This document shows, in pieces, positions 1 through 64,000 of a stretch of 64,000 nt of DNA. Position numbers and translations under genes: made by a program. Location of the stretch: the NCBI GenBank assembly GCA_000934665.2, contig JYFJ02001486.1:1-64000 (forward strand). Direction: 5' to 3'. This DNA is from Catajapyx aquilonaris. Taxonomy: Eukaryota. The notes beneath the pieces were generated by a model, which was not told the origin of the DNA, did not search any database, and worked only from the letters and a program-made list of their open reading frames with translations. Within the stretch, counting starts at the first letter, position 1. Every line of letters begins with the position of its first letter.

Positions 1-2611
1 TTACAGCTAGTAATGTACTTTACATCAATAGTACAGTGCATGATGAGATAAATTATTGTGAAAGGAAGGAAGAGAAGTATATAAATGTAGCTTTTACAAA
101 TGGGTTGATTTTATATACCATATATAACTATGCTGGAATAAATAGTATAGGTTACCATCAGAGGCCCTATACTGTACCAAAATACGAGTTATCCACAAGG
201 TACTAATAAATTACTATTGTAGTGTACTTCCAAATTGCGCATACTGGTATACACTATACTCACTGGGTGTCAGCGGTTTTATAATGCTGGCCATTTTCCT
301 TGATGTCATCAACTTAGTTACCTTTTTTTTTGCCTACAGAGTATTACTTGACAGAATTGTGCAAAGTTAGCCTCTTTCGCGATAGTGATTAAGCATGAAC
401 ACTCTCCTGTCCTATTCCATATGGCCTAGGGCTAGGCAACCACTGTATGTAGTATGTATGATGGGTCATCTGTCAGGCGAACTCCCTAGTCCCTACAAAT
501 AGGAGTCGTGTGTGTTGCGGAATGTGTTAGGGGCAGTCCAACGTGTCTGGTCGTCTACCTCATTACTTGTTGGTCCCTCGACATTTCATCCCATACATTT
601 CTGGCATATTTCGGGACATTGGGTACACTGCCGACCGGAAGATGTAATATACTAGTATGGAACAACTTGTACATACACATATCCACAGTGCAGATGTAAC
701 ATATAGTTAATTACTTAATGAGCACGTTTTCATTTAAATACGGTATCAAATAACTTGGTACAATTGCGAAATTACCATAGTTTATAATTATTAAAATGAC
801 CATTGACCAATGATTCTAACACTGCTGTCAGAGATCAACTTGCTTCCTATGTAGAGGCTACAACAATGCACTATGTATAAACAGTTATGTGTAATATTGA
901 ATAGGCCTTCCGGTACACTTTAACATGTTGACATGTGTGTAATATGGCTATTGATATTACAGTATTATTATTATTATTATTATTGTTTGACAATGTGGAC
1001 TAGTTGGATGTCAACATACTTGAATGTTACACCTAATGTTGCAACCACTTCAAGAAGCATAGATTGAGCAATCCAAGCAAATTGGAACAATAATAATGAC
1101 AACTACTTGCACTCTTGCAAGCATATTTTGTGCCAAGCATGCTTCAATGCATTATAAAACATGAGCAGCTGCGGAGATTCAAAAGGCAGCTTTGAGTTCA
1201 TCATATGTGTTTGATGCCAAAGCCCAAAATGTCTGAATTCTGCAAGACGGAAATCCTTAGGCATCCTCTTAAGGACCTGGTGCAACATGAAAATCATATT
1301 ATAGCACAATACTTACGTTTGTATGCGAACTAAGAGAGGATTCACAGGTAACTAAAAGCTATTGGTGATGCATCACCCACATCGTCATCTGCTCACACCA
1401 CCACCACCCCTCCCTCACATCCCTTTCCTCCCTCCCTCCCCCTACCTCTATTCCCTGTTATCCTATCCTATATATCACAGACACCTACCTGGCTTCCATA
1501 ACTAATACAGAGGAATTCACTTTAACTTTAATAATGTTTATTAGTATAATTATGACACCCAGCTAAACTTCTAAGACATTTTTTTAAATGAGAGAAACGA
1601 CGTATTTTGATGATGTGTATGAGTTTTTAAAGGGTTATTTGCTTATTCCAAGTAGTTCACATGACACGCGAGCTATATGTATAATCCTGGCTTATTTCCA
1701 TACACAGGTGGGACGGACCAATGGGTGCAAAGGTATTGTCCTGGCAGCAGGTGGTTAGGATAAATGTGCAGAAGGTCTTCTCCCCACTGCTGAAGCAAAA
1801 AAAAGTATATCGCTTCCAATAAAGCAATGGTATATCAAGTACAGTACATCTAATGTGCAGAAGTAACTATGGGCATGTGTGTACAGCCATACCACGTATG
1901 TTTGTGCAGTCAAACTTACAGTATGATCACTTCTCGTGCGCCACTTTTTTATTAACGGATGAGGCCTATCGTGTTCTTTCTCTTCACACTTCATGTTCTC
2001 ACAATATTGCGAAAAGTACGCGTAATATTTTAGAAAATACAATAATTACTGTTATTCCATTTCTCACGACGGCATTTTCCCCTATATACATAATAATTAT
2101 ATACTTCTGGCAAATGGGAAATACCGTAGGCCACCAATTAATTTCTATTCTCAATTAACAGGTTTTATGTCTCAAAATATATTATAGTAGTGGCTTTTCC
2201 TACCCCGATCAATAGAAATATGGGCGGAATAAATGTTGGGAAAGTCACTTTTCAGAAAGGGGAAAAAAAAAATCTCGTATATGTTAAAAAAGGGGCATTC
2301 CTGAGAAGGACGCTGTAATCATATGTATAGGTTTTCTTCCTTTCCGGAAAGAGTGACTTGTTTGGTACTTACATTATTCGAAGTAGAAAATGGCGCCCCT
2401 CATTTTAAGACACATACACAGTCATTACTTATTGACTGTAAGCTTCAAAACATGCATGGTATACCTCTCGACATAGAGTATAGGGTGCAAATGCGATTTC
2501 ATTTTCAGATCACTCGCACTCGTGAGAAGGTATTCGTTTACTTTAATTCAATGAGAGTTAAAAGTCTACATCAGAGGTCTTCAACAGGTGTTGCTCGGAA
2601 CATTAAATAAC

Positions 2612-3294
2612 CAAAGGTGGGCATTAGCGCCTCTAATCAGCTAACAGCTAGCAGCTGAACTAACTTTTCGGTAGCTGATTAGTTGTTTTCTCTAACTTTT
2701 CAGGCCGCTAGGTGACTAATTACTCCCACTAAATTAGTGCCGCACTGCAGCTAAATAAATTCAGCTAACAAAATTCATTCGTGTTCCTGTCTCGCTGTCT
2801 GTTCCTTTTTAGTTGCATTGTTTCCACTCCAAGCCGGGATTAAAATAGACCAGTTTTACAGGGCTAGGTGCTGGATTGTAAATTCTCTGCCTACCTGGCC
2901 AAAACTTATTTTCCGATCACTTCGGTGCGCGGATTATATTATAGCTACCAGTTTTTTAATATAAATTTTGCCTTGTCTTTGTAGCTTTCTTCTGAGACAA
3001 ATAAACTTTTTTCCTCTTTGGATTTGTTTATTACTTTTTGTACGGAACAGTAGCCTAAATAACTAAATAAGGCGTATGTGTAGCAATGCTCTCTAGGCTG
3101 TATCAGCTTAGGTCTGTTTTTCAAGGGTCATGGAGCAAAAAAAAAAGGAAGTTAGCTGTTAGCTGTTAGCATTAGCTTTAACTAATTTTCTATCCATTTA
3201 GCATTTAATTAGCTATTTAGCAAATCCAATTTTTTGTAGTTAGCTGATCAGCTGTTAGAGAAGCTGATTTTTCGGTTAGCTGTGCCCACCTTTG
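2612..3294. mobile_element. Non-autonomous hAT-type DNA transposon (MITE)
   Basis: TIR CAAAGGTGGGCA..TGCCCACCTTTG; exact 8-bp TSD TAAATAAC (2604-2611 and 3295-3302); dense subterminal TAGCT/AGCTA repeats at both ends. Confidence 0.88.
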
Positions 3295-4616
3295 TAAATA
3301 ACATCGTTTTATTGCACGATTCCGGCGAAGTTTTGTAGCAAAAATAAGCCGAGTCACCTTCGCCCACGTTGTTATATTAACTGCAATAATTTGCAATGTT
3401 TAAAAAGTGAAAATAAAATAGCCAACTTCACCAGTGAGTTTCTGCCCAGTCGTATCGCATCAGCTGTATGTAAATCACAGTATCGCATTTGCCAGTTGAA
3501 CGTTAAGTCTCTATCGTGTATAGCCCATTGTCAATAAAATTGTGTCCATCATTGTTTCTTCGTGGGACAGCACCTGCAATAAGGGGGTGGCAGCGGTAGT
3601 TGAATAATGAGCTCGTATTAGCATCCCTTCTGCTTCTCCCAATCATCCGGGCATTCAACCTGTCCTTAGTGTCACCTGCTGCCACTTTATTCTGACACAG
3701 ATCAGAAATGAGTTAACGGATATAATTATGTTCGGAAGAAAAAAAAAGGAACTAACACAATATGAAGCGCAGAGTACGCAGAGGCATTCGCGAGGGGTAA
3801 GTCCGATACCCTACTAGACTTTATTACACTATAATACATATAATTATCAAGGGCTCTTGAATATATTAAGTCTGCAAAAAGTATGATGATCAGACCTCCG
3901 AAATCTAAAGTCGGTAGTGCATTATGAAGGCTAATAGCCTACTTGGTAAAAACCTTGTACTGTACATGTAAAGAAGCCCCTCAAATTGCTTATTTTTAAA
4001 AATAATAATTTTAACTTAATACACACACTGTATAAGCTACCGGATTTATGGGCTTTACGTAAGAATCTACAGCCAAGTTTTCCCATGAACCAACAAGAGC
4101 TCTCCCATGACGCCAAAAGCACCCATTGCATCGCCTCTGTCCCTTCGCATCGCCCTCCTCCCGCACCAGTCACCCTCCTCGATCGTATCCTGTAATTATT
4201 GTCAGTGGGGGAAAAATTCGAACAGATAACTGAGACATACTAAACTGTCATCAGTAGAAAATAATATATTATTATATAATATATTTATATCTATAGTGGC
4301 ATGTACACTGAGAAAACGCAGGAAATCACGTACAAACTATGCACAAAATTTCTGAGCACTCACATTAACGTCAAATATTACGAGAAAAGTACTCAATAGA
4401 AATTGACCTTCGGAGCTACAGATATTCACTTGGAAAAATTTTAACGATTCGCCAATCTCATACTAATTATACACAATAAATGATTGTATTAGGGTAATAT
4501 GCCAGATGCTCGTATAGTAGCCTACATTATTTGACCTATTTTAAGTATATTGCAAAAGTTACGTTAACAAAATTTTGGAGGGAATAATACAGGCAAACAG
4601 GCTTATATAGGGTAAA

Positions 4617-6563
4617 ATGGAACTGAGAGGACTACCAGTCACGACAATGCTCCTGACCCTGCTGGTTCTTCTGCTGCTGCTGCTAATGCTGCTAGTGAGT
4701 GCAAGTGCAAAAGTGAGTTTGCAATCAGTTCATACAGATCGGGAATCGGAACTGGTATTCTCATTGTTGAGTGGAATCATACAGGAGCAACCAGACTGCC
4801 TGTTTGTAATTGCTGGTGACTCATCGCCTGTAAATGAATTTGGCCTCCTTTTGCGTACCAGTCACAACCCAGTGTCCCTGGTCACCTGGACCAACTCCAC
4901 CCCTCCACCCTCTCCTAACCAACCACATGAGTACCCTTTTTCCTGGTTGCACCGACCTACAGCAAAACCTTTGCAGAAATGTGCCTATTTCCTGATCATG
5001 TGCCAGTCAGTCCATGTCCAACCATTGCTGGAATACCTGGCCAGCCTGATACTAATCAGGAGCGGATACGACAAATTCATCTTCTGGATGAGGGATGGCC
5101 AAGTGGACAGAGCACTGCTGCACCCCAGTACCCGGATGCTGCTGTTCCAACTCGGATTGGAGTACCAACAAGTGACCCAGTCAATGAAACTACTCAGCAA
5201 CTGCCATTTCTGCAATGATGGTGAGCCAATGGTGGTTCCTCGAGGTCTGTACACGCTTAAACAATTTCATCCATCACCAGTGACAGCCTTGTTCCCAGAT
5301 TGGTCCAGAGACTTGCATGGAAAGTTCTTAAATGCCACCTATGCCTTTGATCTGTCAAAAAGTGAGCTCAAGTACATAGTTGATAACTTCATGCCAATGT
5401 TTCCACCCATAATTTTTGTGCTGCCAATAAGTGAAGTGCTCAACTTTGATTGGAACATGGAGGCCACTGTTTTGGATGACGGTGTCTTACCAGATGTCCC
5501 TTTAAGCAATGGCACCTTCTCAGGAATGGCAGGTGACATTATCAATGGAAAGCAATTAGGCATAACTGTACCTTCCAATGTACTCGTCAGTGTTTTGGAC
5601 CAGTCGTTTCCTCACTATTATTCGCACTTGACATTTATAACAAGGAAGCCCCGCATAAGTTACACCTGGAAAGCAATTATTCAACCTTACACACCTCAAA
5701 TGTGGCTGTTAATTTTTCTTGCAACTCTGTGCAGCAGCTCTGTACTGTTTGCCAGCCTGTATTTCAGCAGGGTTACAGAAAGGTTCCCCGGCCATCCTCC
5801 TAGACATCTCACCCTATATTCACTCAGATATATGTTTTCCACCTTGATTGAAGAAAATCCTAACCAGATCCCAAATGCTGAACCAGCCCGAATGTTCATT
5901 TCATTTTGGTGGATTTTTTCACTGGTGATCATTTGTGGGTATGAGGCACGTTTTATAGGCTACTTGGCCTCGCCCCAGCTAGAAAGGCTGCCTTCCAACT
6001 ATGATGAACTAGCAACATGGCCCCAATGGACTTGGGGAATGATTGCATTTACCAGACCCTATCTGAATTCAGTCTTAATGAATGGTGGCAGCAGTTCATT
6101 TCAGGTGATCACAAATAAGATGAAGGACCATATAGACATCAATACATGTGTGTTGGCAGCCATCAATTCTGACCATTCATGTGTATCTAGTTATGACATC
6201 TTGATAGCAGGGAGCTACCAGTATATTGACAAAGCTGGAAATTTTGCCACCACTTTTGCGCCAGATAGCAGCGTATCAGTATATGGGACCTTGGTGTTTG
6301 CTAAGAACAGTTTGCTCACTCCGATCATGAGCAGGATGACAATGTACTTTATAGATGCAGGTCTGATAGAAAAATTCCTGGACTATTTTAAACACACCTG
6401 CTTGATGATGGGGCTAAAAGATGCTCGATCTAAAAACCGAATGTATGAAAGGTCAATGGCATTGAATTGGCAACAGCTAAGTGGTATCATGTATTTCTTG
6501 ATTATATTTTCCTGGGGACTGGGAATTGTCTTATTTTTATGCGAAAATTTTCACTCATTATAA
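4617..6563 (+). CDS. Divergent ionotropic receptor (IR, variant iGluR chemoreceptor family), intronless, 648 aa
   Basis: Single long ORF with a Leu-rich signal peptide. IR/iGluR hallmarks: FPDWSRDLHGK before S1, WKAIIQPYTPQMWLL before M1, ARMFISFWWIFSLVIICGYEARFIGYLASP (pore-lining helix), S2 LLTPIMSRMTMYFIDAGLIEK, and ALNWQQLSGIMYFLI before the last TM. Confidence 0.9.
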   Translation: MELRGLPVTTMLLTLLVLLLLLLMLLVSASAKVSLQSVHTDRESELVFSLLSGIIQEQPDCLFVIAGDSSPVNEFGLLLRTSHNPVSLVTWTNSTPPPSPNQPHEYPFSWLHRPTAKPLQKCAYFLIMCQSVHVQPLLEYLASLILIRSGYDKFIFWMRDGQVDRALLHPSTRMLLFQLGLEYQQVTQSMKLLSNCHFCNDGEPMVVPRGLYTLKQFHPSPVTALFPDWSRDLHGKFLNATYAFDLSKSELKYIVDNFMPMFPPIIFVLPISEVLNFDWNMEATVLDDGVLPDVPLSNGTFSGMAGDIINGKQLGITVPSNVLVSVLDQSFPHYYSHLTFITRKPRISYTWKAIIQPYTPQMWLLIFLATLCSSSVLFASLYFSRVTERFPGHPPRHLTLYSLRYMFSTLIEENPNQIPNAEPARMFISFWWIFSLVIICGYEARFIGYLASPQLERLPSNYDELATWPQWTWGMIAFTRPYLNSVLMNGGSSSFQVITNKMKDHIDINTCVLAAINSDHSCVSSYDILIAGSYQYIDKAGNFATTFAPDSSVSVYGTLVFAKNSLLTPIMSRMTMYFIDAGLIEKFLDYFKHTCLMMGLKDARSKNRMYERSMALNWQQLSGIMYFLIIFSWGLGIVLFLCENFHSL

Positions 6564-6661
6564 TATGCATGATCTAGTTACAACAACAGCATATATGGTT
6601 AGGTTAACTAGTAATTCACTGCTCTTTAAAATTTAAAACTGAAAATTACTTGCAGTGAATT

Positions 6662-7020
6662 AGGGGGGCCGGAGTGGCTCTGCAGTAACGTATGCCCACG
6701 GATGTAAGGGTCCCGGGTTCGATCCCAAGCGCGGGCATTCCCCCTTTCATCTCATGCAGAGTTGGGTCGTCTCTGGCTTCATCTCGGGTTCGATTCCTTG
6801 AGACTAACCACCCAGGGGAGTTCACAAAACGACATTAGCAACGACAATGCACTGCACCTTGCACATCCCCACCCACTCATGTCCCCTTCCCTCAAGGTAC
6901 CGGGGCATTACAGAAAAGGACCAACGTGTACAGGCTTGTAATATCAAAGCTAATAAAGGTACCGTGCCAGATGCCCAAGAAGGGCGGTGCACTAATGCCC
7001 TATTATTATATTATTATACC
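6662..7020 (+). mobile_element. tRNA-derived SINE
   Basis: A-box-like AGTGGCTCTGCAG, B box GGTTCGATCCC, (TAT)n tail, TSD TGCAGTGAATT at 6651-6661 and 7021-7031. Confidence 0.8.
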
Positions 7021-7248
7021 TGCAGTGAATTCTCAATGTAGTATGAAAAAAAAAAAATCAATTTCTAAAATGCATACATACTATAATTATGAGGAAAACC
7101 AGGTTTGGAGATGTAATATTGAACAATTTACAGCATTCCCTTCTGTACAGTGAAGAAGCAGGCAACTTCTGCTTGAGGAGCTCAGCAGATATTCCAAGAC
7201 AAGGGCGATTTCCACAAAAAAGAGGACCCACATCGGATAGAGTTGGGT

Positions 7249-7536
7249 TGACAGACATCGCGGAAGGCGGGAGGGTGAGTGGTGTCTGAGGGCAGTGGTT
7301 GTGTCGCAAAAACGGAGCAGGCATCAGGCTGAAGGATAGCCTGGATAGGCGTGTATCCGCTGAAGATAGGTCTGCATCTGCAAGGAATGAAGGTTAGGTT
7401 AGGTTGGTACAATATACCCCTTCCCAAATCAAAAATATCCCAAATTCAAAAAAATCAATACTTGCATCCTTGCATTTGCGACACAGCCACTGCCCCCGAC
7501 CACTACTCACCCTCCCGCCTTCCGCGATGCCTGTCA
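7249..7536. repeat. Inverted repeat pair (about 60-bp arms) enclosing a short GGTTAGGTTAGG tract; probable MITE remnant
   Basis: TGACAGACATCGCGGAAGGCGGGAGGGTGAGT.. is mirrored by ..ACTCACCCTCCCGCCTTCCGCGATGCCTGTCA. Confidence 0.65.
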
Positions 7537-7913
7537 GTTGTACTCCTTCCCCCACATCATTACACCAATTTTGTATGCATCAACTGTAGGCCTACCAGAT
7601 CTGGTGTTGATCTCCATGGCCAACAGTGATTTGAGGTGATCATACAGTGCACATACTGAAATGATCATTTAAGCAGAAATCCTTCTCCCAGTGTTCATGG
7701 TAGCACAATACAATGAGTTCCACTGCAATTTCCACTGTGGTTTGGCAGTTGCCACTTATGGTACGTAGGACTTTCCAGCAAGTGGGCCAGTCAACAGCAT
7801 GCTGCCATAAAGCCGACATACAAGCCAGTGGGCATTGTTTAAATGGTTTTTGTGACTTTTAATATATCACAGTAGAACTCCTATTATTTGCCCTCTAAAT
7901 ATCTGTACCAGTA

Positions 7914-8209
7914 ACCGAAGCAGTAGTGGTGGAGTGGATAGGGTGTCCGACTGCTAATCGGGAGGTCTTGGGTTCGAATCCCGGAGGCCGGCGACCCTGA
8001 CCATGGTTTTCTGTGGTTTCCCATGATCCTTGCAGGATAATTCCGGGGTCGTTACCGTAATCATAGGCCACAGCCGCTTCCTTCCTTCCCTATCCCTGCT
8101 TCATTCCGATGAAAAAAAGTAGTAAAAATGGAAGAGTTCCAGACAAAAAATTGGGAGAAATCCCCCCCTAGAAAAGCCCGGTAGGCTGATAATGGGGTAT
8201 CAAATTATT
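7914..8209 (+). mobile_element. tRNA-derived SINE, family A copy 1
   Basis: tRNA-like head with CTGCTAA anticodon-loop-like sequence and B box GGTTCGAATCCC; body GGTTTTCTGTGGTTTCCC; 15-bp TSD ATATCTGTACCAGTA (7899-7913, 8210-8224); second copy at 37908. Confidence 0.9.
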
Positions 8210-9215
8210 ATATCTGTACCAGTACTTTATTGAAATTCAGCCACCGTATTTCAATGGAATATCTGTCATTTACATTGTTCACATTCATATGGCTTTAATG
8301 GGGGCTGAAAAATCTCAATGTGACGCGAGCAAGAGTAATACACAAAAATAATAATTGACTATGTCTGCCACCACACCTGTCACTTCTGTTTTAGGCCAGG
8401 AAAGAGTACAAAGTGAAGAAAAAAGTAAGCAATATTAATTTAGTTGCTTCACCATGAAGTTTCCTTTGGTGTTTGAAGTATCCTGGGATTTTCTCTCCCA
8501 CTCCACATTTTCACCAACATCCAGTGGGTGGGAATTGGAGGCGTGTTGTCAAGAAAGAATGCGGTAAGAGATTGCCATTAAGTCTTATTTATTTATTGTT
8601 CAGCAGCCATCACTTTGGTGGCATGTAATTGGAAAACTGAACCAATGCATTGGGCTACAAGCCTGTGCATCTCTTGCTTGTTAGGCCCATCAATTTTAAG
8701 TCACATCCATCAATATACCTATGGGAACTGTACACCAAACACATCTACTGACGGATAATTCCATCATCCTCATCCTCACTACTGCGTCCTGTAATTGTGC
8801 CTGTAATGGACACCACCTTGTCTACTCTGCTAGAGAAATTAACCAACACTTTGATGCTGCACTAATACAATGAGAAAGCATATTTACTGAAGTGCAGCCT
8901 ATAAAATACACTATACAGACTAATGATAATGGTGCTTTAATCTTGAGTCATAATAAAAGGAGTCCGACACAAAAATTTAAAATGACAATTATTAAAGTTG
9001 ACCTTAGTAAATGGAAATAAATGAATTATAGGAAGTCATCAGATAATATGTTATCAGGGACGTACAATAAAGGAATTATTGAGATGCACCACAAAATCTG
9101 CAGCTTGGCTTATGTAAAAATGTACACGATGCATTCTCTCTAACATTAGAAGTACACAAGATCAACATCCTCAATTGGACTGAAAATTACATCACAAGTA
9201 CATTGTCAACAAAAA

Positions 9216-9445
9216 GGGAGCACGGTGGTCTAGTGGTTACGCCACTGGCCAGCCAAGTGGGAGGCCGGGGTTCAAATCCCGTCCCCGTCACCTCTGCTTG
9301 GCCGGGTCTTTTCCCGCTTTTCAACCGACATGCCGGGGCAGAATTGCACTCCCTACTCTGCCCAGGGAAGTTTCTTAAGTGTCCCATAACTGTATGGTTT
9401 ACCCCTATTACATGGAGTGACATGAGCTCTCTAGACTTCACATTA
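9216..9445 (+). mobile_element. tRNA-derived SINE
   Basis: A box GGTGGTCTAGTGG and B box GGTTCAAATCCC followed by a non-tRNA body; no clear TSD; 3' end approximate. Confidence 0.65.
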
Positions 9446-9643
9446 TGAAAATAGCATAATTGTGCTATGTTGTTGCTTTATTTAATTACGACCTCCTCAA
9501 GCTGTGCTCCATTATTCCATAGACTTAAGCAAAGATGAGATTTACATGCTTGTCCAGGGTCACAACTGAAGCAGTCACATAACACCTCTGATAACATTAA
9601 AGGGATTGGATTGCTAGTGTTGGACATAAATCGAGGCATACTG

Positions 9644-9747
9644 CTAGCGACATTTTCCGAAGTGGCAGAGGAAGGAATCTTGCTCGCCCGGCTTGCAGTA
9701 TCCTTACCATTGATTCCTTCTTCTGCCGATTCAGAAAATGTCGCTAG
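9644..9747. repeat. Imperfect hairpin (about 35-bp arms) downstream of RNF113A
   Basis: CTAGCGACATTTTCCGAAGTGGCAGAGGAAGGAATC pairs with GATTCCTTCTTCTGCCGATTCAGAAAATGTCGCTAG. Confidence 0.75.
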
Positions 9748-9922
9748 ACACCAGTGCCTCAAATGCCTTGATTAATGTCCAACACTTCACCATAGTTTGT
9801 AATTAAATGAATCTTCAACATACCAAAGATAGAGTCATTTATTTACAAAACTGAACAACAACTCAAACCTCTCCCAGAACAACAGAAATTTTCATTGACA
9901 CTGGGTGTCCATTTAGCACATT

Positions 9923-17076
<7,154 letters not shown>

Positions 17077-17709
17077 CTCTGCCTGTCCCGCTCCCGAGGT
17101 CCGATGCTGCGGCTTTTGTTTCTGGACGTAAGACCAGAGGTACCCTCAACCCCGAGTGCGACGACGACCTCCGACCACGACGAATAAACCACAACCGGGA
17201 ACACAACAACACCAATCGCACGCAACGCACTCGGTCTAGTAACTACAAGTTACGCCAGATGGCGGGATTGGCGGACGTGGATGGCAGTTGAGCTGGTGGC
17301 CAAACGATGGCACAACGAAAGGACATCAAAACCAAGGGTACCAAGAGAAGTCTCAAGGCCCTCCTCATTGTCCCGGTTTAGTTTATTTCGCAACGTCATA
17401 TTACAGTGTAAAAAGTATTATTAGAGTGTATTGGCATAAAAATTCAGTCCAGTCTTGAATGGGGGCAGGAAGAGGGTCTCAGTGAGAGTGTCTGGCAACT
17501 GGGCACCCAAGCGCGCGGTTTCGCTCTTCACGTCACGACTCACGGGACCGGAGAAGAAAGAAGGGAAGATGGCCTCCTATGGTGCATGATCTGGAGAAAG
17601 AAGGATCTCCACTTCTCCAGCGCCCAGCCCGAGGAGCCAAGAGTTAGCGGTTGCCGGCGAGGCCTCGTCCTAGTACACGCAAGACCAGCCCGATAACCTC
17701 CTGCAAGTC
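17077..17709. promoter_or_regulatory. Probable bidirectional promoter and 5' UTR region between RNF113A and ORC4
   Basis: CpG-rich stretch between divergent start codons about 630 bp apart; contains GATGGCGG (YY1-like) and TGGCGGGA (E2F-like) at about 17258-17267. Confidence 0.6.
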
Positions 17710-20700
17710 ATGTCTTCGTCGTCGCCGGAATCAGGTGGTGGAGGTACGTCGCACACCAACTCCCATGGTGCATGTGCACAGGGCAACTTCTCACTGCAAC
17801 CAGCCCTTGGTGAGACACCATGGTGCTGCCACTTGAAACTCCAAAGCCATGAAGGCTGCAGTGTGGCAGTAACCACTGTGCTCTCAATGGAGACTGCTAG
17901 TTGCAGTGGTACATTGCCTTGAGACATCAACCCGGGTGCCACAGGCTTGTCCAGCGGGTTCCCCAAATACAGTATGTTAGCAGTGAAATAGACCATATTT
18001 GCCAAAATGAACACAGATGAGCAGACCGAGTAGTGTCTACTTTTACTTGCCATGTGGCCAGCATAGATTATTATAAAATGATAATGAGGTTGTATGAGTT
18101 CCCGGCTGGTTCGCCAGCGACGGTACTCTCTTCCTCGAGCGGTCATCGGACCTGACTCGCATTTCTTGGTCGGACGGGGTGCTTGGGAAAATATCCCACC
18201 CCCGTCCCTGGGTTGGACCCGGCATTGCAGTACAGCCGGGGCCAGCCCTCCTCTCCCCCACCCTTCTCACCCACCCCTACCTAGCAATCCCACACCTTCC
18301 TCTCCTACCCCCGGCTGCCAAGGCTCGACTCAGACAGAGCCATACAAGCTGGGTAACCCTTCCTTCCAACCAACCAACCAACAGCATAGATTATGTATGT
18401 TATGACTCAGGATTTTTAAAATAATTAATATTTCTAATTATGATGATTGAGGTCTTCTGAGTGGTCAGTGGTGAGCATTGAAAAGTGCTGCCCTCTTGAA
18501 GGAAAGTAATGTAGTGAGTGGATACTTTCAAATTTCATCATTGGGTGGTCTAGTTAGTGCACCTACAGTTACTCCTTGCATTCATGATAGTGGATGTTAA
18601 TGTAATTGTCCCTAACACACACCTCTCAGAGCAGGCTAGTAAGTTCTGAGCACTGCCTTTTTACATGACACCACTCTGACGGCCCTTGTCAAAATCCAGT
18701 AGCATCTATGACATGTAGCTTGGCTTTATGCCAATCAATGTGGAGATCTGCCTGCCTGCCTGCTCATGTCACTGTCTGCATGCTGCAGTGGGCTGACCTC
18801 CACACTGGTAGGCTGTGCTTACGGTTTTATAGCAGGGCTCATGTCAACAGGCTTTGGTCAGTAGCCTGGGATATATAGGAAACATCCATAACTTGAATAT
18901 CCTTAAGTCAAAGTTCATTATAAGAGAAATAAAACTACAATGTTGATTGGTGACAAGTAATAAGGATTAAACTCCCTCAACTTCAATCACCATAACTTGA
19001 TCTGCTGGCAGTAATTTACTATGGAAGTAATGCTACTTTGCCAACTCCACATGTTGCATGAGAGTTAGGTCACTCTTCTAGTTTCTATGTTCATAAGTAT
19101 TTACACCACTCACGTTTTTAATGGCATGACTTAATAGGCCAAAGGTCTCATTCATTGTAAACAAACACTTACTGCAAGAATTTAAATACACAGCTCCCTG
19201 CCCCATATTTCCCGATAAGTGGACGTGCAGCAGCAAGCCGTTTAAAAAATACCTACAATTCTGCGACTTACTTTTTGCCAGGGAAAAAATCAGAATGATC
19301 TGTCAAGGGTATAGGCAAACTCCGCCGTTGCCATTGCAGCTGTAAAAGTGGCCTCGCTCCTAATTGGCTGGGCGGACTGCTCCAAGCTCTGGGTAGTAGC
19401 CACTTGCCACCTGAGCCACCTTTTTTTACACCTAGTGGCTCACATTACCTCCTTTTAAACTAGACCTTTAAATGTTTTCATAATTTATCAGAGGGAGTGG
19501 GCAATCATGTAGAATTATCTATGTCTAGGATGATTACAAGGGGTGGAAGCTGCCTTTAAAAAACCACATAGATGTCGCAATAGGATGGCGTCACCTTCTT
19601 ATACATAGCATGAGGTGGTAGATGGCTCTCTCAAGATGCAACTCAGGTTAGTAGGTTTCGGACACTTCAGCCCCATCTTGTGCAATAATCAAGATCGAAA
19701 CTTATGGTGCCAGATCCGGTGATTTTCACACAGAGTGCTATTTTTATACCCCCACCTAAAACATGCAGAATCCAGTGGGAAACATAGGGTTAATGACAGT
19801 TAAGATCTTGCTGTATTAGTATATCTTTATCTTTATGGTAACCTTTATAATAGCTGTATAATAAATATCTAATTTTTCTGGCTGCAGGACTACATCTACC
19901 AGCAGGAGACCTACATCGTAGTTTTCTTAAAAGACAACTGAACTCCATGGTATATGAGGATTCAAGCACAGAAAATGTCAGACAAGGTCTTCTCCATCTT
20001 TTCAAGGGAGTAATCAACAAGGGTGAGAGCAACTCACTCATTATATATGGAATGTCTGCTCAGGAAAAACTACCTGTAAGACTTTTTCTGTAATACTGCT
20101 GCTTTTTTTTAGAAGTAACTTGACCAATTCTGGAGCTCTGTCGTGAATTATTGTTAAGCTGTGATTTAAAAAATGTAAAGGAACCACCTGGGGCAGTGAT
20201 GCAATATTTCAATGCAGTATTTGGTTATTCTCATCTACCGTACTCAAGATGTAGCAATTTCTTGTATGTGTAAAGGATTCGTTTCTTTTTGTCTACTTGA
20301 ATAAAGAAACTATGCATAAAAATAATGGGGAAAAGAACAGTTCCCATATTACATAACGTTTTGGTTTCTGGCATTTATTATGACAGCTTCACAAATGCTT
20401 GCTGACAATTTTATGATTTTTAAGGATAGCTTGTTTAAATTAATAAATATGCATTATTAAAACAGTAGGTTAAAAATTAGGTGTTGTAAAGAAATGAGGA
20501 GGATATAAGAAATTATATTATACCACAGTACTGACTAATAAGGTGTCCACGGACACACTCTTTTAACTCGGGGCATGTATGTACCATTGGAAGCAAATGA
20601 ACAACTGATTGCAGGGTTATTTTGTTTTCTTGGAGTGGCCAAGGCAATTAAGGTCTTGAAGCATAACTGGTCTGTATGTGTGACATTGGATTCTGTGCTG

Positions 20701-23700
20701 TACTATCCTGCTACAAAAGAGAATATTATCAATATCACTGTGACAAATTATCTTCATCTTTTGGCTTGCAATAATAATGATTCATAAAGTTTGCTATCAT
20801 TACAAGACTTTTTATGAATATACAGGGTGTTCTCAAATTCGTCTGTCAAATGATACGGGTGGTAGGGGATGTTCTGCATGGCATGGACCCGAAAGGCTGT
20901 CAGCAACGTTGAAATTGATGTTTATCATGACAAGTATGGATACCCCCCGTACGTGCCTGCATCACTAGTTGCCGAGGTCGCACTACCAGACTGTTGCTGA
21001 ACCACCTGACTCCAGCAACCAGCGATGCAGGCATGTGCAGGGGGTATCCATACTTGTCAGGATAGTCATCATGCACTTCGAAGGTTGACATCTCCTTTTG
21101 GGCCATGCCATGCCTGTACCATACGCACCCCCTTACCACCCATATCATTTTGGCAGACGAATTCACAAATACCCTATATAGGCCTAGTGTAGCTTGTCTA
21201 AAATGTGGAAATAAATATTATAATATGTCCTCTCATATTTTATGAAATATTAATGGTCATGACTAGTTATTATTATTATTATTATTTGAAAAGGGCATTA
21301 ACAATATTTGATGATTGATGGCCTCCCAAGAAATAAAATCAGTGGATTGATACATGCTCCTTTTATGCATTTGCTGTATTGAGAATGAAGCAGGGCAAAA
21401 TACTTCTACATTCCATTCTTTTGGTCATAAGGAATAATGACCACAACTTGAATTTTTAAAATAAAATTACCACAATTTAGTCATTATCAGGGAAAACCTA
21501 TTTTTTCTGTAGACACTTGGTGTTATAATACTTAATTATGCAAAATAATTTATTCATAGCCTCTTATGAACAGATTGTGAAGGAAGTGATGAAAAAGATG
21601 GAAGGGGATTGCATTCTGACAGAAAAGTATTTTACTGTCTACCTCAATGGGATTCTCCACTACAACAGCAACATGGCTTTTAAAGAGGTCACTGAGCAGC
21701 TAAAAGTTGAGTCAAAATTTGCAGATGACCTCATCTTTTCAGGTAAGATGAAACTGTGTTTCAAATCATGACAATGAGAATGACTCTTAACTACATTTTC
21801 AGATGGTCTGAAGTTCGTACTGGAGGCTTTAAGAAGTGGTAACCGAAGTACCTGCCCAATAATATTTATCCTGGATGAATTCCAATTATTTTGTCACCAA
21901 AGAAATCAGTCATTATTGTACAATATATTTGATGTTGCCCAATCAGCCCAGGTAGCTTACCATTGTTTTGATGCATTTTAATTAGTGAGATAAAAATTTT
22001 AAAATGATCTTATTCCTTATTGTGTGTTTTAAGAATGTGAGTGTTACACGTATATTTCATTGAAGGTAGTGTTTATAATAAACCAATTGTTAATTAACTT
22101 GATAAGTATTCAATTATCAACTTTATCTTGATTTTCCAGACTCCAGTTGCCGTGGTTGGACTCACAAGTGAGTGGAATGTCACGGAAACTCTGGAAAAGA
22201 GGATTAAGTCGAGGTTTTCAAACCGGCAAGTCATACTAGGACCCGTGCCTTCATGTGATGTATACTTGGAGACAGCTCAGTATTGGTTGAAGTTTCCTGA
22301 AAACTTAAAGCCTGAGGTTGACGTTGAAGAATGGAACAGGCATGTGGCTGATTTATTCAGTGAGGCTGGCGTGGTTCAAGTTTTGAAAAGTCATTTTGCC
22401 ATCATCAACAGCTTCTATGGACTGAAGCATTTGCTGGTGAGTGGACATTCCTTTTTTCCTTCATAGTGTATACTTCAGTCAGAGAGGTCTTGGACAGACC
22501 TTTATTTTCCTCAGGAGGCTCAATATAACCTAGAAAGCATATAAATCAGCATATGAATAATTTTATTATGTTTTTTTTTTTCCACTGCAGAGTTTTGTTG
22601 CCTGCCGATTAAATGAAAACCATCCTTTTTTGGAGGCTGAAGACTTCAATCACCTGGCTGAGGAATTACAAAATGATGCCCGGGCAGCTTCTGTTGCAAA
22701 TCTTTCCATTTTGCAGCTTTGCTTGGTAAACATACATTGTTGGGCAAGTAAGGTCCCTAATGATAATATGGCCATAGAAGGTAATATGGCCAATGGACTG
22801 TATCTCGGTTAGTTACAGCGGAATCCAGGAGTTAGTGCCTGCATGGTGTTCACTGTTCAGGCAGGTCTTTAGAGGGGTGATGCAGAATATCATTGCTTGG
22901 CGCCGCGCAGTTTGGCGTCGGCCAGCCATATTGCCGAAAGAATCGTGTCGCGCAAAGTGCGTTCTGAATTTTTGCATGTAAGTTCGCCATTGTTTCAGGT
23001 CCCATTGGCGTGCAGTTTCAATTGTGTGATTGTTTCATATGCACATTTTAATGCTTATTCCAGTGCACTCATTGTGATTTGAGTTACCCCAACTATGACG
23101 CCTTAAGTTAGGATTTTATGTAAAATCGTCTGGGTTGCAATTATGGCCATGTTGGCCGTATTAGAAAGAAACAGAAACCTACGAAGAAGAGGTTTTCGCA
23201 GAAGGAGAATGTAAGGACAGAAAGGGGGAAAAAAAGTTGCAGTGATTTTTGAGTCTTCCATTCTCAGCTTTTCCTTACTTCCTTTAATTCTTATTGCAGT
23301 GGCAATGCAGTGGCATTTATTTGATAAGTACTTATGCAATTACATTTTTTCCTTAGTTTCTATTACCTAACTTAATCTTCATTTAAGGAGTTACAACAAA
23401 AAAACCGCAGTTACTTTGCTAAATATTTACGAGCATTTTTTTAGTGAGCGAAAGTTTGTTGGCCATATTAACATCACATGCTTTTAATATGGCCAAATGG
23501 CATACCTTTGCGCGAAAATATTTTCCCAATTGTTCCCTTTCAGCTATACATCTGATTATTTTGTCCTCCACTAGCAAGGTTCCAATGTACTATGGGCGCC
23601 AAAAGAATTGACCGGAGTTGATGGGTATATGGCGCTATATACAGTATACCCATCAACTCCGGTCAATTCTTTTGGCGCCCATAGTACAAGATACCGTACT

Positions 23701-24879
23701 TTGTTTTTTAAAATCTGCCAATACGGCTTCAGGAAAATTCGCCAAACCTTAGCTTGGCCATATTACCATCAGGTACCTTATTATAGGTATTACCGTATTT
23801 ACTCGCATATAAGACGCACTTTTTTCCCGATTTTTGTAGCTCAAAAAGTAGGGTGCGTCTTATACGCGTGTGCGTCTTATACGGCAGGGCACAACGGGTG
23901 AAACCCGTGAGAAATCGTGAAAATCGTTTATTGAAAAATTTAAGCTTGTCGGTTTGATGTCCTGTCAGCACAGTTGATCACTTTTCTCTTGAAATCGGCA
24001 CGGTACGACCTGCGTTTCTCCTTCACTTCCATTGACATGCTCTCCCCGTCCCCACACGTGCACAATTCCGGTGTGANCCCCTTTACTGGATTCTAATGGA
24101 TTCCACACGCACATGCATTGCACATGCATTGCACACGAGGTTGCTGCCGGCAGCTCGAGGCCAGTTCCCAAACTACGGCAATAAATCTGGGTGCGTCTTA
24201 TATGAGTCAACAACCGATTTTCCACGATTTTCCGCCTCAAAACCGGGGTGCGTCTTATACGCGTGTGCGTCTTATATGCGAGTAAATACGGTAGCTGAAA
24301 ATTTATAAAAGGTGGGATCATAGTCTGAATGATTTAAAAGGACAGCTGCATTTTTTCCTATGCATACTTTCTTGGTAAAGAAATTGATGGCAGTTGCTTC
24401 CGGTAATTGAGTAGGTTTTACCCGAAGTTTTACCATAATAATTTTGCAAATGTTCTTGTCATGTTACAGATGATGTAAAATTCATTGCTTTTCTTTACAG
24501 CTGATTGCCATTCAGCGAGTTCTTCGCGATTCTGATCTAGATTGCTTCAACTTGAACATGGTTTTGCATGAGTATGCTAAATTAAATCGTCATCAGTCAG
24601 CTTTGAATGATGTGGATGAGAAAGTCTTAATGAAAGCTTTTGAAGGACTACTGGTAAGATTTGTTGAATTTCTACTGCGATCTCATTTGTTCAGTGTACT
24701 GAGCAAAAATAATATTACAGACCTTGGAGCTTGTTCACCAAGAAAGTCGGAACCAAGAGCTGGACCCCAAGAATCGTGTGTTTGTGCTGAACTTGAGCAA
24801 GAAGCAGCTTGCTGCTGTATTGAAAAACACTCCTTCTTTGCCCACTGAGGTTAGGCAGTGGGCAGCTGATAATATATAA
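17710..24879 (+). CDS. ORC4: Origin recognition complex subunit 4 (AAA+ ATPase), 8 coding exons; first exon uncertain
   Basis: Exons: 17710-17743 (alternative candidate 19622-19646, same phase), 19888-20075, 21574-21742, 21803-21951, 22140-22436, 22591-22725, 24501-24653, 24721-24879. Motifs: [16 protein letters not shown], Walker [39 protein letters not shown], Arg finger [44 protein letters not shown] at about 25059. Confidence 0.93.
18072..18381 (+). mobile_element. 5'-truncated retroposon (LINE/SINE 3' end) with (CCAA)n tail
   Basis: 13-bp TSD CAGCATAGATTAT (18059-18071, 18382-18394) around a C-rich body ending CCAACCAACCAACCAA. Confidence 0.75.
20823..21176. mobile_element. Tc1/mariner-type palindromic MITE
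   Basis: TA|CAGGGTG start and ACCCTA|TA end; arms pair throughout (TGACAAGTATGGATACCCCC / GGGGGTATCCATACTTGTCA). Confidence 0.8.
22751..23778. mobile_element. TA-flanked non-autonomous DNA transposon in an ORC4 intron
   Basis: TIR AGGTCCCTAATGATAATATGGCCA..TGGCCATATTACCATCAGGTACCT; internal repeats of AATATGGCCA/GGCCATATT. Confidence 0.7.
23586..23688. repeat. Perfect 44-bp inverted repeat with 15-nt spacer, nested in the previous element
   Basis: 23586-23629 is the exact reverse complement of 23645-23688. Confidence 0.92.
23793..24291. mobile_element. pogo/Tigger-type MITE
   Basis: TA flanks; perfect TIR CCGTATTTACTCGCATATAAGACGCAC; internal repeats GGGTGCGTCTTATA; contains the only N I saw in the window. 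Confidence 0.88.
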
Positions 24880-25905
24880 ACATCCCAACACCATTCCAAC
24901 AATCAAGTATATTCTGGTGTTGATACCGAACTTAATCAAGAAAGTCAACTGCAGCATTTGTCAACTTCTGCCATGAAGCTGAGGACTGCATTGTTTGTAT
25001 GAACCTGATGGATTATGATTGGGGTTATTGTCATCCTTATTGTTATTTAATTTTAAAAAATAAACATTGCTGGCATGTCACATTCCTAGCAGTATGATGA
25101 CATTAGTGTTTCACATTTGAACCATTTTGAAAATGGTATGATTTGCAACATCAATAAATTGATTGGTTTACACATCTCGGGTTATGTTGATGCTACTGTA
25201 AATACATTATAACAAGCCCAATTGAAATGGCAGGATGAGTGGGATAGGCTGACTAACAAATGGTATCATACTGGTAGCTTCCTATCCACCGTTTCCACTG
25301 TGAGAGATGGTATACAAGGATCATATTTGGCTTACCTGAATCGCTTTGGCCATTTAGTGGAGAAAGTGGTGGAGGATAGGGCCCAATGTCCTTGCAGATA
25401 TGGGTTCTTCACAATGTTTAGTAATATAAATTAAACATCCCTATGGCAAATATCTATATCCCCCATGTTTTTTTTGTCAATAACTTGAGTTGCTAGAAAT
25501 AATTTGCTGTGAAATAAGCATTTTTAGATGGCACCCACTGGAGTTTGTGTCCGTTTTGGGTAGGTGTTTTCCCATTACAGTACTACAGTGCTGGAGGGTA
25601 AAAGTCATACTAAAACTTGTGGATTGAATTGCGAATGGGAGTCCCAGATGAAGTTTTTGCACCCTGATTCTTATCATCACATTGATTCAGAGCGAAAATC
25701 ATCAAAGAGTTGCCCAAGACCTGTTATTGACTTTGATTCTGAAAATGAAGTGACTTAATATTATGGGAACTTCATGTTCGTGTAATATTAATCAGTAGTA
25801 ATAGTAAATATCTTGGCAGATATCTACTGTGTTATCCTTCAAACTTTTATTACTCGAAAATATGAATCTCAGGAGATTCGAGTGGATTCGAGTTATAAAA
25901 GTTCC

Positions 25906-26216
25906 GGGGAGGTGTAGATGGCCGAGATGGTAATGTCTCTGCTTGCTGAGTGAACGGCCCCAGGTTCGATCCCTTTCCTTTCACCTGCACCTTGGAGGTG
26001 TCTGGCAACCTAACCTCCTGGGGAACAGCACAAGACCCCTTTACCGACATTTCACTTGCACCTATGTTCCCTCCCTAAAAATCCCTATCCTCACCCCATG
26101 TCCTTTCATCCTTGCACCGGAGTTAGAAGGAAAAGCAGAAAATTTCAGGAAAAATTGTGGTATTCCACTCCCCTATAAGGGCCTATGGCCCTATCACGAG
26201 GTAACGCAAAAAAAAA
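25906..26216 (+). mobile_element. tRNA-derived SINE with poly(A) tail
   Basis: A box GATGGCCGAGATGG, B box GGTTCGATCCC, A-tail, TSD AAAAGTTCC on both sides. Confidence 0.8.
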
Positions 26217-26296
26217 AAAAGTTCCACTTACTGCTGCAGTCTAAAGAGTATAACAGTAAAGATGAAGGTACCTTGTCAGTGTACTGAAAGTTACTG

Positions 26297-26636
26297 CAGG
26301 TTGATAATCCTTTATCCAAAACTCCGAAAGTGTTTTTAAGTGCTGACATGACACACCACAAATGGAACATTCCAAGTGAGTGTACGCCTACTACGACTAG
26401 CTTCTTTTACCTGCAAATACAAAATTATTTTAAATTGGTATAAAACTAACATCTGGGTTTATGTAGAACCTCTTATTATGAAATATAAATTGTTATTGCG
26501 TTTAGGCTTAGATCCAGTCGCAAAGTAGTCCCATTTCATATTAGCAAATATGCAAATAGATTCCAAAATCCGGAAAAATCCTACAATCCGACACACTTCC
26601 GATCCCAAACATTTCCGATAAAGAATTCTCAACCTG
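26297..26636. mobile_element. Tigger-like MITE
   Basis: CAGGTTGATAATCCTTTATCC..GATAAAGAATTCTCAACCTG|TA imperfect TIRs. Confidence 0.65.
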
Positions 26637-27514
26637 TACATGTAGGAAACGTTAACGTATGAATAGGGAAGGAACAAACTCATTGCATTTATAACCACAA
26701 GCACATGTGATGCACCAGTCGAAAAGCCTGGCCTAATGCAAATGACTGATCTTTCTACATTTCGGGCCTTCAAATTGGCGTCAAACCTTTCACTTCATCC
26801 TGACTCGTTATGCAACCACAATCTTGTACCACGTGTGCCATAACCTGCAGGCGCAAGAAGGCCGTAGTCAGGTTCTCAGCACTTACCCTGATATACCGTA
26901 CGACCGTACGTATTTTGTCGTTTATTGGACGTAGTACCCAATAAGCTCAGTGCCCAATGTATAGGTTCTGTTGCAGAATAGGAAGTGGTATGTTAAGTAA
27001 TTTTTTTATTACCGCAGGATAAATGCACATTTCTGACTTTATAGCACGTTTTAGAAGCTATACATGCGATTTAGTTCCGCGGCACTTTTGATCTCAACTG
27101 TGCATCATTTGTGTTTCTGTTCTTGTTTTTTCATGACAGGGATTTTAAAAATTGTTCACATGCAAAATGTACTTTAACATGTTAAATGAGAGGTACAAAG
27201 TGAGACTCCAAGAGCATGACAACACATTTCACGGTTACGGTGAATAATTGAAACCTGTGCGTAGGAAACCAACAACATATAAGTGGTCGTTATGCCAGCA
27301 ATCGATAGAGGACGTCGATATATGCGAGCCTTGACAGGACTTTCTTCAGAAGGTTGCTTGAAATGAAAAAAGTAGGCCACTGACATCATTCCTACACCTG
27401 CAAAGGCGACTGTAAGTGTCACACTTTTTTGTGTTTGTTTAATATTCTTGATCCTGCACTAGTCATTGTTTCATTATGACGATGATGATGATGAATATGT
27501 TAATAGGCCGCAAA

Positions 27515-30500
27515 ATGGACCGGTACGTGAAGGAACAAAAGATCGGAGAAGGCACCTTCGGCACGGCCTTTCTGGTGCACTGCGTGGGAGAACAGGACCA
27601 ACGTTATGTGATCAAAGAGTCCAATGTGTCGCTTATGTCGCACAAAGAGAGAGAAGAAGCGCGACGAGAAGCCCGGTTGTTGGCTCGTCTCCGTCACCCC
27701 CACGTGGTCTCCTACAAGGAATCCTTCGAGCAGGGAGGCAACTTGTACCTGGTCATGGAGTACTGTCCTGGTGGAGACCTACATGCCAGAATTTTGGCTC
27801 AGAGAGGGACTTGGTTTGAAGAAGCTAGGATTTTGGACTGGTTTGCTCAATTGTGCTTAGCCTTACATCATGTGCACAGACACAAGATTTTGCATAGAGA
27901 TATCAAGAGTCATAATGTATTCTTGACTGCCGACGAGCGCTTGAAGCTGGGTGACTTCGGAGTTGCCAAGGTGAGTGCGAAAGATTATATTCCTGATGGG
28001 CATAAATCGATAAGCATGGTGTTAAGTGTTGTCTCAGGGTTTTTTCTAACGCTATATACATCATTATACCTTCACTTTATGATGATGTACGGTTGTAGGC
28101 CTGCTGTGATTAAAAATTTGGTGAGCCATGCGGGGCCATGTGTGAATTTGTTATATTTGTGTACTTTTTTTTCTCCCCGATCGAGGTGCTCAATTATTCC
28201 AATAAGGTATGGTCAAACCTTAAATATAGCAGCTTGTGATATACAATAGGAAGAGTTGTTGTGGGTACTTCTATCGGAACTCAAAAATTTACACAAAAAT
28301 AACAACTTCGGACGAAATATGCGCTCACTAAAATACTTGGAACGCAATGTATTTCATAATACTGCGTATTTTGGCATATTTTAGATTATTTTAGCTAAAT
28401 AGATGGTTTCAAAGGGATAAGTGTCAGGGGTAACAGGATCAGCTACAAGTATAGCAAGTAGTCTAACGTAACCTCCTACATCATGTGTCAGGAAAAGTTC
28501 ATGAAATGAAATATTTTGACGCCTGTACAACCATCAGCACACACAACTTGCTAGTGCTGATGATGAAATATTATTATTGGTGACGTATTAAGAGTGTCTG
28601 AATTTTTTGAAAGTGTTATCAGAAACATCGCCTACTTCTCATTGCATACGGTACCTGTAAATCAACAAAATAGTCGAGGAATTGAAAAAGTTGAAAAGTT
28701 GGAAATAGCAAATACGTACAGTATTTAAAGCCTCCAAAAAGTACGTGTTCACTATTTCAGCACCAAGTCACATATTTCTTTTTGATATTATGTGAAAATG
28801 AACCCAAAAAGTCACTATAAAATGTCAATAATTGTAAACTTTACAACTTCGTTAATTAATTATTTTTATTTCCTGTTCACTTTTACCACAGATACTGACT
28901 GGATCTGTTAACCTGGCTTCCACCTGCGTAGGCACGCCTTACTACCTATCCCCTGAGATATGCCAGAACAAGCCATACAACAACAAGAGCGACATATGGG
29001 CCTTGGGATGCATTGTGTATGAACTTACAAACTTGGCTTACCCCTTTGAAGCCTCCAACATCAAAGTAAGCCTTCATTCGTCTTCTGAAACGTTATGTAG
29101 TATACTTGACACAGTGCAACAGCACAATTACTTGTAAAGTATAATGATGCACATATTACAGAGTCCAAATGAATTTGTTAGGTAGCACATATTTGCGGAG
29201 ATTTGCCAATAGTGGATAATATACAGGGTGGTCCAAGTTCAAGTGTCGTTTTATAACGGCGATTAATAGCAGTGATTTTGCCATGACGTAGCAGCGACGC
29301 GTAAAATGTCCCACTTCGGCGCATCTTCGGCGCAATCGAAGTGGGCAATTTTACACGTCGCTGCTACGTCATCGTTAAGCGCTTCTATTAATCGCCGTTA
29401 TAAAACGACACTTGAACTTGGACCACCCTGTATTATAATGTAAAATGCAAAATCACTGGTACCCCAATTTATAAGTGCAGTAGCGACGCCTACAGCTACA
29501 ATTTGCCTAAGGAGTAATTTATTATTGTATACAGTAGGCATATGCACAATGCATGTACGTATATGACGGTATGCGGTTAACAAATAATTAATTTCCCTTC
29601 AGGGTTTGATAGCAAAAATCCTAAAAGGAAGCTATCCTCCTGTGCCCCTTCGCTACAGTTACGAATTGCGCAACCTGATCGGGCAAATCTTTCGACGCGA
29701 TCCTTCCCAGAGGCCATCGATCAGCTCACTTCTACGAAAACCAATACTTGCCGACCCAGCCAGGAGGTTTTGCCCCGAACAAATGTCGCTATGTGACGAG
29801 CACCCTTCAACTCCAAAACACCGTCCTAAGACCAAGCTTCCACCTTTGTCAGACACAAAAAAAATTGCGCAGAGAAGACCTCGCACTTCGGTTGGACATT
29901 CAACACCAGAGCAGAAGTTAAAGAATCAAAGTTTAGAAGAAGAGTCTGAAGACGATGTTGTCGTCGAAGCTAAGCCCCCTTCCTTTCTTCAGCTTCCTCC
30001 ACCAATAAGAAAAAACAGTGCTGATGTGGAAGTTGACCGAGTTTGTAGCAAATCTCTTGACACAAAGTCAACTGAGTCAGTGTTAATGAATAAGGAGGAG
30101 AAATGTTCGACTTTGAATACTGTTTCTTCCGATGTTAATGCAGATCTTCACAAAGAGAAAGAAATGTCTCAAGATAAAAGTGAACCTCCTTATATGGATG
30201 CTCAATTTACTGAAACCGGCAATAGACTTAATGTTGGCACAACCTGTGATGAAAATAAGATGTCTATACCTAACATTGTTCAACAAGGTGATGATGAAAT
30301 TATAAATGAAGAAGGGAACACACATGAATCATCAGACATCACGGATTCTGGTCCAGACAACATTGCCAAAGAGCATGCTGCATATGACATTAAAGAGGTT
30401 GCCAAAGTTATACAAGCGATGAATCCTCCCAAAGTTATTGAAGATAGCCCAACAACTGGTCACACTGAACATTTAATTACAAAACGTCGCAACACCCTGG

Positions 30501-33313
30501 ATACGACGTCTGCCTCTGATGACAGAGTGTCAAGAAGGCATTCTTTTCCGGCTCTCAAACAAGAGCAATTTTTGGAATCATATATATCAAGTATCGTGCC
30601 ATCTCTACCCGATCTGAATGTAAATAACTACAACACGCTTACTGACCACCTCGAGATGAAACCTTCACAGGAAACGTCCTTGCATCCCGACAAAGTGTCT
30701 TCGATTCCACACATCAGCAAGAAACTGGAACACGCCAGTGAATCCACCAAAGAAAGTCCGTCTCTCCCAGATTTACCAGACAATGATAATGTCACCAAAA
30801 AACGCAAAAATGAAATGGAAGAAACTGACGATTCTGGTATATCTTGTTGGTCACCTCAAAGAGAGCATGTGATAACTCCACTCCCTGATGTGATAACACC
30901 TTTAACCAACAAAGGAAATAATGTTATTCAAGAAGACCGAGACCTGATTCAATTTTCTCCTCTTCACCGGAACAATCAGAAGTTTCCACCTTTGTTGCGT
31001 TCCGAGTCAGAAACCAGCGTATTGATCGACTTGGAAGAAGTTAAGCTTCCTTCTTTGGCGGTGACTAGAAATGAACTTGATGGTATCTGCATTTCAATTC
31101 ATTTATAATTTTTATTATCTCATGTCGTTACAACACAACAACTTTCTATTATTAACAGGCAGCGTTAGTCCCCGGCAGCGACGAGTTTCCATGCCGAACA
31201 TCATCCCTGGCAGTGTAGATCATGCTCTCTCGGACTTTTTCCCTAATTTGCAGGATAAGGTAAGCATAATGTTATGCCATACCTTGTACTCTACAGTCTA
31301 CAGTATATCATATGTTCAGATGTGGAGAGATTTGCAGACAATGAAATGGCGCAATTAATGTAGGAATAATGTGGGAATGCTGTCATACACTGTAAAACCT
31401 TTACTGACACAATTTTACTTTGACTCTTGAGAGTAGACTCTAAGAGTAATTATGACAATTTTTCAGTGCAGTATGGCAGATTTTGAAGATGTATTTGGTC
31501 CTGATGCTATGCCAAAAACCGCATTCAGAAGTCCAAATAATCACCTCTTAGGTGACAAAGGAACCGCTTTAGAAGGATCAACTTGGCAGTTGGGTAATTC
31601 CTCTCTAGGAAAGTAAAGTGCAAATGTGGGATTTTTTTATAGTTTATATATATAGCTACTGTACTTCAATTCTGAAATAACTCTGAAAGTCGATACCGGT
31701 ACTCACTTCCCTATCCTGACTCTAGTTGCGATTGTGTCTGAACTGCTTTCTGATGCACTGCCTTCATATGCATGCAGTCCGGCCATTATACGAACCCAGG
31801 TATGCCTACAACAATATACGACACTATACTGTACAGTAGTCCCGCTCATAAAGAATGGTACGATTCTATTGACAAAATGTTTATAGCCTCCAACCCCTGG
31901 GTCACCGGCATGTTTTTAGGGGTCATGAGGAAGGCCGTAAACTGGGAATTTAATTCAAGAAAAAATAAAAGAAAAAAACAAGGAAAAGTAGGACAATTTT
32001 AGAACTGAGAGAAATTAATCTCAAATCTAGACGTAAGCATTGGGCCAGGTTGAACAATTTGGTAATTTAAAAAATATATATATATGAAAAATTATGATTG
32101 GGGGGATGGGGACATATGGGTCGCGGGTCGAGGAAAGGTTGTATACATAGGGCCACAACGAAATCAGGTTGGAAATAATGCGGGACAGTCGGGATAAACA
32201 TTTCGTCCATAGAGTCGTACCGATGGTACCATTCTTTATGAGCGGGACTTACGTCTCAACTGGTTTTCGACACGCTCGTCGGATCTTGGATGTTTGCTTG
32301 GTGTGCCTGGTGGTAGGCTATATGATAAAATAATAATGTACTGTATGGCGTAGGCTATATATTTTGTTAGTACAGTACGCACATTGTACTACTTAAAATC
32401 GCACTTTATTAGACGTGCCAGACTGCAATGCATGTTCTTTGCCTCAAGTCAGGCAGTCGTAAAAATCCGGTGCCATACAATCGTTCTAGTAATTCTCACT
32501 GTGGTTCGGTGCACTATTGCACGATAACCTATCTATGTACAGTTGTATACACGTATGACACACAATATTAAGGAAATCAACATGACGTGACCAGCAACTT
32601 GTTTTATTTTTTCAGGTCAAGACGACAACAAAGGTAAATACAATTCTTGCCAAAAGGACACGGATCATTGTTATGTAGAAGAAATAAGACAAGAGCTAGA
32701 AAGAGCTCTGGGACTAAATACCTTCCTTACGGGTAATAAAAATAGTATGCAAGTAAATAAGTAGTAAAATTCTGCCTAGTTATTTTAAAGGAAACACGAT
32801 GGCACACGTATTACCTAATCGGGGCTAGATGAGCCCTGCTTAATTGAACTATCAAGGGCTGAAAAATGATAAACACCAACTGACAAAATTGCATTCTTGG
32901 ATTACTTAATTTATTCATTCTGACTTGCTTATACCGCAGGCTGGTATATTGAATTCGCTCATGCATCTTTAAAAAAAGTATGAGACAGGTTAAACTGTTA
33001 CTTTTCAAGAGTCAGTGAAGACCATCGTCTACTTCCAGAATTATTATAAATATACTATACGAGTAGTTTAATAACTTTCTGTTACCAAAGCTCTAAAATT
33101 AAACGTAGCGTCGCTGTACCGGATGCAATGTAAATTTATACAACCTTTTAATTTTCAGCATACAAGGAAATGAGGCGAATCAATGAAGAACAATACGACA
33201 ATTTTACTGCAATAGTCAGAAATGTGGTAAAGATTTTAGGTCCGGAGAAAGAACATTATTGGAATAAGGTTCTTCAGCTTATTTTGGCTGAAGGAATGTA
33301 CCACGAAAACTAA
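27515..33313 (+). CDS. NEK1: NIMA-related serine/threonine kinase, NEK1-like, 7 coding exons
   Basis: Exons: 27515-27970, 28892-29065, 29603-31082, 31159-31259, 31467-31593, 32616-32732, 33159-33313. Kinase motifs [56 protein letters not shown]. The C-terminus [43 protein letters not shown] matches the NEK1-type C-terminal helical domain. Confidence 0.9.
29224..29430. mobile_element. Tc1/mariner-type palindromic MITE in NEK1 intron 2
   Basis: TA flanks; perfect TIR CAGGGTGGTCCAAGTTCAAGTGTCGTTTTATAACGGCGATTAATAG; pairing continues almost to the centre. Confidence 0.9.
31834..32250. mobile_element. Tc1/mariner-pogo-type MITE in a NEK1 intron
   Basis: TA|CAGTAGTCCCGCTCATAAAGAATGGTAC mirrored by GTACCATTCTTTATGAGCGGGACT; right tip degraded. 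Confidence 0.75.
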
Positions 33314-34407
33314 TACGACGAACATGTTATAAACTTTACTCTGTAAGTCGAATTCGCTTTTTTTAAACATAATTTGCATTGGTCCAACCGGGCCAGAATT
33401 ATGGACTGTCATCGCAAGAATCAGTTAACCATTTATTATGGAGTTTTTGAATTTCCTGTAATGTGCCAGTTACATCCTTTGCTAAAGCCTTCTTCTGCAG
33501 GGACCATCTGTTTGCTCATATTTTTCTCCGTAAGTGTTGGTTCTTGGTGCCATACAGCTGCCTGCAGGATTTACCTTTTTTTTTAAACCTTACTAAAAAT
33601 GGTCGTTTAAATGCATAAGGGTTGTATACCCTACACTGTAGATTTTAAATGCCTTCCAAACATAGCCACGCTGTATTATTTCAAAATAATATATTTGTTT
33701 CGCCTTTCAATCACAGTGCAAGAGGGAATAAGGGTAGAAGCTACGGAATCACCCATGTGGCTGTAATAGCCTATTAATAGTTCTACAGAATGTTCCCAGC
33801 ATCTTACTTTAGTTGGCCTTATATGCTTAAAATCTAGCATCCCTACATTAACTCCAGTATGATTCTCACCAGCCTGTATGTGAAGTTTACATTTTTTAAG
33901 ATGACTCGAATGTAGATGTTTTCTCTGTAATACTAATTGCTGTCGTCACTGACCTGGCCTGTCCTGGCTTCCTAGAAATGGTCGTCACAGAAGGTCAATA
34001 ATAATAGACAGTCCAGGTTGTGAAGCCAATTATAAGCATTGTTTCCCACTACAGTACTGTATTCATTTCACTCGGTTTGTCCCCATGTGGAGTGTTTCCC
34101 TCTGGCGACCAACTGGCGCACTCTTTCCATTCTCTCCCCCTCATCCCCTGCCCCCTCCCCTCCCAGCCAAGCCCTCCCTCCTCCCCCTCCTCCCTCTCCC
34201 CCTGCCTGCCTGCCTCCAGCGCCACCCCTCTTGTTGGCCACTCTCGAGTTCCGTTGTTCAGATTTGGCGGGGCCTGACTCCCTTCAGCGCTTCTTCTCTG
34301 GGTCCATCCTTGGCTCTTTCTTCAACGGACTTTGACCCCGCCCCTGTCACAGTGCCGGTGGGGACAGGAAGAGCACCGTCGTCGGTCAGCCCCAACAACT
34401 GCCAACA

Positions 34408-37400
34408 ATGAGCACGACGGAGGAAGAGGGAGCGGGGGATGTGCAGATGGAGCCCCTCCGCTTGGACGAATCCAGCAGTGAGTCTCAACACCTGCATCTT
34501 CCCGTTTCCATGAAGTTGGCTTCAGCGGATGGGTACAGGGCCTACTACGATCATTACTCTGATTGCTGTTGTACTGTTTCTGTTCTGAGGGGGTGCCACG
34601 TTCTTGGAAACCTAAGTAACCAACTCAGTGGGTAACTGGTGGGAGGCATCAAGTACCTCGGTGTGCAGAAAGAACTGGCCATAGATACGATAGGGGAAAT
34701 TACATGAAGGGAGCCATTATCTGGCAGCTTCTGATTGATATGTTACAGCTGGATTTATGTACAGAGTCAGCCAAGTGGGCTCCCAAAATTGCACAGGTCC
34801 ACACCCATAGAAACATGAGGTTTCAAGCATATTTTAAAGCAAAGTAGTACAGTGGAACCCCGATTATCCGACCGTCCTGCTCCATCAATAAATCTACATT
34901 TTCTCATGAAATACTGTAATGTTCTATGCATTTGTTTGTTTTGCCTTAGTGAGATTGTAAATACAGTACAATAGAGTGGGTGCGTAAAAGAAAAACACTT
35001 CTTTCTTAGAAAACCATAATCTTATGTGAATATTGTACGTTACGTCATGTTTTTATGTTTTTGTTGTGTTTTAATGTATTAAAGTTTTTTTACTCCATGG
35101 CTTATCCAACCTTTTTCGTCATCCGACAATGAGTGATGGATAATTGGGGGTTCTGCTGTACTAGCTAGTGAAATTGTTCATTATTATTTGTACCATGTGA
35201 TTTAATATGTATGTATGTAAACAATACCTACCCTATTGAATATCACATCTTCTTCCTGAAAATAAGTGAGATGTTCAAACATTACATCCCATTTTCTCCA
35301 TAAAGCTTTATAGATGTTTGTAATTGTGCTTTATCACCTTTGTTTGCACTTATTGACACCTACAATGTTTCAGGTTCCCTTTCGGATATGGAAGATGCCT
35401 TGCTCAGCTTGGAGACACTAGACAGAGCTTCTCCTGAACTGTGGCCAGAAAAAAGTAGGTTCACCTGGAATACAGGCAGTGAGTGTGCATAGGCTTAGAG
35501 TCTTAGACGTATGAGCAACTAACTAATCTCTATTTTTGTGTGAAAGATTTGCGATTACTATTGAAGCAAAACATTGGGACACAAACCTAGTATAATTACA
35601 TTCGTCACATGCCATGTAGTTATCCTTTATTACTGGAGAGTAAATAGCATTCAACTAAATTATCAATGCAGATGATTTCACAGTGTGTCTAAATTGATAT
35701 AAATATAAATAAGATTTTTGCCAGAACATATTCTGTTTGCAGATTAATACATTTGTGGTACTTCCAGGTGATCACATTATGGGTAGTTTTGACCTTGTAT
35801 GGTGCAGGAAACCTTCAGAATTCACACAAAACACCTTACCTTGAATCACCTTATTTTAATTGGCGTTAGTAAGTAATCAGAATATTTTGCAATTTTTTTA
35901 CAATAATTACCGCTCATGAGTAGGACATTTTTTACTCCCCTTGATGTGACACCCAAATTACTATACATTTGTGCATAAAATAACAATTGATCTGTTTGTG
36001 GTAAACTGATCAGGTAAACTGATGAGTGCACTTGCATATAAGTTACCCTCTGATTTGATCTGTGTGCCCATGCATTATGAGTGGCTGCTAGCTGCTGCCG
36101 AGTACTCCCTCTTACTCCTTTCAGGCTGTTGGAGGTGCAATCATACAGCCTCTCTAATAATGTTTTGTTAAAAAATTAGTTATCTATGAGGTTTACTTCT
36201 GGTTGTTCCCTTGGTTGGATGCATTGATGAATCTGATGCATAATATGCAGGAACTGTCATTACATTGGAATAAGTTGTAGGAATTTTTGTTTGTGTAGGC
36301 ATGATATGTGTATGAGAATTGCAAGGGGATTTATTTTATTTATGACAAGCTTTTATTCTCACACCGTATGAATTGAGAGGTGTGGTGGAAAAAGGTGATA
36401 GCCCTCATTTTTGTCATTTTTTACCTAAATAAGTAGCAACTATGTCAAAGACATGACAAACAGTTTGGTATACTCCAAGTTCACGTATCATGCACGAGAC
36501 AGCCACACGGACTAGATCAAAACCTGCATTCCCTATGATTTGTTAAGAGAATGCAAACTTAAATTTGCTCCTGAAAAATTACATTTTTGTGGGTTATCAC
36601 CTTTTTCCACCACACCCCTCAATTTCCCTTTGAAATAAGTCCTTTTTTACAATGATTTGTGACACTTCTCAGTTCCTGGAGTGCTGGAGTTTGTGTCATC
36701 ATGTGGGGATTCTAGGAATGGAGACAAGGTCTCTCAGCCATGGCTAGGTGTCTTGGACAAGGAGGATCACATGCTCATGCACCGTGAGTACACTGAAAAG
36801 TTTTGTGTCTAACAGCTTGGCTTTTCATTACATGTCTAACTTGAAATGTGTGGTATGCAATTAGTTTGAAGTCGTGGGGTCTTATGCTGCATCAGACAAT
36901 TCTTGGTAGTATTCTCATTGCTTGTTTATTGGTGAGAGTGCTTGCCAGAGTTTGCTTTACATCTACTAAAACAACTCTGTAGCTTCAGTGCAGACCCATG
37001 GAACCCAATGGCCCAGGAAAGGTAAATACTGGACCTTGTCATAAACTAGTTGAATAGCCCTGGTCTAGGGGAAGGCCAATGTGTTTCGTTGTCTACCTTC
37101 TTACTGGTTGGTCCTGCAATATTCTGAAATATTTTGCAATGGATCCCTCCACACCCCCATACACCCATTTTTGGCTTGTTTTGGGCCAACAAGTATTCTG
37201 CTGGCTGGATGGCATGCTAGTAAGAAACACCCTGTATAGAGACGGCCCTGTTTGGCAGAAATTTTCTTCTCAGCATCATGGCTTTGAGCAGACAAGCCTG
37301 GTGGGATCAAATTAGCTTCGTAGAACTCTCACTGTGATGCGACGTGAGGTCCCTAGACACTTAAACTGGAAATGCAATATTTTATGTTTGTGAATGTTCA

Positions 37401-38623
37401 GGGAGTTACAAAACAGGTGGAATGGAAGTAAATCTGATTTGTGTTGGGGAAAGTTACCATTATGTTCACATATATGCTGCTTTACCTCCTGACTTACAAT
37501 AATTTTGTTCCAGAGAGTTATGAATGCCATTGGAAATTGGAACTAACTTGTAAGCCTTAGTTAGATTTACACCACATTGAATTGATGCTGACTTTTAAGA
37601 CACTTGGTACAGGGTGGTGGGCACATTAGTTCTTGATATATTCATAAGTGGTAAATCACTCATCAAGTCCGTTGTACGGTATAAGGCACCAAGTCCGACC
37701 AAGTCCGGCATTGTACAAGTCCGTTGTACGCTCAACTGCCACCCTTGAGCCCCTTGAGCTTTCAGCGAAATTGTTACAATAAATTAGAGTAATACAGGAT
37801 GAGATGATATTGGAAAGCACACTTTAGTAATGTTTCACATATACTGTAGTATCTCAGTATTAGCCTCTCAGTATTAGCCTCTTTATAGTAAATATTCCAC
37901 TTATGTTACCGAAGCAGGTTGGCATAGTGGATAAGGCGTCCAACTGCTAATCGGGAGGTCCTGGGTTCGAATCCCGGGGCCGGCAACTCTGACCGTGGTT
38001 TTCTGTGGTTTCCCGCGGTCCTTCCAGGAAAATTCCGGAGTTGTTTCCGTAATTTACAGGCCACAGCTGCTTCCTTCCGTCCCTATCCCATCCCAAAAAG
38101 TGCAGTAAAATGAAAGCAAAGAGTTCCAGGCAAAAGAAAACTTCCCCCCTAAAGAGCCTAAAAAGGCTGATAACGGGGTATGAATTATATTATATTCCAC
38201 TTATGTTGTTAGATGTTACACTCATGGCTTAGCTAATGTAAGTTTTATTTTGTAATGTTATTCGGTTATTTCACATGGTATCTGAGAATTCAACACAATC
38301 ATAAATGTAGATGCTTGTAATGCTGAGACTAAATTTTACCATTGCATCATTATTTGACTATGGAATCAGTAATTTCTGATGTTTCAAGCTTGTCTCAATA
38401 TTGCTGTGCCATATTGGTTTGTTCATGTGATTTCTTTGAAAATGAGATGAAGTGGGTATTCCATCTTCTGTCGACTTTTTCAGAGTTTGGCAGTTTAACA
38501 CCATCTGGCTTGATGGAAGAAATTAAACGCCTTCACAACATTGCATATCAGCTGGGGCTTGAAGAAGCAAAAGAGATGACGAGAGGAAAATATTTGGAAG
38601 TTCTCAAGCGAAAGAAGAGATGA
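34408..38623 (+). CDS. LIN52: Lin-52 homolog, MuvB/DREAM complex subunit, 4 coding exons
   Basis: Exons: 34408-34477, 35374-35454, 36673-36783, 38484-38623. Translation has LLSLETLDRASPELWPEKIPGV and FGSLTPSGLMEEIKRLHNIAYQLGLEEAKEMTRGKYLEVL. AATAAA at about 39103. Confidence 0.96.
34850..35158. mobile_element. Tigger-like MITE in LIN52 intron 1
   Basis: TA|CAGTGGAACCCCGATTATCC..GGATAATTGGGGGTTCTGCTG|TA. Confidence 0.75.
36375..36620. mobile_element. Sola-like MITE (GAG termini, AATT flanks)
   Basis: AATT|GAGAGGTGTGGTGGAAAAAGGTGATA..TATCACCTTTTTCCACCACACCCCTC|AATT. Confidence 0.8.
37064..37238 (+). repeat. Old dispersed repeat; related copy at about 525-670
   Basis: TAGGGGAAGGCCAATGTGTTTCGTTGTCTACCTTCTTACTGGTTGGTCC resembles TAGGGGCAGTCCAACGTGTCTGGTCGTCTACCTCATTACTTGTTGGTCC; this copy ends in mariner-like AACACCCTGTA. 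Confidence 0.6.
37908..38191 (+). mobile_element. tRNA-derived SINE, family A copy 2 (LIN52 intron 3)
   Basis: Colinear with 7914-8209; 16-bp TSD ATATTCCACTTATGTT (37892-37907, 38192-38207). Confidence 0.9.
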
Positions 38624-41600
38624 AGTGGTCGTTGTAATGGACACCCCATTTTGTTAACCTCATGTCATATGTGCTTTATTTTTGACCATGTATTTAATTT
38701 TTTTTGCTGTGTACATCTCAAAAACCACTGAATGAACAAAATGTGTGTTGTTGATATTGTCATGTGTGGTATTATTCCTCCTTGTGCCCAGATCCTGAAT
38801 GTTAATGAGTCATGTGAATGGGGCTTTGTAGGTGTCACTGTCACTGGCTATATTCCAGTGACAGTGAAACATACTACATATACTGTATAGTAGTAACAAT
38901 CCTTTTCAATTTTTCATGAAAGTTTATGGATTGGACAGGTCTCTGTTGTATGTGCTTGAAATACATTGAAAATCCTCATCTGGATCCAGGGATTGAAATT
39001 GGCAGGTTTTATAGAAGTTATTCTCTCTGTCCATTTAGTTTTATTTCAGACTTCTTTTGGCATTTGATTGCAAAACTACCTGCCTGCATGGTGGCATGAC
39101 GGAATAAAGTTTTACTAACAACTCAGCTCACTCAGTACAGTCTGTAAGCAGTCAACACTACTCGGGCAAGAGGTGGCTTCTCTGCCCCAGTGTCACCTTC
39201 ATGATGGCATGTCCAGGGACACAGGTGTTGGCTGCTGTTTTACACTCCCCTTGCTTACCTTTCCTTTGTGTGCACCTGACAAGTGCTCTTGACATTTATG
39301 TAAGTTATACAGTCATGTGAGGTAACAAGGAAGCAAGTAATTCTTGGGGTTCCCGGTTAGGGATAAGCTGTAATGTATAAAAAATAATTAGCATGAAATG
39401 CAGCATGTAAACTGTAGTAAGAGGAATAGTGTGGCTTTGGGATCACAGTGCAAAACAGCCAAATAATGCTGTTCAATCCAGGGATGAAAATTTTATTCCC
39501 AGATTGCTTTCTGCCTCTTGAGGGCCTGCAGGACCTCAGAGGTGGAAATCTGTGTCACTATAACTGCAATGCCACCAACGTTATCACTGCAATGGACCAG
39601 TCAGGCTGAAAACTGGTCCTCCTAAATCCACCTTTAAAAGGGACAATTTTCATTCTTTTGCTGAAGCTGTCAGTAACAGGTACCCATGATAAAACTGACG
39701 AGAGAATCCTCACTAGCAGAGGTATGATGCTAACAGAAGAGAGCGAAAAAAAATCGTAGTGTGTCAAGGAATTAAATGCCTACAGCCATGATTACATTTA
39801 ATTAATAGGATCCATGTAATCTGCACATTTTTATAATTTTGAGCTGCAGGTTATTGAAAGAACAGAATGGTACTGTACATAAGGTTATTGCTCATCTGTC
39901 ATCTCCACCTTCCAATCATTCAGATTGAAGAATACAATGTATACTGCATCATACGTGCTGTACACTGTACTGTACAGTACGCTTTATGAAGTGTTTCAAA
40001 TAGTTGGGCTTGTAGGGAATTCCCGTATTTATTTGATTGTTCTAACCTTGCACAGCATGCCGGACCATTCGATAGAATCTACGGGTACTCCAGGGAAGGA
40101 AGTGAATAATTCATCCAATTTCGTGGGAAAAAGTGAGTGGTCTGATGCCTGGTATCCCCTGGGCAGGGATTTCCTGCGGCCTGACCATTGTCAATATACC
40201 GGGCAAGTTCATTCTTTTCATGCCAACACGCAAAAATGCCCCGTTTGTTCATGGACGGTAATGATGTTTATTTGATTTTCTTGACCTTTCCTACCATGAC
40301 CACGCTTCCCAGTACGGTAGCGATTAGACCCGTGAAAATGTGCGTAATTTCATTTTCCGTTAACGCTTGCACCTACAAGTGAATTATTTTATGTGGTGTC
40401 GAGGACATTCCACTTTACCTTGATCCTTTCTTACGTCACGTGGCCAATTTTGTTATTGTATTCACAACATATGGGGTAGTACTGTACTGTACTTTCAAAA
40501 AACCATCGAAGTAAGCGTAAACATTGAGGCCTGTTGGTGCCATGATCCACATTGTGTTCGGTGGCATAATTATGGCAAATTTATTGCACTTTTTGAGTAT
40601 GCCCTTCTTTGGTACCACAAACTATACCCGGAATGAATTTGGCTTGGCTAAGTATAGAATTCCTCTTCCGTGTCCGCAGAGGATAGATCGTGGGATAGAT
40701 TAATCCAAGCCTTCCGCGGATGCGATAAGTGAAATATTCGTATAATACCGAACCCTACATATTATATATTATGTTACTTACTGTAAATTAATACGTATGA
40801 TACAGTTCATATTCAAAATGTTACACGTTTGAACATCAACAAAAGCAATTGACCATTTTTAAACAGAATACAACCATGTGGACTTGAGCAGCGCAAAGTC
40901 CCACAAGCCTCCATGCGATATTATTGGCTATTGAAGACTGAATGCTTATTTGGATTAGAAATGCAAATGCGAAACACTGCATTTTTGAAGCATGGATAGA
41001 TGGATTGTACTGAAGCATCAAAAACACACTGTCTTCATTTCAGTTAAGGTTTTAAAAAAAATAAAAAATAAAAATCGAGGGCAATATGCCAGAAGACATT
41101 GTTTCTTTGGCTGTTCAGCCCAACACTGCGTTTTCATTTACACTGTATTATCATTATCAATGTACAAATTTTGTAAACTGTTCTGTGGAACAAGCATTGA
41201 AATAGGCGCTAAATAAACGTATACGGTACTCTGCTGTTAGGTAAGGAACAGTCATCAGTATAGTAATGAAACAGTGCTCAATCGTTAAAATACGAACACT
41301 AAAAAAGTTAGCATGACCTAACGCCATTATAGACCAAGACGTGTATCGATGTGCAACACTACACGCGTCGTCTTCCAGAAAACCTCATTAAATCGCAATG
41401 TTCACTTTGAAACGGCCGATTCACTCGTTGGAACCATGCTTACTACCCTTGTACTGTACTGTACCAGCTCCTCATATCAGTACTTTCGATAGAGCAGATG
41501 GGCCTTGCACTCTGCCAGGCAATGAAGCATTTACTTGTCGATTTGCAATCGTTACCCAATTGCGTCACAAATAGCAGTCTAATCTTAGTTGGAGAAGCGG

Positions 41601-42139
41601 AAGCAACCATGCAGACCAACTCTGAAATCATTCGAAAGTATAGCAAGCGCAAAATCCCAGACATTCACCAGTGATTTGCGACGGAAATAAGGCCATAACC
41701 ACTCTTGACCTCCTTCTGGTATCCTGGATACGACTTTCTTTTCATTCCTGCCAGAAACGAGGAGGCATACAGGCTCCCAAGTGTTTATCCCTCGGTATCA
41801 TATTGATAAACAGTACTCAGCTCTCCGTAACCATCCACATTTGTCGAGTCACATCCTCTTTATTCCGCAACATTCTGAACAGGACCCACATTCCCGAAGA
41901 AAATTATCCTACCACGAAAAGATATGCGGCAGAAACGGCCCTGACCTGCGACCATGACCTCGAAAGGTGCCGCAGAGAATCCGCCTACCGTACACCCCTT
42001 ATCTAAAGGGGAACACCAGGTCTCCCATATTTTTAGCGCACAAGTACAGTACCTGTACAGTACAGTACAATCGAAATCCGGGAGTAGATAAAACTATTTT
42101 TTTTTTAAACACAGGTAAGGGAAAATACCCCTGTATGAG

Positions 42140-42505
42140 CGCATGTCACATTTGACGTCATCATCAGCTGCGATTACGTCACACCCCTACCATACCGACC
42201 CCCTTCATGCTCCGTTGGGGTGGGTGGAGTTGGGGGTAGTAGAGACTGGGAGGGTTTCTGAGAGAGAGAGGCTTTCAGACAGTGGAGCACGAACCCCATT
42301 ATCCCGCAGCAGGCTCCAGGGGCTCGATCACGAGAGCTAGCCCACAATCACCAGGGGGGTCAAGCTGTAAGGGAAAAGAGGGTGGAAGAATAACATCGAT
42401 TGGAGGACGTACATTGTTGTGAAGTGCATGTGACAAGTGGAGACGGGACGGAGTGTCGCCATCGGAGGAGCCTACCTGCCGCGCCTACCTGGCATTTTCA
42501 AGCAG
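42140..42505 (+). promoter_or_regulatory. Probable promoter and non-coding first exon of MS4A-like paralogue 1
   Basis: Perfect CRE TGACGTCA at 42153-42160, a second half-site TTACGTCA at about 42174, a GA repeat, and a GC-richer segment ending in a strong donor CAG|GTGAGA at 42505. Confidence 0.5.
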
Positions 42506-45500
42506 GTGAGAGAGACGCACCTTTGGGCCCAACGCGCCTGCATTCCTAGACACTTGCTTTCACGTATAGACAATATGGGGTGCCCACCTGTTTGACATTT
42601 CGCACTAGGCATGGCGCGGAATTCCTCAGCTAGATAAGTTTATCGCTTGTACCGTGTTGGGAATTTATTTCAATTTAAAATACTCTGGGGATTTTCAGCC
42701 CCTCCCCAGTTTTTTGGTCTGGGTTGCTTTGCCAAAATCGGTTCGGTTCGGGGTGGGCTATTTTAAATTTTTCACGTCGAGAGACTTGACTGATATATAT
42801 TGCTCTTTCCGCTTTCGCAACTTATGCCGACTCGTTGGAAAGCTACACTGTATACGGGCGAATTGGGGTTGACTGGATCGGATTTGTTGTGAAATCAGAA
42901 CGGAAGTGTTTGAGCTATCTCTCCGAACGTTGCCTTTTCAATTCCGTGTAGGCCATATTGCGCGTCATTGTCTAATCAAGGACGTCATTATTAAAGCAAT
43001 CGTAAATCCAGACAATATACTGTGGTCATGTTGGATTCTTACTCATGATGACGGCACATCCGAGATCAATATCTGGGCTGCTTAATGCAGATACGTTATT
43101 ATCAGTGATTACTAATTAAATATGCTCTCCTGGCGCATTTACTGAATTCTGTGGTGAAGGTTGCACGCAGGAAGCGACTGATATCAAACAATGCCCACGT
43201 GATGATGTTCCAAGTATTACGACCATGTTCTGCTTTCTTGGCTGGAATGACCACGCGCAACGTAAAAGCGGAACTAAAAGGTATATAAACAATGAGAGTA
43301 CTGTATACACAGAAAATATTATTTTCGATCATGTTTTCATAAACAATTGGATGAAGGTTAATTGGATTTATGGGATACCGTGTAACTGAAGCATTTGCAC
43401 TAAATTGTCATTCCCAAGGTTCGCAGGAAAGTACCGGTATGTGGGCATGTTAGGTATGCCCATTAGGCTCTTTTATGAATAGCGTATAGCTCTGAGCACT
43501 TGAATTTTTAATGTTTTCCCATATGCGGACTACTGACCAGTCGTTAGTGGTACTTAAAATTTTCCGTTATTAATCAGGCAGATCGTATTATGTACTGTAC
43601 GTAGCCTCTTTAACGCGGATGGATTTCCTCGAAATAAGAAGCCTGTCAGAAGATGATGTTTAACACCAGCAGCTCAAGGTCGACAATATAAGCAAATAAT
43701 TATGCTCCTGTCCTTGTTGTATTATATTCTGAGTTTCAAAAATTTCTTACCTCGTCTAACTAATGTTCGAAGGAATATGCTTGTTATTGACTAAGACAAA
43801 AGCTCACGTGTTTTTCACTACAAAGTGTTCGTTGAATAACCGGAGACTTGTTCTCTTATTGTGCTGTGAGTGACACTCTTGGGAAGAATGACCTCCATTT
43901 CTGCTGATCAGGTGACTTGGCATGATGCCCCCGGAAGTACTTGCTTTGCATACAGAGAGTGAGTCATTAAATCCCACGAAATTGGTACACTGGAACAGAT
44001 TTAAGATATCCGAAGATATATACACTACCAAGTTTGAACAATAACAACTACTGTAATTACAGTGTTCATTGACTTACATAATCAAGTGTAATGTAACGAA
44101 GCTGTTAATAATTACGGAGTCTCTTACCATCACTTATAATCGTATAACTCTAAACTATTATAGTGTAAAGCACGAAATAATATATTGCATAAGTTGAGGA
44201 AGTTGCAGGCTGTCATCCTAGAAAAAGACATCCTCTTCCACCAGTTTCAAAATTAGTCTACCACTGGTCCTTTTTGCGAACAGCCAGTGTTTCACAAAAA
44301 GGAAATGAGGTCACCTCCGCATCTAGAGAGCAATAGGCTTAGTAGGCTAACCCGGTTACGACATATGAAATCCGTTTTTATGAATTAATATTGCAACTGT
44401 TTATAGATATACGGCTGTGTTTACTGTAATTTTTAGGCATATGGTTTGGGCCACCTCACGTGGTATTTGGAGAGCTTAGAGGGTGATGCAAATAGGTGCA
44501 TTGCTGCTTGTCCGATGCATACCCTGATTCTATTCAGCATTCATTCAGCCTTTATATAGCACATGACGACAAAGACCTGACCTTACAACCCAATGCCTTA
44601 TTCATACGCTGGCACCGATATGTAACGAATTAGGAGCAAAACAGCACACTGCATCTCGCGGAACGTACGGTACAAGTGTACTGTACATTGAGAATAATGA
44701 CAACGTAATCTGATATTGTATCAAGTATCGCAAGTTGGCCAGAAGTCTTGGCGTACCAAACGACAACACCCGAGAAACCCAGTTTCCGCCCGCAAAACGC
44801 AACAAAATTAGCTTCGCCCATGCCGGATACATCTTGTGGTTTTTTGGAAAATCTTCTGCGAGTTCATTAGCTAGACGGGGTGCACGATTTAATTGGTTGA
44901 ACCTTGTTCAGGAAAAATATACTTGTACACCTGCATCGTGATGCTTATGGAAATCACGTCGCTAGTTACGTAAATCTCCCGTACAGGTGTCCGGACCTTT
45001 TTATGTCGTCACGTGCCTGTACAGCACTCAGCATCGTGATCTGTACAGACAGTAGGTACAGGTCCCACGCAACTTATTGTCAGCTGCAGTTCATTTCCAT
45101 GTAAGGAAGATTACAACCTGTAGTTGATGAGGTACGACAAAGCACGTAGCCAATTTCGAGAGGCTCGAGCGATGTCATAAATAGAAAGGAATCGAGAGGT
45201 ATGATCAGCATGTCGATCTGGTGAGCTAGAGGAAAAACGTCACTTGAGCAGATGTTTCTTTCGATGTGAATATTCCTTTACTGTACATCCTCCGAGAACA
45301 GACGCTTGTGGCTGGAGTCGTGATAACCGCAGATACGCACGCCACAGGAATTTCCGAGTTGTCTGCAAGAATAGGCACCGGATGTCATAGGAGTGATAGC
45401 AGAAGATTGAGATGTTTTTTTGTCAAGTTTGGTATTCATAGAGTTTGGATTATATATGAAAGATCCTGCCTGAAATTGGTGAACCGTTCTTTTGTCATAT

Positions 45501-46547
45501 GCTCCGTAGACTTGCTTCATCTTCGAATCACGATCCTTTCCATGGACAATTAATGATATTATTAATTGTCGATTTAATCCACGCTGTGGATGTCGCATTT
45601 TTCCGTGTAATCTAATAGGGTCACATAATTTTTCACGCACCCATACTCATAATATATTGAATGAGAGGTACGCTGCAATTCGAAGAGCGGTAATCAAGCT
45701 TAGGGAACTCGTTTTGTGCGAAATATTTCTACATGTAAGTTTCGTTATGTAGTACAGTACAACGTATAGGCGATTTCTTAGAGGACACTTGCAATATTCA
45801 GGAATACAGTTTTTAAATAAATTCAGTAGGCTACCCTTTCTTGAAAGTGTGAGACTTGCGTTTTCAATTTTCACAGGCACCTGTGCAGGTAACCTGACTT
45901 TGGATGTGACATTATTGTGCAAGAAGCATTTAATCGTGGTAAAGACTAGTGAGATGAACTTAAATTGGCGATTAAGTATTTGTAGGTACCGTATTTGTTT
46001 AACGTGCAGGATAATGGAAATTATTGATCACCAACAAGGTTATGCAAGTTAGTTCAAAAGAAACTGCTGCTGTAATATTATAGAGTTAGAAGTTGCCAAT
46101 AAAAGTAGTTAGGCCGCATTATACTGCAGTTACCCTAAATACGTAATTACTTCGAAAAAGACATGCTGTTTAAGTTGTTAGCTACCTTTCCTTGTTATTT
46201 TAACTCTTAAAAATAACAAGAACGGCGATGTCATTTGGACCTTAAAAAATATAGTGCATATGTTCTGCATAGAATATAGTGTGTATTACCAAGCTCTTGG
46301 TATTACAGTATATTGATAGTAATGTCATGAGAAGGTCATCAAAATACTACATGTATCATACAAAAGCTCACAATTGCATTCAGTTAAAACTGGTGTGGGA
46401 GTGCACTTGGATGTGTAGCACATCCTTGTATGTTGAGGAAAGAGGCATGCTTGTCAGATTTATCATGATTGCTAGTTTCATTGTTGAGGCAGACCTCATG
46501 CAAACCATACATACTAATTACACTGGGATTTTTCCAACAGCTAAGCC

Positions 46548-47784
46548 ATGGACACCGGCATGCCGCAGACAGTGCCAGTGGCCATGGGCAGCTTTCAGCA
46601 GCCAGGAGTGTATCTCCTCCAAGTGATGCCCATCAGTGGTCACCATGACTGGAACAAAGTGTTTCCAAGGAGGATGGTTAAGTCCCTGGCTGTCGGCCAA
46701 GTTGCCCTTTCTTTTGTGGCCTTCGTGGCTGAGGTGAGTTTTTGACAACCCACTTCTCTTGATACCAACACTATAGTTGTTAAGCTTTTCCCCCAGGGAG
46801 AGATCCTGTGGTCGACTCTGGCCAATTGGTCTTGTAAGCAAACAGTCATTTGCCATTAAAACTGCAGTAAAGAATTGTAATATTTGATCAGTCCACATGC
46901 CCTGCCTAAGGGCTTTGAAGCTACTGCATATGGCTGCCAATCGCACTTTTGAGAACCACTGGTGCAGAACAGTGATTCTCAAACTTTTTTGACCACTGCC
47001 AGGGACAAAATATCTGGTGACCCATTTTGGCATTACATACTGTGGATTTACTAGTGTCAATCTTTCCTTCCACTTCCAGGTTGTACTAATTACCACTGTG
47101 GGTCGAGGGCCTTCAGCAGGCCCATTTGCTGGAATCTGGACAGGAATCTTTTTTGGGATTGCTGGTGGTCTTGGAATAGTTTCATCGGCTAAACCAGGAC
47201 GATGCAGGTGAGAAGCTCTCTTTTAGATGCTTCAGAAAGAAACTAACTTTACATTTCCATTTCAAAAATAGCATTATTGGTTTCTTGGTGATGAGCATAA
47301 CAGCAGCCTTGATGACAATCCCACTGCTGGGAATCTCACTGGCAAGCCTAACGTACATCCAAGAGTGCCTGCAGGATGGCGATTACAACAAACCCTACTG
47401 GTGTACTTCAAATGCTTTCACTGGAGCTGTGTTTGATGCCATCCTCTGCTTCACGGCTGTCTGTGAAATCGTCATAGCTGTCATTTGTTCTGCACTGTGT
47501 TGCAGAGCAGTGTGTTGCAGCAGGGCAAAGGTGAGCTGTTGATTCATAGATATCACTAAATCAACCAAGTTCCATGATACTAATGATCTCTTTCTTTGCA
47601 GTATGCCAGTGCAACAGCCACATACATTGCCCAGCCTGCCAATCCTTCTGGGGGACCACTTGTGCCAGGTGACACTTACCCTCTCCAGCCACAGGGAACT
47701 TCCGTTGCAATTCCAAGTGGTGCAGGTGCAGCAGCTGTAGATCCACCACCTGCATATGTGGAGAAGGAGTCATCCAGTTCATAG
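46548..47784 (+). CDS. MS4A/CD20-like four-transmembrane protein, paralogue 1
   Basis: Exons 46548-46733, 47080-47207, 47272-47530, 47602-47784. Four hydrophobic helices; TM1 LAVGQVAL and TM2 GIWTGIFFGIAGGLGI resemble MS4A; Cys cluster CCRAVCC after TM4; Pro-rich tail ending PPPAYVEKESSSS. Probable non-coding first exon ends at donor 42505 and splices to acceptor 46540. Confidence 0.8.
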
Positions 47785-49828
47785 GCTTGATATAGCCAGG
47801 TACTGCCATTGTGATTTTACCAAGGATGGTAGGAAAAACTTAGGCCATAAGACTCGCAAGTATGAGGTGTTTATGTGAAAAAATCTGAATTGTGCTAATG
47901 ATGTACCTGCAAGATTAAGTGTTGTATTATTGAGAGGAAGCATTTATTGTACTGAGTATTTTTTTTAGATTTTTGCCAATATTATCCAGGTCAACTGGTG
48001 GACTCCATTGTACATATAAATGGACTGACATGCAACTTTCTTGGATCATTGACATCAAAATTTGGTGCGATTTATCTGTCCAATGTCAATATCATTTATT
48101 GCTGGTGACTATTTGTCATTTATTCTTCCATTACTTTTTCAGTTATGTCTTGGTAGCTTCCTGTCTAGCAAGTGAAATAGCATATTGTAGTACTCAGAAC
48201 AAATTGTTCCTTTAATTGTAAGCAAGTTGACGTTGCTGCAGCTAAAATGTTAGCTATGATGTTCACCTTTCAGGAAATAAGACCATGTTGTTTTAGGGCA
48301 GACTTGAATTTTATCTCTGACACCATGTACCATTATGTAGCACTTGTGTACTACACTATACACGACAAAAAGGGGAAATCTGCTTGTAGAGACTTCTATG
48401 CAAGCAGGCTTTCACATGTTTTTGTCCTGTATCGTACCATAATTTTAATTAATGGCCATCTTAATAATTACAGTATGATGGTACCTGTTCAATTGTAGTG
48501 TAGCTGGTGTGAATGCCCATGAATTATTATTAAAATTGTTTCATGTTGTGCCACACGAGGATACAACACAGTGTGCCACACATTTCAGCAATTTATGATT
48601 GCATTTCATCATCCAGGTATTTCTCATCATTCAGAGCAGCTGGCATAGAACAGTATTGAGCTTCTACTAATGATATGCAAGAAATGAACTATGGCATTGA
48701 ATTATTTGTTGTTGTCAGAATCCAGCCAATTCTTTGGAGCATGAATGTGGTGGTGTGTGTGCTCTAAATGTTTTCACTGTTGTTGCTTTTATAAATCAGG
48801 GAAGCAATTATGATAAAAAACAAAAAACAAAAACAAATCTGTCTCCACAGAGAAATTGTTATTTTGCTACCCTACTACTTATACAAGGCATGGGTTTTAT
48901 CATGTGACATTTAATTGTATGGAGCTCATGATGTCACAATATTGCCTGCATCAATCTTGACATTTCCAAGTAATTGTTAACTATTTATTCCGATTCGTTT
49001 CTCCCAGAGATGTTGAATGCTGACTAGTTGGAGATGCACAAGCTGTAGTTTACAAATGTAATTAACTGTATTTTTATTATTTAGAGCACCCCTGCTTGTT
49101 ACTGTCTGACAAAGTGTTTCAAAAGCAGACATTACTTTGTTAATGATATGTGTTGTACAGTATATTCATCTACGTTTATACACTAGGATAGGATCATGAA
49201 TCAATGTTAATCAGGTGTTACGACTATTGGCCAAGTTTCACATGTACGCAGATCATAACTTGAGAAGAATAAATTGAACTAAATAGCTGATAACATGTTC
49301 AGTTTTTCATTCACACTGCCTCTCTCCTTGTTAAAGCTTTCCCATTTATTTCCTTTACCTTGATGTACCAAAATCCTCTTAAATGGTCAATGTCAACCCT
49401 TCCCTGTAATTAACTGTCAATCTGTCATAATGGCAGCATGAAGTGTGACTGAAAAGTTCCCATAATTTTTTTCCTATTCAAATAGGGTAATTAATTGAGA
49501 CACAACATTAAACTAAATCACGATTTTTCCTCATTCTCCACAGGTAGTTATAATTATGATTATTTATGACAAGTGTCTAAACAAATTTTGAGAGCTGTAG
49601 TAAAAATAATACTCAGTTTGTATTCAACCCATGTTTTATTCCCAAACAGTTACAAAAACTCAAAATTTGAAATGTTAGGTCAGTCTCACTAACAGTAAGT
49701 GTCAGGTAAATAGAAACACCTGGTCCCATGTTAAAATGTAGCCTTACCAGTCTAGCTAACCAACATAAAAAGCCCCCCGAGGCAACACAAGTTTTCCTTG
49801 ATGCATCATGTCACTCTCTGAGACTCAC

Positions 49829-52800
49829 TCATTCCTTGAGGTGTAGATCTTTGGCCACAGTGTGTGCTGTTACATACATCAACTCAGACTTGTGCTTGTG
49901 GTAATTGTCTATGGCCTCTTGACGCATTTCTTCCCACTCGTACAGATCCCTGCAAGGAATGATTACAAAAGTGTGTGTCATGAACAGGTCCTGATGTTAT
50001 CTCTGGATTGGTGAACAGAAAAAAACTAATATTTGCACATAGAGCAGAGTTATTATTGGCAGATCATAATATTGCACACTAGACTCAGCTCATTTAATAC
50101 AACAGGAGAAAAGTCTACCACACAGGTGAGACAGATATTACATATGATATAATACACTCTACTTTATTGTATCCACTCCACCTGGCATCTCACTCCCTTG
50201 ATTACCAAAAGGAGTGTGCATTCTTATGATCACCAGACAGCTCTATGCATTACTTGCAATGCACTGAGAATAATATTATTGTGTGATAGTTCTACCTGTA
50301 AATGGGCCTGACAAACTTCATCCTTCCAAGACTGTTGACAAATTCGAGTGCCTTTGGCACCACCTCTTTGCATTTGGCCCTGATTCCAAGACGGATCCAT
50401 CTGAACTCCACCTCGGAGTTATGAACTGAATTTAGATCATATGCAGACTGCATAGCACGAACTTTCTCAGCAGAGAAGCGTGGATTCTCCTCCTGGAGCA
50501 AAAGAGCCAGAAACTCTCGTGTTTGGACGGAGTTAAGATCTTTCAGGTCAGAACCATTGAAGGGAGGCACTGAGTCCAGTGTTGGATCCCATTCCAGCCA
50601 GCGGTGAACAAGGCCCTGGCATGGTTTCGCCAGGCTCCCATCATAGCTGAATTATCAGGCAAAGAATATAATTTATTCAGTATACGGTACTTTTTATTAT
50701 GCACACTTGGTGAGCCAAAAAGAAACCAAGTGAAAAAAATGCGCTGTGCCACTTGTTACAGATTTCAATGCAAAATTTGGACACATAGGCTACAGGTGCC
50801 AATAACTTTTTATAAATGCATATCAATAATAACTTAAGCACTTTAGTGATATAGTGTAAGAGCAATAGATGTTCCACTTTTGCTGTTCAATATGAAGGTT
50901 TGCTTGTGTTATGCCCAAGAGCTTGAAAGCTCATGCCCCTCTAATAAAGAATAGCCTACTAACAAAAAAATTTGCACTCACTTTGGCTTATATTTGGGCA
51001 TCCCAGGTTGGTAAAACCATGTGTCCCAATCAATGTCTTTCACATCCTTGAAATGATTCAAGAAGAACTGCTTAAACTCATCTGAATCCAAGGACTTGCC
51101 CTTGTAGGTGTCAAGATATTTGTATAGAAATGGCTCAAAGGCACCTGAAAGTGTCCCATATTGTGTGAGTAACTGAATCACATAGGCTAACATGTAAACA
51201 TTACCTGGTCCCCCAACCATTTCTTCCAGGTAGTAGAGAAAGGTATGACCTTTTTCATATGGGACAGTTGAAAAAGAGTCATCTGGGTCTACTCCTTTCA
51301 GGTCAGGAATTAGCTGAGTCAGTGGGTTTGACTCTCCCTGGCTTTTTATCTGTTTTGTTATACACAATACACACATCACTTCATAATTATTACCACATTA
51401 GAAACTCAGGATGATACTGCATTATTATTTCTGAGTTTTCGCTCAACTTTAGAGGAAATAGATGCAATGGGATGGGAAATATTAATGATCACACATGAAG
51501 TTGCAAATGTTGGGAGAAACTTACGTCAGAAAATCTGCAGTAAGTTCTATAGTTACACTTACATAAAAATTGCCATTAAACCCAAAGTGGTAATTCCCTT
51601 CACAAAACAACCCTTTATTTAAGCAATACTCACACTGTCTGCCAGTTCCTTCCACCCTCCAATGGCAGAAAATTGCCTGGCAGTTTCTCCCTTCATCCTT
51701 CCTAAGATCTTCCTCTCCACAAACACTGTAAATCCTTCATTTAGCCAGAAATGCTCAAAGTTCTTGTTTGTCACCAAATTGCCTGTCCAAGAATGACTGA
51801 TCTCATGAGCAATCACATCTGCCAAGGATTTGTCCCCTGCCTGAACACAAAGATATGGAAGAATAAAATTGTTATGAGAAGCATGCAATGCAATATTACT
51901 GACTCCAGATATAAGATGAACATAACAACTACTGGTAGAGAGACAGTATCTGTGCTATTCAGTCCTAATCAGTGCTATTCAAGAAGCCAGTGCCACTGAC
52001 CAGTAAGGTAGGGGTTGCAAAGGTGAGGCAGGGATTCTCCATCCCTCCAAATGGAAAGGAAGGTGGCAGCACCAATATGTCATAGATTCCCCAAACATAC
52101 TTCCCACACAGCTCCTCAGCGGTCTTCAGCATTGTCTCAGTCTGAAATAACATTCATCACAATTAGATACCCACTCAATAAACCATCCTCAATTTTTCAC
52201 ACTGAGTTGGACTATACTTTTAGAGGAACAGGATTACTGAACTCCCATAAACTAAATCGCCCATTCCCTTCCACCAAAAATAACATGGAGAAACTTGCAG
52301 CAACAAGTAGCTCTCTCTTGTGAGGCCAAGTGAATGTCACCTGTTTCCCCCATTTTTCCATTATCCACATCAGTCAACCTAGTGAACTTGCTACAGACTC
52401 ACTTCTGAAAACTCATAAGCAGCTTTTTCCACGATTTCCTTCTCTGCCCATACATTTGACCTGGGTCCAACCTTTCTGGACTCAATGTCTCCCACTACGA
52501 TGGCAATCAGATATGAAGGAATGGGGATGGCTTGGTGGAAAGAATGCACTCTTTTGCCTGAGTTGTTCCCTTCCAATTGACCTTTCTTCACAGCACTCAT
52601 CAGAACCTCCAGCTCACTTGGAGCTGTAATCTGTAAAATAGGAAAGAGTAATATTAATACGATAAATCATAGTAGGCAGAGTAAGAAAGGAACTTTTACA
52701 TATCCACAGACATGAAAACTGTTATTTTTATGTCATTATTCTTTGAAGATACTAATAATATGGCCTATCACTTGATAAGTTAAGTATGCTACAGTGTTAT

Positions 52801-55800
52801 CTTTTCATGATTCTAAAATGGTTTTCCAGTGAACACCACAGTGAAACAGCAATCCCGACAATGAATAGTTGCTTTCAATGGATTCCTTTTCTTCAACCTG
52901 GTTGCTTGAGCAGTGACCTTGAGAAGTGCACCACCTATTACTGCATTTTTGTATCCAGGCACAAAATTTCACATGCAAAGAATTGAGACATCCCATTGGG
53001 TAACCCTCACTATCTCAAAATACTTACAACTCATGGGCAAGGGTTGATGTCATGTGTTAATTATAAGCACAATTACATTTACTTTTTGACAACGTAAGAT
53101 ACATTTATTGCCTCCTAACAACATGCAAATCTGACCTGTGCTGTGTAGGGCGCCTTGACTGATGGAGTGTCTTGACAAGGAACCATGGATCTGCAGTGAA
53201 TAGCCTGAAAGTAAAATAAATATTTTCAGAGAACAACAATAAGTAGTTTTGCACCTTCTCAGATACAAAGAACAACATAAAAGATGAGAATTGTCATTTC
53301 AGGTAATATAAAGACATACTTAGACATGCTTTATGTTATTTAGTAAGTCTGCATAAACATTGGCTGGTTTACACAGACTTACTAAATAACAAAGCATGTG
53401 TGGCATGATAGCCTAGGGCCTAGATAGTTGTCTGTGACATCACCATTTAGTAGGTTCCTCTAACTTTCAGAGAGCAGGTGTGAATTTTTCCCCATGATGA
53501 GATAATGTACCCTACATGAGGGAGCCAGGACATTGAACACCACAACAAACTTGCTTCAACATCCTTAAGAGTATTCAGAATGTTCCACTGCATGTTTTTA
53601 AAAAATTACCTGGCATTGACTAAACAGGTATGGATGCCTTTTCCCAGCAGTCTGTTGTGATGGAAGCCACTGTAGAGCACTGGACTGGGGACTGGTCTCA
53701 TACTGCACTCTAACCTGACAGCTGTAGGGAGTAGGAGGAAGAAGGCCAAAATCAGTATTGTATAATGTGAATTACAAATCTCACAGTGGCTGCACAGGCA
53801 GAGAGACCTCTCCCTGGACCTGTTCTCACTCAGCCACTGCAGGGCTGTAGAAGATGGGGAAGGCAGTGGACATGCAGGTGTAGGTGCAGGTGGAAGTGTG
53901 TGTGAATGCAAGTTGACTTATGTAGTCTTCCACCTGCCCCATTTCCCTGGCCACTTGGTGCTGCTTAGTGGGGTATAAGGCAGTTTCTTTTAGACAACTG
54001 AATGCATATACGTTCTTCCTGATGTCAATATTCAGGGAGTCAGGACATTCAGATCAAACCAATATCCTCTCATTTCATCTAGTGCTTTAAGGGCATCAAT
54101 TGAAAACAAATATACGATGGCTTACTGTTAAGATGATCATAAGCACATTTTCAAAATTTCAAATGCCGCATTTTTATAATCAAAAGGCACATTATTGTAT
54201 CATTTTAAACCATATACATAAACATCAACACCTCATCAGCTAATTAAGATAGACAACGGTAATATTCCTACAGCAAACAAATTAATGAGGAAAAGAGAGA
54301 TACATAATTACTTCACATTAAATTTCAAGGCTACCAGAGAATTTTTATCAATTTCCACAAACAAAACAAATCTATTTACTCTAAGATTCGTCAGTTTCTT
54401 CACTGCCTGAAAATGACAGCTAACAAATTATGCCATGGTACCAGCACAATAAAGTGAAAAATACAGTTCATTAAGCCAGAGAATAGTACTCTCACAGGTT
54501 TAATTAGTTTTGCTATTGAAAATCATTGCTGTCCTTTAATATCAGTATCATTATCTGGTTTAATACACTATCACGTTCTTCATTTGCTATGCTTCATGAA
54601 ATTCCCTGCTACCACAGCCTGTGTACCCATGCTTACAAATCTTAGTGGTTGCAATGCTAAGGCATTATGCAACACAATTAACAAAGAATTAAAGTATTGC
54701 TTACGTTGCCTTTCCCTTTGGCAATGTAATCTTCAGTGGTGACCCAAAGGTCTTCACGACCTCCCCAATCTCAAACTTAAGTTCCTTCTTAGTCTCCAAA
54801 TCTTCAACCTTGATTATCTTCAAGTCTCTTGAGTCCAGCACCTACAAATAAAGGTATTACTAGAAAAACCCTCGCTGCGCTCGCATTTTTCTATGGTGTA
54901 GGCATAGAAAACCATTCGCTTCACTCACTTTTTTCTAGGCCTGTAGCCTACAGTGAACACTGTAATTCGCTTCAGACTTATAGCCAGTGATGATGCCCAT
55001 CCCCCAATCATATGCATAACCCCACCCCACCTGTTCCTCCGTGCATATCCCACATATCCGTAATTCCCTACCCTGCGACCCATCTGCAATCCCACCTTTT
55101 GGGGAAATATGCATTTTCACACTTCAACATATCCATATCTTCTGAATTTTTAAAACCCCAATTAATAACCGTATGAACAGATATTCACAACCTCTACCGC
55201 CTCTACTCGCATACACTGGCACATACGTATCTAAATTATATGCACACTTTCCGACCACATTTTTCTAACTGCTTGTAACTCCCCCTTCATTATAAACTTC
55301 CATGGAATTCTGCAGTGTTTGTATTAGATGATGAAAAACTGGTTTCATTATTCCCAACACTTTCTTTTGACGTTCTCGACTTATCACTGGGTTCAGTGTT
55401 GAATATCGCGCCCAATGCTGCTTACCAACTTTCCTTGCGGGGGTGCCAGGAAGGACCTTGTTTAAAAAACTGAAATTATTTTACTTTGTTTATAAACGTC
55501 CATGGAGTTGGCACCACTGATGAACACCATGACGATGTGGGTGGAGGAGGGTGGAAGCAGGGTGGAAGGGTAGAGGGGTGTTCATGGGAGAGGCAATGTG
55601 TCCTCGTTCAGTCCTCGTTGACGTCCAGCAAGAAACTGTGGCGTTCTTCCACCCATTGCGTATGCTTGGAACGGGGGCCAATTGGAGGCGTCACGGTAAC
55701 AATATGCTCAGGTAACAATGAATGGGGGCCAATCGGAAGGTTGCGGCAACAATATGTGGCGGCCCAATCAGAGGGCATAACCAAAGTCCGAAGCATTTTA

Positions 55801-57214
55801 ATATTACTTGGTGTGATTACATATACTCGTAGAAGCAAAAAGGAAAAATGTGCATTTTCTTACCAGATCAGCATTTTCTTTCTTTATCTCAACAGAAAGT
55901 TCTGCAGAACCAAATATAACTTTACGATCAAAGTCAACTTCTAACAAGAGATGTATGTTTGTCACCACAGCTTCATCTGCGAGGGAAAGAAAAGCTCAAT
56001 TAGTGAATGTGCCAAAGCCTAAAACTGAATTTTTTAGTCAGATATTTCACTGATTTTCTCCACCTACAGCAGCACAGATTTTGTTATCACCAAGGGGACA
56101 TCTAAAATTGATGATTGGGAGTGACGCAGGGCTATCATTTATGGAAATTTAAAAGGTGCATTTCATCTGGCATTAGCATTGCTGCAAAGTTAGCTGTGAT
56201 TGTGCAATACCTACCAAGTGGACTTGCTTGTTAGTGCTCATGTATTTATTTACTGCTCGAAAAATTAAATGTAACCACAGCATGCTATGCCCTGAGCAAT
56301 TTTGTGTAGTGCTACATAATGTAAAGACATATGAAGAAAAATTACGCAACAAGTCAATAGCCATCTCTTACTTAATGAAAACACATCTTGTAAAATTGTC
56401 AATGCTGAAGCATACTAATGGAAGTACATTTCATTTTCAACATCAAATTATGACGATGCACATCTCACACCTGAACAAGTTTTGCAAAACCCTATGTTGT
56501 ACATGGGTCGTACCAAGAGGTCGTACTTATTGAGCCATTGCTGCAGTGCTGTACCCACCTGGCCTGGAGAATGAGTTTGGGTCTCCTGGACTGAGAGCCA
56601 TGCTGTTAGCTTCCAGGTGCTGATCCTCCTCCAGATGCTGGCTGCTCCAATGTCTCTGCTGGTGTATGGCCCACCAGGTAGCTGCAACGGCAACCAAGGT
56701 GGGAATGACATGCCAATGCCACCTGGCCTGCATTTAGATGTAGCCTACAATATCCCACTGCCTGCAGGCTACATTAACACTATTTCAAGGCGACACATGG
56801 TCCTATACAATCCGACACTCTCAAGCAAACATCTGGACCAGCCACACAGTGTGCTGGCCTCGGGCCTGGTGACTTTCACTTCATTACAGATATCTATCTG
56901 CAGTCTGCTCACCGCACGTGTCCCTGACCTTGTGTCGGTCAGTCAGCCACGTCTATCAAAAGACATGTACGGAAGTAAGGTATCGGACTAATGTGGATTA
57001 GTTTATAAATGTATCCAAATCGTGCAAAGAGACCGTGACAATCACCTTTAACTGGAGAGCGTGCTAGGGTGAAATAACAGGCAGGGGTCAATCGGTAGGG
57101 GTGACTCGTGAGAGGCTGGCGACAGGTCGTGGCAGCCAGGCACCGGTTCCACCTCCCTCCGAGAGATGACACGGTACCCCAGCCGCGAATGAAGCAGCCC
57201 TGTACACACGCCAT
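49829..57214 (-). CDS. LTA4H: Leukotriene A4 hydrolase / M1 zinc aminopeptidase; conserved core starts at Met 56601, extended form at Met 57214
   Basis: Exons (minus): 57046-57214 (putative), 56559-56681, 55864-55976, 54705-54841, 53610-53721, 53136-53204, 52403-52630, 52001-52141, 51634-51840, 51205-51349, 50982-51144, 50296-50646, 49829-49949. Motifs [54 protein letters not shown] (HExxH-18-E), [19 protein letters not shown]. Confidence 0.95.
53325..53398. repeat. Short hairpin in an LTA4H intron
   Basis: CATGCTTTATGTTATTTAGTAAGTCTG pairs with CAGACTTACTAAATAACAAAGCATG. Confidence 0.7.
54860..55328 (-). mobile_element. Non-autonomous Helitron
   Basis: Minus strand reads A|TCTAATAC..GCGAGCGCAGCGAGGGTTTTTCTAG|T: TC start, GC-rich subterminal motif, CTAG end, insertion between A and T with no TSD. 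Confidence 0.7.
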
Positions 57215-58543
57215 CTTGGGTCAGCTGGGATGACTTCCAGCTGCAATTTTGCTGGGAACATCGACCGGGAGACTTGAACCAAGTATGCAGACATGGTGGT
57301 GTTTGTTAAATGAAGGCCGTGCCCATCAATGTTTTTTTTTTTTAAATATAGTTTCTTTATCCTAGAGTTGTTCAAGTGTTCTTGGGCAGTTTGTGACACT
57401 TTTCTTTAGGTACGGTATCTCCAAACGGGGAAAAATCACGTGTACCGTATATGGATTTTCTCAATTGCATTCCAGATTTACACGTAATAAAAATAGTAAT
57501 AATTTACATGACTGGTTCAGGCTTGCAAAAGTTTATGGAACCGCTTGTGTTTGAACATCCAGCTATAGCAACCAGCGACATCTGAGATGCAACGGTCAAT
57601 TCTGATAAACTACTTGGGATGAATCAATGATAAGTGCCTAGTGAGGGTTGAATGGAGGAACTCGGTTGAGGTCTCCATCAACAAGGCCTACATTATTTTG
57701 TGAGTATCATTTACACCAATTCGACAAGAAAGTAGGTCACACAATGAAACTAACTATACTAAATGCTACGCCTGAGTAAATCACTGAAACGTTTCTGAAA
57801 ATAACAAATTCTAGAATTGAAAATATGAATTTTTGCCTTACGCCCGCATGTAACCAGTTTTAAGTAAAGGACGTTAGGACACACCGTAGAAGGTGTTTCA
57901 TTATTTACAGAAATACCGTATTGTTTCTGAAATATAAATCAAACTGTATGACTGTGCATGTGTCAGAAAACGAGCATCAATCATTCGCCGATATCATGAT
58001 TTTGGCATAGGCTCGCCTAATTAAGCAAAAAAATAGGCCTCGTCCTGACAGTGCTGAGCTTCATAAACTAATCTTCGCGCCTGGTTCTATAAGGAAGACA
58101 ATGCTACAAGTTGTATGGTTTATCCGCAAGCAAAACTTTCGTATGGCTAATAAATATTGTGAGATATTCTATCAATGAGAACATTACCTACTGTCAATAT
58201 AACTTATGTTCGCAGGACTTTTATGGTCGGGTCTCCGTAACTCTGGCACTGTCAATACGTATTTATGACTTTTTCAGAAAACTGTGTGAATGGTTTTATT
58301 ATTCTGTAGATGTAACAACTTGGGGAGTCTGAATTATTCATTTTTAGAAGCGCATTTTTCCTACATGAAGCAGTCACTTCAGAGACGTCAACTAAATGGA
58401 TCTTCTGGCCTTATAATTATGAGAGGAACTAATTTATTACGGAAGTTGATATTAAAGTGAATATATATACTGTACTGCTTTGTATTTCTGATGAACAATA
58501 TTTTTTCCCTAAGGCCTACTTGCAGAAGACCAAAGCAATAATT

Positions 58544-60171
58544 ATGTCTCATCAGCAAGTTGGAACCGATGCAGAGTGTGGTGGCCCACCATCTCACCTC
58601 CTGAACAGTCCACCTAAAAAACAAATTCCATCAGGACTTCAAAAAGGACTGGCAGGGGCTCAGTTAGTTATGGCTGTCATGACTGTCATTTTTGAGGTAC
58701 ATTTTATTGAAGTCCAGGTTTAGATTACTTTGATATCGTACGACAAAAAACTCGTACTTCCCTCTCTTATATCATGCAAATTTTGCCATTTGTTTCAGAT
58801 TTTAGTAATCATGTTTGACATGATGCCTATAGGACCAACAGGCATTTTGGCAGGGGTGATGTTTGGGTGTGCAGGAGGAATGGGAATTATCAACGTGGCT
58901 GCTCCAGGAAGATGCAGGCATGTTGAATATTTTTCTAACAAAAAAAATTAGTCAATATTTTATTATGTAATAACACACTTAATATGTTTTTACCTACAAA
59001 GCTAGGCCTCCCGTACTGAATAACGGAATAACCAATTTGTTAACAATACAGAGTGGTCCGTCAATATTGCACAATAGGAGAATTTGTGTATTTATTCACC
59101 TGAGTCAAAACCAGTGCAAGTTACTCCTTGATGCTTGATCTAATCCACGACCGAAATATGCCAAATACTCGTATTTTGGATGGAAATCTTTGTTTTTTCA
59201 TGTGGGCGATAAGTTGTTTTCGTGGCGCCTCCATGTGAAATCTAGACTCTAGAGTCTAGAGAGTATCCTCGCCTGTCGGGTAGGCCAGCCAAGAACCACC
59301 CATGGCTGTCGAGTTGTCTGCACATCAGGATACTCCATAATCACTAGGCGCGGCCAAAAGTGAGAATTAGGTCTGAAAACGTCAATGAACTTGTGTATAA
59401 TACCAGAGTTGCTCACCACTCTGCATAACTTTACCATACACGTGTGGTCAGGAATGGTGATGACTGACGAGTTTCAAGAGAGTAATGAATGATCTATTTT
59501 TTCAGTACTATAGGATTTATGATTCTGAGCATTTTATCCTTGGTGATGGTGATCCCATTGCTGGCCATAGACATTGAGAGTATGATGCGTTCACACAACT
59601 GTTCAGCTGGAAGAAAAACGTTTTTCTGTGACGGTATGGTTCATATTAATTTTATCATTTCAAAGAATGTGTGTCAAAAATAATTTCATAAATAATCCAA
59701 ACGAAACGATGTAATATTTTGCATCCTAATGAGTAATTTTAATCAATGAGTAACTTGGTATAAAATTATTCATATTAATGCCAGCAAAGCATGGCAAAGC
59801 CCCAGTTTAATACCTTTAATAATGTTCTCAATTTCAGAACATGGTCACACTTATGCTACTGCTGCAGCTATCTTAAGGTCATTTTCATGCCTGGTTGCTG
59901 TGTGTGAAGCCATAGTCTCCATATTATCATCTGTTATGTGCGTGTGGGTTGTATGCTGCACAAACAACGAAGTAAGAAATGTTTGGATACCTTGAAATAT
60001 TGTAATCAAATATTTTTATCGCATCATGTTAACATTTTTTAGAAAGAAAATGCAGCTCCAGCAATGTGGGTGCAAGTGCAGAAACCACCGAATGTAGATG
60101 TGAATCAGACACCGGCATCATCGCACACTGAATACTCCGATTTGTTCGCAATTTCTTCACCTGAAAATTAG
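58544..60171 (+). CDS. MS4A/CD20-like four-transmembrane protein, paralogue 2
   Basis: Exons 58544-58696, 58799-58917 (GC donor), 59506-59633, 59838-59971, 60043-60171. Aligns with paralogue 1: LAGAQLVM, GILAGVMFGCAGGMGI, PGRCS, IGFMILSI..IPLL, VAVCEAIVSILS..VVCC. Confidence 0.75.
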
Positions 60172-60754
60172 ACTGTCCAAATCATGGCCCAGAGTTTTTG
60201 TAACTCGACAGGATTGTGATAAACTATAATGTACTGGAACATATTTGACTGTTACTCATGGACTATACCCGAGACTGCACCGTGTCCCCTTACTCATGGG
60301 TAGCCTATAAAAAGCCTACCTATCGAAAACCATGTGCGTGGCTTAATTGCAAGACGATTCGTGTATTGTATAACTATCAAAGATTTTTAGGGTGTTTTAT
60401 ACAGTATGTCAGTTACATGAGGCTTGTCGTATATTACGACATCCGTTTTATTGTAAGTTGTGTTTATTCATAATTATAGTGTTTTGCTGTTGATTTAAAA
60501 CTCTTATTATTAAAATATTAGTGATGCTCCTTCAAAGTTTCATATTATGTCTTGAAATGTTGTCACATTGTCATCCCTCTTTCTCTGTCAGTAACTACTG
60601 TATATTAATTGTGTACCAAATCTTTGTTACTAAAATATTAAGGTTTGCAGGGTGTGATCGATTTCTACCTACATCCTCTTGCATGCGCAGCATTCAGCTC
60701 ATAAATTGCGAAGGAAGAGTAAAATTACTGCGCAGTATTCAGGAATAATATTAT

Positions 60755-60868
60755 GTGACATTTTCGTCCCACTGCTATAGTTACTGCTATCTTAGCAGTT
60801 CCATTGCCAACACTGGTACAGTGGTACTGCTAAGTTGGCAGTAACTAGCAGTGGGACGAAAATTCCAC
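60755..60868. repeat. Hairpin / small MITE
   Basis: TTTTCGTCCCACTGCTATAGTTACTGCTATCTTAGCAGT mirrored by ACTGCTAAGTTGGCAGTAACTAGCAGTGGGACGAAAA. Confidence 0.75.
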
Positions 60869-60915
60869 CCAATTATATTAGGCCTATACATTCTCTGTTT
60901 TGCATATAATTGCCC

Positions 60916-61133
60916 GGGGAGACAGAATGGCTCTGTGGTGAAGCGGAGAGAAAGGTCCCAGGTCCGATCCCGATTTGTCTCAGGATCAGGGTCTTTGGTG
61001 AGATTTTAAGGGACCTAGTCTAACCATCGGGGAACACATTAAAAGCATCCATGTCACAGCAGTGTATGTTTCCCTAATATTATGAAATTGTGAGCCCTTT
61101 CCTTCGGGGAAAAGTGCAACTTTCATTTCATTA
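60916..61133 (+). mobile_element. Degenerate tRNA-derived SINE
   Basis: GGGGAGACAGAATGGCTCTGTGG head, B-box-like GGTCCGATCCC, (TTTCA)n tail; no TSD found. Confidence 0.45.
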
Positions 61134-62093
61134 TGATTTTACTCTTCTTGATAAGAAAGCCGAGCCTCCACTATAATCAATTATACAGCATCTGCAAGTG
61201 ACATTCATTTTGCTGTAGCCTACAGTCCTCTACTATCATTTTCAGTACTATGAAACTGCGTGCTACATCAAATGCATATAGCAGAAATTCCTATAAAACT
61301 GTCATTAAATCTCACGACAGTATGTGACTGTCGCAAAAAATGCGTTACGGTCTGTCCACAAGGCAAATGGCACAGACCTTTCCACTGTGTTGGCAGTCTC
61401 ATGGCCGTTTATAGAGTTGATGTGGAGGGGTAATTGTATGAGAGGGTAATCTTTGTTGACAAGCCGTGATTGGTTTGAATTAAAGGGGGATGAGGACGAG
61501 CAGATTAATCTCTCTCTCTCCCTCTCTTTCTCCTCTCACCCTCCCTCCCTCCCTCCCTCAATCTCTCTCTCTCTCTCAGTCAAAGTCACTGATATGGGAG
61601 CTCCTAGGCTCCGCCATCTTCCAGTTCAGGCTGCTGTAATTTCCACCGTCAGGAGGAGTTTGAGCAGCACATGTGATTGAGAACACTTGATGGGAATTAG
61701 TGCACAAGCGGCCATAAACTGTGAGATACAGTGATTTTTCCTAACTTATACCTGTATTAACTCTCGACACGTGTCTACTCACATGCTCGTCAGTGTTATT
61801 AACTTACTGGGAGAACCCACACTGCATTTTGTACAATGATTTAATCTACACGTAGTTATGTGATATTAGAAAAATATTATATTACATGCTGTGAACAGTG
61901 CATTATAAGACTTATTGCTTTTGAGAGCCGAGAATGCAGTGGGCTTCCTTGATTTTTTAAAGTATACATATTAAATATAAACGATATGTGGCAAAGACCA
62001 CCTTTGCTGCGTTTTAATGAAAAAGTAATATTATTGATTGACGGGTTGATTCAACCTCATTATCCTAAATACACTTTAACTCAAATGTAGGCA

Positions 62094-63654
62094 ATGAATG
62101 GAAGTACCAACAGCACTGTGCCACAAGTGAGCCTGTACTTTCTTAATAACTACGCAGCTGATACACAAGAGGCAAAATGGAAAGAAGCCTTTCCACAAAA
62201 AACTTACAAAGGTATTCCATCACCACACCTCCGTCAAACTGTGATTTTGAATCTAATGAAATCATTGGTTTCCTATTATTCCAGCGCTATTTTTTGGACA
62301 GATTGCTTGTGCTGGATTGGCAGTGGTCATTCAGGTCAGTAAGATACAAAAATGCAGGTAAGTTTCATACTGTAGACAAGTAAATCATTCATCAAATTGA
62401 CACTTTAAACAAAGTGAACATAACTAATCTAATAATTTGCTTGATCTCCACTGTCCCTGTTATCTGTTACGTGTTTTATTTATAATGTATGTATGTATGT
62501 GCCTTAATTATTAAGTCTTCGTACAAATATTTTGTCTCTGAAGTTCTGAAAGAGACTGCTAGTGTATTGCACCATCTAGATCTATCGATAGTGCTTTTAT
62601 TTATTATTATTTGAGATCATATCACTTTTTGTACGCTATTAGACATACTAATGCAAAGCGTGTTTAAGTGAGTGTTAGTTAATTTTAGTGTACTCTGCAG
62701 GTGTAGCTAAGTCTTTTCAATAAATTTTCCAGATAATTTTACTGGCAATGAGCGGGGACGCAACAAGAACTCATTCCACTGGAATTTGGACTGGAATTCT
62801 TTTCGGTCTTGCCGGTAGTCTCTCTCTTTGGTCCATGGTCAAGCCTGGAAAATGCAGGTCATTTTCTTTTCATTTTTCACCACTGTCTCGAGGGTTGTTT
62901 ATTTTAAATCATCTTAATTTTTGGACATTTATAGTGTAAGTGGTTCTGTGACTACCTCCATACTCGCCATAATTGCAGCCGTTGTGTTGCTAGGCCTCAG
63001 TCTCAATGATATTTCTCTCGTCGCCAAACATTGCATCAGGAGGACTGAACCTCAATTTTATTACTGTGGTAAGTTGCAGATTCTTTTTGGTCTCTGTGTG
63101 TGCGGTCTTTTAAAGAGCTTCTGACGGTATATACCGTGATTCATTTTCTTCAAGTAATGGTTACAAAATAATATTGTGTGGTATTACCTTGGGTATTACT
63201 AGACTGGCAATGGAAAAATTATGTATGCGCGGAGAGTAATATTTTTCCCCGTTTTTTTTTAAAGGGAAGAATTACACTGCTTCGACTGTTTTCATGATAG
63301 TACATTGCTTCGTAGCAGCAAGCGAGGGGTTCTTGGCGTCTTTATCGCTGTTTTGGCTTTGCCGTCTTGGATGTTGGGAATGGCGAAAGGTAAAAAAAAA
63401 ATGTCATTGACGCCGCAAAATTAATTTACTAAGAAAATTCTTGGCATCTTCTATTTTTTTAGGAAAGCTCATCTACTCGTACCTTGCAGCAAATACACTC
63501 TGATGATAAATCCAAAACTTCATCCACTGGTGCAAGACCTCGAGACACATTTGTTGAACCGGTCAATATGGACTACTCTATTCCTGAAACAATTGACGAA
63601 GAAATCGCAATTTCTCATGACTTTGGAGACGAAAGTGAGCCATTGGTGTCCTGA
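62094..63654 (+). CDS. MS4A/CD20-like four-transmembrane protein, paralogue 3
   Basis: Exons 62094-62211, 62285-62334, 62733-62857, 62935-63068, 63265-63389, 63463-63654. WKEAFPQKTYKALFFGQIAC aligns with WNKVFPRRMVKSLAVGQVAL of paralogue 1; also GIWTGILFGLAGSL and KPGKCS. AATAAA at about 63690. Confidence 0.78.
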
Positions 63655-64000
63655 ACACTAGTCTACATGAGTCCCTGACGCGTTGCAATAATAAATTGTG
63701 CAGTTCCTACTCAAGATCTTGAATAAAATTATTGCTGGCAGCACTATTTTGTGGCACAGCAACCTGCATATTGCAGCAGGATGTTCCACAACACTCTTTT
63801 CCTAGCCCTCAACTTGGCGTCAAAGGCAACAGATGTGTATGCAGAAAACAAGTACAACCAGGTTTGGTATAAACTATTTTCGATTAATTTAGTGCCATTA
63901 AAGGACTAATAGTTTGAAATATATATTTTTTCTTCAGTTGAAATTTTCATCTAGGATTAGGTTCAGTACCACCAGAAAGGTAGTGTTTCGAATCACCCTG

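Follow-up and report, generated by a model that had tools for sequence, protein, structure and literature searches.

The stretch from 17543 to 24879 on the forward strand of the 64,000-nt DNA analysed here (the window) is, judged by its sequence, the ORC4 gene of Catajapyx aquilonaris, in eight exons. The reading that we hold to be probable is that this is an expressed animal ORC4 whose Walker A motif has six codons shifted into another frame by two single-base changes, which lie about 17 nt from each other. Judged from the aligned residues, the protein probably no longer has an ATP site of its own and has kept the residues by which it activates ORC1.

The assignment to ORC4 draws on exons compared singly and on the spliced protein. 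Among sequences of solved structures, the best matches were human ORC4 (PDB 5uj7, 7cte, and 7jpo) and Drosophila ORC4 (4xgc), which are of the same family and share the domain order. In this comparison exon 5 matched human ORC4 chains with an E value of 3e-13, yeast ORC4 with 5e-6, and fly ORC4 with 2e-5, and exon 3 matched human ORC4 with 5e-4, gapless over human residues 89–128. Scanned singly, exons 5 to 7 each matched the Pfam domain ORC4_C (PF14629), exon 7 with 25.7 bits, where the cut-off is 25.3, and exons 5 and 6 with 18.3 and 21.4 bits over adjoining parts of the profile. An exhaustive search of 1.84 billion representative sequences returned 138 matches, and 11 of the 20 representative matches looked up belong to a cluster with a member named ORC4. 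Identity to the best ORC4 matches is 31–41%, and no match in that search exceeded about 52%, a value reached over a partial stretch; the spliced protein and Exaiptasia ORC4 share 36.5% identity over 375 residues (E = 1.5e-77). By the cluster names of 20 homologues, the nearest ORC4s come from cnidarians, sponges, vertebrates, brachiopods, and insects, all at a similar distance. Word-index searches gave 73 candidates for exon 5 among longer proteins, none of them scoring, and no candidates for exon 2 among proteins of near length. Exon 2 had only a chance match to solved structures (E = 1.3); the N-terminal region has diverged too far, and it lacks the loop that would serve as an anchor.

Spliced together, the exons (Table 1) form an open frame of 1,284 nt, or 427 codons and a stop, with GT..AG at all seven introns. 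Joints between exons were found in contigs of sequencing run X5, which represents another sample and another study than the DNA runs described below; X5 is RNA-like by its exon-only coverage and GT-AG joints and is not on record as RNA. One of its contigs (record 25) joins 17543–17741 to 19886, and two letters fit on either side of this joint. The junction of exons 7 and 8 was set one base over on inspection, which leaves the spliced letters unchanged. An exon 3 that began at the alternative acceptor, 21560, reads into a stop codon on the present sequence.

Table 1. Exons, intron 2, and motif positions of the ORC4 gene, in window coordinates
Feature	Positions	Strand	Description and support
ORC4 exon 1	17543..17743	+	5' UTR; start codon 17710; ends in phase 1; donor GT at 17744; X5 record 25
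ORC4 exon 2	19888..20075	+	GESNSLIIY and rewritten P-loop; X5 record 25, 19886-20075 exact
P-loop codons in frame, GMSAQEKLP	20049..20075	+	place of GxxGxGK[ST]x in other ORC4s; Lys AAA 20067-20069 kept
Hidden SGKTT	20060..20074	+	frame one base ahead of exon frame
Intron 2	20076..21573	+	GT 20076-77; used AG 21572-73; unused AG 21558-59
ORC4 exon 3	21574..21742	+	IVKEV... YLNG...; human ORC4 alignment, contigs
ORC4 exon 4	21803..21951	+	Walker B ILDEFQ: D155 21874-76, E156 21877-79; X5 record 27 joins it to exon 3
ORC4 exon 5	22140..22436	+	EKRIKSRFS: tether R201, arginine finger R205 (22212-14); Tyr273 (22416-18)
ORC4 exon 6	22591..22725	+	ORC4_C domain
ORC4 exon 7	24501..24653	+	ORC4_C domain; X5 record 28 joins 24652 to 24720
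ORC4 exon 8	24721..24879	+	stop codon included; X5 contigs

The codons at 20049–20075 are GGA ATG TCT GCT CAG GAA AAA CTA CCT, followed by gtaag, and the window allele within 20040–20080 reads TCTGCTCAGGAAAAACTACCTgt. The letters confirm the original prediction that the exon frame encodes GMSAQEKLP and that SGKTT lies one base out of frame at the same place. The frame from 20051 translates as NVCSGKTT, and the third frame as ECLLRKNYL. There is no in-frame GK[ST] in the whole 427-residue protein, and the other two frames of the whole coding sequence hold two such triplets, of which the hidden motif is one. The hidden motif exceeds chance expectation and is unlikely to have arisen by chance: when 200,000 nine-codon strings were drawn from the codons of the ORC4 gene itself, a GK[ST] near the expected position in another frame appeared in 0.23% of them. 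With the in-frame GGA and AAA held fixed, the proportions were 1.2% for GK[ST] and 0.13% for SGK[ST].

Conservation at this place was counted across 43 aligned full-length ORC4s. All 43 have the Walker A lysine and the glycine before it, and in 42 the lysine is followed by threonine or serine; the window protein has Glu, Lys, and Leu. The fourth-residue column is glycine in 39 of 43. Metazoan ORC4s have G-P-R-G-S-G-K-T where the window has G-M-S-A-Q-E-K-L, which departs from GxxGxGK[ST]; the two do not differ in the spacing that runs from GESNS across the loop as far as the xLNG strand. Five of the 43 also deviate from GxxGxGK[ST] (for example Trichoplax EPPASGKT, GPRGVGKK, and GRKSSGKT), so the P-loop is not absolutely constrained in all lineages. 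Compared as proteins, however, these deviant loops all retain Gly followed by Lys, and only one of them lacks the Thr/Ser, unlike the window; at that level none bears the trace of a shifted frame. Human ORC4 numbering exceeds window numbering by 1 at GESNS and again by 1 in exon 3. This equal register on both sides of the loop means that the shifted stretch has undergone no net change in length, and points to the loss of one base and the gain of another within some 18 nt. An insert directly after GK[ST] occurs in none of the 43 aligned ORC4s.

Residues elsewhere in the protein fall into two groups. The Walker B acidic pair, common to the window and metazoan ORC4s, is present (FILDEF, with D155 and E156), and both ILDEF and KSRFS proved intact, as the original prediction had said. 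In human ORC4 the arginine finger R209, the tether arginine R205, and the tether tyrosine Y174 complete the ATPase site of ORC1, according to the part of PMC5291709 consulted. These residues that act on ORC1 are kept as R205, R201, and Y170 of the window protein, in columns that hold R in 43, R in 43, and Y in 41 of the 43 ORC4s; human E113 is also kept. The DEFD of ORC4s is DEFQ in the window, the fourth residue being D in 32 of 43. Human R277, which the same part of PMC5291709 describes as the sensor-2 "trigger" arginine contributed from the lid, corresponds to Tyr273, and human R69 to serine. Further elements of ORC4's own ATP site (R277, R69, and DEFD) have thus drifted as well; the R277 column is R in 26 of 43. 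Of the features expected in nucleotide-binding AAA+ P-loop subunits of the ORC1, ORC4, ORC5, and Cdc6 type, the window protein has the Walker B pair and lacks the Walker A motif and the sensor-2 arginine.

Read evidence came from DNA runs X1, X3, and X4, which represent one sample and were compared as contigs built from the reads, and from X5. Over 19758–20530 the X1 contig has 772 letters across 773 places, its one gap being a deletion of 1 nt at 20103, where the intron has a run of T, and the X3 contig has 770 letters across the same 773 places with three gaps; over 19741–20530 the X4 contig has 788 letters across 790 places with two gaps. Because these contigs show only a net loss of letters, the arithmetic points to no inserted base, and no differences are listed within 20049–20075 in any of the three. 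The X5 contig that joins exons 1 and 2 has no differences and no gaps against 19886–20075. The extra G near 20058 that would have marked an assembly error is therefore absent from the DNA contigs and from the RNA-like contig alike. The P-loop letters are real, and the contigs of two samples exclude an assembly slip. The DNA runs may come from the sample behind the window assembly, so that a peculiarity of one individual is possible, and an intact second haplotype may exist, as contigs drop minor alleles.

The X5 contigs also bear on how exon 2 is spliced. Record 25 ends at 20075, record 26 runs from 20046 into intron 2, and record 27 carries 30 unplaced leading letters before its match starts at 21574. 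This is the pattern of three contigs meeting at a 30-letter node, 20046–20075, and from these contig ends we infer a splice from 20075 to 21574; the joint itself is not found among the joints listed. Of the two starts of exon 3 that had been proposed, 21574 and 21560, the RNA-like contigs thus indicate the former.

Two models had been put forward with the original prediction. One of them holds that an assembly or sequencing error, or a deletion in a single haplotype, conceals a true GMSGSGKTT whose phase-1 donor joins the AG at 21558–21559. One added G does give a textbook GxxGxGKT, and with it the acceptor 21560 would keep the ORC4 frame open. The contigs contradict this, with only net loss across exon 2 and an unchanged 20049–20075 in the three DNA runs, an identical RNA-like sequence over 19886–20075 from another sample and study, and a record 27 match that begins at 21574 and not at 21560. 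The model would moreover place a five-residue insert directly after GKT, as seen in 0 of the 43 ORC4s, and would break the human ORC4 register. For the two samples it looks refuted, and we regard it as very improbable. The other model, a real compensated double frameshift spliced to the acceptor ending at 21573, is upheld by the contigs and by the shared human register; the impaired ATP binding that it included would follow from the residues changed. Also hard to sustain is the idea that, at the A-rich run, frameshifting by the ribosome or editing of the RNA restores the P-loop when the gene is expressed. With its A5 run, GGAAAAAC does look slippery, but the RNA-like contig has the DNA letters with no gaps, so no base is inserted in RNA, and a ribosome would have to shift twice in opposite directions, at places 17 nt from each other, a single shift leading to a stop in the exon 3 frame. 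We know of no double opposite ribosomal shift of such a kind and consider this explanation extremely improbable. The pattern G..[GASC].GK[ST], sought as an alternative P-loop exon, does not occur in the six frames of the window. A tblastn match at 20237–20302 (intronic, E = 4.0) was considered as an alternative exon and set aside as chance, its translation containing a stop.

Two further explanations accept the letters as they stand. The degenerate loop might have arisen by ordinary substitutions, the out-of-frame SGKTT being a coincidence helped by the kept AAA; deviant loops are known in five of the 43 ORC4s, and a hidden GK[ST] in 1.2% of simulations with GGA and AAA fixed is not negligible when many windows are scanned. 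The expectation for the complete SGK[ST] is only 0.13%, however, and a single added G also restores the fourth-position glycine, so that all three glycines line up with the first glycine of the exon frame. The T after GKT is then succeeded by IV, a hydrophobic pair that other ORC4s have there too, and for substitutions to convert GSGKTT to AQEKLP, five of the six residues would have to change together; we judge the coincidence to be quite unlikely. It is also unlikely, if somewhat less so, that the locus is a redundant or decaying copy and that a second ORC4 with an intact P-loop lies elsewhere. The protein matches only 78 of the 113 conserved ORC4 columns (69%), the ninth lowest value among 44 sequences, as a decaying copy might. 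Against this, no stop interrupts the frame in any of the eight exons, each intron has GT-AG, and the RNA-like run shows the gene spliced. The protein also retains the residues that matter most in trans, and that a second change compensated the first is in itself evidence of selection for the frame. No second ORC4-like stretch occurs within the window. In each DNA run the summed depth equals that of one long contig within 0.2 over 19804–20437 and 21389–22339, and there is therefore no other contig of at least 90% identity in those two intervals.

For the compensated double frameshift, we infer a history of two indels and, from this one sequence, an ancestral GSGKTT. A G would have been lost near 20058, where the codon for P-loop residue four (glycine in most ORC4s) lies, and a base would have been gained just before the splice donor, the simplest candidate being the T at 20075. 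The former GSGKTT would now be read as AQEKLP, with Glu replacing the glycine before the lysine and Leu the Thr/Ser after it, and the ancestral frame, length, and splice sites would be kept upstream and downstream. The invariant lysine would owe its survival solely to the A5 run, which reads AAA in either frame. A viable intermediate can be envisaged in which the T was gained first at the exon end and the frame was kept through the AG at 21558–21559, with a five-residue insert; later loss of the G would return splicing to 21574 at the expense of the P-loop.

The consequence for the protein would be an ORC4 pocket that binds ATP-Mg very poorly or not at all. Holding of ATP as in human ORC4 is probably not achieved by the window protein, to judge from its residues, and some residual nucleotide binding may persist given the kept lysine. 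ORC4 would then resemble Orc2 and Orc3 in serving as an AAA+-like subunit with a structural role, and would still supply the ORC1 ATPase site with an arginine finger, a tether arginine, and a tether tyrosine. As an ORC4 orthologue it would be expected to take its place in the ORC ring with ORC1 on one side and ORC5 on the other. In Orc2 and Orc3 the AAA+ fold is likewise kept for ring architecture and the ATP site has diverged; no ATP-gamma-S was seen in the yeast proteins in the part of PMC8222357 consulted. Their motif loss is ancient and shared by all eukaryotes, whereas the change described here is specific to a lineage, lies in an ORC4 orthologue, and has left a nucleotide trace that can still be read. 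Unlike Orc2 and Orc3, the window ORC4 also keeps the arginine finger for ORC1.

In the portions of two studies consulted, ORC4 is one of the ATP-holding ORC subunits in solved human and yeast complexes (PMC5291709, PMC8222357): human ORC4 binds ATP at the ORC4/ORC5 interface (PMC5291709), yeast Orc1, Orc4, and Orc5 have characteristic Walker A and B motifs (PMC5291709), and ATP-gamma-S is seen in yeast Orc4 (PMC8222357). The earlier statement that budding-yeast Orc4 has a non-canonical Walker A finds no backing in these portions. That ATP binding by human ORC4 supports ORC assembly is seen only indirectly. Intact human ORC1/4/5 required ATP during purification (PMC5291709, PMC8222357). Loss of nucleotide binding by ORC4 would plausibly be tolerated: as far as the excerpts of these sources extend, ORC1 alone determines the ATPase activity of ORC (PMC5245961), human ORC4 D159A has little ATPase effect (PMC5291709), and Walker A mutations in yeast's Orc4 and Orc5 are non-essential (Loo et al. 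1995, cited in PMC5291709).

The role of the ORC4-bound nucleotide is puzzling, since ATP is hydrolysed at the ORC1 site alone. An ORC4 that occurs naturally and is expressed, with a scrambled P-loop and intact ORC1-activating residues, would be a ready-made separation-of-function allele; it suggests that the nucleotide of ORC4 is structural and replaceable and offers a test case. Its functional analogues are the ORC4s of yeast, fly, and human with Walker A mutations introduced in the laboratory, which are engineered point mutants rather than a natural allele; such mutants are reportedly the subject of Chesnokov 2001, Giordano-Coltart 2005, and Siddiqui and Stillman 2007. We tentatively propose, as a real possibility that falls short of probable, that a compensated frameshift has switched ORC4 in this lineage from a nucleotide-binding subunit to a nucleotide-free scaffold that keeps only the finger acting in trans on ORC1. 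Were that so, ATP in the ORC4/ORC5 pocket would be dispensable for origin licensing in a metazoan, and the switch would have left a datable fossil in the form of the hidden SGKTT. The locus would also be a clean example of a compensated pair of single-base changes rewriting a nearly invariant motif, and it is a warning for automated annotation, as an ORC4 gene that resembles an assembly error where the reads argue otherwise. On the age of the change the signs differ: the perfectly preserved hidden codons suggest that it is young, and the lost sensor-2 arginine suggests, if weakly in view of its presence in only 26 of 43 ORC4s, a longer relaxation.

The window has a G+C content of about 40% and is animal-like genomic DNA with spliced genes. 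Open reading frames, splice sites, and spliced contigs were used to build a model of eight exons for a gene that is, judged by its sequence, ORC4. The joined exons form 1,284 nt in frame (427 codons plus a stop), and all introns are GT..AG, with the last junction shifted by one base, which leaves the letters unchanged. Exon 5 matched human ORC4 chains (E 3e-13) as well as yeast and fly ORC4, exon 3 aligns gap-free to human ORC4 residues 89–128, and exons 5, 6, and 7 matched successive parts of Pfam ORC4_C, with exon 7 alone above the cut-off. With exon 5 as the query, 1.84 billion representatives were searched exhaustively, yielding 138 matches, and 11 of the 20 looked up have an ORC4-named cluster member; the named matches span sea anemone, sponge, turtle, brachiopod, Trichoplax, and insects. 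No close relative of this ORC4 was found among the 1.84 billion representatives, and the best full-length identities were 31%–41%. Intron 3 (21743–21802) is only 60 nt long, and introns 1 and 2 are about 2.1 kb and 1.5 kb. The 5' UTR contains a small upstream ORF (ATG GCC TCC TAT GGT GCA TGA, 17570–17590) inside a stretch covered by a contig of the RNA-like sequencing run X5.

Coordinates of ORC4 exons and neighboring genes in the window
Feature	Position	Strand	Basis or remark
ORC4 exon 1, coding part	17710–17743	+	transcript start at or before 17543
ORC4 exon 2	19888–20075	+	ORFs, splice sites, contigs
ORC4 exon 3	21574–21742	+	ORFs, splice sites, contigs
ORC4 exon 4	21803–21951	+	ORFs, splice sites, contigs
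ORC4 exon 5	22140–22436	+	ORFs, splice sites, contigs
ORC4 exon 6	22591–22725	+	ORFs, splice sites, contigs
ORC4 exon 7	24501–24653	+	ORFs, splice sites, contigs
ORC4 exon 8	24721–24879	+	ORFs, splice sites, contigs
Protein kinase gene, downstream of ORC4	27452–31108	+	Pkinase E 1.4e-40 for 27521–27997
Open frame upstream of ORC4	14625–15002	-	ends in 27 residues (letters not shown)

The ATP-binding loop (Walker A or P-loop) lies at the end of exon 2. On the + strand, GESNSLIIY from 20022 is followed by GGA ATG TCT GCT CAG GAA AAA CTA CCT and then gtaag, and the in-frame translation of codons 20049–20075 is GMSAQEKLP. The frame from 20051 reads NVCSGKTT, which thus places SGKTT at 20060–20074, and the third frame over the same bases reads ECLLRKNYL. 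Two AGs (21558–59 and 21572–73) are found upstream of ATT GTG AAG GAA GTG. The original prediction had described the in-frame GMSAQEKLP, the out-of-frame SGKTT, and both AGs, and re-reading the sequence confirmed its account to the base.

The loop was compared among 43 ORC4s, which are the 47 of the 138 matches with a length of 380–520 residues minus four (P0019, P0050, P0082, and P0099) whose N-terminal parts were unaligned at the loop; P0019 seems to be a vertebrate gene model without the loop. The first glycine is present in 42 of the 43, the fourth-position glycine in 39, and the lysine and the glycine before it in all 43, followed by T (26), S (16), or K (1). Five depart from GxxGxGK[ST], such as EPPASGKT in Trichoplax, and all five keep G-K. 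In the window, these places read A (fourth position), E (before the lysine), and L (after it), and no other sequence in the set compared lacks the Gly-Lys pair. The agreement of the window protein with the consensus, 78 of 113 conserved columns (69%), is the ninth lowest of 44, and by this measure it is a diverged ORC4, not an outlier.

A base missing from the window, with the donor then joined to the AG at 21558–21559, was one of two explanations in the original prediction, which placed an extra G near 20058. Four DNA-like runs of one sample (X1–X4, 2014) and X5, a small run from another sample and study (2022), were found, and contigs of X1, X3, X4, and X5 were compared with positions 16000–25500. 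The DNA contigs span 19758–20530 in X1 (772 letters over 773 places; one gap, a single base missing at 20103 within an intronic run of T) and X3 (770 over 773; three gaps), and 19741–20530 in X4 (788 over 790; two gaps). These lengths give a net loss only, with no sign of an inserted base across exon 2. No differences within 20049–20075 were among those listed for the X1, X3, X4, and X5 contigs; as the listed differences are a minimum, the length arithmetic carries more weight. X5 coverage is almost confined to exons, with a depth of 0 in several intronic bins and a share of sampled words of 0.23 versus an estimated ~0.28 for exons of the stretch searched, and its contigs splice exons 1 and 2, 3 and 4, and 7 and 8 at GT-AG sites. 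X5 therefore behaves as RNA, with no RNA label on its record. Its record 25 (an X5 contig, as are records 26 and 27) has 0 differences and 0 gaps relative to 19886–20075, and the loop letters occur in two samples, in one of them as transcript sequence. The window may itself have been assembled from the DNA sample; the comparison with that sample excludes an assembler slip but is not independent of the individual. For the samples available, an assembly error is rejected.

The contig ends also separate the two acceptors. The last base of record 25 is 20075, record 26 runs from 20046 through the donor to 20192 in intron 2, and record 27 has 30 unplaced letters beside 21574 followed by matches to 21574–21735 and 21796–21947. 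(At the second joint, the seven letters TTTTCAG fit both edges; the aligner put 21735/21796, and the true joint is 21742/21803.) Three contigs sharing the 30-letter node 20046–20075 is the pattern of a k=31 graph with spliced and unspliced molecules together. From this node and the record 27 match we infer a 20075/21574 junction, which is absent among the joints listed, with exon 3 starting at 21574 as predicted for the acceptor at 21573. An acceptor at 21560 predicts that record 27 matches from 21560 on, which it does not, and with the present sequence yields CCT CTT ATG AAC AGA TTG TGA, a stop. Retention of intron 2 leads to a stop after VRLFL. Record 26 holds exon 2 sequence plus ~117 nt of intron 2 and then ends; an intron-retaining transcript would yield a product of ~80 residues.

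The best supported explanation, and probably the correct one, is the other one predicted, a real compensated double frameshift. Human residue numbers exceed those of the window protein by 1 both at GESNS, the segment before the loop (human G58–S62, window G57–S61), and in exon 3 (human 89, window 88), and therefore protein length has no net change across the loop. In the alignment of full-length ORC4s, GK[ST] is never followed directly by an insert, and the spacing from the lysine to xLNG, the strand after the loop, is that of vertebrate and sponge ORC4. One G added at TCT G^C brings back K-T and all three glycines in the register set by the first glycine, which is in frame, and GKT is then followed by one residue and the hydrophobic pair IV, where other ORC4s have TLL, WVV, MLI, or ALV. 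Register, spacing, and restored glycines point to a simplest history in which one G was lost and one base, most simply T at 20075, was gained before the donor, starting from a putative ancestor ...GGC TCA GGA AAA ACT ACC/gt with a phase-0 intron. Strings simulated from the gene's own codons had a hidden GK[ST] near the site in 0.23% of cases; once in-frame GGA and AAA were held constant, the frequency was 1.2% for GK[ST] and 0.13% for SGK[ST]. The in-frame lysine owes its survival solely to AAAAA, which gives AAA in either frame. Each change on its own, if splicing is normal, produces a premature stop. In a speculative stepwise path, T could have been gained first with the frame kept through the AG at 21558–59 (14 residues, letters not shown), and a later loss of G would bring back the normal acceptor. 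The missing-base arrangement may thus describe an evolutionary intermediate, not the present state.

In P-loop NTPases, the backbone amide at the glycine before the lysine contacts phosphates and the Thr/Ser after it binds Mg. With Glu and Leu in these places, the window ORC4 most likely cannot hold ATP-Mg. Its part in the ring would then be structural, and it would activate the ORC1 ATPase. For the human ORC4 pocket, Tocilj et al. 2017 (PMC5291709) list R69 along with the P-loop, E160 in the Walker B motif DEFD, R277 as the sensor-2 "trigger", and E113 as a bridge to ORC5; to the ORC1 pocket they assign R209 of ORC4 as the finger and R205 as the tether, together with Y174. The window protein has Ser for R69, DEFQ for DEFD, and Tyr273 aligned to R277, whereas E113 is kept, as are Y174, R205, and R209 in columns that are 95%–100% conserved, in line with the intact Arg finger originally predicted. 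Drifted cis elements of the ORC4 site and intact trans elements for ORC1 form a coherent pattern. Tyr at sensor-2 favors a drifted site and is supportive, not strong, since Arg occupies this column in just 26 of 43 ORC4s. A C>T change at 22415, in all three DNA contig sets and part of X5, is synonymous (TTC to TTT, Phe272) and directly precedes this Tyr.

An empty pocket would be tolerable because, as reported, human ORC4 D159A barely alters ATPase activity, ATP hydrolysis occurs only at the ORC1/4 interface, Walker A mutations of yeast Orc4 and Orc5 are non-essential (PMC5291709, citing Loo et al. 1995), and ORC ATPase is described as exclusively ORC1-dependent in yeast, fly, and human (PMC5245961). 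Speaking against easy tolerance, ATP is reported as critical for keeping human ORC1/4/5 intact (PMC5291709), and yeast Orc4 holds ATP-gamma-S (PMC8222357); the ORC4/ORC5 interface would therefore have to compensate for a pocket that holds no nucleotide.

A six-frame search of the 64-kb window found no canonical P-loop, and the window has no second ORC4. Summed depth of the DNA runs over exons 2–5 equals that of one long listed contig within 0.2, and by depth these runs hold no other contigs with at least 90% identity over these exons; a more diverged paralogue may exist elsewhere. Summed DNA contig depth is in the thousands at 16317–16633, 17902–18535, and 23608–24558, versus 20–45 elsewhere. 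These stretches hold many partial contigs and loose ends and resemble high-copy repeats or fragments of transposons; one (16317–16633) precedes ORC4, and the others fall in its introns 1 and 6. One or more bases near 24075 are N (X in ORFs). The kinase gene has a second kinase exon (28886–29050) and an N-terminal sequence that may be NEK-like; its long open exon 29588–31108 (506 codons) had no Pfam match. The open frame on the - strand had no Pfam match at E <= 0.01, and its end presumably resembles the pre-zinc-finger region of RNF113/CWC24-type splicing factors. A bidirectional promoter region (G+C 0.50 at 16001–18000) may serve both this frame and ORC4.
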